Origin: a virus | Taxonomy: Duplodnaviria > Heunggongvirae > Uroviricota > Caudoviricetes | IMG/VR virus record: IMGVR_UViG_3300029702_000330 | DNA: 34,527 bases | Strand: one strand, 5' to 3' | Shown here: piece by piece, positions 1 to 34,527 of the stretch | How positions within the stretch are numbered: position 1 is the stretch's first letter | How the letters are laid out: each line of letters begins with the position of its first letter | The notes under the pieces: generated by a model | Told to the model about the DNA's origin: nothing | Seen by the model: only the letters and a program-made list of their open reading frames with translations | Database searches by the model: none | Program-made: the position numbers and the translations under genes

Positions 1-19
1 CTATTTGATAAATATTAAA

Positions 20-1315
20 TTAATTTTTCATTGCTTCGTTATGGGGCATGGTTGGGGCAAACTCGCTTAACTGTGTATTTAACAAAGCTACCTGTGCATT
101 ATTGTTTTCAGACATCCATTTTCCGTATACCTGAAATACCATTTGCGCATCTGCATGGCCCATCTGGTTTGCTATAAATGCCGGGTTAGCACCAGCTGTC
201 AGCGACCAGCAGGCATAAGTATGTCTCGACTGATATGATTTTCGATGGCGGAGTCCGGCACGTTTTATCGCTGCGTCCCACATCTGCCTTATTGAGTCAA
301 CGGTAAAATGGTCACCATAATTTTTTACTCTCGCTGACACTTCAGGTTGAAAAACAAAGGTGCATTTTTGTTTTTCTGTTCTGCCATACTCTCTGAGGTG
401 AACATCAATGATATGCTCTTTGCTCAGTCTCGTTAATGTCATCTGACTCCGGAGAGCGTCGATTGCTGGCTTAATAAGATGAATGACCCGATTGGTTCCC
501 GCCTGTGTTTTTGGTACCGTGAAACGGTCTTTTGCTAAATTTCTCCTGATCATCATTGTTCCATTTTTCAGATCTATGTCCTCCCATCCAAGTGCACACA
601 GCTCACCAGGGCGAACGCCAGTATAAACAGAAACACACCATAAATTTTTTGCTTGCTGATTTCTGCATGCATCGATAAGACGGATAAATTCCTCCCGCGA
701 AAGAGGATCCGGAATGGTTCTTGATTCCTTTAATGGCGAGATCCCCTTAAACGGATTATCTGCCAGGTAACCGTTATCAACACCAAACTGGAACACGGCG
801 TTAAGATTTGTCATGTAATTATTTACAGTTACAGCCGATCTCCCTGGTTGTGTAACAATATAGTTACTTTTGGGGATCTGGTATCCAGTCAGTAGCTCTT
901 TACGAACCTCCAGTAATTTTTCTTTATTAATCGATGAGGCAAGATTTTTTTCACCGATTATGCTCAGGATATTTTTGATGACGGCACGGTATGTGTTGAG
1001 TGATGTTTTGGCGACTTCAGTTTCTTTCAGTGCCAGAAATTTTTCAGCCAGTTCTTTTATGGTTAAATCTTGTCGGGCCTCACCAAATTTTTCCAGATTG
1101 CGTGAGGAGGGAAACTGTTTTGCATAGTCGAAAACACCAGTTTTTATTGCGTAACAAACAGAGGAGCGTAGTTCACCTGCAACGCGCCTGTTTTTTGCTG
1201 TGTCAGGAACCCCCAGATTTTCCCTGACTCTTACGCCTTTATAAACAAACCAGATACGTAATTTCCCTCCATGGTTTTCCACGCCTGTCGGATATTTCAT
1301 TTCAACTTCTCTCAT
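20..1315 (-). CDS. Phage tyrosine integrase (site-specific recombinase); true start may be the internal Met at 1300
   Basis: 431-aa ORF at the window edge; N-terminal 'YPTGVE...GKLRIWF' arm-binding style and C-terminal catalytic region (R...H..R...Y pattern) typical of lambdoid/Rac-type integrases; followed on the same strand by an excisionase-like ORF. Confidence 0.85.
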   Translation of the reverse strand: MREVEMKYPTGVENHGGKLRIWFVYKGVRVRENLGVPDTAKNRRVAGELRSSVCYAIKTGVFDYAKQFPSSRNLEKFGEARQDLTIKELAEKFLALKETEVAKTSLNTYRAVIKNILSIIGEKNLASSINKEKLLEVRKELLTGYQIPKSNYIVTQPGRSAVTVNNYMTNLNAVFQFGVDNGYLADNPFKGISPLKESRTIPDPLSREEFIRLIDACRNQQAKNLWCVSVYTGVRPGELCALGWEDIDLKNGTMMIRRNLAKDRFTVPKTQAGTNRVIHLIKPAIDALRSQMTLTRLSKEHIIDVHLREYGRTEKQKCTFVFQPEVSARVKNYGDHFTVDSIRQMWDAAIKRAGLRHRKSYQSRHTYACWSLTAGANPAFIANQMGHADAQMVFQVYGKWMSENNNAQVALLNTQLSEFAPTMPHNEAMKN

Positions 1316-1334
1316 TAGTTAGTGTGGCTTTTAG

Positions 1335-1586
1335 TCAAGTAAGATGACGTCTTGGTCTCGCTGATGCCTGGCGCTCAATCCAGCGATCAATTTCTTCCAG
1401 GTTGTAAAAGCATGGACTGTTATCCCATGGCATACCGTCATGAGCGACATGCTTATATTCCCTTCCTTCCATAAACGATTTTTCCCGGGCCTTTTTTAAC
1501 GTACCTTTTTTTATTCCTTTCAGCGCAATTAACTGCTCTTCGGATACCCATTTGCCGGGAGAGACAATCATGATTACTTCGCTCAT
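1335..1586 (-). CDS. Excisionase-like small DNA-binding protein (Xis/AlpA-like)
   Basis: 83-aa basic ORF immediately upstream of int on the same strand, the classic int-xis arrangement. Confidence 0.6.
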   Translation of the reverse strand: MSEVIMIVSPGKWVSEEQLIALKGIKKGTLKKAREKSFMEGREYKHVAHDGMPWDNSPCFYNLEEIDRWIERQASARPRRHLT

Positions 1587-1658
1587 CGATTTCTTTATCT
1601 CTTACATCAGACGAGCGCCGGTTGCAGAATACCAGTCACAACCGGCGACAGTTGAACA

Positions 1659-4130
1659 TTAAGAATCAGCCTGACTCGGGATCAGTTTTTGCCAGATAAC
1701 TGAAACGTATTTTGCCTGGTAACGGGCGTCATCAAGTGCATTATGGCGCTCACCTTCGAATGGAATAGCCGTTCTGGCATCGAAGTCTATGGCTTTCCCC
1801 AGCTCAACGATTGTGCGTACATCGCGATCGTTGTAGTAACGCCACGGGCAGGGGAGCCCCTGCCGTTCGTATGAACGGCGCAAAATCGTGTTGTCGAAGT
1901 TGGCTCCATTTCCCCAAACCTGAACAAAAAATTCACCGGAGTTTTCGTCGATAAATTCCCGCAATTGTAACAGTGCATCATCTAACGGGATTTCATCGGT
2001 CATAATGGCAGATTGCGCTTCGCGTGATTGCTTAAGCCACCATTTAATGGTGTCCCGATCAATGACTCCGCCAGCAGTTTCCAGATCGATAGTCTTACTA
2101 AATTCCGGTCCCATATCTCCGGTTTGCGGATCGAAAAATATTGCACCTATTGAGATGATCGGCGCATCAGGATTTTTTCCCATGGTTTCAAGGTCGATCA
2201 TTAGATGGTCACACGTCCTGCTGGTGGATGTGATTTCGTGATGACCGTTCACCTTAATTGGGTGATCTGCCGTCTCGCCAGTTTCATTATCGCTATTGTG
2301 ATGCTGATTGCCGCCAGTGTTCTCCTTGTGTGGATGTTCAGCGCCTTCCATTTCCTCCGGATCATCTTCCTGAACTTCAACCTGATACTCTTCATCGAAT
2401 GTTTCTTGGTATGTTGCGTCGCCCATCACCGCGCCACAATCAGGGCAGTTGCCGCCGCCGGTCTGACCGCAGGCGGTGCAGGCTTTTTCCACTTCCTGGT
2501 GCGCCACTGGTTCAGGCTGTTTCGTTTCTGGCTCGTTTTGTAACGCATTTGGACTGTTTTGTTCCGCTTTTTGGTAGTTCCGTTCCGATTCATGCTGGTT
2601 CTGGTTCACAGAATCGCGGGTCTGGATCCCCTTAACCCATTTCGGATCATTCGGGTCACTAATCCCTTCAACAAATTCACCACGTGATGCAGCAAGCAAC
2701 TTATCGGCGTCAGGCTGGCTGATATTGGCTGCCTGCATAATTTTGTTTACTTCGTCAGCGGTAACTTTTATCGGCTCTGGTTGTTCTGAATCTTCAGCGG
2801 TATCTACATTTTGCGGTAAGCCCGTGTATGTGCCATTTTTTCGGGCAAAATATTCTTCTTTTGTGATTTCAGTGGCGCCAGCAGCCAGTGCCTTATCCAG
2901 ACCAGAAAGTTTGTTTGCGCGACCGTATTTTTCTCCGTCCTTATCTGCGAAGAGGAAATAGAACGGCCCCTCACGCTCTACAGATGGTTCAGCTTCCGGC
3001 GCGGTTTCATTTTTTGGGATATCAGATACCTCAGTTTCCACTGCATCAGTTTGTGTTTCTGATGACTGGAGAACATCAACAGTGCCCAGGTCTGTTTCTT
3101 CATTCTCAAACACGCCCTTTGTCGTCAGGTATTCGCAGATATATTTGTTCAGTGCTACGGGATCTTTGTGAATGTCGATCGGACGCTCACGGACAAGGCC
3201 AAAAATAGTTTGGCGGTCGTAGCGAAGGGCATCAGGCTGTTTGCGCATTGATGCCGAGATACGCTTCCAGTCTTCGCGGTCGTTGTCGATAACTTCTTTT
3301 TTTGCCCAGCGATGGATGCTGCCGTCAATGTTTCTGGCATCCACATCACCAGGCCAGAGAGCGTAGGCCAGTTCGTCATCCAGTGTTTTCCATGTCTGCT
3401 TGTATTCGCGATGAATGGCAGCAATGACCGGGCTGATTTTTCCTGTTGAATTTTCAGTGTACTGTTGATTGGCTCTGGCGCGGGCGAGATCAACAACAGA
3501 CGTGTATTTTCCGGTTTCCTTGCGTTCACCTTCGCGACGTTTTTTCCAGATGCGCATCTCTGCCTGAATTTCGGGCCATTTAGCACCAGGAATACATTTA
3601 TGCTTAACCCACCCAATGGCGTGCAACTTAAGCTCCGGATACATGGCGTTAACTTCTGGCATTTTCATCAACGCTTCAACGATATGTCCGTCGAATGTTG
3701 CCATGTCTTCCTGCAACAATTCCTGTGCGCTAATAACCATATCAACGGTGATGTTTTCACATGTGTCGAACTTAACCATGACAGCGTTCTGTACTTCAGG
3801 GGCCAGCTTGTCAAAAGTGACGTTCATCGGATCGGATTCAGTCTCAACCGGGACAAAAGAAGCAGACTCCTCATCCCAGCGGTTTTCCTGCATATATTCA
3901 GCATCCCATGAATCGAGGGCAGGGCGGGGTATGCCAGGTTTATCCTCGCAGACGATAAATTTATAAGCGCAGTCCTGAGCAGCCGGATAATGTTCCAGGA
4001 ATTGCCAGTGAAATTTTGCTCGAGCACGGCGTTCGTCGCCAGCTTCAATGGCTGTGGCTACAGCCACAGCGCCTTCTTCCCTTGTTGCCAGTTCGTCAGG
4101 AATAGCGGCGCAAATAAAGACTTTACTCAT
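1659..4130 (-). CDS. Large phage exonuclease with C-terminal DnaQ-like (DEDDh) 3'-5' exonuclease domain; commonly annotated exodeoxyribonuclease VIII-like in prophages
   Basis: 823-aa ORF; C-terminus shows Exo I 'MIDLETMG', Exo II 'VWGNGANFDNTIL' and Exo III 'HNALDDARY' motifs; central acidic low-complexity linker and a CxxC...CxxC zinc-ribbon ('CTACGQ...CPDCG'). Confidence 0.7.
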   Translation of the reverse strand: MSKVFICAAIPDELATREEGAVAVATAIEAGDERRARAKFHWQFLEHYPAAQDCAYKFIVCEDKPGIPRPALDSWDAEYMQENRWDEESASFVPVETESDPMNVTFDKLAPEVQNAVMVKFDTCENITVDMVISAQELLQEDMATFDGHIVEALMKMPEVNAMYPELKLHAIGWVKHKCIPGAKWPEIQAEMRIWKKRREGERKETGKYTSVVDLARARANQQYTENSTGKISPVIAAIHREYKQTWKTLDDELAYALWPGDVDARNIDGSIHRWAKKEVIDNDREDWKRISASMRKQPDALRYDRQTIFGLVRERPIDIHKDPVALNKYICEYLTTKGVFENEETDLGTVDVLQSSETQTDAVETEVSDIPKNETAPEAEPSVEREGPFYFLFADKDGEKYGRANKLSGLDKALAAGATEITKEEYFARKNGTYTGLPQNVDTAEDSEQPEPIKVTADEVNKIMQAANISQPDADKLLAASRGEFVEGISDPNDPKWVKGIQTRDSVNQNQHESERNYQKAEQNSPNALQNEPETKQPEPVAHQEVEKACTACGQTGGGNCPDCGAVMGDATYQETFDEEYQVEVQEDDPEEMEGAEHPHKENTGGNQHHNSDNETGETADHPIKVNGHHEITSTSRTCDHLMIDLETMGKNPDAPIISIGAIFFDPQTGDMGPEFSKTIDLETAGGVIDRDTIKWWLKQSREAQSAIMTDEIPLDDALLQLREFIDENSGEFFVQVWGNGANFDNTILRRSYERQGLPCPWRYYNDRDVRTIVELGKAIDFDARTAIPFEGERHNALDDARYQAKYVSVIWQKLIPSQADS

Positions 4131-4223
4131 TTTGTTTTAACCTCATGACAGATTTAAGGATGAACAAATCCCTGCCATTGCTGGCATATAAAAATGAAAC
4201 CGGATATTTATTACGGAACTGTT

Positions 4224-4415
4224 TTAAAGACCTGCCGGGATTTCGATATTATCCTGGTGAATAACTTTATCGACCGGGTAACAGTTACCGGGAATTTTCT
4301 GTTCGGTTGCTGCAGTCATACACTCCTGCATTGTCCTGTGAACACTGACTGCAATATCAACTGGCACTCCGGAAACAAGAAAAACTGTCAGAACAAGTGC
4401 AAATGCTGAATTCAT
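4224..4415 (-). CDS. Hypothetical small protein with N-terminal signal-peptide-like hydrophobic segment (63 aa)
   Basis: 'MNSAFALVLTVFLVSG...' hydrophobic N-terminus; AAGGA-like RBS; ATGA overlap with the upstream small ORF. Confidence 0.3.
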   Translation of the reverse strand: MNSAFALVLTVFLVSGVPVDIAVSVHRTMQECMTAATEQKIPGNCYPVDKVIHQDNIEIPAGL

Positions 4416-4600
4416 TGTGCACATCCTTTTGGCATCAGACGTAAACGAGCCAGCATTGAAACAATGCATATTTTATTTAATAGCTCCCGTTCTTGTTTTC
4501 TCTTGTTAATGGCATCTTCAGTAAATACAGGGTTACTGATAGTGACACCAATTTCAAAACAACCTTCAGACGTATTAACGTTTGGTAATAACGTTTTCAT
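4412..4600 (-). CDS. Hypothetical small early-left protein (62 aa)
   Basis: Internal Met of a 97-aa ORF preceded by GAGGA 7 nt upstream; stop overlaps the next start (ATGA), suggesting translational coupling. Confidence 0.3.
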   Translation of the reverse strand: MKTLLPNVNTSEGCFEIGVTISNPVFTEDAINKRKQERELLNKICIVSMLARLRLMPKGCAQ

Positions 4601-5086
4601 TATCGCGTCCTCAACAATGAATTTTGTGATGCAGTGCCTGGTGCCTCCAGGTGACGTTAACCAGTTAACAATTAACGTCGGATACAGAGAATCCACCCAT
4701 AACACTGTTTTTGGTTTTAACTGTTCCGCGTGCGCTTAGCCGCATTCACCGCATCACAAAATTCACTTTAAAAACGGCGGCAGAGCAGTCACGGAGTAAA
4801 ACTGATACCGCCAAACGTCACCAGAAAATTGATAACAGAGGGCGTTGCAGCGGGGTTGTCACTTAAGCGTATGGTCAACCTGACAACTCGGTGTCCTCAA
4901 CGGGGAAGGAATAACCCCGCCATACTTACCGCCGCGCCATTTTGCGGGTTGCCACAACCGGAAGCGCACGGTCGAATTAAATTTAACGACACCGTACAGT
5001 GAGACGAACTTCGCCGTGCGCTTTCGTGTTGTGTGCCTGCTTTTAACCACGTCAGGCGAGGTGGTATCCTTAAAATCACCACAGTT

Positions 5087-5662
5087 TTAAGGATTCATTA
5101 AGCAATGTCGCAACCACCAATAAATCCGCTTAAGAACATGAAAATTGATTACTGGTATAAAGCGCTTACAGTTGTTGGCGCTGCGTTGTTTGTCTTTAAT
5201 GGAACGTCTTTTTTTGACAGATATCCCGTTGTTCCATTGGGTTTTTTGTCCTCCGGCATCTTTTTTATTGGTTTGGGGGAGTGGATTAATCACCCTCTCA
5301 AAGTGAGATTTATTGATCCTGGAGTTTGGACTCGTGGATATAATCGTTCTTCGTGCGCACTCAGTATCATCTTCGACATACTTGGTTGTTTCCTGATTGT
5401 TACAGGAGTCGTCAAGTTCTTCTGATGTAAAACCGCAAATGGGGCACGTAACGGGAATTTTGAAAAGCGTTTCTCCGGGTTCCAGAACAAAATTTTCTGC
5501 GGTCTGATTTTGCTTCTCATATTTGTGCTCCGCGTCATTGTGAGAGCACATTCTTATTCTGAGTGCCTGTTTAAACTCACTGAAGCTGAGAGCTTCTTCG
5601 CCTTCGGCAAGGCCTTCGAAGTATTCTTCGTAAGCCTTTTCCATGATTGTGTCGAAATCCAT
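5087..5662 (-). CDS. Hypothetical acidic protein with CxxC motif (191 aa from internal Met); C-terminal part overlaps an antisense membrane ORF
   Basis: Start ATG at 5662 lies 1 nt after the TGA of the upstream gene with GGTGA RBS; N-terminal 80 aa acidic with 'CPICGF'; C-terminal 110 aa is K/R/N-rich and may be antisense shadow. Confidence 0.4.
   Translation of the reverse strand: MDFDTIMEKAYEEYFEGLAEGEEALSFSEFKQALRIRMCSHNDAEHKYEKQNQTAENFVLEPGETLFKIPVTCPICGFTSEELDDSCNNQETTKYVEDDTECARRTIISTSPNSRINKSHFERVINPLPQTNKKDAGGQKTQWNNGISVKKRRSIKDKQRSANNCKRFIPVINFHVLKRIYWWLRHCLMNP
5105..5425 (+). CDS. Putative small integral membrane protein (about 3 TM segments), antisense to the 3' half of the 5087-5662 ORF
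   Basis: Three hydrophobic stretches ('ALTVVGAALFVF', 'VVPLGFLSSGIFFIGLG', 'ALSIIFDILGCFLIVTGVV'); RBS weak, so uncertain. Confidence 0.3.
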   Translation: MSQPPINPLKNMKIDYWYKALTVVGAALFVFNGTSFFDRYPVVPLGFLSSGIFFIGLGEWINHPLKVRFIDPGVWTRGYNRSSCALSIIFDILGCFLIVTGVVKFF

Positions 5663-5663
5663 A

Positions 5664-5819
5664 TCACTCACCTGAGTTTCTTTCCAGCCAGCGACGGGCA
5701 CCATTTTCGGTTTTAAACGTTTTGCTTTTGGTATACGTCATCGCGGTGAACGTGCCGTCCTGGTTGGGGAACACGCCACATACCAGAGATTCGCTGTTGC
5801 CAAGATCGATAGTATCCAT
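5664..5819 (-). CDS. Hypothetical small protein (51 aa), first gene of the leftward early operon
   Basis: Internal Met with GAGG 5 nt upstream; sits just downstream of an operator-like palindrome and is coupled to the next gene. Confidence 0.4.
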   Translation of the reverse strand: MDTIDLGNSESLVCGVFPNQDGTFTAMTYTKSKTFKTENGARRWLERNSGE

Positions 5820-5934
5820 GCTGACCTCATTTCCCCTTAACGCCGGGGTAGCGGAACTGTTTGCTGAGAACACCGTGCGGTGTCTTGATGGAAAGTAATT
5901 TAGAATAACCTAACATAAGAGGCAAGTGTTTTTT

Positions 5935-5950
5935 GTTAGATTAGTCTAAC
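5935..5950. promoter_or_regulatory. Operator-like 16-bp palindrome GTTAGA-N4-TCTAAC (distal, on the leftward-operon side of the repressor gene)
   Basis: Perfect inverted repeat read directly; same half-sites recur twice in the repressor/cro intergenic region. Confidence 0.45.
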
Positions 5951-5987
5951 AAAAAGAGTGGGCGCAACTAATCACTTGAAAAGAATG

Positions 5988-6395
5988 TTATTTTATTGAT
6001 TTATTTTTACGCGCTTTAAGCATTTCTTCGAAGAGTTTGTTGAAGTTTTCTACTCTTGCGCGCATTTCAGACAGCAAGGCTTCCTGCTCGGAAGATGGAA
6101 GAGCATCGAATAATTCGATCAATTCTTTGTGGTTGGGAGTTAGCTCTGTTTCCACATGAAGTTCTTGTGCCGGCACTGGTGCCTTGTCTTCGTCACCAAA
6201 CATTAGCCATGTAGGTGAGCACTTCAGAGCATCCGCTAAAGCAAACAATCGTTTTCCGACTGGCTGGGTTTCGTCTCTTTCCCATTGTGAAATTGTGACG
6301 TGAGCAACCCCAGCGAGGCGCGCAGCTTCTCGTTGTGTTAAGCGTAATTCTTTTCGTCGCGCCAGAACTCGCTGGCCTAGGGTTCTTGTATCCAT
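5988..6395 (-). CDS. Prophage repressor, XRE-family HTH (CI/DicA-like)
   Basis: 135-aa ORF with N-terminal HTH 'LRLTQREAARLAGVAHVTISQWERDE'; divergent from a Cro-like gene; resembles DicA of Qin from memory. Confidence 0.85.
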   Translation of the reverse strand: MDTRTLGQRVLARRKELRLTQREAARLAGVAHVTISQWERDETQPVGKRLFALADALKCSPTWLMFGDEDKAPVPAQELHVETELTPNHKELIELFDALPSSEQEALLSEMRARVENFNKLFEEMLKARKNKSIK

Positions 6396-6396
6396 A

Positions 6397-6461
6397 GTTA
6401 GGTAATTCTAATTTTTCTTGACTTAGGTATCCCGCGCACAATAATGTTAGAAAAGTCTAAC
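6397..6461. promoter_or_regulatory. Divergent promoter/operator region: two operator copies (6397-6412 imperfect GTTAGGTAATTCTAAT; 6446-6461 perfect GTTAGAAAAGTCTAAC) flanking a sigma70-like promoter (TTGACT 6418-6423, -10 CATAAT 6440-6445)
   Basis: Palindromes and promoter hexamers read directly; the perfect operator lies immediately downstream of the -10 and upstream of the Cro-like start. Confidence 0.5.
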
Positions 6462-6472
6462 AATAGGAGGCT

Positions 6473-6703
6473 TTGATGCTTAAAGCTGACGCAATTACTT
6501 TTTTTGGCAGCAAAACAAAGCTTGCCAATGCCGCAGGAGTGAGACTAGCAAGTGTTGCTGCTTGGGGGATACTGGTTCCTGAAGGTCGCGCGATGCGTCT
6601 ACAGGAGGCATCTGGCGGGGAGCTTCAGTATGATCCCAAAGTTTATGACGAATATCGTAAGACGAAGCGGGCGGGGCGGTTGAACAATGAAAATCACTCC
6701 TGA
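6473..6703 (+). CDS. Cro/DicC-like small regulatory protein
   Basis: 76-aa ORF divergent from the repressor with AGGAGG RBS; resembles DicC-type Cro analogues from memory. Confidence 0.7.
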   Translation: MMLKADAITFFGSKTKLANAAGVRLASVAAWGILVPEGRAMRLQEASGGELQYDPKVYDEYRKTKRAGRLNNENHS

Positions 6704-7208
6704 ACAGGCTCGTGAGGCTCTGGATGCCTGGATATGTCGACCAGGAATGACACAGGAGCAGGCGACGATATTAATCACTGAAGCATTCTGGGCTTTGAAA
6801 GAGCGCCCGAACATCGATGTTCAGCGTGTCACAGATGAAGGTGGCGCGGTTGATCAGCGAGCGCTTGGCGTTAATCGAGTGAAGATATTCGAACGCTGGA
6901 AGGCTATCGACACTAGGGATAAGCGTGAAAAGTTCACGGCGCTAGTGCCTGCAATTATGGAGGCTATCCGGATTAATGATTTCAGGTTGTATCGTGAAAT
7001 TAGTGACGGAAAAAGCATCACGTACATGATCGCCGGGTTAAACAAAGAATATGGCGATGTGGTGGAGTCCGGACTGCTTTTTGCTGATCCTGCCGTAGTG
7101 GATCGTGAAACTGACGAACTTATAGAAAAAGCAATTGCTTTCAAACTTGCGTATCGACTGCAATACCAACAAAAAGCTGGATGGAATTATGAGCCTTCTT
7201 TTTGCTGA
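6687..7208 (+). CDS. YdaT-like phage regulatory protein (tentative)
   Basis: 173-aa ORF overlapping the Cro-like stop by 17 nt; position and overall character match the YdaT family that follows Cro analogues in Rac-like prophages. Confidence 0.45.
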   Translation: MKITPEQAREALDAWICRPGMTQEQATILITEAFWALKERPNIDVQRVTDEGGAVDQRALGVNRVKIFERWKAIDTRDKREKFTALVPAIMEAIRINDFRLYREISDGKSITYMIAGLNKEYGDVVESGLLFADPAVVDRETDELIEKAIAFKLAYRLQYQQKAGWNYEPSFC

Positions 7209-8154
7209 ACGCCCACTGGTTATAAACACACAGCTTGCGATGAAGATTGGCTTAAATGAAGCCATTGTGTTGCAGCAGTTGCATTACTGGTTGAGAGATA
7301 CCAATTCCGGCATGGAATGTGATGGTGTTCGCTGGATTTACAACACAACGGAACAATGGCTGGAACAGTTCCCATTCTGGTCAGAGTCAACTTTAAAGCG
7401 CGCGTTTGCAAGTCTGAAAACGCTGGGGCTTTTGCGTTGTGAAAAGCTCAATAAATCAAAGCGCGATATGACCAATTTCTACACGATCAACTATGGGAGC
7501 GAGCTTTTAGATGGTGGCAAATTGAGCGAATCCATCGGTTCAAAATGCGCCGCTCCATCAGGTCAAAATGACACGATGGAAGAGGTCAAAATGAAACGCT
7601 CCATTGGTTCAAAACGACCCAATGTCATCGGGTCAAAATGGCCTGATGATCTTACAGAGAATACAACAGAGATTACTACAGAGAATAAAAACACTTTTCG
7701 TCCGGAAGCTTCGCAACCGGACCCGCAGACGACTGAACAGGATTTTTTAACCCGGAACTCCGACGCGGTTGTGTTTAGTGCGAAAAAACGCCAGTGGGGT
7801 AGCAGGGAGGATTTGGCGTGTGCGCAGTGGATCTGGGGGCGGATCGTGGGTCTCTACGAACAGGCAGCCAGTGATGATGGCGAGATCATGCGACCAAAAG
7901 AGCCTAACTGGACTGCCTGGGCCAATGACGTGCGCACAATGCGGATGCTGGATGGCAGAAGCCACAGACAAATTTGCGAAATGTTTGGTCGGGTACAGCG
8001 AGATCCATTCTGGGTAAAAAACATCATGAGCCCGTCAAAGCTTCGTGAAAAATGGGATGAACTGGTCATCCGTCTGGGGCGTTCGTCTGTACAGCGTTGT
8101 GTGAATCATATTTCTGAACCGGATACAGAAATTCCGCCTGGTTTCAGGGGATAA
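7189..8154 (+). CDS. Phage replication initiation protein / replisome organizer (O-like winged-helix N-terminus); ORF extends upstream to 7135
   Basis: N-terminal 'LAMKIGLNEAIVLQQLHYWL' helix-turn-helix typical of replisome-organizer initiators; gene contains iteron repeats; no DnaC/P-like helper follows. Confidence 0.7.
   Translation: MSLLFAERPLVINTQLAMKIGLNEAIVLQQLHYWLRDTNSGMECDGVRWIYNTTEQWLEQFPFWSESTLKRAFASLKTLGLLRCEKLNKSKRDMTNFYTINYGSELLDGGKLSESIGSKCAAPSGQNDTMEEVKMKRSIGSKRPNVIGSKWPDDLTENTTEITTENKNTFRPEASQPDPQTTEQDFLTRNSDAVVFSAKKRQWGSREDLACAQWIWGRIVGLYEQAASDDGEIMRPKEPNWTAWANDVRTMRMLDGRSHRQICEMFGRVQRDPFWVKNIMSPSKLREKWDELVIRLGRSSVQRCVNHISEPDTEIPPGFRG
7531..7640. repeat. Five direct iterons (consensus about TCCATCGGTTCAAAATG) at roughly 23-bp spacing inside the replication initiator gene; candidate replication origin
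   Basis: GGT(T)CAAAA core starts at 7538, 7561, 7584, 7606, 7631; encodes a repeated '...IGSK' peptide, as seen for ori-lambda within gene O. Confidence 0.6.
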
Positions 8155-8194
8155 GTGTTGATTTCAGGTCATGAGGTAATTTTAAGGGGGACTT

Positions 8195-17699: not shown

Positions 17700-18060
17700 G
17701 GTAATATTAAATCGGAACATTTACATCGCGGAATGTAAAATTTAAATAAAAAGGACTCTTCCATGAGCCAAAATTCCTGAAATCTTAAGGGTAAGATAAA
17801 AGGTCTTAATCAGAATGACACTTTTATTAATAAATAAAGCTATTCTTTCATTGCTGTGTTTTTCTTTACAAAAGTAATCCTTGCTATGGGTGGTTAATCA
17901 TGCGTTAATGGTGTTCTGGTTTGTTACAAATTTATCTGAAGCAGTCATTGTTATAATTTTATTATTTGTATCTCTTGAGATTTCCTTGTTGGTTTTTCTC
18001 TCTGATATTTTTTTTCGGACCATTCTGCCCAAGGGCTAATTTCTTCAAAAGGTAATAATT

Positions 18061-18273
18061 ATGTCTAACAAAATGACTGGTTTAGTGAAATGGTTTAACC
18101 CTGAAAAAGGTTTTGGTTTCATCACGCCGAAAGATGGCAGCAAAGATGTGTTTGTCCATTTCTCAGCAATTCAGAGCAACGATTTCAAAACATTAACTGA
18201 GAATCAGGAAGTTGAATTTGGTATTGAGAACGGACCTAAAGGTCCTGCCGCTGTTCATGTAGTGGCGCTTTGA
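18061..18273 (+). CDS. Cold-shock protein family (CspI-like), 70 aa
   Basis: '[37 protein letters not shown]' canonical CspA-family sequence; long AT-rich 5' leader. Confidence 0.9.
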
Positions 18274-18472
18274 GGTAGACAATATTACAAACCATATTCA
18301 CTTTAGATGCCCGTGTTGTCATGGTTCCCAGTATAGAACATCATCTTTTGATGTTTCTGACATGAATCCTTTCGGGGCAAAATGTATCTTTTGTAAATCA
18401 ATGATGATTACATTTGATAATATTTCACAATACTTAAATGCCAGCCGTCTGTCGTTGGATTTAAAAAAGTGA
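18263..18472 (+). pseudogene. Zinc-ribbon paralogue of the 15754-15924 gene lacking a canonical start codon (possible pseudogene or non-canonical start)
   Basis: Frame encodes 'RCPCCHGSQYRTSSFDVSDMNPFGAKCIFCKSMM...', same CxCC...CxxC pattern as the other zinc-ribbon gene; no ATG/GTG/TTG upstream of the first Cys cluster; followed by a terminator hairpin at 18478-18500. Confidence 0.3.
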
Positions 18473-18544
18473 AAATGAAGGCTCCTTCGGGAGCTTTTTT
18501 GCTTGGTGTCTATTCGATGGATACTCACATACTACGGTAACATC

Positions 18545-18775
18545 ATGAAAAAAATCATAGTTTTTTTTAACTCTGAACCAGCAGTGGTAGTGCCAGCGAT
18601 GACTGGAGTTAACACCATCATGCGTGAATATCCAAATGGCGAAAAAACACACCTTACTGTAATGGCCGCAGGGTTTCCATCTCTGACCGGAGATCATAAA
18701 GTCATTTATGTAGCCGCGGATCGACATGTTACTTCAGAAGAAATTCTGGAAGCAGCAATAAGGCTCTTGAGTTGA
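18545..18775 (+). CDS. Hypothetical small protein (76 aa)
   Basis: ORF 'MKKIIVFFNSEPAVVVPAMTG...' from internal Met; weak RBS. Confidence 0.4.
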   Translation: MKKIIVFFNSEPAVVVPAMTGVNTIMREYPNGEKTHLTVMAAGFPSLTGDHKVIYVAADRHVTSEEILEAAIRLLS

Positions 18776-18946
18776 TTTGATGCTATTGCATTGATAATTC
18801 AGGAAAATTCTCTTTGTCTGTTTGTGTAAAATTTAGACTATCGTATGTTGATTATTGCGATGTTTCATCTTATCTTTTACACGTTTGCACCATATAATCG
18901 ACTTACTGTGTAACTGGAAAGTCATAACAGACTAAAAGAGGAAATG

Positions 18947-19120
18947 ATGAATATTGAAGACTTAAAAACAAAAGCAGAAGCAGATATTTCTGAATATATA
19001 ACAAAAAAAATTATTGAACTTAAGAAAAAGACCGGGAAAGAAGTTACCAGTATTCAGTTTACCGCACGGGAAAAAATGACGGGTCTTGAAAGCTATGATG
19101 TCAAGATTAATTTAATCTGA
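18947..19120 (+). CDS. GnsA/GnsB-family small protein (57 aa)
   Basis: Hand-translated 'MNIEDLKTKAEADISEYITKKIIELKKKTGKEVTSIQFTAREKMTGLESYDVKINLI', matching the GnsA/GnsB family from memory; AAGAGG RBS; absent from the ORF track because under 60 aa. Confidence 0.7.
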   Translation: MNIEDLKTKAEADISEYITKKIIELKKKTGKEVTSIQFTAREKMTGLESYDVKINLI

Positions 19121-19271
19121 TGTATTCAATAATAAAATTTATCCATAAACCTCGTTTTTACGGGGTTTTGTTATATTTGAATGGTTCCGAATATCTAAAT
19201 CACAATTGTTGATGGTTTTTATTAAACCAATGCAGTCCGGCTCAGGAGTGAGAGAAGCCGGACGTTATGGT

Positions 19272-19682
19272 TTAGCGTGGTAAGATCTGTGTAGTTTTCT
19301 GGATGCTTTCAGTAAATAGTAATGAGTTATCAAAGGTATAGTAATATCTTTGCTGTTCCTGGATATTTGTAACCCATCGGAAAACTCCTGCTTTAGCAAG
19401 ATTTTCCCTGTATTGTTGAAATGTGATTTCTTTTGATTTCAACTTATTATAGGAGGTCTCTATAAGATGTTTGTTTCTGGAGAATTTAACATTTACAACC
19501 TTTTTGAGTCCTTTTACTAACACTATGTTGTCGTTTTCTAACACAATGTGAATATTATCTGTGGCTAAATAGTAAATATAAAGTGAGACATTGTGACGTT
19601 TTAGCTCAGAATAAAATAATTCACAGTTTAAATCTTTACGCACTTGATCGAATATTTCTTTAAAAATGGCAGCCTGAGCCAT
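19272..19682 (-). CDS. Hypothetical prophage protein (YdfO/DUF1398-like), 136 aa
   Basis: GGAAGG RBS 7 nt before the internal Met at 19682; family assignment from memory only. Confidence 0.5.
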
Positions 19683-19982
19683 TGGTAAACCTTCCATGTG
19701 ATACGATGGCGCGTAGTTTGCATTATCGTGTTTATTGTTTTAATCTGGTCTGACCTCTTTGTGTTTTGTTGATGATTTATGTCAAATATTAAGCCTGTTT
19801 TTAATGAATAGTGTTGATTGCGTAACAAAGTTGAGCCTTGCTGGCATCCAGGAGGGATATGCAACCGACAGATGTATGTAAGGTCGATGTACTCAAACTT
19901 TCATACTTTTCCTCTTTTATGCAGAAAGATTTGAAGTAATATTTTAACCGCTAGATGACGAGCAAACGCATGGAGCGACAAA

Positions 19983-20189
19983 ATGAATAAAGAACAATCT
20001 GCTGATGAACTCTCGTTGGATCTGATTCGTGTAAAAAATATGCTTAATAGCACCATTTCTATGAGTTACCCGGATGTTGTAATTGCATGTATAGAACATC
20101 AGGTGTCTCTGGAAGCATTCAGGGCAATTGAGGCAGCGTTGGTGAAGCACGATAAGAATTCGAAGGATTATTCCCTGGTGGTTGACTGA
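19983..20189 (+). CDS. Hypothetical small protein (68 aa)
   Basis: GGAG RBS 7 nt upstream of ATG. Confidence 0.45.
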
Positions 20190-20753
20190 GCACCATAACT
20201 GCTAATCATTCAAACTATTTCACCTGTGACAGAGTCAATGTCGCATTCTGTCACTGTCAGGCTAATACAGAGCTGCAATTCAACTACTGCAATGTCCTCG
20301 TAATTAGGTGAATTTACAATATCGTCCTGTTCGGATGCCGGCTGCATTGCTGAAGATGAGGCATTTATGGTTCGCATATTTTCCCCTCATGCTCGTCAGT
20401 CCTGTGCGTAGGAAGAAACAGGACACTCACACTAATTTGTGTGGGCATGCTGTGATGTCCTTCTGAATTATTCCTATGCCATTATGTAAAGCGCTGTATC
20501 AGATGCTCGTCACGGCTGTCAGGCTGTCGGGTCCTCCCGGTGGGGGCCCCTGCCACGGGGCGGGAGCGTCGCGGAAAAAGGCTAGTTTTTGCATTTCCAT
20601 GGCGGCGGCAGCATGTTTGGTAATTTATTGATAATTAAAAGTTATTTCTCTTTTCACCTGTACAATATTTCTTTCTCCCTGTCATTAGACCAGTTTGCAA
20701 TTAATTGAAATATATAAATAAACATGATTTTCACCTGCCAGATGGAGTTGCTT

Positions 20754-21281
20754 ATGTCAAATGTGAGCGGGATCGGTGATGCTTATTACTGGAGTGTTTT
20801 TAAAATCGCTGAGGCCTTTGGGCTTCACCGGGACACAGTAAAAAAACGGCTCCTTGCGGCCAACACTCCTGTGGCTGCGACTGTCAGGGGGAACCCCGTT
20901 TACGCCCTGCAGCATGTCGGGCCAGCCCTGTTTAGTGTGAAGCATGAGGCAGCAGACTCTGTTCATGATCCATCCCGTATGGAGCCGAAAGAGAGAAAGG
21001 ACTGGTACCAATCTGAAAATGAAAGGATCAAGCTGGAAAAGGAGCAGCGAAAACTCATCCCCGTTGATGAAGTAGTCATCGTCTATTCGTCCATGAGAAA
21101 GGCTGTCGTCCAGGTTCTGGAGACAATTCCGGATGTTCTTGAACGCGATTGCGCCCTGACTCCTCAGGCCGTCGGCGTTGTACAGCAGGCCATTGATGAC
21201 CTGCGATACACTCTTCAGGAAAAATCCTACGAGGCTTGTGCTGCTGAATTAATTCCTGATGAGGAAGGAGAGAGTCTCTAG
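20754..21281 (+). CDS. Terminase small subunit (Nu1/NohA-like DNA packaging protein)
   Basis: 175 aa with GGAG RBS; directly precedes the large terminase gene; N-terminal HTH-like segment. Confidence 0.75.
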   Translation: MSNVSGIGDAYYWSVFKIAEAFGLHRDTVKKRLLAANTPVAATVRGNPVYALQHVGPALFSVKHEAADSVHDPSRMEPKERKDWYQSENERIKLEKEQRKLIPVDEVVIVYSSMRKAVVQVLETIPDVLERDCALTPQAVGVVQQAIDDLRYTLQEKSYEACAAELIPDEEGESL

Positions 21282-21289
21282 GAGGAATA

Positions 21290-23389
21290 ATGGGTTTTTC
21301 ATCAGCCCGAAATTTGGGAAGGGACATATCGGCAGGATTTTCCCCACCACGTCGCATGCCGATTTCGGAGGCTGTTAAAAAATTCATGCGTGTTCCCAAG
21401 GGGGCTGGTAACTCGGTGCCATGGGATCCTGAACTGACACCCTACATCATTGAGCCCATGAACTGCCTGGCATCGCGTGAATACGATGCGGTGATTTTTG
21501 TTGGTCCTGCGCGAACAGGGAAGACCATTGGTCTGATCGATGGATGGATTGTCTATACCATCGTTTGCGATCCTTCGGACATGCTCGTTGTGCAGATGAC
21601 CGAAGATAAGGCCCGCGAGCATTCTAAAAAGCGCCTCGACAGAACGTTCAGAAGCAGTGCGGCGGTAAAGAAAAGAATGAGTCCACGTCGTAACGACAAT
21701 AATGTCCATGATAAGACGTTCAGGGATGGCTCGTTCCTTAAAATTGGTTGGCCCTCGGTCAACATTATGTCGTCGTCGGATTACCGGTTTGTCGCCTTAA
21801 CCGATTACGACCGTTTTCCGGAGAATATCGACAGCGAGGGTGATGGTTTCTCCCTGGCCTCAAAACGTACCACCACATTTATGTCCGCTGGGATGACTCT
21901 GGTGGAGAGCTCGCCGGGACGTGACATCTGCGACAGCAAATGGCGACGTAAGTCGCCTCATGAAGCGCCACCGACGACTGGTATTCTTTCCCTTTACAAT
22001 CGTGGTGACCGCCGCCGCTGGTACTGGTCATGTCCGCACTGCGGTGAATATTTTCAGCCAGCCATGGATGCCATGACCGGCTACCGTAATGAACCGGATC
22101 CCTTTAAAGCCAGTGAGGCGGCGTATCTACTTTGCCCGCACTGCAGCGGCATTATCACTGCGGAGAAAAAGCGTGAGCTCAATAGTGCAGGAGTCTGGTT
22201 GCGTGAAGGTCAGGTCATTGATCGTAACGGCAACGTTTCCGGTGAACCGCGCCGCTCCCGTATCGCCAGTTTCTGGATGGAAGGGCCAGCTGCTGCGTAT
22301 CAGACCTGGGCGCAACTGGTTTACAAATTACTGACTGCAGAACAGGAGTATGAAGCGACAGGAAGCGAAGAAACACTCAGGGCGGTTATCAACACCGACT
22401 GGGGATTGCCTTATCTTCCTCGTGCCAGCATGGAGCAACGAAAAAGTGAACTGCTTGAGCAGCGGGCAGAGCCAGTTCCTTCCCGCAGTGTGCCGGATGG
22501 CGTTAATTTCCTTGTGGCGACAGTGGATGTGCAGGCGGGACGTCATCGCCGTTTTGTGGTTCAGGTAACGGGCTATGGCAGTCGTGGCGAACGCTGGATT
22601 ATTGATCGTTACAACATCACGCAGTCATTGCGCAGTGACTGCGACGGGGAGAGCCAGCGAATTGATCCGGCCAGCTATCCGGAAGACTGGGATGTCCTGC
22701 TGACGGATGTTTTTCATAAAAGCTGGCCGCTGGCCTCCGATCCTTCTCAACAAATGCGACTGATGGCAATGGCGGTGGACTCCGGCGGTGAAGACGGGGT
22801 CACTGATAATGCCTATAAATTCTGGCGTCGTTGCCGTCGTGATGGCCTTGGTAAACGTATTTACCTGTTTAAGGGTGACAGCATCCGGCGCGCAAAACTG
22901 ATCAGCCGTACATTCCCTGATAACACCGGACGAACGGGCCGCCGGGCGCAGGCCGCAGGTGATGTGCCGCTCTGGCTTCTTCAGACGGATGCCCTGAAAG
23001 ACCGGGTGAATAACGCGTTATGGCGTGACTCGCCAGGTCCCGGCTATGTGCATTTTCCTGACTGGCTGGGGAGCTGGTTTTACGACGAACTGACGTATGA
23101 AGAGCGGAGCAGTGACGGGAAATGGAGTAAGCCGGGGCGCGGTGCCAACGAAGCCTTTGACCTGATGGTGTATGCCGAGGCTCTGGTCATTCTGCATGGA
23201 TACGAAAAGATCCGCTGGCCGGATGTACCGGAATGGGCGAGCCGGGAAACCTGGCTGGAGTGTGTCCCGGACAGTACCGAACCGTCACCCTCACCGGAAC
23301 CGGTATCCACGCCTGTTAAAAAACAAAAACGGAAGAAAACAGTAACTGACGATGTTAACCCCTGGCTGACTTCCGGAGGATGGTTATGA
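21290..23389 (+). CDS. A: Terminase large subunit (lambda gpA-like)
   Basis: 699-aa ORF, GGAGG RBS; Walker A-like 'GPARTGKT'; size and position as lambda A. Confidence 0.95.
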   Translation: MGFSSARNLGRDISAGFSPPRRMPISEAVKKFMRVPKGAGNSVPWDPELTPYIIEPMNCLASREYDAVIFVGPARTGKTIGLIDGWIVYTIVCDPSDMLVVQMTEDKAREHSKKRLDRTFRSSAAVKKRMSPRRNDNNVHDKTFRDGSFLKIGWPSVNIMSSSDYRFVALTDYDRFPENIDSEGDGFSLASKRTTTFMSAGMTLVESSPGRDICDSKWRRKSPHEAPPTTGILSLYNRGDRRRWYWSCPHCGEYFQPAMDAMTGYRNEPDPFKASEAAYLLCPHCSGIITAEKKRELNSAGVWLREGQVIDRNGNVSGEPRRSRIASFWMEGPAAAYQTWAQLVYKLLTAEQEYEATGSEETLRAVINTDWGLPYLPRASMEQRKSELLEQRAEPVPSRSVPDGVNFLVATVDVQAGRHRRFVVQVTGYGSRGERWIIDRYNITQSLRSDCDGESQRIDPASYPEDWDVLLTDVFHKSWPLASDPSQQMRLMAMAVDSGGEDGVTDNAYKFWRRCRRDGLGKRIYLFKGDSIRRAKLISRTFPDNTGRTGRRAQAAGDVPLWLLQTDALKDRVNNALWRDSPGPGYVHFPDWLGSWFYDELTYEERSSDGKWSKPGRGANEAFDLMVYAEALVILHGYEKIRWPDVPEWASRETWLECVPDSTEPSPSPEPVSTPVKKQKRKKTVTDDVNPWLTSGGWL

Positions 23390-23598
23390 ACCAGAATGAT
23401 ATCGAAGCCATGATTCAGCGTTATACGGAAGCTGAAATGGCGGTGCTGGACGGAAAATCCGTCACCTTTAATGGTCAGCAGATGACCATGGAAAACTTAT
23501 CTGAGATCCGGCAGGGACGGCAGGAGTGGGAGCGCCGCCTTGCGGCTCTGATTACACGACGACGGGGGCATCCCGGGTACCGGCTGGCGAGGTTCTGA
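23386..23598 (+). CDS. W: Head-tail joining protein W (gpW-like)
   Basis: 70 aa; ATGA overlap with terminase stop, GGAGGA RBS; C-terminal 'RRRGHPGY' resembles lambda W. Confidence 0.8.
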   Translation: MNQNDIEAMIQRYTEAEMAVLDGKSVTFNGQQMTMENLSEIRQGRQEWERRLAALITRRRGHPGYRLARF

Positions 23599-25106
23599 TG
23601 GCAATTCTTGATGATGTGATTGGCGTTTTTTCACCAGGATGGAAAGCGGCAAGGCTGCGTTCCCGTGCGGTGATCCAGGCTTATGAGGCCGTAAAAACGA
23701 CGCGGACACACAAAGCCCGGCGGGAAAACCGAACTGCCGACCAGTTAAGCCAGTACGGGGCCGTGTCGTTACGTGAGCAGGCCCGTTACCTTGATAACAA
23801 CCACGATCTGGTCATTGGTGTATTTGACAAGCTGGAAGAACGGGTGGTGGGGAAAAACGGGATTATTGTCGAGCCACATCCGGTATTACGCAATGGGGCC
23901 ATTGCCCGTGACCTGGCTGCGGAGATTCGCACCCGATGGAGTGAATGGTCTGTCAGCCCGGAAGTCACCGGGCAGTTTACCCGTCCGATGCTGGAACGTC
24001 TGATGCTGCGTACCTGGCTGCGCGATGGTGAGGTGTTTGCCCAGATGGTTTCCGGGCGCATAAACAGCCTGACGCCTTCTGCCGGTGTTCATTTCTGGCT
24101 GGAGGCACTCGAGCCGGACTTTATTCCCATGACCAGTGATGAGAGCAACAGGCTGAATCAGGGCGTGTTTGTTGATGACTGGGGGCGTCCCGAAAAATAT
24201 CTGGTGTATAAAAGTCGTCCTGTATCCGGACGGCAGATGGAAACCAAAGAAGTGGATGCAGAGCGAATGCTGCATCTTAAATTTGTTCGCCGTCTGCACC
24301 AGATGCGCGGGACGTCTTTATTGTCCGGTGTACTGATCCGCCTCAGTGCCCTGAAAGAGTATGAAGATTCTGAGCTGACTGCAGCAAGGATCGCCGCTGC
24401 TCTGGGGATGTACATCCGCAAAGGCGACGGGCAGAGCTATGAACCGGATGGTAATGGCAGCAAGGATAAGGAACGCGAGCTTACCATTCAGCCAGGCATT
24501 ATTTACGACGATCTGAAACCCGGCGAAGAAATCGGAATGGTGAAGTCGGATCGTCCCAATCCTAACCTTGAAACTTTTCGTAATGGTCAGTTGCGTGCAG
24601 TGGCGGCTGGCAGTCGTCTGAGTTTTTCCAGTACAGCGCGCAACTATAACGGCACTTACAGCGCCCAGCGTCAGGAGCTGGTTGAATCCACTGATGGCTA
24701 CCTGATCCTGCAGGACTGGTTTATTGGTGCCGTCACCCGCCCGATGTACCGTGCCTGGCTGAAACAGGCTGTGGCATCCGGTGTTATCAGGCTACCCCGC
24801 GATCTTGACCGTTCTTCACTGTATACCGCGGTGTATTCCGGACCGGTGATGCCGTGGATTGACCCTGTTAAGGAGGCTGAGGCCTGGAAAATCCAGATTC
24901 GTGGTGGAGCGGCGACAGAATCAGACTGGGTACGTGCTGGTGGTCGTAATCCGGATGATGTCAAACGTCGGCGCAAGGCCGAAATTGATGAAAACCGCAA
25001 GCTGGATCTGGTATTTGATACCGATCCGGCCAGTGATAAAGGAGGCAGCAGTGCCGCAACGAAACGACAGGAGCCGCAGCACATCGACGACCAGTCCGAA
25101 GAATAA
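23598..25106 (+). CDS. B: Portal protein (lambda gpB-like)
   Basis: 502 aa from ATG overlapping the W stop (TGATG); size and position as a lambda-family portal. Confidence 0.9.
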   Translation: MAILDDVIGVFSPGWKAARLRSRAVIQAYEAVKTTRTHKARRENRTADQLSQYGAVSLREQARYLDNNHDLVIGVFDKLEERVVGKNGIIVEPHPVLRNGAIARDLAAEIRTRWSEWSVSPEVTGQFTRPMLERLMLRTWLRDGEVFAQMVSGRINSLTPSAGVHFWLEALEPDFIPMTSDESNRLNQGVFVDDWGRPEKYLVYKSRPVSGRQMETKEVDAERMLHLKFVRRLHQMRGTSLLSGVLIRLSALKEYEDSELTAARIAAALGMYIRKGDGQSYEPDGNGSKDKERELTIQPGIIYDDLKPGEEIGMVKSDRPNPNLETFRNGQLRAVAAGSRLSFSSTARNYNGTYSAQRQELVESTDGYLILQDWFIGAVTRPMYRAWLKQAVASGVIRLPRDLDRSSLYTAVYSGPVMPWIDPVKEAEAWKIQIRGGAATESDWVRAGGRNPDDVKRRRKAEIDENRKLDLVFDTDPASDKGGSSAATKRQEPQHIDDQSEE

Positions 25107-27078
25107 TTCCTGGTTCAGGATGCAGGCTGGTCACCAGAGTGACGCGGATATTTATATTTATGACGAGATTGGTTTCTGGGGTGTTACAGCGAAGCAGTTT
25201 ATCAGTGATCTGAATGCACTGGGCGATATCACCCACATTAATCTCCATATCAATTCACCGGGTGGCGATGTCTTTGAAGGCATCGCCATTTTTAATGCAC
25301 TGAAAACACATGGTGCGTCCATTACCGTTTATGTCGACGGTGTGGCGGCGTCAATGGCGTCGGTCATTGCGATGGTGGGAAACCCGGTCATTATGCCGGA
25401 AAACACCTTCATGATGATTCATAAACCATTTGGCTTTACGGGCGGTGATGCGGAGGACATGCGCACCTATGCCGACCTGCTCGATAAGGTTGAGGCGGTT
25501 CTGTTACCCGCTTATGCACAGAAAACCGGGAAAACCACCGATGAAATTGCTGCCATGCTGGCGGATGAGACCTGGATGTCCGGTGCCGAATGTCTGGCAC
25601 AGGGATTTGCTGATCAGGTGACGCCAGCCGTTAAGGCAATGGCATGTATTCAGTCAAAACGTACAGAGGAATTTAAAAAGATGCCGGAATCCATTCGAAA
25701 CATGATTACTCCGCCACGCAACAGTGCTCCACGCGTACAGGATGATGAACCTGCAGCCTCCCGGACGCCAGTGCAGGCAGCAGCACCCGTGGTGGATGAA
25801 AACAGCATCCGTGCGCAGGTACTGGCAGAGCAAAAAGCGCGTGTAAACGGTATTAATGATCTGTTTGCCATGTTTGGCGGGCGTTATCAGACGCTGCAGG
25901 CTCAGTGTCTTGCCGATCCTGAATGTTCGCTGGAGCAGGCCCGCGAAAAGCTGTTGAACGAGATGGGGCGCGAGTCCACGCCATCCAATAAAAATACCCC
26001 GGCTCATATTTATGCCGGTAACGGTAATTTTGTGGGGGACGGGATCCGCCAGGCGCTGATGGCGCGTGCCGGATTTGAAAAAACCGAACGTGATAATGTC
26101 TACAACGGCATGACCCTGCGTGAATATGCCCGTATGTCACTGACTGAACGGGGTATTGGGGTTTCCAGTTATAACCCGATGCAGATGGTCGGTGCGGCGT
26201 TCACACACAGTACGTCTGACTTCGGTAATATTCTGCTGGATGTTGCGAACAAAGCCATTCTGCAGGGCTGGGAAGATGCCCCTGAAACCTATGAACAGTG
26301 GACGCGGAAAGGTCAGTTGTCTGATTTTAAAATTGCCCATCGTGTGGGTATGGGGGGCTTCAGTGCTCTGCGTCAGGTGCGTGAAGGGGCGGAATATAAA
26401 TACGTCACCACCGGAGATAAACAGGCCACTATTGCACTGGCGACCTATGGCGAGCTGTTCAGTATCACCCGTCAGGCCATTATCAATGATGATCTGAATA
26501 TGCTGACCGATGTCCCGATGAAACTGGGCCGTGCGGCGAAATCCACTATTGCCGATCTGGTTTATGCCATTCTGACGTCTAACCCGAAAATCTCCACAGA
26601 TAATGTAAGTCTGTTCGATAAAGCGAAACATGCAAACGTACTGGAGAGCGCTGCAATGGACGTGGCATCGCTGGATAAAGCCCGCCAGTTGATGCGCGTT
26701 CAGAAAGAGGGGGAGCGTCATCTGAATATTCGTCCTGCGTTCGTACTGGTACCGACGGCGATGGAGTCTGTTGCTAACCAGGTCATTCGCTCCTCAAGTG
26801 TCAAGGGGGCTGACATTAACGCCGGTATTATTAACCCGGTGAAAGATTTTGCGACCGTTATTGCAGAGCCTCGTCTTGATGATAACAGCCAGACCACCTT
26901 CTACCTGGCTGCGTCAAAAGGCTCCGATACGATTGAAGTGGCTTATCTCAACGGTGTGGATACGCCATATATTGATCAGATGGAGGGCTTCAGTGTGGAT
27001 GGCGTGACAACGAAAGTGCGTATTGACGCCGGTGTCGCGCCAGTTGATCACCGTGGTCTGGTGAAATGTACGGCGTAA
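25051..27078 (+). CDS. Prohead protease (ClpP/S14-like) fused to scaffold-like linker and major capsid protein
   Basis: GTG start with GGAGG 5 nt upstream; N-terminal ClpP-like core ('GVAASMASVIAMVG', 'MIHKP'); C-terminal roughly 350 aa capsid-like; followed by a terminator. Confidence 0.85.
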   Translation: MPQRNDRSRSTSTTSPKNNSWFRMQAGHQSDADIYIYDEIGFWGVTAKQFISDLNALGDITHINLHINSPGGDVFEGIAIFNALKTHGASITVYVDGVAASMASVIAMVGNPVIMPENTFMMIHKPFGFTGGDAEDMRTYADLLDKVEAVLLPAYAQKTGKTTDEIAAMLADETWMSGAECLAQGFADQVTPAVKAMACIQSKRTEEFKKMPESIRNMITPPRNSAPRVQDDEPAASRTPVQAAAPVVDENSIRAQVLAEQKARVNGINDLFAMFGGRYQTLQAQCLADPECSLEQAREKLLNEMGRESTPSNKNTPAHIYAGNGNFVGDGIRQALMARAGFEKTERDNVYNGMTLREYARMSLTERGIGVSSYNPMQMVGAAFTHSTSDFGNILLDVANKAILQGWEDAPETYEQWTRKGQLSDFKIAHRVGMGGFSALRQVREGAEYKYVTTGDKQATIALATYGELFSITRQAIINDDLNMLTDVPMKLGRAAKSTIADLVYAILTSNPKISTDNVSLFDKAKHANVLESAAMDVASLDKARQLMRVQKEGERHLNIRPAFVLVPTAMESVANQVIRSSSVKGADINAGIINPVKDFATVIAEPRLDDNSQTTFYLAASKGSDTIEVAYLNGVDTPYIDQMEGFSVDGVTTKVRIDAGVAPVDHRGLVKCTA

Positions 27079-27100
27079 ACGTCGCAGACAACAACTCTGA

Positions 27101-27120
27101 TGGCCCGTAAGGGCTTTTTT
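27101..27120 (+). terminator. Rho-independent terminator after the capsid gene
   Basis: GGCCCGTAAGGGC hairpin followed by TTTTTTT. Confidence 0.5.
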
Positions 27121-27164
27121 TGTACCTGAAATCAGCCCCTGAACGGGGCTGTGCGGAGACAGTT

Positions 27165-27488
27165 ATGGCAAAGAATTTTGTAGAAGAAGGAAAAACGGTG
27201 GCGATTGTTGCCAGTGCAGCCATCAGCAGCGGAGATCTGGTGCAGGTGGGTGATGTTTTTGCGGTGGCGCTGACCGATATTCCACAGGGTGAAACAGGCG
27301 ACGGCATGACCGAAGGTGTGTTTATGCTGCCTAAGCTGAAAACGGATGATATGAAAACGGGTAAGAAGGTTTATCTGAAGTCCGGAAAAGTTCAGCTGAC
27401 TAACAGCGGCTCTGATCCGCTGGTCGGGGTTGTCTGGGCAGATGCCGGAACCAGTGCAGAAGAAGTGCCGGTAAAACTCAATGTCTGA
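27165..27488 (+). CDS. Hypothetical head protein (108 aa), commonly found directly after major capsid genes
   Basis: GGAG RBS; position between capsid and head-tail connector genes. Confidence 0.55.
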   Translation: MAKNFVEEGKTVAIVASAAISSGDLVQVGDVFAVALTDIPQGETGDGMTEGVFMLPKLKTDDMKTGKKVYLKSGKVQLTNSGSDPLVGVVWADAGTSAEEVPVKLNV

Positions 27489-27756
27489 TCCCTTTTCCCG
27501 GCTGGCAGCGCGTATGGATGCGATCACGGTCAGAAAGATGGGAAAGACAGCCTCGATTAATGATGTCGATATGACTGTGATCCCGGGAGAAACACTGGCA
27601 GAGCTGAATGCTCTGTCCGGACCTGCGGTCTCTCTGGTGGTGTTTTCTTCGGGATACCGCCCACGGCGCGGGGATCGCGTTGTTTATGACGGACAACAAT
27701 GGACGGTCACACGGCATGAACGCTTTAACGGTAAGCCAATGATCTTTATTGAGTAA
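27481..27756 (+). CDS. Head-tail connector / head completion protein (FII-like position)
   Basis: 91-aa ORF overlapping the upstream stop; lies directly before the gpZ homologue. Confidence 0.5.
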   Translation: MSDPFSRLAARMDAITVRKMGKTASINDVDMTVIPGETLAELNALSGPAVSLVVFSSGYRPRRGDRVVYDGQQWTVTRHERFNGKPMIFIE

Positions 27757-27767
27757 AGAGGTGTGGG

Positions 27768-34527: not shown

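Follow-up and report, generated by a model that had tools for sequence, protein, structure and literature searches.

What does a large nuclease encoded beside a prophage integrase do when no annealase gene accompanies it? The question is raised by an open reading frame with an ATG start and 823 codons on the minus strand of IMG/VR record IMGVR_UViG_3300029702_000330, a 34,527-nt stretch of DNA from a virus of the Caudoviricetes, which is referred to below as the window. The identity and surroundings of the gene, the origins of the two halves of its product and the functions that these would allow are considered in turn.

Identity and distribution of the gene

What survives in Escherichia coli K-12 as ydfE is present here as an intact gene. 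Its product matches phrog_2082 over the full length, and residues 1–256 are 100% identical to the Qin pseudogene ydfE (b1577), the K-12 copy being cut short by IS2. The protein is a known variant that carries no label other than 'exonuclease' or '3′-5′ exoribonuclease', many copies being listed by NCBI as '3′-5′ exoribonuclease (domain-containing protein)', and the families PF27430 and PF27432 are assigned to its close homologues. Literature searches on the names ydfE and Rv2179c returned nothing on the function of either. Of 5426 complete E. coli genomes, 3537 (about 65%) contain the gene at a coverage of at least 80%, often in several copies, and it also occurs in the isolated phages HannyBb, PhiR42_1, Tritos and mEp460. 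Frameshifted or split copies occur at loci L011, L048, L062 and L065. A homologue search with the full-length protein recovered only near-identical E. coli proteins, and the diversity of homologues described below came from a search of 50% representatives with residues 1–345. All parts of the protein are under purifying selection, with dN/dS values of 0.08–0.37 across all segments (0.08 for N1, residues 1–205, against the E. albertii copy; 0.13 for the N2 core; 0.31–0.37 for the linker, residues 346–640).

In this lambdoid prophage of the Qin type, the gene closes the early-left dicB operon, which is under repressor control, and adjoins xis-int (Table 1). A consensus scan found no sigma-70-like promoter upstream of it on the coding strand; as it lies at the end of a DicA-repressed operon without a promoter-like site of its own, it should be silent in the lysogen.

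Table 1. Positions in the window of the exonuclease gene, its parts and its neighbours
Feature	Position	Strand	Basis
Tyrosine integrase, prophage end adjoining rspB	20..1315	-	ORF; ATCC 25922 annotation
Excisionase, immediately downstream of the exonuclease gene	1335..1586	-	Annotation of identical copies
Whole gene, RecE-type scaffold fused to DEDDh exonuclease, intact ydfE (phrog_2082)	1659..4130	-	ORF; phrog_2082 match
DexA/Rv2179c-family DEDDh 3′-5′ exonuclease domain, aa 642–813	1692..2207	-	Pfam PF16473
Acidic, mostly variable linker with conserved islands, aa 346–640	2211..3095	-	Charge profile; alignment
Chi site inside the gene (GCTGGTGG), one of 7	2220..2227	+	Sequence
Mosaic segment in common with Rac recE, codons 475–622, matching RecE 455–588	2264..2706	-	blastn, 78% nucleotide identity
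Strongly acidic run, aa 571–600	2331..2420	-	Charge windows; net -14 over aa 561–600
Zinc ribbon C551-x2-C554-x7-C562-x2-C565	2436..2480	-	Sequence
Conserved island, aa 386–440	2811..2975	-	phmmer matches in Rad52-like and other fusions
N2 helical core, aa 245–340, common to most of the family including RecE	3111..3398	-	AlphaFold2, pLDDT 88–96
Basic, disordered connector, aa 206–244	3399..3515	-	pLDDT 38–59; net positive charge
N1 helical subdomain, aa 104–205	3516..3821	-	AlphaFold2, pLDDT 90–96
N1 small alpha/beta subdomain, aa 1–97, YdfE-type N-terminal module	3840..4130	-	AlphaFold2 model
ydfD (DUF1482 lysis protein), immediately upstream	4224..4415	-	Pfam DUF1482; PGAP annotation of ATCC 25922 copy
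dicB (cell-division inhibitor)	4412..4600	-	Pfam DicB, E 9.6e-40
DicF sRNA	4775..4826	-	Rfam RF00039, 72.5 bits, gathering threshold 48
DicA-like cI repressor, marking the start of the leftward early operon	5988..6395	-	HTH_3; K-12 Qin gene order

A DexA-like DEDDh nuclease at the C-terminus

The preliminary description of this DNA, made from the letters alone, had placed a DEDDh nuclease with all three DnaQ-family motifs at the C-terminus rather than a PD-(D/E)XK enzyme of the lambda-Exo/RecE type, and the domain search bears this out. PF16473, the Rv2179c-like 3′-5′ exoribonuclease domain, matches residues 642–813 with 226.8 bits (cutoff 27; E 1.9e-67) and covers positions 2–177 of the 177 in the profile, which places the C-terminus in a nuclease fold; RNase_T is a second, weak match, and a PD-(D/E)XK domain is absent from the protein. 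Exo I is D646-x-E648 (within MIDLET), Exo II is D746 (NFD) and Exo III is H796-x4-D801. Among 56 domains these catalytic residues are invariant, being kept in 22–23 of the 23 fused and 32–33 of the 33 standalone homologues. PADLOC gave nothing beyond a generic DEDDh match (E 2e-5), and the identification as a known PADLOC defence gene was rejected on that ground.

The closest solved structure by sequence is T4 DexA (PDB 8KEL and 8KEN; E 1.6e-6, 28% identity over the domain), and a PDB sequence search extended to E values of 1 returned DexA alone and no RNase. DexA belongs to the same Pfam family and has all DEDDh catalytic residues in common with the domain, but it is a standalone protein of 227 aa with extra loops from a virulent phage, whereas the domain studied here forms the C-terminus of an 823-aa protein of a temperate phage. 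The residues S87 and D90, through which DexA switches between dimer and tetramer, correspond to P715 and D718. DexA W152, which serves in hmC recognition, aligns with Y766, a position at which 27 of the 33 standalone homologues carry Trp. D784 is the probable equivalent of DexA D169, although it lies beyond the confident DexA alignment, and Asn occupies this position in 12 of the 23 fused homologues.

A second group of relatives is formed by the DnaQ-like nucleases reported in lambdoid Rec modules (PMC12315714). Those of the epsilon34 type, such as that of Salmonella phage NM-3, have a domain 56% identical to the present one and are likewise encoded in the early-left operon of temperate phages, but they are standalone proteins of about 182 aa encoded between ssb and abc2, near erf, whereas the window gene is fused and adjoins xis-int. 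Standalone homologues at this level of identity lie in erf-ssb-exo-abc2 modules of a P22-like phage and of locus L037. DnaQ-type genes that adjoin int are explicitly not counted as Rec-module genes in the same survey (PMC12315714).

A RecE-type scaffold at the N-terminus

Much of the remainder of the protein is related to exonuclease VIII, RecE, of the Rac prophage. Residues 262–627 align with RecE 278–592 (BLASTP, E 8e-62), and the NCBIfam model for exodeoxyribonuclease VIII (NF007259) matches residues 246–623 only, over profile positions 271–600 of 877, with 279.6 bits, far short of the cutoff of 1269. RecE 600–866, the PD-(D/E)XK nuclease, gave no BLASTP alignment to the protein, and a phmmer search with the RecE nuclease as seed found no match in it. 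The candidate identity of a true RecE orthologue was rejected because the nuclease domain is absent and the score falls below the NF007259 cutoff. As judged from these alignments, the protein is a chimera, in which a RecE-type scaffold carries a predicted 3′-5′ exonuclease in place of the RecE PD-(D/E)XK nuclease.

Both proteins are large and acidic, are encoded in a lambdoid leftward early operon near xis-int, and have in common the N2 core and the segment with the zinc ribbon and acidic linker. They differ in that RecE ends in a 5′-3′ PD-(D/E)XK nuclease whereas a DEDDh domain of a 3′-5′ family is found here, in that a module of another kind, the YdfE type, makes up the first 235 aa, and in that no recT lies 3′ of the gene. 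The N2 core matches RecE from about 278 to 351 with 25% identity. Similarity is higher in the mosaic segment, where 148 codons give 69–84% protein identity, and the zinc ribbon region is 84% identical to RecE 512–536. The segment in common with recE could reflect phage mosaicism and not a common function.

The preliminary description had recognised the zinc ribbon and the acidic linker but had read the ribbon as CxxC-x12-CxxC; the ribbon is present, with a spacer of seven residues, and in the alignment it is missing from most other family members. The same description had called the N-terminal two-thirds acidic and low-complexity. The acidity is real, the first 640 residues having a pI of 4.7 and a net charge of -51, but low complexity does not hold for residues 1–345, which AlphaFold2 folds confidently (mean pLDDT 87) into domains at 1–97, 104–205 and 245–340. 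Only roughly residues 346–640 are linker-like, and even these contain a conserved island at residues 386–440 (GPFYFLF..GEKYGRANKL..EITKEEYFARKNG) that phmmer finds in P0124, P0126, P0130, P0131, P0139 and other proteins. As fold comparison found no informative structural relative of the N-terminal scaffold, a targeting role for it is a conjecture.

Across the family the parts of the scaffold are combined in several ways. The N2 core is joined to a YdfE-type or a RecE-type N-terminus and is followed on its C-terminal side by the DEDDh nuclease, the nuclease of RecE or a third kind of domain. At locus L010 a RecE-type N-terminus stands on the same C-terminal half within the same dicB-ydfD-exo-xis-int locus. 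The Rad52-like fusions (phrog_2489, e.g., gp07 of Pectobacterium phage ZF40) have the same YdfE-type N1, N2 core and 386–440 island and occupy the same slot between cI and int. The Rad52 fold of this sister C-terminal domain was recognised by fold comparison only, a profile search of it against the PDB giving no match. A second C-terminal type on the scaffold is phrog_26058 (P0126, P0254 and others). A Pfam scan of the other scaffold-bearing proteins assigned no family at E ≤ 0.001.

A Chi-rich prophage without an annealase

That no RecT or Bet partner adjoins the gene had been stated in the preliminary description, and the finding extends well beyond the immediate neighbours. No annealase was detected in the early-region reading frames by PHROG and Pfam scans or in window reading frames of at least 40 aa by phmmer with RecT, Bet, Erf, Sak4 and Rad52-like seeds, and the annotations of two close relatives, the near-identical prophage of ATCC 25922 and the complete phage PhiR42_1, list none. 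None lies beside any of 25 fused homologues from other Enterobacterales. At the 41 loci with a cI-like repressor (23 fused, 18 standalone), the median distance to the repressor upstream is 2.3 kb, too short for an annealase gene to fit in between. The early-left operon also yielded no SSB or anti-RecBCD gene by PHROG, Pfam and phmmer. The missing annealase thus characterises the family as a whole, and a published class of phages, and is not a local oddity. Assignment of the protein as the nuclease half of a SynExo recombinase was rejected for want of an annealase partner and for a family whose predicted 3′-5′ polarity would be the wrong one.

The published class in question comprises lambdoid phages with 'no Rec module, high Chi' (PMC12315714), and the present prophage has its two features, an absence of Rec genes and abundant co-oriented Chi sites. 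The window contains seven Chi sites against 0.92 expected, a number reached in none of 100 shuffles and a partial count, as the right end of the prophage lies outside the window. Six of the seven are on the plus strand, the orientation of the late genes, and four of these lie at 11.0–17.1 kb. The lack of a Rec module together with host-like Chi numbers indicates that recombination probably proceeds via host RecBCD and RecA.

Possible functions

The sequence data establish the domain identities, the chimeric relation to RecE, the place in the operon, the missing annealase and the purifying selection; from these we infer a DNA substrate, a 3′-5′ polarity, targeting by the scaffold and the biological role. 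The favoured function is recombination-associated processing of 3′ ends, through the trimming of 3′ tails or flaps, to which we assign a probability of roughly 0.4; it is favoured because each half of the protein occurs elsewhere in the company of recombination enzymes. The protein would be made from the leftward early transcript upon prophage derepression or infection, and the scaffold and zinc ribbon would deliver the catalytic domain either to the ends of DNA or to a partner from the host. Hydrolysis would follow a two-metal mechanism, with D646, E648, D746 and D801 holding Mg2+ and H796 acting as the base, and nucleotides would be removed from 3′-OH DNA ends. No phage annealase would be needed, and recombination would probably run via host RecBCD and RecA. 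The 3′ tails on which annealases and RecA act are destroyed by a 3′-5′ exonuclease, and such nucleases usually inhibit recombination (PMC12315714), both of which speak against a role of this kind. So do the exclusion of int-adjacent DnaQ-type genes from the Rec modules in that survey and the name of the Pfam family, taken from an RNA exonuclease.

Alternatively, the protein could be an HREX-type nuclease for exclusion or defence, selectively degrading the incoming modified-cytosine DNA of T-even phages and protecting the lysogen or the induced cell, with the RecE-like N-terminus as regulator or tether. Protection against phages is also known for dicB, a neighbouring gene. The one near relative with experimental data, the E. 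coli DexA homologue EcD (HAK9828821.1), digests T4 genomic DNA and not unmodified dsDNA, protects against T4 from a plasmid, and has homologues mostly in Escherichia, Citrobacter and Klebsiella (PMC12153337); its behaviour suggests the breakdown of modified phage DNA and protection against T4, and not recombination. These are the genera in which the gene adjoins prophage integrases, and the numbering of EcD, in which A78 corresponds to D718, agrees with a standalone protein of some 185 aa aligned with residues 641–823. EcD and the present domain are DexA-like DEDDh exonucleases with a conserved active site from the same group of Enterobacterales homologues, whose examined members adjoin prophage integrases, and Y766 and D784 provide an aromatic residue and an Asp at the W152 and probable D169 positions. 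EcD differs, however, in being standalone, whereas the present domain is attached to a RecE-type scaffold and its gene belongs to a repressed operon, where it should be silent in a lysogen. EcD also has Ala at the position of DexA D90, and the loss of this Asp, which defines its 'dimer-only' class and is a mark of HREX, has not occurred here, D718 being kept with P715 at the S87 position. The Tyr in place of the prevalent Trp, the Asn at the D169 position in about half the fused homologues, the generic PADLOC match and the plasmid expression on which the EcD evidence is based likewise count against this function, and fusion to a scaffold otherwise found on recombination enzymes is left unexplained by it. 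An exclusion role is possible but doubtful.

Other functions are less likely still. T4 DexA has an established role in scavenging host DNA, and the production of mononucleotides from host DNA, broken DNA or oligonucleotides in lytic growth, for phage DNA synthesis or nucleotide turnover, would agree with the deoxyribonucleoside 5′-monophosphate phosphatase gene (phrog_318) found about 1.5 kb from standalone homologues at 13 loci. Such scavenging is nevertheless rather unlikely here, as degradation of host DNA is not known from lambdoid phages, the phosphatase gene accompanies standalone homologues only (0 of 25 fused) and a scaffold of some 640 aa is unnecessary for bulk degradation. An action on RNA in place of DNA, at the 3′ ends of transcripts from host or phage or of RNA-based signals, is suggested by the naming of the best Pfam family for the M. 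tuberculosis exoribonuclease Rv2179c, by the NCBI labels and by the regulatory RNA DicF encoded in the same operon. It appears very unlikely given that the structural database returned a DNase alone, that the tested homologue EcD acts on DNA (PMC12153337) and that members of the family are fused to, or encoded beside, DNA-transaction proteins. The truncation of ydfE in K-12 and the frameshifted or split copies elsewhere would suit a decaying relic with no current function, a view that is scarcely tenable and largely refuted by conservation: intact copies persist in most complete E. coli genomes and in viable isolated phages, the catalytic residues are invariant and every segment is under selection, on which grounds a pseudogene was rejected.

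Beyond processing of 3′ ends as such, the RecE-type scaffold may serve phage DNA-end enzymes in general as a means of delivery, the single conserved N2 core having as its cargo a 5′-3′ nuclease, a Rad52-fold annealase or a 3′-5′ nuclease. The 823-aa protein would then be the sole phage component of an undescribed route, for recombination or for the processing of ends, that cooperates with host RecBCD-Chi and RecA in lambdoid phages without a Rec module, an extension that we regard as unlikely.

Implications

The gene is among the most widespread prophage genes of E. coli, present in about two thirds of complete genomes. The N-terminal region of RecE is known only to boost linear-linear recombineering. 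Its function is listed as unknown (PMC11611040), and a RecE scaffold with a swapped nuclease of presumably opposite polarity bears on the role of these dispensable but conserved N-terminal two thirds. Many phage genes labelled 'exonuclease VIII' or 'exonuclease' are probably mislabelled, some seemingly encoding nucleases of opposite polarity and some annealases. If processing of DNA ends is the true function, it would explain DNA handling in RecBCD-Chi-reliant lambdoid phages without a Rec module; if exclusion of the EcD kind is, the gene would represent a very common anti-T-even function. If the scaffold is indeed a delivery module, study of this protein would show what the N-terminal 600 residues of RecE do.

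A predicted DexA-family exonuclease on a RecE-type scaffold

The gene under study encodes an 823-aa protein from an ATG start, and the DEDDh 3′-5′ exonuclease domain that the preliminary description placed at its C-terminus is borne out by profile search. Residues 642-813 match the whole of the Rv2179c-like 3′-5′ exoribonuclease profile PF16473 (226.8 bits against a cutoff of 27, E 1.9e-67), with RNase_T as a weak second Pfam match, and all DEDDh residues are present as D646 and E648 (MIDLET), D746 (NFD), and H796 and D801 (HNALDD). The catalytic residues are invariant across 56 homologous domains, and T4 DexA (8KEL, 8KEN; E 1.6e-6) accounts for all solved structures matched by sequence, with E allowed to reach 1. 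Homologues of the exonuclease are encoded in 1293 phage records, the nearest relatives outside Escherichia being standalone genes of Salmonella phages (56% identity); such a standalone homologue lies in the order erf-ssb-exo-abc2 in the P22-like phage NM-3 and just ahead of int in phage F1055.

The product of ydfE (b1577), the K-12 Qin pseudogene cut short by IS2, is 100% identical to residues 1-256 of the window protein. Further along, residues 262-627 align with residues 278-592 of Rac RecE (E 8e-62), and the NCBIfam exodeoxyribonuclease VIII model matches the middle region only, far under its cutoff. Identity to RecE varies along this stretch (see table), and codons 475-622 constitute a mosaic segment because they share 78% nucleotide identity with recE. 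The catalytic PD-(D/E)XK domain of RecE (about 600-866) has no counterpart in the window protein; whereas RecE carries this nuclease at its C-terminus, the window protein carries the DEDDh domain in that place, and therefore it is a RecE-type scaffold bearing a nuclease of a different superfamily, with a polarity that, by family, is predicted to be opposite to that of RecE. The N-terminal region of RecE is described in a 2023 review as "of unknown function", being dispensable for basic recombination and enhancing linear-linear recombination (PMC11611040).

The N-terminus had been characterized as low-complexity, which is wrong for the first 345 residues: an AlphaFold2 model based on 18 homologues reaches a mean pLDDT of 87 and predicts an alpha/beta subdomain (residues 1-97), a helical subdomain (104-205) and a helical domain (245-340), with a disordered basic connector (206-244) between the modelled parts. 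The zinc ribbon was correctly recognized but its spacing miscounted, as the sequence reads C551-x2-C554-x7-C562-x2-C565 rather than CxxC-x12-CxxC. The N-terminal 640 residues have a pI of 4.7, and the stretch beyond the ribbon is strongly acidic, residues 561-600 having a net charge of -14.

Coordinates of features in the window, segments of the exonuclease protein compared with RecE, and example companion genes at standalone loci
Feature	Position	Strand	Remark
Exonuclease gene	1659..4130	-	ORF
DicF sRNA	4775-4826	-	Rfam, 72.5 bits
205-aa ORF	5087-5704	-	early-left operon
DicA-like repressor	5988-6395		early-left operon
Window-specific insert	about 8722-10960		
GmrSD_N/DUF262 protein, 604 aa	9011-10825	+	
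sok antitoxin RNA	11285-11459	+	Rfam; adjoins hokD
cspA-type thermoregulator leader	15014-15406	+	Rfam; ahead of prophage cold-shock gene
cspA-type thermoregulator leader	17915-18300	+	Rfam; ahead of prophage cold-shock gene
Chi sites	2220, 11017, 12465, 12522, 17090, 24936	+	
Chi site	13055	-	
Core	aa 245-340		25% protein identity to RecE
Segment ahead of zinc ribbon	aa 470-545		69% protein identity to RecE
Zinc ribbon	aa 546-570		84% protein identity to RecE
Segment after zinc ribbon	aa 571-630		71% protein identity to RecE
Companion gene, locus L028	6257-7087		standalone locus
Companion gene, locus L069	8981-9646		standalone locus

Modularity of the scaffold

A search with residues 1-345 against 1.84 billion representative proteins (E ≤0.001) returned only 170 clusters, whose domains were mapped with local profiles. 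The N-terminus of these proteins is either the YdfE-type module N1 or RecE's own, the helical core N2 is present in most members, and the C-terminus is a DEDDh exonuclease (representatives P0121, P0124, P0134, P0220, P0226, P0231, P0241, P0244, P0249, P0262 and P0263), the RecE PD-(D/E)XK nuclease (P0135, P0171, P0225, P0229, P0247 and P0264) or one of two other domains, neither of which matches a Pfam family at E ≤0.001. The N-terminal modules are interchangeable at one locus, since L010 combines a RecE-type N-terminus with a C-terminal half and flanking genes as in the window.

One of the two further types, phrog_2489 (for example P0131 and gp07 of Pectobacterium phage ZF40), is labelled "exonuclease", and its C-terminal domain (AlphaFold2 pLDDT 86.8) contains an invariant KKSLTD..K.LS.LGF motif, on which a recurrent weak Pfam match to Rad52_Rad22 is centred (7 of 17 members, best E 0.017). 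In ZF40, gp07 is likewise placed between cI and int, with a Sipho_Gp157 gene behind it. The C-terminal region of the other, phrog_26058-type proteins (P0126, P0215, P0239, P0251, P0253-P0255 and P0258) resembles neither nuclease and has no match to the Rad52-like domain or to a Pfam family. From this mix of C-termini, the same scaffold thus appears to bear a 5′-3′ nuclease, a 3′-5′ nuclease or a Rad52-like annealase.

Operon position and prevalence

The window is an intact lambdoid prophage of the Qin type, located at rspB, with a leftward early operon in the order DicA-like repressor, ydfA-like gene, 205-aa ORF, DicF, dicB, ydfD, exonuclease gene, xis and int. As no sigma-70-like promoter was found ahead of the exonuclease gene on the coding strand and a weak terminator-like hairpin is the sole such feature there, the gene seems to be the final cistron of the dicB operon, which the repressor controls. 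It is present at ≥80% coverage in 3537 of 5426 complete E. coli genomes, in up to 10 places per genome, and is carried by the isolated phages HannyBb, PhiR42_1, Tritos, mEp460 and Evi; the top 90% cluster for the protein has 23,183 member sequences, and phrog_2082 is the full-length PHROG specific to it.

The 205-aa ORF (phrog_35040) contains a CPICG..C cysteine cluster and has no Pfam family; likeness to the short phage family phrog_2061 is confined to its first 48 residues, and a ydfB fragment is the only annotation at this position in ATCC 25922. Encoded within the window-specific insert is a protein of 604 aa that has a GmrSD_N/DUF262 domain (Pfam E 2e-22) and matches the PADLOC models NsnA (9.5e-28) and PD-T4-2_A. 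This insert seems to mark a variable slot for defence genes, following the replication genes, because the otherwise near-identical ATCC 25922 prophage has a DUF4209 gene there.

Absence of an annealase partner and Chi content

The claim that no annealase partner accompanies the gene holds. No annealase family was matched by early-region ORFs in PHROGs or Pfam, none appears among the annotations of a sister prophage or the complete phage PhiR42_1, and phmmer searches of window ORFs of ≥40 aa found no RecT, Redbeta, Erf, Sak4, Rad52-like, lambda Exo, Gam or Abc2 protein, with single-sequence seeds that very divergent annealases could escape, a possibility that the short operon counts against at loci with the fused protein.

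A homologue scan with one genome per species gave 63 Enterobacterales loci: at 25 the scaffold and exonuclease are fused in one protein (640-850 aa), and at 38 the exonuclease stands alone (~185 aa). At 43 loci, among them 23 of the 25 with the fused protein, a same-strand integrase gene follows within 2 kb, and an Erf-SSB pair occurs at a single, standalone locus (L037). The cI-like repressor found at 41 loci is a median of 2.3 kb upstream, which leaves no room for a Rec module, and absence of an annealase is a property of the family. Upstream of int-adjoining standalone genes, repeated companions are a DUF2303 protein (phrog_210; 18 loci) and a deoxyribonucleoside 5′-monophosphate phosphatase (phrog_318; 13 loci), with RdgC-like genes alongside at 4 loci. 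Since these companions are absent from all 25 fused loci, the two forms may have different jobs. Five loci (L010, L028, L037, L052 and L054) are enterobacterial prophage sequence in assemblies assigned to Veillonella parvula, Geobacteraceae, Actinomycetes, Streptomyces and Chryseobacterium, probably through contamination or binning errors; int and xis of L010 are near-identical to those of the window.

Chi (GCTGGTGG) occurs 7 times in the window against 0.92 expected, a number reached in 0 of 100 shuffles and a density about that of the E. coli chromosome. Six of the seven are on the late-gene strand, which from lambda Chi orientation we take to be the strand on which Chi acts when RecBCD enters from the right cos end, and four of those six cluster at 11.0-17.1 kb. 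Given this excess and co-orientation with the late genes, the phage fits a "no Rec module, high Chi" class reliant on RecBCD. Among 325 lambdoid phages, 72 have no recombination module yet many Chi sites; the same study reports DnaQ-like 3′-5′ nucleases in some Rec modules and "RecE-2" proteins without a nuclease domain, and left sporadic DnaQ-type genes "very near int" out of Rec-module genes (PMC12315714, Genome Research 2025).

Possible functions

Taken together, the protein is a conserved, selected predicted exonuclease of the DexA family, with an intact active site, on a RecE-type scaffold, and is presumably expressed from the early-left operon. An annealase partner is absent, and the phage is rich in Chi and without a Rec module. 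We tentatively favour, at a probability of about 0.4, a role in recombination-associated processing of DNA 3′ ends, because both halves of the protein otherwise occur with recombination enzymes: the scaffold is joined elsewhere to the RecE nuclease or to a Rad52-like annealase, and homologues of the nuclease lie in erf-ssb-exo-abc2 modules. Against such a role, 3′-5′ exonucleases normally antagonise recombination, the int-adjoining position is one where accessory genes sit, and the sole tested relative, the E. coli DexA homologue EcD, is an anti-T4 nuclease. In the study that solved the T4 DexA structure, EcD digested T4 genomic DNA and not unmodified dsDNA, and its expression from a plasmid protected against T4, a strategy named "HREX" (PMC12153337, NAR 2025).

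That the window protein is itself a HREX-type nuclease is less likely, as the gene occupies a repressed operon position, D718 is retained and this reading leaves the scaffold unexplained. EcD, whose numbering fits a standalone protein aligning with window residues 641-823, has A78 where DexA has D90, whereas the window protein retains the aspartate as D718; DexA S87 and W152 are replaced by P715 and Y766, and D784 is the probable equivalent of D169. DexA homologues are treated in PMC12153337 as bacterial genes; most of the DexA-like homologues in the 63 loci adjoin prophage integrases. Nucleotide scavenging is improbable and RNase activity more so. Least credible is that the gene is a relic; purifying selection acts on all its segments, with dN/dS values against locus L008 of 0.08 (N1), 0.13 (N2) and 0.37 (linker), and of 0.30 overall against L009.

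In the literature searched, neither the RecE-scaffold chimera, nor its equivalence to ydfE, nor the three-way modularity of the scaffold was found described. The gene is ubiquitous and already generically annotated, DnaQ-type nucleases near int are already in print, and the protein is a variant of RecE and DexA-like exonucleases.

Follow-up and report, generated by a model that had tools for sequence, protein, structure and literature searches.

A DicF small RNA and its processing leader in the early-left operon of a lambdoid prophage, next to a conserved inverted repeat upstream of an antisense 106-aa gene

The minus strand of positions 4775-5036 is very probably a DicF small-RNA unit in the early-left (dicBF) operon of a lambdoid prophage, with a processing pathway that can be proposed by homology to Escherichia coli K-12. 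The unit lies in a stretch of viral DNA of 34,527 nucleotides (Caudoviricetes; IMG/VR record IMGVR_UViG_3300029702_000330), which is referred to as the window throughout. It comprises a full-length DicF, a structured leader and a long conserved hairpin, occupies the position expected of dicF in a dicBF-type operon and contains no preserved coding frame. DicF and its precursor have been known since 1989-1990 and are still under study, so that the core of the stretch is already known and holds nothing new. The only uncharacterised piece is a conserved hairpin and repeat block at its right edge, which precedes a mostly unannotated gene for a 106-aa protein.

From 5′ to 3′ in the direction of transcription, the unit is composed of the following features.

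4951..5036, minus strand: long imperfect hairpin with a lower stem of ~22-25 bp, its arms at ~5014-5036 and 4951-4971 and its variable apex at 4972-5013
4891..4952, minus strand: leader A, the 5′ part of the 190-nt DicF species, with a C-run varying by 1 nt
4828..4890, minus strand: leader B, 63 nt directly 5′ of DicF, with a conserved hairpin GUUGUCA...UGACAAC
4775..4827, minus strand: dicF, a 5′ single-stranded seed followed by the terminator hairpin GGCGGUA.CAGU...ACUG...UGCCGCC
4770..4774, minus strand: U5 tract, which finishes the Rho-independent terminator; the minus strand reads ...CCGCCG UUUUU AAAGUG

Positions 4775..4827 encode the full-length, 53-nt DicF sRNA. The Rfam family RF00039 matched 4775..4826 on the minus strand with 72.5 bits against a gathering score of 48, along the whole model (1-52 of 52; E = 2.6e-14), and DicF was the only family to reach its gathering score in the Rfam search of the stretch. 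The gene maps from 4827 to 4775 on E. coli K-12 b1574, with 52 of 53 bases identical. The sole mismatch is the last base (4775), which lies beside the U-tract and outside both the 5′ and the 3′ pairing regions; it is G here and C in K-12 Qin, and the G allele occurs in 24 of the 132 copies collected. Hairpin and U5 together (4770-4812) form a Rho-independent terminator, built of GGCGGUA/UGCCGCC with an inner CAGU/ACUG, and the U5 tract, conserved in 85 of 85 alleles, is likely the Hfq-binding 3′ end of DicF. Model score, full length, target-pairing sequence, dicBF-type operon location and terminator all identify the RNA as DicF, which is also annotated at the homologous site in the record of phage Tritos. 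In K-12, DicF acts with Hfq by pairing with the ftsZ, pykA and xylR mRNAs and repressing their translation, so that division is inhibited, cells filament and metabolism is altered; ftsZ and pykA mRNAs pair with its 3′ part and xylR mRNA with its 5′ part (PMC5069750). Because the only allelic difference is the base beside the U-tract, the DicF of the window would be expected to have the same targets as that of K-12.

A preliminary description, made from the letters alone, had proposed that positions 4740-5086 might hold a structured RNA such as a phage sRNA. A small RNA with a structured precursor leader does occupy the minus strand; however, DicF was not recognised as such, and the perfect inverted repeat highlighted in that description falls outside the small-RNA unit. 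The same stretch had been called GC-rich, which does not agree with its 51.3% G+C against 48.1% for the window, at the 61st percentile of same-size windows.

The surrounding genes show the order of a dicBF operon, that is, a DicA-like repressor, ydfA, a ydfB remnant, DicF, dicB and ydfD.

5988..6395, minus strand: DicA-type repressor gene (NCBIfam NF007257 'transcriptional repressor DicA', 224.7 bits against a cut-off of 101)
5664-5819, minus strand: ydfA, from alignment to K-12 Qin and phage Tritos and from PGAP
5561-5662, minus strand: truncated ydfB, given by PGAP as 'ydfB incomplete, missing C-terminus'
4412..4600, minus strand: dicB, 62 aa (NCBIfam NF049927, 132.8 bits against a cut-off of 100; PGAP annotation of an identical genome)

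The calls for ydfD, ydfA and the truncated ydfB are those of the PGAP annotation of a genome that is 99.66% identical over window positions 1-5857. In a PGAP-annotated genome that is 100% identical over 1.1 kb (window 4400-5500), ~960 bp from dicB to the ydfB remnant (4601-5560) are left blank. A perfect palindrome is located at 5930-5955, and the repressed promoter dicBp should lie near it, between the repressor gene and ydfA. From 4560 to ~5035, the minus strand is 98-99% identical to the ydfC-dicF-dicB spacer of K-12, where dicF (b1574) is annotated between ydfC and dicB of Qin. Of 5426 complete E. coli genomes, 4735 contain at least part of the 1.1-kb query; the copy number has a median of 2 and a maximum of 10. 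The stretch coincides with a mosaic module junction at ~5026-5071.

Processing of DicF has been described in K-12, and the sites given here for the window were carried over from that strain by homology. According to the K-12 study (PMC10448788), DicF lacks its own promoter, no internal promoter having been found, and is cut from a polycistronic dicBp transcript; a 190-nt species depends on RNase III and the 53-nt species on RNase E, and dicBp transcripts either end at the DicF terminator or continue into dicB-ydfD. That study gives the RNase III site as 'between positions 813 and 814' and marks it by a coloured letter in Fig. S1 (PMC10448788).

In the window, leaders A and B, which represent the 5′ extension of the 190-nt species, are identical to K-12 at 135 of 137 bases. 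Counting back from the DicF 3′ end via K-12 coordinates, with an uncertainty of ~5 nt, the 5′ end of the 190-nt species is calculated to fall at ~4959-4964, within the 3′ arm of the hairpin 4951-5036. We infer that this hairpin would act as the RNase III processing stem that makes that 5′ end. Its folding energy is -38.6 kcal/mol (z = -4.83), and none of 200 shuffles was equally stable. The complementary runs noted there in addition to the perfect repeat are also real: 4959-4971/5014-5026 and 4953-4963/5023-5033 are parts of the one hairpin at 4951-5036, and 4850-4864/4906-4920 is the closing stem of leader A (GGCGGGG...CCCCGC). Leader A includes a segment, GGCGGUAAGUAU, that is similar to the 5′ arm of the DicF terminator and is predicted by RNAalifold to pair with the 3′ half of DicF. 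In the GUUGUCA...UGACAAC helix of leader B, more than 99% of cells are paired. Leader B ends in an AU-rich single-stranded junction, ...GUUAUCAAU|UUUCUGG, at the 5′ end of DicF, as expected for RNase E. A tRNA-like ancestry of the leader was considered and rejected, as ARAGORN finds no tRNA in the window.

These elements support the following route for DicF biogenesis. By homology to K-12 Qin, release of the promoter ahead of ydfA by the DicA-type repressor would allow a long leftward transcript that covers ydfA and the ydfB remnant, crosses the 106-aa gene in antisense and enters the DicF stretch. RNase III would then cut the hairpin 4951-5036 at ~4959-4964 to give a ~190-nt species ending at the DicF terminator, from which RNase E would release the 53-nt DicF by cutting the AU-rich single strand at 4828|4827. 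A share of transcription would pass the terminator into dicB and ydfD. The antisense passage through the 106-aa gene, absent from K-12, could alter the DicF yield.

Conservation of the unit was assessed on 127 DicF-bearing loci, namely 120 viral contigs and 7 species-representative genomes from a scan of GTDB genomes, a collection with one genome per species. Three of these seven are metagenome-assembled genomes labelled Veillonella, Collinsella and 'Proteobacteria', which we suspect to contain contaminating enterobacterial contigs. The hairpin arms, together with a leader of at least 200 nt, were kept in all 102 distinct upstream contexts of DicF (102/102). Homology to the window breaks at ~5044 in 85 loci, at ~5071 in 18 and at 5026-5033 in 9, and extends across essentially the whole 419 nt compared in 16, so that breakpoints cluster just outside the hairpin 4951-5036. 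The retention of the leader in every context and the positions of the breakpoints indicate that hairpin, leader and DicF travel as one unit of ~270 nt.

Among 85 non-redundant alleles, the lower stem of the hairpin is paired in all 85, with only one-sided changes of the G-U type, and 24 different apical cassettes all fold onto the same lower stem of ~22-25 bp. Nucleotide diversity (pi) is 0.225 in the apex, 0.012 in the hairpin 3′ arm, 0.011 in leader B and 0.016 in DicF, with 0.055 in leader A and 0.042-0.055 in neighbouring non-coding DNA. By this measure the constraint on the hairpin 3′ arm and on leader B equals that on DicF. One could tentatively go on to ascribe a separate function to the 137 nt by which the 190-nt species is extended at its 5′ end, since they are no less constrained than DicF (pi 0.011-0.012 against 0.016). 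Analysis of the helices of the unit by RNAalifold and pair counting across the 85 alleles gave 99.7% pairing and no two-sided pair changes, with shuffled controls equal to the observed values. As strict covariation is absent, the proposed structure rests on compatibility with pairing, folding energy and published cleavage.

The preliminary description had seen no credible open reading frame in 4740-5086, and this is borne out, since the reading frame is not preserved among the 85 alleles. Small basic proteins could nominally be encoded on the minus strand by ORFs of 63 aa (4859..5050), 61 aa (4897..5082) and 29 aa (4789..4878). The 63-aa ORF matches phrog_8854 (E = 1.2e-27), and the record of phage HannyBb carries three hypothetical CDS over DicF and its leader, including the 61-aa and 29-aa ORFs. 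Yet the 63-aa ORF has the same stop in only 23 of the 85 alleles and is stopped after 9 codons in 38 of them, the K-12 type included, and in 36 of 84 alleles length differences in this region are not multiples of 3. The 29-aa ORF overlaps DicF itself, a Pfam scan of the short ORFs gave no matches, and neither K-12 nor the PGAP annotation has a CDS here. Coding capacity in the stretch is therefore highly improbable; the match to phrog_8854 is best explained by repeated automatic calls on near-identical DNA, and we regard the three HannyBb CDS as spurious.

To the right of the DicF unit, the prophage carries a ~520-bp module (~5036-5560) that is not homologous to Qin and stands in for ydfC and the 3′ end of ydfB. 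Its relevant features are listed below.

5105..5425, plus strand: 106-aa membrane-protein gene, antisense within the dicBF operon and unannotated in most RefSeq genomes
5028..5104, plus strand: conserved block of ~75 nt directly upstream of the 106-aa gene
5066..5094, no strand assigned: perfect inverted repeat ATCCTTAAAA-N9-TTTTAAGGAT, with arms at 5066-5075 and 5085-5094 and a 9-nt spacer

The module occurs once each in 806 of 5426 complete E. coli genomes (~15%), and no feature was annotated at it in 36 of 40 sampled genomes. From sequence comparison, ORF 5105-5425 is a real gene. Its product has 58 homologs, among them proteins of equal length at 35-56% identity in Yersinia, Herminiimonas and Reinekea, and the family shares invariant YWYKA and GxGEWxNHP motifs. 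The predicted fold consists of three helices and a beta-hairpin (AF2 pLDDT 83.4). Searches of the protein against Pfam, PHROG, PADLOC and NCBIfam gave no match at E <= 0.1, and a Foldseek search of the model against BFVD returned nothing below E = 0.03. Homologs encoded in other prophages are without exception flanked by the early-left genes on one side and the repressor gene on the other, and they face the opposite way to early-left transcription; on the lambda map, the analogous position is that of sieB (lambda and P22). Membership of the SieB family was rejected in the absence of a Pfam or PHROG match, and the analogy is positional only; lambda SieB has ~190 aa, against 106 aa here.

The perfect inverted repeat with 10-bp arms reported in the preliminary description exists, although its right end had been placed at 5096, 2 nt beyond the real end at 5094. 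The window has 6 perfect inverted repeats of at least 10 bp with loops of 3-15 nt, where first-order Markov simulations predict 0.3. This repeat is not part of the DicF unit but a hairpin-forming element in the 5′ flank of the 106-aa gene, 11-39 nt upstream of its ATG. Its hairpin has a folding energy of -12.6 kcal/mol on the plus strand (z = -3.8) and -9.4 kcal/mol on the minus strand (z = -2.5) and is part, on both strands, of the minimum-energy fold in each of the four variants modelled; neither folding energy nor G-U asymmetry pointed consistently to one strand.

The repeat forms the last element of the conserved block. The interleaved repeats GCCTG (5035-5039)/CAGGC (5053-5057) and CCAC (5047-5050)/GTGG (5061-5064), which would be capable of forming a pseudoknot on either strand, are followed by an extended -10-like motif, TGnTATCCT (5062-5070), and by the perfect inverted repeat. 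The left arm of the repeat overlaps the -10-like TATCCT, and the AAGGA of the right arm (5089-5093) is separated by 11 nt from the ATG at 5105. The block is common to homologs of 50-82% protein identity in other prophages (loci L132, L244, L133-135 and L136-137). Two viral scans with short patterns for further variants of it returned almost only chance matches; a filter for the downstream homolog over all loci collected added one variant (L244), giving five in all. A locus search with the 106-aa family gave near-identical copies from E. coli as its best 80 loci; a search seeded with a distant 106-aa homolog gave ~30 diverse loci, whose upstream regions have no leader in common with the window. 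Throughout the five diverged variants the structure is kept, with outer and inner stem retained and unrelated loops, and the innermost pair swaps from C-G to G-C.

Of three readings of the repeat, we favour a stem-loop in the mRNA leader, place an operator overlapping the promoter next and rank an RNA element of the minus strand last. Most likely, the repeat would form a stem-loop in the leader and thereby hide the AAGGA ribosome-binding sequence or make the mRNA more stable. This reading is weakened by two of the variants, whose AAGGA is 16 nt away from the ATG, a spacing too long for a good ribosome-binding site. Moreover, if TGnTATCCT is a promoter, transcription would start inside the loop of the repeat, and the hairpin could not form in that mRNA. 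The repeat was also considered as an intrinsic terminator and rejected: its stem is AT-rich, the sequence that follows it (UCAUUAAG on the plus strand, ACCACCUC on the minus strand) has no U-run on either strand, and it was not listed by the terminator scan.

The same promoter-like motif underlies the second reading, in which the repeat is not an RNA hairpin but a DNA operator for a dimeric regulator, overlapping the promoter of the 106-aa gene. We consider this possible but unlikely. The conserved extended -10-like motif runs into the left arm, the sequence of the outer half-sites (ATCC/GGAT) is conserved in five of five variants, and a promoter inside the block would start transcription within the repeat. 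Nevertheless, no promoter in block 5028..5104 passed the criteria of the promoter scan, and the compensatory change in the inner stem, together with unrelated loops of 6-9 nt, is more readily reconciled with a structure than with a spaced operator. An immunity operator can be excluded in any case, because the repressors of the five host prophages differ in type (DicA-like, LexA/S24-like and small HTH).

The third reading would place the repeat and the adjacent repeats in the minus-strand dicBF transcript, as structures protecting the 3′ end of the upstream fragment once RNase III has cut, or as part of an sRNA processing cassette. On that strand, all three elements fold one after another immediately 5′ of the RNase III hairpin, with a pseudoknot geometry that looks canonical from the sequence (a 3-nt loop 1 and an A-rich 6-nt loop 3), and at L133-135 the block lies just 5′ of a hairpin and a tRNA on the early-left strand. 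The upstream ydfA RNA is, moreover, destabilised by loss of RNase III in K-12 (PMC10448788). However, K-12 and most DicF loci lack block 5028..5104 and yet make DicF, whereas the block always accompanies the 106-aa gene at a fixed distance from its ATG, and a role in the dicBF transcript is accordingly rather improbable.

Beyond the leader stem-loop itself, a broader proposal can be made only tentatively and is doubtful as a whole: that 5035-5094 may be a new cis-regulatory leader, composed of pseudoknot-capable repeats and a hairpin, of a 106-aa gene in a sieB-like position, and that expression of this gene may be coupled to DicF and DicB by convergent transcription and by a shared structured region beside the RNase III stem.

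Two further functions had been suggested for the stretch in the preliminary description. The first, a nut- or put-like antitermination site on the early-left transcript, would suit its location in the early-left operon, its wealth of stem-loops and the two or three consecutive minus-strand hairpins in 5035-5094. It is nonetheless very unlikely. No boxA (CGCTCTTTA-like, with at most 1 mismatch) occurs on the minus strand in 4700-6000, nor does any boxA-like match in or near the stretch; one match, at 6010, is on the plus strand and inside the repressor gene, and the 7 matches in the whole window compare with 6.7 expected, which is the chance level. A nut site would be promoter-proximal, whereas more than 900 nt separate this element from the promoter region; DicF is the sole Rfam match, and RNase III processing and the 5′ flank of the neighbouring gene already account for the hairpins. 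The second, a site for site-specific recombination, attP-like or of the Xer/invertase kind, is extremely unlikely, despite the presence of inverted repeats and the clustering of prophage-module homology breakpoints at 5026-5071. Integrase and excisionase are encoded 3.4 kb away (20-1586) at the end of the prophage, where an att site would be expected, which makes a site of the integrase type unlikely here, and the sequence is internal to prophages in the 4735 E. coli genomes (of 5426) that carry it. The breakpoints are of the usual mosaic kind and fall where a conserved functional unit ends.

Finding DicF and its precursor again has no discovery value, but it illustrates that a reading of raw sequence can detect a real structured RNA locus. 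For annotation, one relevant point is a conserved 106-aa gene that is present in ~15% of complete E. coli genomes and usually left unannotated. If this gene and its leader had an exclusion or defence function, expressed by the prophage and antisense to the DicF precursor, they would provide a modest new example of the interplay between a lysogen-expressed gene and a toxic early operon.

The position of the 106-aa gene has features in common with sieB, both being genes for small inner-membrane proteins that lie in the early-left region near the repressor and run opposite to early-left transcription. DicF itself has no dedicated promoter: its 5′ end is made by endonucleolytic cleavage, and its 3′ end is an intrinsic terminator that also binds Hfq. 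Its site is not the 3′ end of an mRNA but lies mid-operon between coding genes, with partial read-through into dicB. Compared with K-12 Qin, the window shares the DicF terminator hairpin and U-tract, the arms of the RNase III hairpin and the downstream order dicB-ydfD. It differs in the apical 42 nt of that hairpin, which are a different cassette, and in the replacement of the ydfB 3′ end and ydfC by the ~520-bp module with its oppositely oriented gene. Finally, whereas Qin is a cryptic remnant, DicF is found here in an apparently complete prophage, which over the stretch is 99.5% identical to the isolated phage HannyBb.

The dicBF operon contains, antisense to its transcript, a conserved gene for a 106-aa membrane protein, and two repeat structures of the early-left region lie nearby, as listed here.

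Repeats and gene of the dicBF region (window coordinates)
5035-5064: interleaved repeats, GCCTG (5035-5039)/CAGGC (5053-5057) and CCAC (5047-5050)/GTGG (5061-5064)
5105-5425, + strand: conserved 106-aa membrane-protein gene, antisense inside the dicBF operon
5930-5955: perfect palindrome, TTTTTGTTAGA-CTAA-TCTAACAAAAA, flanked by the start of ydfA and by the stop of the gene for the DicA-type repressor

The encoded protein is predicted to comprise three helices and a beta-hairpin and carries the motifs YWYKA and GEWxNHP; family and structure searches returned no match for it. In position the gene is comparable to sieB of the lambda map. Among 5426 complete E. coli genomes, the module bearing the gene was found in 806; its site is devoid of any annotated feature in 36 of the 40 RefSeq annotations sampled. 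Judged by their sequence, the interleaved repeats could form an H-type pseudoknot, possible on either strand, and they are kept in four diverged loci of 106-aa gene homologs. The palindrome is probably an operator, placed where dicBp, the DicA-repressed promoter of the dicBF transcript, should lie.

Three related prophages (L133, L134 and L135) encode a homolog of the 106-aa protein and lack DicF; the DicF-equivalent slot, on the early-left strand, is occupied by a tRNA gene.

tRNA genes (Asn-GTT or Gly-CCC) in the DicF slot
L133, 1294-1375, - strand
L134, 1294-1375, - strand
L135, 1302-1375, - strand

Immediately before each tRNA stands a hairpin whose base, CACAACCG...CGGTTGTG, is the same as that of the DicF RNase III stem. 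This common base, together with the position of the tRNA, suggests that DicF and the tRNA share a slot for a 'processed small RNA'.

Downstream of DicF, a full-length, sub-threshold match to the Rfam family STnc100 (window 4568-4777, - strand; 33.5 bits, where the gathering score is 47; E = 2.6e-5, a value obtained in a 1.1-kb search) spans the dicF-dicB spacer and the 5' end of dicB; the hairpin CCUGGAGGCACCAGG within it aligned well, and this weak match was found again in the Escherichia sp. 20412-1 prophage (L132). In the RNAalifold prediction, the 3' half of DicF (4775-4800, - strand) pairs with a leader segment at 4925-4948 (…AAAUGGCGCGGCGGUAAGUAUGG…); read on the - strand, this segment is similar to the DicF terminator's 5' arm (GGCGGUAAGUAU versus GGCGGUAUCAGU). 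The paired columns are invariant and hence give no covariation signal either way. By competing with terminator formation, this predicted pairing could modulate read-through into dicB.

Phage HannyBb (PP925841), whose positions 2390-3305 correspond to window 4789-5704, has three CDS there, all probably spurious.

Deposited CDS of HannyBb
29-aa ORF, across DicF
61-aa ORF, spanning the RNase III hairpin
205-aa ydfB fusion, antisense to the 106-aa gene

Three short contigs (L008, L009 and L010) also matched the degenerate DicF search pattern exactly. They come from MAGs that each represent a species and bear the labels Veillonella parvula, Collinsella sp. and 'Proteobacteria bacterium'; we suspect that these are mis-binned enterobacterial prophage DNA and that the labelled hosts are not the true ones.

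Elsewhere in the window, three Rfam matches exceeded the gathering score.

Further RNAs of the window
11285-11459, + strand: sok antitoxin RNA, 115 bits
15014-15406, + strand: cspA-type thermoregulator 5' UTR, 159 bits
17915-18300, + strand: cspA-type thermoregulator 5' UTR, 109 bits

The sok match implies a putative hok/sok-type module. In the K-12 prophage Qin, cspA-type 5' UTRs occur upstream of prophage cold-shock genes. In L132 (757-945, - strand), C4 antisense RNA (76.4 bits) and isrK RNA (60.3 bits) lie downstream of DicF and adjoin an ASH/Rha-family gene, an early-left cargo of another kind behind the common DicF unit. The prophage of NZ_AP022087 is 99.66% identical to the window over 1-5857 and 98-99% over most of 12127-33629; it differs from 5858 to about 12100, immunity genes included, with a DicA-type repressor in the window versus a LexA-family protein in NZ_AP022087, and the sole match within that interval is 497 bp (11200-11696). 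Read from this alignment, the pattern is that of a typical lambdoid mosaic.

Follow-up and report, generated by a model that had tools for sequence, protein, structure and literature searches.

Can both strands of one stretch of phage DNA code for protein, and if so, what is each strand constrained to encode? The question is raised by an E. coli prophage locus in a 34,527-nucleotide window (the whole stretch of DNA analysed here, a Caudoviricetes sequence, IMG/VR record IMGVR_UViG_3300029702_000330), in which an ORF on the - strand covers a complete ORF on the + strand. The sequence-only reading of the window had left two outcomes: that both strands code, or that one ORF is an artefact lengthened by a frameshift or a lost stop. 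From our comparisons we favour coding on both strands, with qualifications, since the - strand tail lacks amino-acid constraint and the - ORF is also a recombinant fusion. We consider it probable that the locus is a mobile two-strand cassette that temperate phages carry in the early operon beside the repressor, with both strands coding and a switch of the sieB type. The features on which the argument draws are collected in Table 1.

Table 1. Features of the antisense ORF pair and its surroundings (positions in the window).
Feature	Position	Strand	Remarks
DicF sRNA, downstream in the same operon as the - ORF	4775..4826	-	Rfam RF00039, 72.5 bits
Mosaic cassette, replaces the ydfC segment of K-12 Qin	4977..5562		Alignment; flanks nearly identical to K-12
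sas-like antisense-RNA element (predicted)	5010..5107	-	Invariant core 5033-5065 (+ strand GTGCCTGCTTTTAACCACGTCAGGCGAGGTGGT); lambda/P22 match
ORF, long form	5087..5704	-	205 aa, ATG start
ORF from the YdfB start	5087..5662	-	191 aa; early-left (dicB) operon; stop codon 5087-5089
ORF tail, mirrors the + gene	5090..5425	-	112 codons; hydrophilic, acidic then basic
+ ORF, small membrane protein gene (predicted), sieB-slot cargo	5105..5425	+	106 aa, ATG start; homologues, dN/dS, AlphaFold2
Cassette-specific non-overlapping segment of the - ORF	5426..5562	-	Ends in conserved F-x-IP-x-x-CPICGF-T
YdfB-derived 34 N-terminal codons of the - ORF	5563..5662	-	Identical to K-12 Qin ydfB; start coupled to ydfA stop
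ydfA (DUF1391), first dicB operon gene, upstream of the - ORF	5664..5819	-	
DicA-like immunity repressor	5988..6395	-	Module immediately left, as in all enterobacterial relatives

Two ORFs in exact antisense register

Both members of the antisense pair that had been claimed for this locus are present. The - ORF spans the entire + gene, and the two are in exact antisense codon register: in either ORF, codons begin at positions congruent to 2 mod 3. Therefore, only TTA, CTA and TCA codons in the + gene can create a stop on the - strand. The + gene contains none of the three, despite its 10 Leu and 7 Ser codons. For this gene alone, the probability of having no - strand stop is 0.024 when calculated from its own third-position composition, the estimates ranging over about 0.02-0.1. 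The complete openness of the frame is why the locus was chosen for study, and by itself the openness in this window is unusual, not extraordinary.

A probability of ~0.02-0.1 for this one gene speaks for a simple account, which we nevertheless regard as unlikely: only the + strand would code, and the - ORF would be a chance "shadow" ORF, lengthened by an accidental fusion to ydfB and chosen by gene callers merely for its greater length. What weighs on either side of this account is the conservation of each frame, and this is taken up strand by strand below.

The + strand carries a conserved small membrane protein gene

The + protein belongs to a family of ~105 aa with 473 cluster representatives and the invariant motifs DYWYKA and GxGEWxNHP. 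Homologues of 100-112 aa with 35-56% identity were found in Yersinia, Herminiimonas, Reinekea, Roseateles, Pseudomonas, Arcobacter and metagenomes. Distant homologues are located in non-phage contexts. Among the phage relatives, the position of the gene is constant: it lies beside the repressor and is opposed to the early operon. In the + frame, dN/dS is 0.18-0.24 and codon position 3 varies most; the alleles found in E. coli comprise 14 synonymous and 16 non-synonymous changes and no stop. The sequence-only reading had made the pair depend on conservation of the + frame, and this frame is conserved in the close relatives.

AlphaFold2 predicts helices at residues 17-32, 42-62 and 85-105 plus a beta hairpin, with a mean pLDDT of 82. 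Three hydrophobic segments had been proposed earlier; in a 19-residue Kyte-Doolittle window, the third helix alone exceeds 1.6. The protein had no match in Pfam, NCBIfam, PHROGs or PADLOC, and comparison of its model with the PDB returned only generic three-helix membrane subunits (best E = 1.3). A scan of viral contigs with the Yersinia homologue as query gave no match. By its conservation, the + ORF is unquestionably a genuine gene, whose product is predicted to be a conserved three-helix membrane protein of ~105 aa.

The opposite reading, with the - strand as the sole coding strand and the + ORF as a by-product, can point to phage annotators and PHROGs, which record the - ORF alone, and to the fact that this ORF is the longer of the two and co-directional with the operon. 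Against this, hundreds of homologues of the + protein occur in genomes whose antisense frame is filled with stops, the + protein has invariant motifs, and dN/dS is 0.18 in the + frame versus 1 or more in the - frame. We count this reading as already refuted by the comparisons and give it practically no probability.

The - strand ORF is composite

The - ORF is a YdfB'-CPxCG-tail fusion that runs through the whole + gene. Its homology to K-12 ends at ~5562, and the label given by PGAP is "ydfB, missing C-terminus"; PGAP mostly handles the ORF as a ydfB pseudogene. Of the 42-aa YdfB, only the first 34 codons are present, and these have been fused in frame to the ORF by recombination. Whether the start is well coupled to the preceding gene, as had been claimed, depends on the start codon: the ATG at 5662 (MDFDTIM, the YdfB start used by PGAP) is coupled to ydfA, but the ATG at 5704 lies inside ydfA.

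Behind the YdfB part, CPICG (5432-5446 on the - strand; CPIC, at 5435-5446, being residues 87-90 of the 205-aa form) precedes the antisense of the + stop codon by exactly 7 codons. The CPxCG motif keeps this spacing in the enterobacterial lineages, in Roseateles and in over 10 other phage lineages. Its conserved codons change only synonymously at the third position, and over the segment the - frame is the best conserved of the six, with 9 of 21 columns invariant. These patterns indicate that the LPxG...CPxCG segment is under purifying selection as protein and that the - ORF is translated at least through it. If only the + strand coded, a segment outside the overlap would not be expected to be conserved as protein, with synonymous changes. 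Because it is so conserved, ribosomes must enter the overlap.

A zinc ribbon, which had been read into the - ORF, is not borne out. There is a single invariant CPxCG knuckle, the later Cys residues are variable, and no significant match to a Pfam zinc-ribbon model was obtained, the Roseateles member giving only weak sub-threshold matches. Searches of Pfam, NCBIfam, PHROGs and PADLOC with the - ORF family returned only its own PHROG, phrog_35040. Two candidates for a related motif were set aside. In Pantoea, "CCECG" lies within the overlap as the antisense of Ala and Thr codons and was judged to be chance. In Desulfobulbales, a convergent small ORF ("...EEFDATCPSCGMFHLT...") is a nearly invariant neighbour at a distance varying from 0.1 to 1.1 kb; for this reason, for the lack of any overlap, and in view of how common the CPxCG motif is, it was rejected as a CPxCG partner.

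The tail, within the overlap, behaves differently from the CPxCG segment. In close pairs, dN/dS of the tail is 1.0-1.4 in the - frame, and the E. coli alleles comprise 8 synonymous, 20 non-synonymous and 2 stop changes, the 2 premature-stop alleles amounting to ~2.6% of the sampled loci. No residue is conserved except those that the + gene imposes. AlphaFold2 is confident for the YdfB part only, and the pLDDT of the tail is below 50. In the 191-aa form, the net charge is -9 over the first 80 residues and +13 over the last 71. The N-terminal half, described earlier as acidic and protein-like, does have this charge of -9 and the conserved CPxCG, but the acidic SEELDDS...EDDTE belongs to the overlap and lies opposite Phe, Val and Ile codons that encode the third helix. 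The C-terminal part had been ascribed to the antisense of a membrane-protein gene, and its lack of constraint at the amino-acid level agrees with this. The amino-acid sequence of the tail is, by these measures, unconstrained.

The state of the tail is what the account with coding on the + strand only would predict: the sequence is unconstrained and predicted to be disordered, stop alleles segregate in E. coli, and PGAP mostly calls a ydfB pseudogene. The distribution of stop-making codons tells against it.

Stop-making codons are avoided where the - ORF runs

In 11 lineages that carry the CPxCG partner, the last 60 codons of the + gene contain 5 antisense stops versus 23.2 expected (Poisson P = 6e-6). 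All 5 belong to one lineage, L240; the other 10 have none. In the remainder of the + gene in these lineages, antisense stops occur at the expected level. In 19 homologues lacking a partner, there are 51 antisense stops versus 58.0 expected in one part of the gene and 58 versus 62.3 in the other. A codon-specific test points the same way. In the C-terminal part of the + gene, none of the 70 Leu and none of the 21 Ser codons is stop-making; in the N-terminal part, 13 of 73 Leu and 4 of 25 Ser codons are (Fisher P = 8.5e-6). A-ending codons of the four-fold families do not differ (0.24 versus 0.21). The 60-codon window of the first test was set after the overlap lengths had been seen; summed over both parts, the whole-gene test is weaker, with 25 antisense stops versus 47.7 expected. 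No close relative has a stop near 5425, where an end of the - strand gene had been suggested as the observation that would speak against the pair.

These results are difficult to reconcile with a chance - ORF: stop-making codons are depleted where the - ORF enters the + gene, in 10 of 11 lineages and with P about 1e-5 to 1e-9, and the depletion is backed by an internal and an external control. L240, in which the - ORF ends two codons into the overlap, fits the chance account. In this lineage, the ORF has a long N-terminal extension that brings its total to ~107 aa, and the sas element described below is degenerate. Synonymous sites give a different kind of information. A depressed synonymous rate in the overlap is hinted at in a few pairs and is absent from the clade-wide count, in which the + gene shows synonymous variation in 0.81 of columns inside the overlap versus 0.82 outside. 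Coding constraint is thus found on both strands, with the - frame free of amino-acid-level constraint in the overlap. We conclude from these codon patterns that selection against TTA, CTA and TCA keeps the - frame open into the + gene and leaves its sequence free.

A further reading gives the open tail a role as protein: both strands would code, and in the - product a zinc knuckle would carry behind it a long tail, hydrophilic, basic and disordered, whose length and composition matter and whose sequence does not. The product could be an Esc-like antidote that neutralises the membrane protein during the phage's own lytic growth, or it could bind nucleic acids or anneal RNA for the sas system. 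In its favour, at least 60 codons of the frame stay open, basic clusters recur at the tail end among lineages, and the - ORFs examined are no shorter than ~96 aa in total, the tail-less L240 product reaching a similar length through its N-terminal extension. Two precedents also speak for it: P22 requires the Esc antidote against its own SieB (PMC12197685), and both members of an antisense pair in phage Fc02 have a phenotype (PMC9936078). However, no residue is conserved beyond what the + gene imposes, synonymous variation in the + gene is equal in and out of the overlap, AlphaFold2 predicts no fold, family searches give no match, and the composition follows automatically from the antisense of a membrane protein. 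We regard a functional tail as possible but doubtful, and somewhat less improbable than an ORF that is open by chance.

The + gene occupies the sieB slot behind a sas-like element

The 60 nt upstream of the + gene ATG share homology with the DNA that precedes sieB in lambda and P22. The core of this element matches lambda 34394-34428 and the P22 region upstream of sieB, and is nearly identical across the lineages of the module. A further match of the core is to the published sequence of the P22 sas antisense RNA, in its 3' part (PMC13397905). The sas-like element, whose RNA ends in this prophage we infer, is complementary to the leader and the start codon of the + gene; by sequence match, with the RNA predicted, it covers both as a sas-type element does. 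It is present in 142 phage records. A hairpin at 5067-5094 holds the Shine-Dalgarno sequence AAGGA in its 3' arm on the + strand. This hairpin is predicted in every lineage with differing arm sequences, and the arms covary, as judged by inspection and per-lineage folding, since the MAFFT alignment did not keep the arms in register. Rfam gave no match for the element, and folding energy z-scores over 5000-5104 were not significant on either strand. A scan of the + strand found no promoter, and that of the + gene was not located. A candidate at 5045-5071 (TTAACC-N16-TGgTATCCT) is possible, but the sas homology better explains its conservation.

SieB is a membrane protein. In lambda, its gene is on the + strand and abuts N convergently, N ending at 35037 and sieB at 35036. 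The window and its relatives share one layout with lambda and P22: an early-left position beside the immunity region, to the left of the repressor, with a gene on the opposite strand that converges on the preceding early gene and has a conserved element ahead of it that corresponds, in P22, to the 3' part of the sas RNA. On this layout and the element match, the + gene is the occupant of the sieB slot of lambdoid phages. Its product, like SieB, is a small membrane protein, here by prediction. Unlike SieB, it has 106 aa versus 184-192 aa and shows no sequence similarity to the lambda protein (BLASTP, E = 3.1). The SieB-like exclusion function proposed earlier has striking support from position and sas-like regulation but none from sequence, and it is by its position that an exclusion function of the + protein is suggested.

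The cassette is frequent in E. coli, where it was found in 806 of 5,426 complete genomes (~15%), mostly at ≥99% identity; it is also found in phage HannyBb.

Proposed mechanism

We propose the following scheme for the two-strand cassette. In the lysogen, the DicA-like repressor would keep the early operon off, and the membrane protein would be made as an accessory function, most likely superinfection exclusion or abortive infection by positional and regulatory analogy with SieB. Upon induction or infection, early-left transcription would cross the + gene in antisense and yield the sas-like RNA; this RNA would cover the leader and the start codon and so silence the + gene. From the same early-left antisense transcript, the CPxCG ORF would be translated.

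Two explanations may be offered for the open frame. In the first, which would apply to phages without an N antiterminator, ribosomes would stay on the RNA, and transcription would reach the sas element and the downstream early genes. Some observations do not favour it: the dicB operon of K-12 tolerates a long untranslated stretch, a subfamily with an overlap of 63-74 codons leaves ~300 nt downstream untranslated, and the C/G ratio of the - strand RNA across the + gene is near 1, an uninformative value that gives no obvious rut signature. In the second, a minimum length of hydrophilic, basic, disordered tail would be required behind the zinc knuckle.

A more elaborate scheme would make the locus a self-contained exclusion/anti-exclusion switch, in which the lysogen makes the membrane protein and, in the induced or infecting phage, the complementary strand makes both the sas-like RNA and a CPxCG antidote that binds the membrane protein via hydropathic complementarity. 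The tail of the - ORF is, codon for codon, the antisense of helices 2 and 3 of the membrane protein. If true, this scheme would explain an open frame in exact register with a sequence free to follow the + gene; we hold it to be highly improbable.

Comparison with known systems

One precedent for our proposal is the sieB/sas/esc locus of P22 (PMC12197685). Two differences from it stand out. Unlike P22 esc, the + gene has no family-wide internal start, an in-frame Met12 being found in enteric lineages only; and the converging gene of lambda or P22 (N or gene 24) ends outside sieB, whereas here the converging ORF reads through. By these comparisons, the locus is a new, variant form of the sieB/sas arrangement.

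Another precedent is the antisense pair of Pseudomonas phage Fc02, olg1 and gene 10, which are both translated when cloned and both exclude phages (PMC9936078). In either case, the early lytic operon has a second gene that overlaps, from the other strand, a gene beside the repressor; this gene is lysogen-expressed in Fc02 and predicted to be so here. The proteins are unrelated, and Fc02 is a B3-like transposable phage. The evidence for the Fc02 pair is experimental, without an evolutionary test; that for the present pair is evolutionary, in the form of codon-specific stop avoidance, and is known from sequence alone.

The ydfB/ydfC region of K-12 Qin lies in the same operon at the same place and shares the first 34 codons of the - ORF as ydfB. 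In the window, the cassette replaces ydfC and the C-terminus of ydfB; K-12 Qin has no opposite-strand gene there, only a degenerate remnant of the sas-like element.

Antisense "embedded" genes of E. coli O157:H7, such as ano, are, by their titles and abstracts, based on RNA-seq and Ribo-seq expression of ORFs overlapping annotated genes (PMC5960689; bioRxiv 10.1101/2020.11.18.388249). They resemble the present pair in that a protein-coding ORF lies antisense to another E. coli gene. In the present pair, it is the annotated, longer ORF that lacks constraint, and the conserved gene is the embedded one, which has no annotation. The preprint (bioRxiv 10.1101/2020.11.18.388249) makes no mention of the present locus. 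This pair is conserved across distant phage lineages.

The locus also recalls type I toxin-antitoxin systems, such as hokD/sok in the same window, in that a cis antisense RNA, here predicted, lies over the translation start of a small membrane protein. Unlike in those systems, the protein is larger, with three helices and 106 aa, the antisense strand also encodes a protein, and the antisense RNA would come from the early operon and not be constitutive. Rfam matched sok elsewhere in the window and no antitoxin RNA at the + gene. We see the resemblance as one of layout only.

Implications

Coding on both strands is disputed in bacteria and phages, and most proposed cases consist of expression data for poorly conserved ORFs. 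The cassette carries an evolutionary signature for which another explanation is hard to find: stop-making codons are absent exactly where the antisense ORF runs, and they do occur in the other parts of these genes and in partner-less homologues. On this comparative evidence, the cassette is a rare and well-supported instance in bacterial DNA of a single stretch that encodes a protein on each strand. Because the cassette is found in ~15% of complete E. coli genomes, it is directly testable. The membrane-protein family, which is uncharacterised, has escaped phage annotation and PHROGs because gene callers pick the antisense ORF, which is longer and unconstrained. Together with its sas-type element, the sieB slot appears to serve as a reusable cassette for the expression of unrelated cargo genes in the lysogen, and may be a place to seek new phage-defence or conversion genes.

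Results

The sequence-only reading described ORFs on both strands, and both are present as it described them (table below). Their codons lie in exact antisense register, which leaves TTA, CTA and TCA in the + gene as the sole codons able to stop the - frame; none of the three occurs among the 17 leucine and serine codons of the window's + gene (chance 0.024 under its own third-position composition). The coupled start that had been credited to the - ORF proved to be the YdfB ATG at 5662, which is coupled to ydfA, and not the ATG at 5704. PGAP treats the region either as a ydfB pseudogene, truncated, or as a hypothetical - strand protein of 191 aa. It leaves out the + ORF in the three records inspected, and only the - ORF is recorded in the phage HannyBb record and in PHROGs (phrog_35040). 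Within 5087-5094, the TAA that ends the - ORF (5087-5089) overlaps both the Shine-Dalgarno motif of the + gene, AAGGA (5089-5093), and the conserved hairpin on its 3' arm; in most complete-overlap lineages the - ORF ends 15-36 nt ahead of the + start codon.

Coordinates of the overlapping pair and neighbouring features in the window
Feature	Position	Strand	Remark
+ gene	5105-5425	+	106-aa membrane protein
ORF	5087-5662	-	191 aa from the YdfB start
ORF part 1	codons 1-34	-	YdfB
ORF part 2	next 45 codons	-	cassette; ends F-x-I-P-x-x-C-P-(I/V)-C-G-F
ORF part 3	remaining 112 codons	-	mirror of + gene
sas-like element, core	5033-5065	-	near-identical to region before sieB in lambda and P22
sas-like element, hairpin	5067-5094	-	predicted in every lineage
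DicF RNA	4775-4826	-	Rfam, 72.5 bits
ydfA	5664-5819	-	
DicA-like repressor	5988-6395	-	
Sll1717-family P-loop ATPase	8935-10422		between replication genes and hokD
sok antitoxin RNA	11285-11459		Rfam; beside hokD
cspA thermoregulator leader	15014-15406		Rfam
cspA thermoregulator leader	17915-18300		Rfam

The window is a lambdoid prophage of the Qin type that looks complete, with int, xis and exo at one end and the tail genes at the other. On the - strand, the DicA-like repressor is followed by ydfA, the overlapping ORF pair, DicF RNA, dicB, ydfD and an exonuclease, the gene set of the dicB (early-left) operon of Qin (PMC5069750). Alignment showed both flanks to be near-identical to the K-12-like Qin locus, with the ydfC segment swapped for a different cassette (~4977-5562) whose right-hand junction lies inside ydfB, past codon 34. 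Out of 5,426 complete E. coli genomes, 806 carry this cassette, almost always at ≥99% identity, and it also occurs in HannyBb. The repressor is intact in the window, yet annotated as frameshifted in the near-identical strain TUM14759 (4189-4595). Collinearity with the same strain places the ATPase, which may be a defence-type accessory gene, and puts the two cspA-leader matches over essD and gnsB, not directly before the genes annotated as cold-shock genes, cspB (14156-14371) and cspI (17044-17256).

The + ORF is a gene. Its homologues are of the same length (100-112 aa, 35-56% identity) and occur in Yersinia, Herminiimonas, Reinekea, Roseateles, Pantoea, Pseudomonas, Arcobacter, Desulfobulbales and numerous metagenomes. 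When 1.84 billion cluster representatives were searched with a profile, a family of 473 members emerged, with invariant residues D15-Y-W-Y-K-A20, G56, G58-E-W60, N62-H-P64 and G94. Between enterobacterial lineages the + frame has a dN/dS of 0.18-0.24, most changes falling at its third codon position, while its - frame yields 1.0-1.4 in close pairs. Variant alleles within E. coli divide into 14 synonymous and 16 non-synonymous changes, with no stops, in the + frame; for the - frame the numbers are 8 and 20, with 2 stops. In the AlphaFold2 model the protein consists of three helices plus a beta hairpin (pLDDT 82). A fold search found no similar structure in the PDB, and the family has no entry in Pfam, NCBIfam, PHROGs or PADLOC.

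Several further observations concern this family. Lineages from E. coli, L010 and Yersinia retain a second in-frame methionine, Met12 ('NMKIDYWYK', 5138-5140), which is not conserved in the other subfamily; this codon is reminiscent of the Esc start inside P22 sieB, but it has no good Shine-Dalgarno sequence. The Arcobacter sp. Pygsuia-1 chromosome carries three identical homologues, presumably on a repeated mobile element. In Reinekea (L125/L126, 100-2730), a distant homologue is part of a run of six small ORFs on one strand, none matching Pfam, with a ParD-like gene after them; this run looks like a cassette array. A near-invariant small ORF ('...AENPTGACGYIDHMTIDELRERAVGEEFDATCPSCGMFHLT...') converges on the Desulfobulbales homologues (L035, L037-L041) at varying distance; we regard it as a conserved but unrelated neighbour.

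All prophage relatives examined have the + gene next to the immunity repressor, on the strand opposite the early operon. This is the position of the exclusion gene sieB: in lambda, sieB (34482-35036, +) is convergent with N (35037-35438, -), and the P22 region has the same arrangement. The earlier suggestion of a SieB-like function is supported by the slot and its sas-type element; the protein has no sequence similarity to SieB. The 60 nt 5' of the + ATG form a non-coding element, made up of the core and the hairpin, that is conserved far above the coding sequence and the flanking genes in all lineages of the module. The link to sieB is more than positional: a near-identical counterpart of the core stands 55-90 nt ahead of sieB in both lambda and P22. 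The version in the L216 lineage matches 142 phage records. By folding prediction, the hairpin arms differ by lineage (TTCTCG/CGAGAA, ATCCTTAAAA/TTTTAAGGAT, TTCTTGG/CCAAGAA), and the retention of the hairpin with different arms therefore indicates compensatory change. The element has no Rfam family. In P22, sas is reportedly processed from the PL transcript (Ranade and Poteete, 1993). Alignment with the printed sas sequence (PMC13397905) showed that the reverse complement of our element is the 3' part of this antisense RNA, whose 5' end is antisense to the sieB start codon (PMC13397905). P22 sas switches sieB translation, and the phage thereby escapes its own exclusion system (PMC12197685).

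Synonymous sites of the + gene are saturated in four lineages, among which conserved codons of the CPxCG motif vary at third positions only, and across this segment the - frame is the best conserved of the six, with 9 of 21 columns invariant; the cassette part of the - ORF is therefore protein-coding. The product had been read as a zinc ribbon, and a single conserved CPxCG knuckle does not support that description. Its 112-codon tail shows no detectable amino-acid-level constraint and is modelled by AlphaFold2 with pLDDT <50. Two Yersinia enterocolitica assemblies (L008, L007) differ by 1 nt in an A-run ~70 nt upstream of the CPICG motif, which puts the ATG of the - ORF out of frame in one of them; either a sequencing error or a genuine frameshift may be the cause.

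Searching for two + protein motifs with an opposite-strand CPxCG at the right distance recovered many further prophage lineages with the pair. There, the - ORF starts ~24 codons ahead of the motif (MSTSANRKMIxLPxGMKFxPVYSKCPKCGCDL), the spacing from motif to + stop is exactly that of the window, and the ORF reaches 63-74, 91, 103 or 120 codons into the + gene. The CPxCG ORF of the cassette is always co-directional with the early operon, both on the PL side and in the L280 lineage and Roseateles, where the cassette lies between cro and a cII-like gene. Only in L240 (IMGVR_UViG_2541047080_000002) does the CPICGF ORF end two codons into the + gene, its 107-aa product having a long N-terminal extension in place of the tail; this lineage has a degenerate sas-like element and low G+C content (0.36).

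The - frame is held open by selection, its sequence drifting along with the + gene, since stop-making codons are depleted where the ORF runs. Under a null model redrawing each leucine or serine codon from the gene's own third-position composition, the last 60 codons of the + gene in 11 partner-bearing lineages hold 5 antisense stops, all in L240, against 23.2 expected (Poisson P 6e-6). This 60-codon stretch was picked once the data had been seen, but the effect is large; by subtraction, 5 against 21.2 remain when the window's own lineage is removed. The remainder of these genes holds 20 against 24.5, and 19 homologues without the partner hold 51 against 58.0 in the last 60 codons and 58 against 62.3 elsewhere. 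Stop-making codons account for 0/70 leucines and 0/21 serines in the C-terminal part of the + genes and for 13/73 and 4/25 in the N-terminal part (Fisher P 8.5e-6). The depletion is specific to stop-making codons: in four-fold families, codons ending in A occur equally often in the two parts (0.24 vs 0.21). In the four complete-overlap lineages, the window included, the N-terminal part also has 0 stops against 5.0 expected. Counter-evidence comes from L240, which manages without the tail, and from the two E. coli alleles with - frame stops.

Discussion

Based on these findings, we propose a working scheme for the locus. The lysogen would make the membrane protein, which probably serves in exclusion or abortive infection. 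Once the prophage is induced, early transcription would cross the + gene antisense and deliver the sas-like RNA, shutting the + gene off, and the CPxCG ORF would be translated on this transcript. The frame is preserved without constraint on its sequence, and it may serve to keep translation, and with it transcription free of termination, going across the antisense gene in those phages that show no N gene between repressor and module. The composition of the - strand RNA gave no rut signal, and part of the region stays untranslated in many lineages. Another possibility is that the knuckle must be followed by a hydrophilic, basic tail that is long enough.

The closest known systems are sieB with sas in P22 and lambda, and olg1/gene 10 in Pseudomonas phage Fc02, an antisense overlap beside the repressor between one gene expressed in the lysogen and one early lytic gene, both of which exclude phages (PMC9936078). 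What is new here is the protein family of the + gene, its concealment from annotation by a longer antisense ORF, the converging early ORF that reads through it, and the codon-level evidence for selection on this read-through. In Klebsiella phage ST405-OXA48phi1.2 (MK416007.1, 1801-2064), the same sas-like element stands ahead of an unrelated, unannotated 64-aa acidic ORF (MNKDDKAWLL...). The sieB slot therefore accepts different cargo genes, and it seems to be a reusable expression cassette.

Follow-up and report, generated by a model that had tools for sequence, protein, structure and literature searches.

The immunity region examined here carries two perfect inverted repeats, one on either side of a gene for a small helix-turn-helix (HTH) repressor, which raises the question of whether a single repressor controls both of the early operons that flank it. 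A sequence-only reading of the window (the whole stretch of 34,527 nucleotides that was analysed) had proposed exactly this, with an OL/OR-like layout of operators and, possibly, repression by looping. Profile searches and comparisons with annotated loci identify the genes of the region as those of a DicA/DicC-type switch (Table 1). The repressor recovers the Pfam HTH_3 family and is 57% identical to DicA of Escherichia coli K-12; a Pfam search of its 135 residues recovered HTH families only and gave no match to the Peptidase_S24 domain. Its residues 1-71 match the N-terminal domain of P22 C2 (1adr, 2r1j; E=1e-18), with ~45% identity by tblastn, and are followed by a short helical C-terminal part, for which AlphaFold2 predicts two helices in what is, however, a poor model built from the single repressor sequence (mean pLDDT 52). 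The divergently encoded Cro-like regulator belongs to the Pfam P22_Cro family (PF14549), is 86% identical to K-12 DicC and is preceded by an AGGAGG Shine-Dalgarno sequence (6465-6470). Downstream of dicA on the same strand are found ydfA, DicF, dicB, ydfD and a gene for a RecE-like exonuclease; the translation of the dicB ORF presumably contains the K-12 DicB sequence.

The wider context of these genes points in the same direction. A prophage that lies beside rspAB in E. coli TUM14759 and possesses integrase, excisionase, lysis, head and tail genes shares 97-99% identity with the window, and a near-identical E. coli locus beside rspAB is annotated with ydfA, ydfB, dicB, ydfD, hokD and rem. The match to the TUM14759 prophage indicates that the window is related to Qin, the cryptic prophage of K-12, and is of full length. 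Of 5426 complete E. coli genomes, 537 (~10%) contain a stretch that covers at least 80% of the 1.8-kb immunity region, and every sequence-level feature tested that defines a Qin-type immunity region was found in the window. We consider it very probable (roughly 0.87) that the window represents a lambdoid prophage of Qin type and full length, in which a DicA/DicC switch using the inverted repeat TGTTAG-N6-CTAACA serves as the immunity region.

Table 1. Features of the immunity region and of associated genes, in window coordinates
Feature	Coordinates	Strand	Basis or remark
dicB, cell-division inhibitor	4412..4600	-	annotated dicB in L100, at the matching position
DicF small RNA	4775..4826	-	Rfam RF00039, 72.5 bits (gathering score 48)
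ydfA homologue, first dicB-operon gene	5664..5819	-	Pfam DUF1391; annotation of the near-identical E. coli locus
Predicted dicB-operon promoter, dicBp (PL analogue)	5897..5925	-	read from the sequence
Site 4, degenerate copy, TGTTAGGTTATTCTAAAT (minus strand)	5898..5915		
Site 3, perfect operator, TGTTAGATTAGTCTAACA	5934..5951		inside a 26-bp palindrome, 5930-5955
dicA-type repressor, 135 aa	5988..6395	-	NCBIfam NF007257, 224.7 bits (cut-off 101), full length
Site 2, degenerate copy, AGTTAGGTAATTCTAATT	6396..6413		counterpart of K-12 'Oa'
Putative dicA promoter -10, TAGAAT	6405..6410	-	T-A-x-x-A-T hexamer conserved across immunity types
dicC promoter (PR analogue), TTGACT (6418-6423), 16-bp spacer, AATAAT (6440-6445)	6418..6445	+	promoter scan, 10/12 matches
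Site 1, perfect operator, TGTTAGAAAAGTCTAACA	6445..6462		counterpart of K-12 Oc
dicC-type Cro-like regulator, 75 aa	6476..6703	+	NCBIfam NF007282, 165 bits (cut-off 130)
Rem homologue	about 11826..12077	+	tblastn, 96% identity to K-12 Rem over 83 aa

The repeats themselves prove to be four in number. Perfect 16-bp palindromes had been placed at 5935-5950 (GTTAGATTAGTCTAAC) and 6446-6461 (GTTAGAAAAGTCTAAC) and an imperfect copy at 6397-6412 (GTTAGGTAATTCTAAT, two mismatches), and all three are present at these positions; the count of three, however, overlooked a further copy at 5899-5914 (TTTAGAATAACCTAAC), likewise with two mismatches. The pattern GTTAGANNNNTCTAAC (GTTAGA-N4-TCTAAC) matches the window perfectly twice, as against 0 matches in 100 dinucleotide-preserving shuffles. 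When up to two mismatches are allowed, four matches are recovered against an expectation of 0.79, a count that was reached by 1 of the 100 shuffles, and the proposal that the motif should be confined to regulatory sites is borne out, as all four fall within the two intergenic regions bordering the 135-aa ORF. The minimal core TTAG-N6-CTAA is found solely at the same four sites (4 copies in the 34.5-kb window against 0.28 expected), with the degenerate copies, sites 2 and 4, each retaining one full GTTAG half-site together with the exact spacing of this core. The left palindrome is longer than had been noted, spanning 26 bp with an 11-bp stem. That such repeats are merely chance palindromes in intergenic DNA might be entertained on the grounds of a short half-site and the high AT content of these regions, but the shuffles, the number of core matches and the conservation of the positions across 76 related loci refute this explanation and leave it a negligible probability.

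The sequence requirements of the operator were delineated by comparison of the K-12 locus, three phage records, 15 genome loci and 80 IMG/VR loci. Conservation was assessed over a set of 76 loci with a repressor helix 2 of the TQR..A[RK] type, which fall into three clades and encode repressors 54-100% identical to the window protein. Site 1 occurs in 13 and site 3 in 18 distinct versions in this set, and when the two are combined variation affects 3 of the 24 columns of the 6-bp half-sites, as opposed to all 12 columns of the central spacers (Fisher p=3.6e-7). Fixed half-sites around a variable centre are the signature of an operator for a dimeric HTH protein, and the true core, as defined by this comparison, is TGTTAG-N6-CTAACA. 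The previously proposed motif GTTAGA-N4-TCTAAC does match perfectly in the window, but positions 7 and 12 vary in the relatives and do not belong to the conserved core; the two perfect sites read TTGTTAG ATTAGT CTAACAA and TGTTAG AAAAGT CTAACA. At up to three mismatches the refined 18-mer recovers 14 matches in the whole window against 11.7 expected, i.e. it is not enriched, and site 2, with three mismatches, is at chance level by this measure. Since the 18-mer is thus uninformative for weak sites, the exact TTAG-N6-CTAA core was used for them instead, and the support for site 2 comes from this core and its conserved position rather than from the motif score alone. Counted from the start and stop of dicA, the four sites occupy the same positions in K-12 and the window, at -59.5/-58.5, -9.5, +44.5/+45.5 and +79.5/+81.5, respectively.

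Loci encoding repressors with other helix-2/3 sequences carry other palindromes at the equivalent positions. Those with SQAALGK-type repressors (PPompW, Enterobacter) possess CCTTAG-N6-CTAAGG, while further members of the family display ATTGAG-N4-CTCAAT, TGTTGAG-type or TAAC-N4-GTTA sequences. The operator sequence therefore changes together with the repressor type across the family.

The positions of the sites with respect to the promoters are likewise suggestive of operators. The dicC promoter of the window occupies the same position as K-12 dicCp; it had been read as TTGACT/CATAAT, of which TTGACT holds, but CATAAT is absent from the sequence, the -10 element being AATAAT. Site 1 directly follows this -10, in agreement with the earlier placement of one palindrome immediately downstream of the promoter, and overlaps its last base and the predicted transcription start (centre +1.5). 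Site 2 adjoins the dicA start codon, lies 4 bp upstream of the dicCp -35 and includes the putative -10 of dicA. On the far side of dicA, the predicted dicBp combines a -35 TTGCCT (5925..5920), a 17-bp spacer and a -10 TAAATT (5902..5897). It aligns with TTGACC-N17-TAATCT of K-12 and with other family members, and is treated as a prediction because its hexamers match in 8 of 12 positions, under the threshold of the promoter scan. Just upstream of its -35 is an A-run, which we take to resemble an UP element. One palindrome had been assigned to the leftward early promoter, and site 3 indeed lies over this A-run just upstream of the predicted -35 (centre about -52.5); site 4 is situated between the -35 and -10 (centre about -16.5), its outer half overlapping the -10. 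Hence, the part of the OL/OR-like layout that stands is that the sites flank the repressor gene; each promoter region, however, has two spaced sites (36 and 49 bp, or 3.4 and 4.7 helical turns, from centre to centre) and not a lambda-style tripartite operator. A third operator resembling 'Om', placed between sites 1 and 2, was considered, but the K-12 palindrome ATGTTAACAAAAACAT has no counterpart in the window.

The promoter of dicA itself might lie within site 2. A T-A-x-x-A-T hexamer is present 6-9 nt before the dicA ATG in every immunity type compared, in the window as TAGAAT at 9 nt, and this ATG lacks a Shine-Dalgarno sequence. The conserved hexamer and the missing Shine-Dalgarno sequence together suggest a dicA -10 inside site 2 and a dicA mRNA with a very short leader or none at all, comparable to the transcript from lambda PRM. 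Such a promoter would be positioned back-to-back with the dicCp -35, at a distance of 7 bp.

The left palindrome could also be imagined to act at the level of RNA, as a hairpin that ends or stabilises the dicA transcript, given that on the dicA-sense strand the 26-bp palindrome would fold into its 11-bp stem 38 bp past the dicA stop, in a region with no other terminator-like structure between dicA and dicBp. The stem is, however, A/U-rich and followed by A's with no U-tract, and the same palindrome with a different loop is found at dicCp, a place at which no transcript should end. Moreover, fixed half-sites with a free centre and no need of compensatory changes constitute the pattern of a protein-binding site, and the K-12 counterpart of site 3 is not a perfect palindrome. 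A role in RNA is thus highly improbable, and its specific version as a terminator was rejected, with an 11-bp A/U stem devoid of a U-tract and no terminator-like site found within 5880-5990, between dicA and dicBp.

Experimental data on the homologous switch of K-12 provide considerable clues regarding the function of these operators. K-12 DicA binds a 20-bp inverted repeat, Oc (TTGTTAGTCATAACTAACAA), both in vivo and in electrophoretic mobility shift assays with crude extracts of DicA-expressing cells, and a single A-to-C change in Oc abolishes this binding (Yun et al. 2012, PMC3441716). At Oc, DicA represses dicC and is also needed for the transcription of dicA (PMC3441716). Oc is annotated at -8..+12 of the dicC start, and the promoter dicCp was mapped by 5'RACE. 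The repression amounts to about 700-fold for dicC and 22-fold for dicBp (PMC3441716, PMC10448788), the latter being the promoter upstream of ydfA, whose activity rises 22-fold upon deletion of dicA (Ragunathan et al. 2023, PMC10448788). The DicA antirepressor Rem derepresses dicBp 165-fold, DicC contributes to the bistable switch, and dicBp is not induced by mitomycin C, its spontaneous induction being RecA-independent (PMC10448788). The DicA site at K-12 dicBp has been rated as low-evidence and its location called unknown (eLife 2020); DicA finds no mention in the main text of a ChIP compendium paper (PMC12059191), and no annotated operators of the present immunity type were found in phage records.

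The identity of the half-sites to those of Oc, the repression of both dicC and dicBp in K-12 and the covariation of operator and repressor together support the control of both early promoters by DicA, as the sequence-only reading had proposed. This support is by analogy with the experimentally studied Qin dicA/dicC/dicBp switch, to which the locus is homologous and for which such control is already published. For the window we infer the hexamers of dicAp and dicBp, the parts that sites 2 and 4 play and binding by its own DicA allele, which shares 57% identity with that of K-12.

A narrower interpretation would admit only the two perfect palindromes as DicA operators and regard the degenerate copies as conserved -10 elements or preferential DicC sites. 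In that event sites 2 and 4 would add little to DicA repression, and their outer halves would be retained as the -10 hexamers TAAATT of dicBp and TAGAAT of the putative dicAp. The counterpart of site 2 in K-12, Oa, was reported not to be bound by DicA alone (in vivo assay, data not shown; PMC3441716), which makes independent binding of DicA at site 2 doubtful. The corresponding segment (TTAGAAT, TTAAGAT or TTAGCAT) is conserved across immunity types with differing strong operators, in keeping with a role other than DicA binding, as is the chance-level score of site 2 with the refined motif. In addition, conservation is far higher in DicC than in DicA (86% versus 57%), and the strongest binding of DicC in ChIP-seq occurs on either side of dicA, at the palindromic motif TT(A/C/T)G...C(G/A/T)AA (PMC11430063). 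This motif is looser (TTNG...CNAA) and fits all four sites of the window. Nevertheless, the complete GTTAG half-site and the exact TTAG-N6-CTAA spacing kept by each degenerate copy speak against this interpretation. The inner half of site 4, further, tracks the repressor type, being TGTTAGG in TGTTAG-type and TCTTAGG in CCTTAG-type loci next to a constant outer TCTAAAT, and it lies where repressors classically bind, between the -35 and -10. On balance, the restriction of DicA to the two perfect sites is possible but not favoured; site 2 by itself may belong to DicC, or be occupied only when the concentration of repressor is high.

The suggestion of looping can be evaluated by means of the distance between the strong sites. 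DicA dimers on the two consensus sites, which are separated by 511 bp, could in principle be joined via their C-terminal parts and loop out dicA, much as lambda CI loops between OL and OR, making the repression of dicCp and dicBp cooperative. The strong sites flank dicA, and in 69 of 75 loci the distance between them is exactly 511 bp, K-12, with a repressor that shares only about 55% identity, being among these; DicA's C-terminal part is highly conserved; and cooperativity would help a protein as scarce as DicA, for which a 2020 survey quotes about 20-25 copies per cell (eLife 2020). In other clades, though, the distance is 518 and 545 bp (and about 548 bp, as judged by eye, in CCTTAG-type loci), and 511, 518 and 545 bp differ by non-integral numbers of helical turns, so that no helical phase is conserved between clades. 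The constancy within clades is explained by a gene of fixed length without indels, and comparative spacing therefore gives looping no support. A search of the literature found no report of a DicA oligomer above the presumed dimer, and K-12 dicBp is still repressed at a distal locus away from dicCp (PMC10448788), which indicates that looping is not required for repression. We accordingly regard a loop as improbable.

Under the preferred reading of the locus as a Qin-type switch with operators at both early promoters, the following mechanism can be proposed. DicA, with its P22-C2-like HTH and no cleavage via RecA, most likely binds TGTTAG-N6-CTAACA as a dimer. When bound at site 1 it would cover the dicCp -10/+1 region, blocking dicC and with it the replication and late genes. 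Binding at site 3 would take place within A-rich DNA immediately upstream of the dicBp -35 and, together with that at the weaker site 4, would keep ydfA-DicF-dicB-ydfD-exonuclease-xis-int silent. The weak site 2 is likely the place where dicA is shut off by DicC or by excess DicA, in the manner of lambda OR3. The switch would be flipped by the Rem antirepressor of the same prophage along with DicC, and not by cleavage of the repressor. The reported autoactivation of dicA could, hypothetically, mean that RNA polymerase at dicCp no longer occludes the dicA promoter. A more elaborate two-plus-two design can also be envisaged, in which the weak sites are hybrids of operator and -10, dicA is near-leaderless, its autoactivation is occlusion relief and DicA also serves as a roadblock or looped clamp. 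The latter is proposed because the clade has no intrinsic terminator before dicBp to prevent dicA read-through into the toxic dicB operon; taken as a whole, this design is speculative and rather unlikely.

In E. coli, the DicA switch bears on the induction of prophages, on filamentation and on resistance to phages. Its design principle has already been published for Qin of K-12, and the present finding is correct and known in kind. What is added is, first, a common second repressor allele that shares the same half-sites, occurs in ~10% of complete E. coli genomes and resides in a full-length prophage; second, a clean comparative definition of the operator as TGTTAG-N6-CTAACA, with four sites, including the previously overlooked fourth, in a fixed geometry; and third, sequence-level candidates for the DicA sites at dicBp, the location of which was called unknown in the 2020 survey (eLife 2020).

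Among known systems the closest is Qin of K-12, which shares with the window the gene order (dicC followed by the divergent dicA, ydfA, ydfB, DicF and dicB), the rspAB neighbourhood, the repressor and Cro families, the half-sites TTGTTAG-N6-CTAACAA, the four-site geometry and the Rem antirepressor. The strong site lies over the dicCp -10/+1 in both, with the site 1 centre of +1.5 matching -8..+12 in K-12. They differ in the repressor allele, which is only 57% identical, in the distal site at dicBp (site 3), a perfect palindrome in the window with two mismatches in K-12, and in completeness, K-12 Qin being a remnant and the window prophage a full-length one that has genes for integrase, exonuclease, lysis, head and tail.

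The immC region of P22 has in common with the window a C2-like N-terminal HTH, a P22_Cro-family Cro protein and a divergent PR/PRM layout with PL beyond the repressor gene. The P22 operators are likewise inverted repeats of 18 bp whose central part is free, and their half-site consensus differs from TGTTAG. They occur as three adjacent sites per promoter, as opposed to two widely spaced ones in the window, and C2 is a protein of 216 aa with an S24 autocleavage domain, while DicA, of 135 aa, lacks S24. P22 is induced by RecA-mediated cleavage and the DicA type by an antirepressor (in K-12, PMC10448788).

With the CI/Cro system of lambda the DicA switch shares the bistable repressor/Cro logic, the action of the repressor at both early promoters and, in the case of K-12 DicA, a self-stimulated repressor promoter; lambda OR3, like site 2, is a weak site over the maintenance promoter. 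The tripartite OL/OR arrangement of lambda is absent, with no third TTAG-N6-CTAA copy at either promoter of the window, and the 135-aa protein has no CI-type C-terminal domain for oligomerisation and autocleavage (S24). The activating site in lambda is at -42, whereas the strong site of the window lies upstream of the putative dicA start by about 55 bp, from which we infer that activation may occur by occlusion relief and not by contact with sigma. The Gifsy prophages, with a short non-cleavable repressor and a small prophage-encoded antirepressor, resemble the pair of DicA and Rem; what sets K-12 apart is that dicBp did not respond to mitomycin C and that its spontaneous induction was independent of RecA (PMC10448788).

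In all immunity types, covering the degenerate operator copy of the window (6396-6413) and its equivalents in the collected related loci (L001-L099), the dicA ATG is preceded at a distance of 6-9 nt by a -10-like hexamer (TAGAAT, TAGCAT, TAAGAT or TATATT), and no Shine-Dalgarno sequence is found before it. This combination suggests that the dicA mRNA is nearly leaderless. Published work has attempted to locate the dicA promoter without success. The dicA allele of the closest complete genome, that of E. coli TUM14759 (L100, 7988-8394), is annotated as a frameshifted pseudogene; that of the window is intact.

At the other end of the gene, the gap that separates the stop codon of dicA (5988) from the inferred dicB-operon promoter dicBp (window 5880-5990) contains no intrinsic terminator, and the corresponding gap of E. 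coli K-12 likewise lacks one. A hairpin followed by a T-run, with the hairpin being G+C-rich in most cases, is present in this gap in five of the related loci (L003, L004, L007, L011 and L015). Unless blocked, dicA read-through would enter the toxic dicB operon, and the operator-bound repressor is possibly such a block. Away from the immunity region, the sole further match to the refined operator with at most two mismatches (TGTTGTCGTTTTCTAACA, 19526-19543) apparently lies within a DUF1398 gene, as placed by coordinate offset, and is probably due to chance.

Other genes and RNAs of the window
Feature	Position	Strand	Remarks
205-aa ORF	5087-5704	-	ydfB-like beginning (…MDFDTIMEKAYEEYFEGL…)
604-aa ORF	9011-10825	+	GmrSD_N (DUF262) domain; PADLOC matches NsnA, PD-T4-2_A
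Sok antisense RNA	11285-11459	+	hokD-type toxin module
Rem antirepressor homologue	11826-12077	+	96% identical to K-12 Rem
cspA-type thermoregulator leader	15014-15406	+	
cspA-type thermoregulator leader	17915-18300	+	

The region 8708-11206, which contains the 604-aa ORF, does not align to the otherwise near-identical TUM14759 prophage, where a P-loop ATPase of the Sll1717 family is found in its place; it looks like a swappable defence-gene slot. The two thermoregulator leaders correspond to cspB and cspI as annotated in that prophage. The 205-aa ORF, for which a Pfam search matched no family, extends far past the length of K-12 YdfB (42 aa); the annotation of the near-identical E. coli genome gives ydfB as a pseudogene that is truncated. 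Finally, Rem is strongly conserved between the window and K-12 despite the divergence of the DicA alleles, which are only 57% identical; therefore, the conserved C-terminal part of DicA may be the target of Rem.

Follow-up and report, generated by a model that had tools for sequence, protein, structure and literature searches.

Positions 7510-7690 of the window, i.e., of the whole 34,527-nt stretch of DNA that was analyzed, are assigned with a probability of about 85% to the origin used by a lambdoid (Qin/Kim-like) prophage of E. coli for vegetative replication, and lie in the linker-coding part of the initiator gene. This is very probably an in-gene origin of the lambda type with the textbook layout. 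Less ordinary are a 12-base repeat that recurs across phyla and a DnaT-like tail on an initiator without a loader gene.

Initiator Gene and Domain Organization

The replication initiator gene (7189-8154, + strand; start as in RefSeq) encodes a protein of 321 aa (WP_000054513.1), which carries the RefSeq label “hypothetical protein” and matches phrog_391 “replication initiation O-like” at 1.6e-91. A Pfam search of the initiator gave no match at E<=0.01, and in the NCBIfam search only a 22-residue DnaT tail was matched. The same gene occurs in the phage records PhiR42_1 (99.7% identical; host recorded as E. coli ECOR13), HannyBb (99.1%), and mEp460_ev081 (97.8%). In some phage records the initiator is named “Primosomal protein I”, which we regard as a misnomer, since it would be an origin-binding protein and not a restart adaptor.

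For the N-terminal DNA-binding domain (aa 8-105; 7210-7503, + strand) a winged-helix fold of the RepA_N/DnaD type is predicted, with aa 66-78 as recognition helix and Ser67 (7387-7389) as predicted specificity residue. No sequence similarity was observed between this domain and the N-domain of lambda O (Phage_rep_O/HTH_36), BLASTP aligning the C-halves only. As neither the lambda O N-domain nor a Pfam family matches this domain, its DNA-binding role is deduced from the predicted fold together with covariation. The domain is followed by a disordered inter-domain linker (aa 109-175; 7513-7713, + strand; AF2 pLDDT <50, residues 111-170 averaging 23-27 by block) and by a helical C-domain (aa 180-298; 7726-8082, + strand). 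The latter is homologous to the C-domain of lambda O according to BLASTP (34% identity over 148 aa, 1e-26) and tblastn (matches to O of lambda, 933W, and HK225), and its helices reach pLDDT values of 68-85 in an AF2 model that is of mediocre quality overall (mean pLDDT 58, with 18 close relatives as input sequences). The linker-coding segment holds the whole candidate origin, with the iterons at approximately aa 115-151 and the 12-mers at aa 155-167. Considering the phrog_391 match and the homology of the C-domain to that of lambda O, the repeats are indeed located inside an initiator gene, as had been claimed in a sequence-only reading of this DNA, and the lambda-like arrangement proposed there is also seen, the repeats occupying the segment between the domains as in lambda.

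The Iteron Array

When both strands of the 34.5-kb window were scanned for GKTCAAAAYG, five matches were found, all of them within 7538-7640, while 0.45 +/- 0.63 matches per window are expected by chance and five copies were reached in none of 100 shuffles. The start-to-start spacing of the five iterons in the repeat search is 23, 23, 23, and 24 bp, in good agreement with the periodicity of about 23 bp noticed before. The lag-23 self-identity of the array amounts to 59/92, which is the joint top value among the tiles of the whole window and exceeds all shuffles of synonymous codons (maximum 53, n=500) as well as all those of codon order (maximum 47, n=500).

The iteron unit, CATCnGGTCA-AAA-TGACnnGATG, forms an imperfect palindrome of 23 bp. 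By repeat and motif searches, five units were delimited on the + strand: iteron 1 (CATCGGTTCAAAATGCGCCGCTC, 7533-7555), iteron 2 (CATCAGGTCAAAATGACACGATG, 7556-7578), which is the best palindrome, iteron 3 (GAAGAGGTCAAAATGAAACGCTC, 7579-7601), iteron 4 (CATTGGTTCAAAACGACCCAATGT, 7602-7625), which is a unit of 24 bp, and iteron 5 (CATCGGGTCAAAATGGCCTGATG, 7626-7648). A sixth, degenerate unit, iteron 0 (GATGGTGGCAAATTGAGCGAATC with the core TGGCAaatTGAGC; 7510-7532, + strand), is situated in phase exactly 23 bp 5' of iteron 1, and close relatives contain a good GGTCAAAGTGAC copy at this place. Due to this additional unit the array spans 7510-7648, so that the extent of 7531-7640 given earlier holds for the five repeats but falls slightly short of the whole array. 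Similarly, the cores do share one sense, as the term direct orientation had implied; since each unit is an imperfect palindrome, however, this orientation merely reflects the better-kept left half.

A second cluster of the iteron motif was found nowhere in the 34.5-kb window. Near the array, neither a perfect DnaA box nor an IHF consensus was detected, and a search of Rfam gave no match inside the initiator gene.

Covariation of Iterons and the DNA-Binding Domain

Relatives were gathered via the N-domain alone, which resulted in 80 loci, one per species. The sequence-only reading had regarded the lack of repeats at this position in homologous initiators as evidence against an origin; on the contrary, in most of the 80 loci, and in nearly all of the Gram-negative ones, the strongest 22-24-bp periodicity is located directly after the N-domain, well above the background of the respective locus. 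The repeats of these homologues covary with the DNA-binding domain: an aspartate at residue 67 coincides with G as third base of the half-site in 58 of 58 cases and a serine with T in 61 of 62, and asparagine or histidine occurs with C in 9 of 10. About 11 coincident changes of residue and base were counted on a neighbor-joining tree. As the sequences in this comparison and in the tail/loader comparison below are related, nominal p-values overstate their independence.

In case of Klebsiella and Hafnia phages, N-domain and iterons are retained and the C-domain differs, whereas SfII has the same C-domain combined with a different N-domain and with different iterons at 15-bp spacing. The iteron sequence thus changes along with the N-domain, independently of the C-domain, and the covariation predicts Ser67 to be the reader of the T in GGTCA.

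The 12-nt Repeat Block

Directly 3' of the iterons, three copies of a 12-nt repeat, (T/A)ACAGAGAnTAC, are present (TACAGAGAATAC, AACAGAGATTAC, and TACAGAGAATAA; 7653-7688, + strand), which represent a candidate unwinding and helicase-loading element. The surrounding segment 7649-7694 is a local minimum with 35% GC, and 7652-7691 is, by duplex stability, the least stable 40-mer of the initiator gene, belonging to the top 1.7% of the window. Between 6400 and 8700 it ranks second for instability, after an intergenic stretch at 8591. A candidate for the A+T-rich unwinding element that was to be looked for beside the repeats is therefore present, although its instability is only moderate at 35% GC and less extreme than that of the lambda tract.

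In 82 loci, the origin zones contain CAGAGANTWC at a density of 4.74/kb, compared to 0.007/kb elsewhere, an approximately 650-fold enrichment. The block is kept in its DNA sequence from Proteobacteria to Firmicutes. It is found in winged-helix initiator genes of Enterobacterales and as far as Staphylococcus and Lactobacillus, beside iterons that are otherwise unrelated, and its start usually follows the last iteron by one period. Judged by eye, the 12-mer presumably does not fit the DnaA-trio pattern. It is tempting to speculate, though on balance we consider it rather doubtful, that the block is more than an easily melted spacer and directs helicase loading or priming in a sequence- and strand-specific manner, being recognized by a pan-bacterial factor or by a conserved face of the initiator, and that in Enterobacterales the DnaT-like tail allows a single phage protein to connect the origin directly to the restart primosome of the host (PriA, DnaT, or DnaB-DnaC) without a phage loader. 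If so, this tail would also mark the contact by which DnaT hands over to the helicase machinery.

The DnaT-like Tail and Helicase Loading

The disordered C-terminal tail of the initiator (...VNHISEPDTEIPPGFRG; 8083-8151, + strand) matches the C-terminus of host DnaT. BLASTP aligned it to residues 148-179 of E. coli DnaT with 17 of 32 positions identical (2e-08), and in the NCBIfam DnaT model it covers positions 158-179, with 16.9 bits compared to a cut-off of 201. The PDB chains matching the tail are 2RU8, 6AEP, and 9ZBT. The shared motif SEPDxxIPPGFRG reads ISEPDTEIPPGFRG in the initiator and VSEPDSQIPPGFRG in E. coli DnaT. The possibility that dnaT and the phage tail have recently exchanged DNA by gene transfer was considered and rejected, since the DNA is only partly identical and the tail contains many synonymous differences. 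The role of the extreme C-terminus of DnaT is not established in PMC13377028, PMC4132743, and PMC5778457.

None of the 26 initiators with a DnaT-like tail is accompanied by an adjacent loader gene, compared to 26 of 47 initiators without such a tail (Fisher p=3.5e-7, nominal, among related sequences). In the window, searches of Pfam and PHROG revealed no gene for P, DnaC, DnaB, or another helicase or helicase loader anywhere between integrase and tail genes. The place of lambda P is occupied by a DUF977, Ren-like gene (8195-8596, + strand; PF06163, 6.2e-27; phrog_142 “Ren-like exclusion protein”), which does not encode a helicase loader. The absence of a DnaC/P-type helper downstream, which had been noticed before, is thereby confirmed. 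mEp460, PhiR42_1, SfII, and the Klebsiella and Hafnia relatives likewise lack an adjacent loader gene.

Genomic Context

A pR-like sigma-70 promoter (TTGACT-16-AATAAT, 10/12; 6418-6445, + strand) was predicted 5' of cro by consensus scan only. It is located between a divergent repressor gene (5988-6395, - strand) and cro (6473-6703, + strand), and would transcribe cro, a cII-like gene, and the initiator gene rightward through the origin. By analogy to lambda, this transcription may have an origin-activating role. The window also carries integrase, Q, lysis, terminase, portal, and tail genes. Among its further features are some of the Qin type, namely DicF, cold-shock gene leaders, and hok/sok. 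Relatives differ in the genes 3' of the initiator, and a conserved counterpart of the intergenic stretch at 8591 does not accompany the module.

Alternative Explanations

The periodicity might stem from a repeated peptide (GSK/GQN, TTEN/TTEI) in a low-complexity linker, the DNA itself being without a role. The translated linker does show SIGSK- and TTE-type repeats (SIGSK...SIGSKR...VIGSKW and TENTTEITTEN), and the 12-nt repeat keeps its reading frame, with 184 of 187 copies in viral contigs read as T-E. However, the CAAAA cores at 7541, 7564, 7587, 7610, and 7634 fall into ORF reading frames 1, 0, 2, 1, and 1, respectively, and due to this spread over all three frames, which the 23-bp period entails, the repeat belongs to the DNA and not to the peptide. 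None of the 500 synonymous-codon shuffles reproduced the periodicity, and third codon positions are conserved to 86-87% in the array and to 98% in the 12-mers, compared to 70% in the folded N-domain. In the 12-mer blocks, which for this purpose were defined by the peptide, glutamate is encoded by GAG in 140 of 140 cases, compared to 44% elsewhere, and in six genome loci as well as in loci L110 and L128 one 12-mer copy occurs in another frame (TRDY or NRDY). Moreover, the segment is predicted to be disordered, and the equivalent linker of pSK41 Rep is dispensable for protein function (PMC5703833). An explanation by the peptide is therefore extremely improbable.

Another explanation is that the repeats are sites at which the initiator or another regulator acts in autorepression, handcuffing copy control, or exclusion of related phages, with the true origin elsewhere in the prophage. 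Plasmid iterons act in copy control as well, and the least stable 40-mer of the region is the intergenic one at 8591. The 8591 stretch is, however, not conserved with the module, the window contains no further motif cluster, and the combination found across phyla, an unstable 12-mer block usually one period after the iterons, is the anatomy of the proven origins oriLambda (PMC7466680) and pSK41 (PMC5703833). We thus consider a purely regulatory array unlikely. Still less probable, in our estimate, is a former origin that persists as a non-firing relic in a defective prophage, as might be suspected from the many cryptic lambdoid prophages of E. coli, from the Qin-type features of the window, and from a Shigella copy (L055) with a broken initiator reading frame. 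The initiator ORF of the window is intact and 97.8-99.7% identical to those of the three phage records mentioned above, and the phage genes listed above are present as well; furthermore, decay of this kind would bear on the activity of this copy and not on the identity of the element. A replication origin at 7510-7690 is the reading that we prefer.

Proposed Mechanism and Significance

At this origin, the initiator would be made from the rightward early transcript, and dimers of its N-domain would bind the five or six palindromic 23-bp iterons, with Ser67 at the start of the recognition helix probably reading the T of GGTCA, as suggested by the covariation. The 23-bp phasing and an A-tract in each iteron center may then lead to a wrapped, O-some-like complex, by analogy to lambda O and pSK41 RepA. 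Such a complex would strain and open the adjoining least stable stretch, i.e., the three TACAGAGAnTAC repeats at 7653-7688. As the phage lacks P, DnaC, and DnaB, the C-domain and the DnaT-like tail (...SEPDTEIPPGFRG) would bring in the helicase-loading machinery of the host directly, presumably via the partner of the DnaT tail.

Among 5426 complete E. coli genomes, 3957 contain a match to some part of the gene, and in 1780 at least 80% of the gene is present. The combination of N-domain, iterons at 22-24 bp, and a CAGAGAnTAC block provides an annotation rule for this very common prophage replication module, and incompatibility and specificity classes are predicted from one residue (67) and one base. 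With this module, recruitment of the host helicase by a phage origin that has no loader of its own can be studied in a natural setting, and the shared tail makes the coupling of DnaT to the DnaB/DnaC machinery directly testable.

Comparison with Known Systems

In the literature searched for the 12-mer, the tail motif, mEp460 and SfII replication, and in-gene origins of replisome organizers, this origin family was not described, and no binding, unwinding, or replication assay was found for the element or a close relative. No link to this N-domain family could be established for any phage whose origin or Rep has experimental support. Phage A2 was rejected as experimental precedent due to its primase-type module and intergenic origin. 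ORF13 of the temperate phage TP901-1 (“replication protein, experimental”), also termed a replisome organizer, is likewise a single Rep without a loader gene after it, and contains mid-gene repeats followed by an A+T-rich tract as observed here. Its repeats differ in sequence and number, a CAGAGAnTAC block and a DnaT-like tail are lacking, and due to the absence of detectable sequence similarity it was rejected as a homologue.

With E. coli DnaT, the initiator shares a nearly identical pattern over the last ~28 residues (VNxxSEPDxxIPPGFRG), but no sequence similarity was detected to the N-domain and acidic linker of DnaT, which serve oligomerization and PriB binding, or to its three-helix ssDNA-binding bundle, BLASTP aligning DnaT residues 148-179 only. 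DopC (Brezellec et al. 2017, PMC5509034), a lambda-O-like, domesticated protein, combines an O-type N-terminal HTH with the DnaT C-terminal motif. In contrast to the initiator described here, with its iterons and without a P-like partner, DopC is chromosomal, is paired with the P-like DopE, and has no reported in-gene iterons (PMC5509034).

In the RepA_N-type RepA of pSK41 and pTZ2162, the origin also lies inside the rep gene, with the initiator-binding repeats central in the linker-coding segment (PMC5703833), and the winged-helix, DnaD-like N-domain fold of RepA_N is likewise predicted for our initiator. Differences are that the latter has no match to PF06970 (Pfam RepA_N), carries a C-domain of the lambda O type, and belongs to a phage and not to a plasmid; the partner of the pSK41 C-domain is the primase DnaG.

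A closely similar layout is that of lambda gene O and of the six-iteron origins of the Stx phages 933W and P27, in which the origin is situated mid-gene (PMC7466680) as in the window. In oriLambda as in the array, iterons numbering four to six are arranged in phase, each having internal dyad symmetry and a center rich in A. They are spaced by 20, 24, and 23 bp in lambda and by 23, 23, 23, and 24 bp here, and lambda iteron 1 even shares the center TCAAAACGA with iteron 4. Lambda has its own N-domain family, a P gene, and its own O C-terminus in place of the DnaT-like tail, and its A+T-rich tract is an irregular A-run, whereas an ordered 12-nt repeat is found here. Common to both are a purine-rich, A+T-rich tract on the same side of the iterons and the gene order repressor, cro, cII-like gene, and initiator.

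Iteron Array Within the Initiator Gene

Five repeat copies with starts at 7517, 7540, 7563, 7586, and 7610 (spacing of 23, 23, 23, and 24 nt) are located inside the initiator gene, which agrees with the five in-phase repeats of about 23 bp claimed by the sequence-only reading, and a degenerate sixth unit occurs in phase with them at 7510-7532. All units are imperfect palindromes of 23 bp (CATCnGGTCA-AAA-TGACnnGATG). Considering both strands of the whole 34.5-kb window, the core GKTCAAAAYG is matched five times, exclusively inside 7538-7640, compared to 0.45 matches expected by chance and none of 100 shuffles with five. The self-identity of the array at lag 23 (59/92) is joint top among the window tiles and exceeds all 500 synonymous-codon shuffles and all 500 codon-order shuffles; the units thus align better than chance. 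Since the five CAAAA cores occur in reading frames 1, 0, 2, 1, and 1, the repeat resides in the DNA and not in the peptide. The second strongest short-period self-similarity of the window (~2495-2590, lag 21, 56/92) falls within an exonuclease VIII-like gene (1659-4130, minus strand) and probably represents a 7-residue protein repeat of the RecE-like exonuclease.

The initiator is annotated as hypothetical in RefSeq and had no match in a Pfam search, and in PHROGs it is assigned to 'replication initiation O-like' (1.6e-91); its residues 147-294 share 34% identity with the C-terminal half of lambda O (1e-26). An AlphaFold2 model, mediocre overall (mean pLDDT 58) with values of 66-85 for most of the two folded domains, predicts a winged-helix N-domain (aa 8-105), a disordered linker (aa 109-175), a helical C-domain (aa 180-298), and a disordered tail (aa 299-321). 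Approximately aa 115-151 correspond to the iterons and aa 155-167 to the adjoining 12-mers, and thus the whole candidate origin lies within the linker-coding segment. At least part of the gene was matched in 3957 of the 5426 complete E. coli genomes searched; in 1780 the match covered 80% or more of its length. With 97.8-99.7% identity the gene also occurs in the phage-collection records PhiR42_1, HannyBb, and mEp460_ev081, so that the module is present in sequenced phage genomes.

Prophage Context

The window is an E. coli prophage of the lambdoid type. A cI-like repressor gene (5988-6395, minus strand), a predicted rightward pR-like promoter (6418-6445), cro (6473-6703), and a YdaT/cII-like gene (6687-7208) are followed by the initiator gene carrying the iterons (7189-8154; 321 aa), the start codon of which lies in a 20-nt overlap (7189-7208) with the end of the YdaT/cII-like gene, suggesting translational coupling of both genes. 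A DUF977 gene (8195-8596) comes directly after the initiator gene, and a GmrSD-family (PF03235) gene of 604 aa (9011-10825, plus strand) is situated two genes past it, ahead of the Q, lysis, terminase, and tail genes. In near-identical prophages the slot of the GmrSD-family gene is occupied by a SIR2-family gene (O55:H7 RM12579) or a methyltransferase gene (PhiR42_1), and this slot right after the replication module looks like a hot spot of defence-gene exchange.

Several RNA elements were detected using Rfam. A match to the antisense sRNA DicF (4775-4826, minus strand, 72.5 bits) indicates a Qin/Kim-like prophage; in the related O55:H7 locus dicB is located close by. A sok antitoxin RNA (11285-11459, plus strand, 115 bits) overlaps a small ORF (11397-11609), which probably encodes the hok toxin; in the O55:H7 prophage, hokD is annotated at the corresponding site. 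Two matches to the cspA-type 5'UTR thermoregulator (15014-15406, plus strand, 159 bits; 17915-18300, plus strand, 109 bits) imply two prophage cold-shock protein genes, one on either side of the lysis region.

Iterons Across Species and Predicted N-Domain Specificity

One locus per species was collected via the N-domain alone, resulting in 80 loci of 44-99% identity from Enterobacterales, Pseudomonas, Acinetobacter, Comamonas, Bacillus, Staphylococcus, lactobacilli, and others. Within the 360 nt after the N-domain, the strongest short-range periodicity was 22-24 bp in most of these loci, including nearly all Gram-negative ones, and well over the maximum elsewhere in the same locus; homologous initiators thus predominantly carry repeats at the same position. 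Their general form is G-N-x-CA-(A/T)3-TG-x-N-C, with half-sites that differ by lineage (GGTCA, GGGCA/GTGCA, GGACA, GATCA, and ACCCA).

In a Klebsiella phage and a Hafnia phage the N-domain, iterons, and 12-mers are kept next to a different C-domain. SfII has kept the C-domain together with an unrelated N-domain and different iterons (GTCAAAATCTGAC, 15-bp spacing), and no 12-mers were found in it. The recombination joint of these swaps is located just 3' of the 12-mers. Residue 67, at the second position of the putative recognition helix (aa 66-78; WSE-S-TLKR), is predictive of which base stands third in the half-site: Asp occurs with G in 58/58 and Ser with T in 61/62 cases, Asn or His with C in 9/10, and Lys with A or T, all counted, like the tail and loader statistics, over non-independent sequences. 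On a neighbour-joining tree built with the residue-67 column left out, there are 16 changes of the residue and 13 of the base but only 18 of the two taken as one state, so most of these changes coincide. Among ten relatives with 70-100% N-domain identity, third-codon conservation is 70% in the N-domain versus 86-87% in the iteron array. Taken together, the periodicity at the same place, the domain swaps, the covariation of residue 67, and the third-codon conservation are strong indirect evidence that the N-domain reads the iterons and that the iteron DNA is under its own selection. No phage whose origin or Rep is backed by experiment could be connected to the N-domain family.

L009, L011, and L056, MAG contigs labelled Veillonella parvula, Bacillota bacterium, and Collinsella sp., encode an initiator N-domain 99-100% identical to that of the E. 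coli prophage; most likely, E. coli prophage DNA was wrongly binned into these metagenome-assembled genomes. In L055 (Shigella flexneri SFBU0723, ~2661-2990) the initiator frame is broken and the 12-mers read YREYNRDYYRE*; since iterons and 12-mers are kept nonetheless, this is a decaying copy of the module.

A Constant 12-mer Block

Directly past the last iteron, three 12-mers (TACAGAGAATAC, AACAGAGATTAC, and TACAGAGAATAA) occupy 7653-7688. This block is a local GC minimum (35%) and coincides with the least stable 40-mer of the initiator gene (top 1.7% of the window), thereby providing the A+T-rich element that was to be sought beside the repeats. A CAGAGAnT(A/T)C block was observed in 59 of 82 loci, at a density of 4.74 per kb in origin zones versus 0.007 per kb elsewhere, and most of the other loci have near variants, e.g., ACAAAGACTAC. 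Usually the block starts 21-24 nt from the start of the last iteron, i.e., one iteron period. When the blocks were selected solely by their peptide pattern, GAG was used for each of the 140 Glu codons, compared to 44% elsewhere in the same genes; third-codon positions of the 12-mers are 98% conserved, and in several loci one copy has an 11-nt spacing to its neighbour and is translated in a different frame. These three observations place the conservation of the block at the DNA level.

Scanning viral contigs for two adjacent 12-mer copies revealed 80 loci, in 74 of which the motif lies in sense within an ORF of at least 200 aa, typically ~135-200 codons into the ORF and past an N-terminal domain. 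This domain fits the N-domain profile in 52 of the 80 and is too divergent in approximately 25, of which 13 were inspected. Most of these 13 have about four iterons of unrelated sequence with 21-23-bp spacing ahead of the block; the iteron sequence thus follows the protein, and the block of 12-mers is constant. A literature search found no description of it. On L110, a 113-kb IMG/VR contig labelled GVMAG and binned as a giant-virus MAG (motif at 765-786, minus strand), a 470-aa ORF contains four tandem ACAGAGATTACA units with 21-bp repeats ahead, the units being translated in a different frame (DYNRDYNR). Either the contig was binned wrongly, or an origin resembling those of bacterial phages may be present in a bin where it was not expected.

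C-Terminal Tail and Proposed Helicase Recruitment

As noted from the sequence alone, a DnaC/P-type helper is absent downstream, where DUF977 is the next gene: no P, DnaC/IstB, or DnaB-like gene was found in the window, nor in the relatives mEp460, PhiR42_1, SfII, and those of Klebsiella and Hafnia. The C-terminal end of the initiator (...VNHISEPDTEIPPGFRG) resembles that of E. coli DnaT (...VNTVSEPDSQIPPGFRG). Likeness was detected in this tail only. The initiator is not a DnaT orthologue despite the label 'Primosomal protein I' in some phage records, and a recent tail transfer between dnaT and the initiator gene is ruled out by DNA differences at many synonymous sites.

The tail [IVLTA]PxG[FW][RKN] is present in 26 complete initiators of the species set, attached to either of two unrelated C-domain types. 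Where the record title names the organism it is restricted to Enterobacterales, except for three MAG contigs: one uncultured bacterium and two near-identical copies of the E. coli gene binned to Firmicutes, which are probably mis-binned. A loader or helicase gene comes next after none of the 26 tail-bearing initiators versus 26 of the 47 tailless ones (Fisher p=3.5e-7, on related sequences), namely 19 DnaC/IstB, 5 DnaB, and 2 lambda P genes. Trabulsiella L019 combines the same N-domain and a lambda-O-type C-domain with a different tail and an adjoining lambda P gene. We infer that the tail replaces a phage loader by docking on whichever factor serves as partner of the DnaT tail. The DnaT C-domain binds PriA and makes filaments on ssDNA, the mode of DnaB/DnaC recruitment being given as unknown (PMC13377028).

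Proposed Mechanism and Comparison with Known Systems

N-domain dimers on the five or six iterons would build up a wrapped complex. This complex would then open the 12-mer block, and C-domain and tail would recruit the host helicase machinery. Directly supported here are the repeats, their DNA-level nature, their linker-coding position, the covariation and conservation with the N-domain, the adjoining conserved low-stability block, the absent loader gene, and the DnaT-type tail. By analogy to lambda, rightward transcription from the pR-like promoter (6418-6445) may help.

The lambda A+T-rich tract (820-880 of L008, the lambda locus J02459; lambda 39119-39179) contains ACAAAAGA twice and GTCAGAGAATTC once, which resemble the ACAAAGAnTAC and CAGAGAATAC units of the 12-mer family; either a common ancestor of the unwinding elements or chance could account for this. 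By analogy, the candidate origin would work like oriLambda and the pSK41 RepA_N origin. The proposed lambda-type layout with the origin inside the initiator gene is borne out by the in-gene iterons, the A+T-rich flank, and the C-domain homology of a two-domain initiator. In contrast to oriLambda, the initiator N-domain belongs to another family and no P gene is situated downstream. The candidate origin is ordinary in principle; the constant 12-mer block and the exclusion between tail and loader are less expected.

Follow-up and report, generated by a model that had tools for sequence, protein, structure and literature searches.

A ClpP-like protease, scaffold and major capsid protein fusion gene of a widespread lambdoid prophage, with a candidate internal start for a protease-less product

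The ORF at 25051..27078 of the window (the whole 34,527-nucleotide stretch of viral DNA analysed, IMG/VR record IMGVR_UViG_3300029702_000330; all features given here lie on its plus strand) is in all likelihood the single head-shell gene of a lambdoid prophage of the mEp460/cdtI/Ayreon type, whose product would mature by proteolysis and may be accompanied by a second product from an internal start. It encodes a ClpP-like prohead protease/scaffold/major capsid protein precursor of 675 aa and 73.5 kDa, made up of five parts: a ClpP-fold protease, an F-x-x-x-P motif, a disordered linker, a three-helix segment and an HK97-fold capsid domain. The protein is already catalogued, and neither its architecture nor its family name is new. 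The probable internal start is the sole fresh lead of this analysis.

The ORF has GTG at 25051, 675 codons and a TAA stop at 27076-27078. A Shine-Dalgarno (SD) sequence, AGGAGG, is read at 25040..25045 with a spacer of 5 nt to the GTG, and its predicted pairing with the anti-SD (-11.6 kcal/mol) is the best among all in-frame start codons of the ORF. RefSeq PGAP annotates a CDS (WP_016243797.1) whose coordinates, 1752-3779 of its locus, correspond to 25051-27078 of the window and are thus identical. The earlier note had described a 675-aa ORF initiated by GTG behind a perfect GGAGG, with which both observations agree. It was also right in dismissing a longer start at 24859 as an artefact; the codon at that position is TTG and not the ATG that it had named.

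Several GenBank phage records (among them those of cdtI, Ayreon and PhiR40_1) choose ATG 25120 (Met24) as the start, which would give a protein of 652 aa. ATG is a commoner start codon than GTG, this one lies 14 nt past the portal stop, where re-initiation is conceivable, and the NCBIfam model of the fusion protein starts near aa 31. Nevertheless, ATG 25120 nearly lacks an SD (-2.2 kcal/mol), whereas AGGAGG-N5-GTG is kept in a Stx-phage lineage with an overall identity of just 78%, and PGAP picks 25051. At protein level, Trp21, upstream of Met24, is kept in 48 of 63 aligned homologs, in which the Met24 position is usually Ile, and distant homologs begin about 5 residues (median) ahead of the equivalent of this Trp. 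In the AlphaFold2 (AF2) model the first beta-strand (residues 22-26), which begins before Met24, belongs to the confidently modelled fold. The GTG at 25051 is therefore better supported, and the shorter protein is an unlikely alternative.

At family level, aa 32-674 of the protein match positions 2-651 of the 652 of NCBIfam NF045540 (scaf_prot_MCP1) with 985.1 bits (cutoff 475), and RefSeq uses the name of this family, 'ClpP-like prohead protease/major capsid protein fusion protein'. It also passes NF045542 (216 bits, cutoff 120) and matches PHROG 133 from end to end, and its AF2 model has a mean pLDDT of 87.9. NF045540, WP_016243797.1 and PHROG 133 represent the same protein as the window gene, with the same architecture and neighbours. 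The NF045540 entry bears an annotation-derived name and does not annotate an internal start.

The ClpP-fold serine protease domain occupies aa 22-195 (25114..25635), with a Pfam CLP_protease match at aa 31-191 (E 4e-36). A ClpP/S14-like core had been proposed in the earlier note, which made its claim depend on a protease fold within the first 200 aa, and the domain search finds the fold there. The candidate catalytic residues Ser101 (25351-25353) and His124 (25420-25422) are invariant in 87 of 87 homologs. Glu173 (25567-25569) aligns with the catalytic Asp of ClpP (Asp171), and this position is acidic in 83 of the 87 (75 Glu and 8 Asp). Since both the fold and the Ser-His residues match those of ClpP, we considered that the domain could be a cellular-type ClpP subunit acting with ClpX/ClpA in ATP-dependent proteolysis and not in capsid maturation. 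However, the score with the bona fide ClpP model TIGR00493 was 58.6 bits, below its cutoff of 308.6, that with PRK00277 was 77.7 against 249, and all the PRK ClpP models stayed under their cutoffs, whereas the head-maturation model passes. Moreover, ClpP Asp171 is replaced by Glu, and the protease is covalently joined to a capsid protein, between portal and cement genes, at all loci examined. A cellular role is thus very improbable. As regards the SppA/S49 proteases, TIGR00706 gave 22.3 bits against a cutoff of 155, and no Peptidase_S49 match appeared in the Pfam scan of the fusion protein.

The conserved F-x-x-x-P motif directly follows the protease domain. Behind it, aa 223-248 (25717..25794) form a disordered, hypervariable linker rich in Pro, Ala, Thr and Gln, with a pLDDT below 50, whose length varies and which cannot be aligned even in close relatives (gap fraction up to 0.81). 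The next segment, aa 249-306 (25795..25968), is scaffold-like (delta-domain-like) and consists of three helices (250-273, 280-288 and 294-306) modelled with high pLDDT. The scaffold-like linker of the earlier note is thus found as two elements between protease and capsid domains, one disordered and one helical. A low-confidence loop follows at aa 307-326 (25969..26028), with mean pLDDT of 53 in block 311-320 and 76 in block 321-330, and carries insertions among homologs.

The capsid part covers aa 327-675 (26029..27075) and comprises N-terminal helices and then an HK97-fold core with its spine helix at 483-510. Pfam Phage_capsid_4 matches aa 375-672 (E 9e-55), and the capsid-like C-terminal domain that had been suggested is well founded. 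The Mu gpT family (PF10124) scores 33.4 bits against a gathering cutoff of 20.1, over profile positions 219-287 of 289 only, and the capsid domain also matches the Mu-like capsid structures PDB 8rkc and 8rkx (E 7e-4). By its sequence matches, this domain appears to be related to gpT without clearly belonging to that family. The scaffold-like segment and the capsid part are common to NF045541, which matches from aa 220, and to PHROG 4523.

In its head-assembly operon the fusion gene stands between the portal gene and the genes for head completion and the tail, in the order terminase, W-like, portal, fusion, cement, FII-like, Z, U and tube. The portal gene, of the lambda B family (23598..25106, RefSeq CDS; Pfam Phage_portal_2, E 6e-82), shares the 56 nt of its 3' end with the fusion ORF in a different frame. 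Downstream, 27165..27488 (RefSeq start) encodes a capsid cement or decoration protein (DUF2190, Phage_cement_2; Pfam E 1.4e-20), which also matches PHROG 122, 'head decoration'. The portal-fusion-cement order recurs in distant loci: a cement gene follows the fusion gene in eight of nine, and the ninth (L016) ends just past the fusion gene. The cement gene is hence a constant downstream partner.

Of 5426 complete E. coli genomes, 2136 carry the gene as part of a prophage of the mEp460/cdtI/Ayreon type, and 1516 records have it with at least 99% identity; that an ORF of 2 kb should recur identically in >1500 genomes lies well outside what chance would give. At E<=1e-30, 7048 clusters (50% identity) match the protein, and the best 150 of these 7048 are mostly full-length fusions with 35-50% identity. 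The window shares 99.4-99.6% identity over the fusion gene with phages Ayreon and phi458. Both phages are inducible and form virions, and Ayreon heads are icosahedral and of about 57 nm (PMC5764929; PMC9701743). These distribution data refute the idea that two separate genes have been united here by faulty assembly or in a pseudogene. Erroneous joins do exist here in the protein database, including 1159-aa portal+fusion chimeras and other composites, but viable phages and thousands of independent genomes all carry the ORF without interruption, as do thousands of diverged clusters, so that an artefact is hardly conceivable.

The 1159-aa proteins were also considered as products of a programmed frameshift giving a portal-protease-capsid polyprotein. 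Their frame junctions are scattered across 24859-25106, where both frames are open, which points to 1-nt indels or assembly errors and not to a frameshift signal. Two proteins were rejected as natural unfused relatives. The first (P0166) has 443 aa and is encoded behind a ClpP gene of 201 aa in locus L007; because the two genes do not share a frame and the sequence around them is garbled, a frameshift error or a pseudogene is indicated. The second (P0231), from a contig of 1.5 kb, says nothing about domain boundaries.

By analogy with HK97, lambda and Mu, a maturation pathway can be proposed. Translation would begin at GTG 25051, within the end of the portal gene, and give the 73.5-kDa precursor, whose capsid domains would assemble on the portal into a procapsid shell, the N-terminal parts facing inward. 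Crowding would then activate the protease, which would excise itself and the scaffold segment. The remaining mature capsid protein, of about 33-38 kDa, would expand upon DNA packaging, and the expanded shell may be stabilised by the downstream cement protein. Autoproteolytic release of the mature capsid protein, which the earlier note had read from the fusion, can reasonably be inferred. The candidate maturation cleavage would fall between about aa 307 and 375, the loop at aa 307-326 being plausibly its earliest position. A conservation search in the fusion family revealed no convincing cleavage-site motif, and the literature searched for virion mass spectrometry, an N-terminal sequence, a protease mutant or a cleavage site in this family yielded none.

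A wider question is how some 415 subunits can form a shell if the precursor of each has a folded protease attached. The candidate internal start could offer a simple answer. At 25666..25683 the sequence presents GAGGA (25666-25670), an A-rich spacer and ATG 25681, which encodes Met211, just past the protease domain and within the conserved F-x-x-x-P motif. Initiation there would yield a scaffold+capsid product of 465 aa (50.7 kDa) without protease, nested in the manner of lambda Nu3 in C, and most of the shell could form from such subunits. In the window, the SD of this ATG (-6.0 kcal/mol) ranks third of 26 in-frame ATGs and is the minimum within +/-40 codons; it is only moderate, and its spacer is rather long (10 nt). 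The predicted opening energy of 3.6 kcal/mol, against a median of 8.3, ranks second of 26. GAG GAA N9 ATG is kept in the clade of the window, in E. coli, Serratia and Rahnella, and in a Vibrio relative the internal SD is weak and ranks fifth of 25.

The signal was examined at DNA level in 11 full-length relatives, one NF045541 gene and two truncated copies. Nearly all homologs have a Met in the linker, preceded by Glu-rich residues and followed by P, T, S, A or K. Among nine distant homologs, taken in list order, the linker ATG has the best SD of the 19-29 in-frame ATGs in eight and the second best in the other; in genes with two linker Mets the analyst chose which one counted, and the binomial P of about 1e-7 allows for two candidates per gene. 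The signal is local, within the lowest 2.5-12% inside +/-40 codons of the ATG, and the predicted mRNA opening energy at the linker ATG is under the median of its gene in 11 of 12 genes. In the Sphingomonas gene representing the NF045541 fusion, an equivalent SD and ATG are present, the SD of Met220 ranking first of 10. As judged from these sequence signals, the case is statistically strong across the family and moderate in the window gene. A second, protease-less product is rather likely for the family as a whole, and for this particular gene it can be put forward tentatively, its chances being close to even.

A rival reading is that there is one product only: GTG 25051 would serve for all of the about 415 capsid subunits, each made as a full precursor of 675 aa with its own protease. 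The SD-like words ahead of Met211 and of the corresponding Mets would then simply reflect the Glu-rich composition of the linker or a peptide constraint. Indeed, Met211 lies inside the conserved motif, so that nucleotide conservation there is explainable by protein constraint, and the purine-rich composition that goes with a Glu-rich linker by itself favours SD-like words. The moderate SD and long spacing in the window agree with this reading, as does the absence of an internal start of the fusion gene from all the database and GenBank records checked; none is described either in the non-subscription literature searched. On the other hand, the linker ATG has the top SD in eight of nine distant genes, with a signal confined near that ATG and not linker-wide, it is favourably accessible in 11 of 12 genes, and the residue after the linker Met is typical of protein N-termini. 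In addition, a rough estimate, in which we assume T=7 and, for the inside of the procapsid, a radius of about 19-20 nm, gives 415 x 35.5 kDa = 14.7 MDa of internal protein, more than half of the cavity, and 5.2 MDa without the protease domain. Production of the full precursor alone is for these reasons a real possibility that we hold to be somewhat less probable than an even chance.

If the internal start is real, the protease:shell ratio would be set as by lambda C/Nu3 and this principle would be extended to protease-capsid fusions. In lambda, the Nu3 gene forms an in-frame part of the C gene (PMC8508860, citing Shaw and Murialdo 1980), an arrangement that the window candidate would mirror. 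The earlier note had taken C, Nu3 and E of lambda as three separate genes, which is correct for E and not for Nu3 and C. The window gene has the same place in the lambda-type head operon as these genes, after a portal of the lambda family, and the two systems have a common logic of protease, scaffold, shell and decoration or cement protein. They differ in that lambda has an SppA/S49-type protease, a type that the window protease does not match, and in that E is a separate gene, the Pfam matches of the window capsid being of the gpT type and not of the lambda E family. HK97 gp5 consists of a delta domain and the capsid, so that its scaffold function, like that of the window protein, is built in N-terminally to an HK97 fold; the phage protease removes it after assembly, as it would in the window phage. 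The HK97 gp4 protease has a herpesvirus-protease-like fold and is encoded by a separate gene, unlike the window protease, which has a ClpP fold and is fused to the capsid. The window capsid belongs to the group related to Mu gpT, with a match that spans part of the domain. In Mu, the scaffold Z is nested in the protease gene I, the protease is of another family than that of the window, and T is a separate gene.

Other fusions are known. Pseudomonas phage MD8 gp5 (693 aa) and Paracoccus prophage fusions of about 700 aa have the three-part arrangement already published (PMC8508860; PMC6536676): like the window gene, they join a ClpP/S14-type protease, a scaffold-like middle and a Mu gpT/HK97-like capsid. 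They come from other hosts, have diverged sequences, are based on bioinformatic arguments only and are described with no mention of a nested start. NF045541 (scaf_prot_MCP2), with which the window protein has the scaffold and capsid part in common from aa 220, is a further protease-capsid fusion with a different N-terminal protease domain; the window protein scores 400 bits against its cutoff of 525 and is not a member. By description, the protease-capsid fusions of Arthrobacter cluster AM/AU/AN (PMC5513430) can also be likened to the window gene.

The prophage type that carries the fusion gene is among the commonest of E. coli, the protein family is named and very widespread, and automated annotation gives the gene its correct name. 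In many GenBank phage records the gene still goes under the labels 'protease', 'Nu3', 'scaffold' or 'hypothetical', and in several the chosen start codon probably shortens the protein. A sigma-70 promoter was looked for within the region and none was found. Between the fusion and cement genes, at 27102..27122, there is a terminator-like hairpin, GGCCCGTAAGGGC, followed by a T-run, and the phage Ayreon record annotates the equivalent hairpin as a terminator.

In the window, the plus-strand frame of the fusion gene is uninterrupted from 24859 to the TAA stop codon at 27076–27078. Among the in-frame starts, only the GTG codon at 25051, preceded by AGGAGG (25040–25045) with a 5-nt spacer, has a strong ribosome-binding site, and its predicted anti-Shine-Dalgarno pairing (−11.6 kcal/mol) is the best among all in-frame ATG, GTG and TTG codons. 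The resulting product has 675 aa (73.5 kDa), and the RefSeq/PGAP CDS WP_016243797.1 has the same coordinates (25051–27078). Both data confirmed the GTG-initiated ORF with a perfect Shine-Dalgarno (SD) described in the earlier note; the upstream-most start at 24859, which was given there as ATG, reads TTG. GenBank records place the start at ATG 25120 (cdtI, Ayreon and PhiR40_1) or around 24954 (Tritos). Several lines of evidence favour GTG 25051. ATG 25120 essentially lacks an SD (−2.2 kcal/mol), and AGGAGG-N5-GTG is identical in the Stx-phage lineage, whose overall identity is only 78%. The alignment of 89 sequences shows a conserved Trp21 and mostly Ile in the Met24 column, and distant homologs start a median of about 5 residues ahead of the Trp21 position. 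Finally, the predicted protease fold confidently includes strand 22–26. An inverted repeat, TCCTG-GTT-CAGGA (25108–25120), abuts ATG 25120 within a fully conserved stretch past the portal stop codon; it may be a mere consequence of the conserved Ser-Trp-Phe-Arg codons.

Pfam, PHROGs and NCBIfam concurred on the identity of the fusion protein. The domain search identified CLP_protease at aa 31–191 (E 4e-36) and Phage_capsid_4 at aa 375–672 (E 9e-55), as had been anticipated from the sequence for both ends of the protein, together with a partial match to Mu-like_gpT (33.4 bits). PHROGs phrog_133 matched end to end (1202 bits), and the NCBIfam models NF045540, [quoted passage not shown] (985 bits, cutoff 475), and NF045542, "head maturation protease, ClpP-related" (216 bits, cutoff 120), were also matched. 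Every model for genuine ClpP scored far under its cutoff. All 87 full-length homologs keep Ser101 and His124, and 83 of them have Glu or Asp at the position of Glu173, which aligns with the catalytic Asp of ClpP. Sequence similarity to Mu GpT-domain capsid proteins (PDB 8rkc/8rkx) was detected at E 7e-4.

The AlphaFold2 model, built from 89 homologs (mean pLDDT 87.9), predicts a disordered N-terminus (aa 1–17), a ClpP fold (22–195), two short helices bearing a conserved F-x-x-x-P motif (203–219), a disordered linker (223–248), three helices (250–306), a low-confidence loop (307–326) and, at 327–675, helices followed by an HK97-type core with a long spine helix (483–510). The scaffold-like linker of the earlier note corresponds to the disordered segment plus the three helices. 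The disordered segment is rich in Pro, Ala, Thr and Gln, and its length differs even between relatives 76–96% identical. Just after the protease, at 25642–25686 (aa 198–212), the window carries R-T-E-E-F-K-K-M-P, which is F/Y-D-x-x-x-F-x-x-x-P in distant homologs; in the homolog alignment Pro212 is more than 90% conserved and the flanks poorly so. The motif may serve in docking or cleavage.

The fusion region is 99–99.6% identical to phages mEp460, cdtI, Ayreon, Tritos, phi458 and others, and of 5426 complete E. coli genomes 2136 carry it. Both Ayreon and phi458 can be induced and produce virions, with icosahedral heads of about 57 nm in Ayreon (PMC5764929; PMC9701743); the fusion gene therefore serves viable phages as their only shell gene. 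At E≤1e-30, exhaustive searching with HMMER retrieved 7048 clusters defined at 50% identity, the best 150 of which are mostly full-length fusions of 640–740 aa with 35–50% identity. The same architecture has been published for gp5 of Pseudomonas phage MD8 (PMC8508860) and for one third of Paracoccus siphovirus prophages (PMC6536676), and other protease-capsid fusions are found in Arthrobacter phages (PMC5513430). As the family is named in NCBIfam and PHROGs, automatically annotated and described in the literature, the fusion is real and was rightly interpreted, but it is not new.

Many 1159-aa "portal+protease+capsid" proteins, 99% identical to the window, exist in the public protein collection. 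Their junctions are scattered across 24859–25106, where both frames are open, which points to single-base indels or assembly errors and led us to reject a programmed frameshift. At 2411–4386 of the locus in GCA_000755365.1 (BBMQ01000056.1), a 201-aa ClpP-like gene precedes a 443-aa scaffold+capsid gene. This was not accepted as a natural two-gene arrangement, since the parts lie in different frames and the protein sequence is locally garbled; a frameshift error or prophage decay is the likeliest cause of the split. In the Stx1 prophage VT1-Sakai (AP000400.1, locus positions 2650–3959), an IS629 insertion breaks the homologous fusion gene into two parts, labelled "scaffolding protein" and "hypothetical protein", which leaves this prophage unable to produce capsid protein of its own.

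The window holds a complete lambdoid prophage, in which integrase, Q antiterminator, lysozyme, DUF1441, large terminase, W-like and lambda-family portal genes precede the fusion gene, which is followed by those of a cement/decoration protein, an FII-like protein, Z, U and a lambda-type tail tube. The cement-protein gene also follows in 8 of the 9 distant loci compared, these eight being the ones with downstream sequence. A terminator-like hairpin, GGCCCGTAAGGGC, with a T-run (27102–27122) separates the fusion and cement genes, midway through the late operon. It bears a terminator annotation in Ayreon and might cause the head-completion and tail genes beyond it to be expressed less than the shell gene. 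In the early/accessory region, the 604-aa product of 9011–10825 (plus strand) has a GmrSD_N restriction-endonuclease domain at its N-terminus, and its gene is probably anti-phage defence cargo. Adjoining the integrase, 1659–4130 (minus strand) encodes an 823-aa protein whose first ~640 residues gave no family match and whose C-terminus is an Rv2179c-like 3'-5' exoribonuclease domain (E 2e-67).

The analysis establishes how the domains are ordered, that the catalytic residues are intact, that the linker is flexible, that helices precede the HK97 fold, and that portal and cement genes are the neighbours. By analogy with HK97, lambda and Mu, the capsid domains would build the shell on the portal with the N-terminal parts inward; the protease would next cut off itself and the helical scaffold-like part, and the remaining ~33–38 kDa protein (aa ~307–375 to 675) would expand and be bound by the cement protein. 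The literature search yielded neither an experimental cleavage site nor a virion proteome for the fusion family.

The part worth pursuing is a conserved candidate site of internal initiation. Nearly all diverged homologs have a Met soon past the protease domain, with Glu-rich residues at −3 to −6 (e.g. kpneeieM, lpteeptM, krieeliM) and P, T, S, A or K after it. Since Glu-Glu is encoded by GAR-GAR, an SD is placed 7–10 nt upstream of the ATG. In the DNA of nine distant homologs, chosen in list order and scanned from −18 to −5, the SD of this linker ATG was the strongest of 19–29 in-frame ATGs in eight and the second in the other (binomial P ~1e-7, allowing for two candidate Mets per gene), often equalling or exceeding that of the annotated start. 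The signal was confined to the linker ATG (lowest 2.5–12% within ±40 codons), and in 11 of 12 genes the mRNA opening energy predicted there fell under the median for that gene. A member of NF045541, a separate fusion family with a different protease but a common scaffold+capsid part, has the same feature (Met220, SD rank 1/10). These sequence signals suggest that the family probably makes a nested protease-less product.

The equivalent codon in the window is ATG 25681 (Met211, plus strand), in the context ACA GAG GAA TTT AAA AAG ATG. Its SD energy (−6.0 kcal/mol) is a local minimum ranking third of 26 in-frame ATGs, and its predicted opening energy (3.6 kcal/mol vs. a median of 8.3) ranks second of 26, so that this site surpasses the main start in accessibility. 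Its weak points are a moderate SD and a long spacer. GAG GAA N9 ATG is retained in Serratia and Rahnella relatives and is weaker in a Vibrio relative; this nucleotide conservation is not independent evidence because Met211 lies within a conserved peptide motif. Initiation at Met211 would yield a 465-aa, 50.7-kDa scaffold+capsid product without protease, following the same logic as lambda, in which Nu3 is nested in C. Judged from its sequence, production of such a nested protein by the window's own gene is a serious possibility that falls just short of probable. A rough steric estimate, taking T=7, 415 subunits and about 19–20 nm as the inner radius of the procapsid, points the same way: with protease, linker and scaffold on all subunits, ~14.7 MDa would have to fit within the shell and would occupy over half of its volume, against ~5.2 MDa for the protease-less form.
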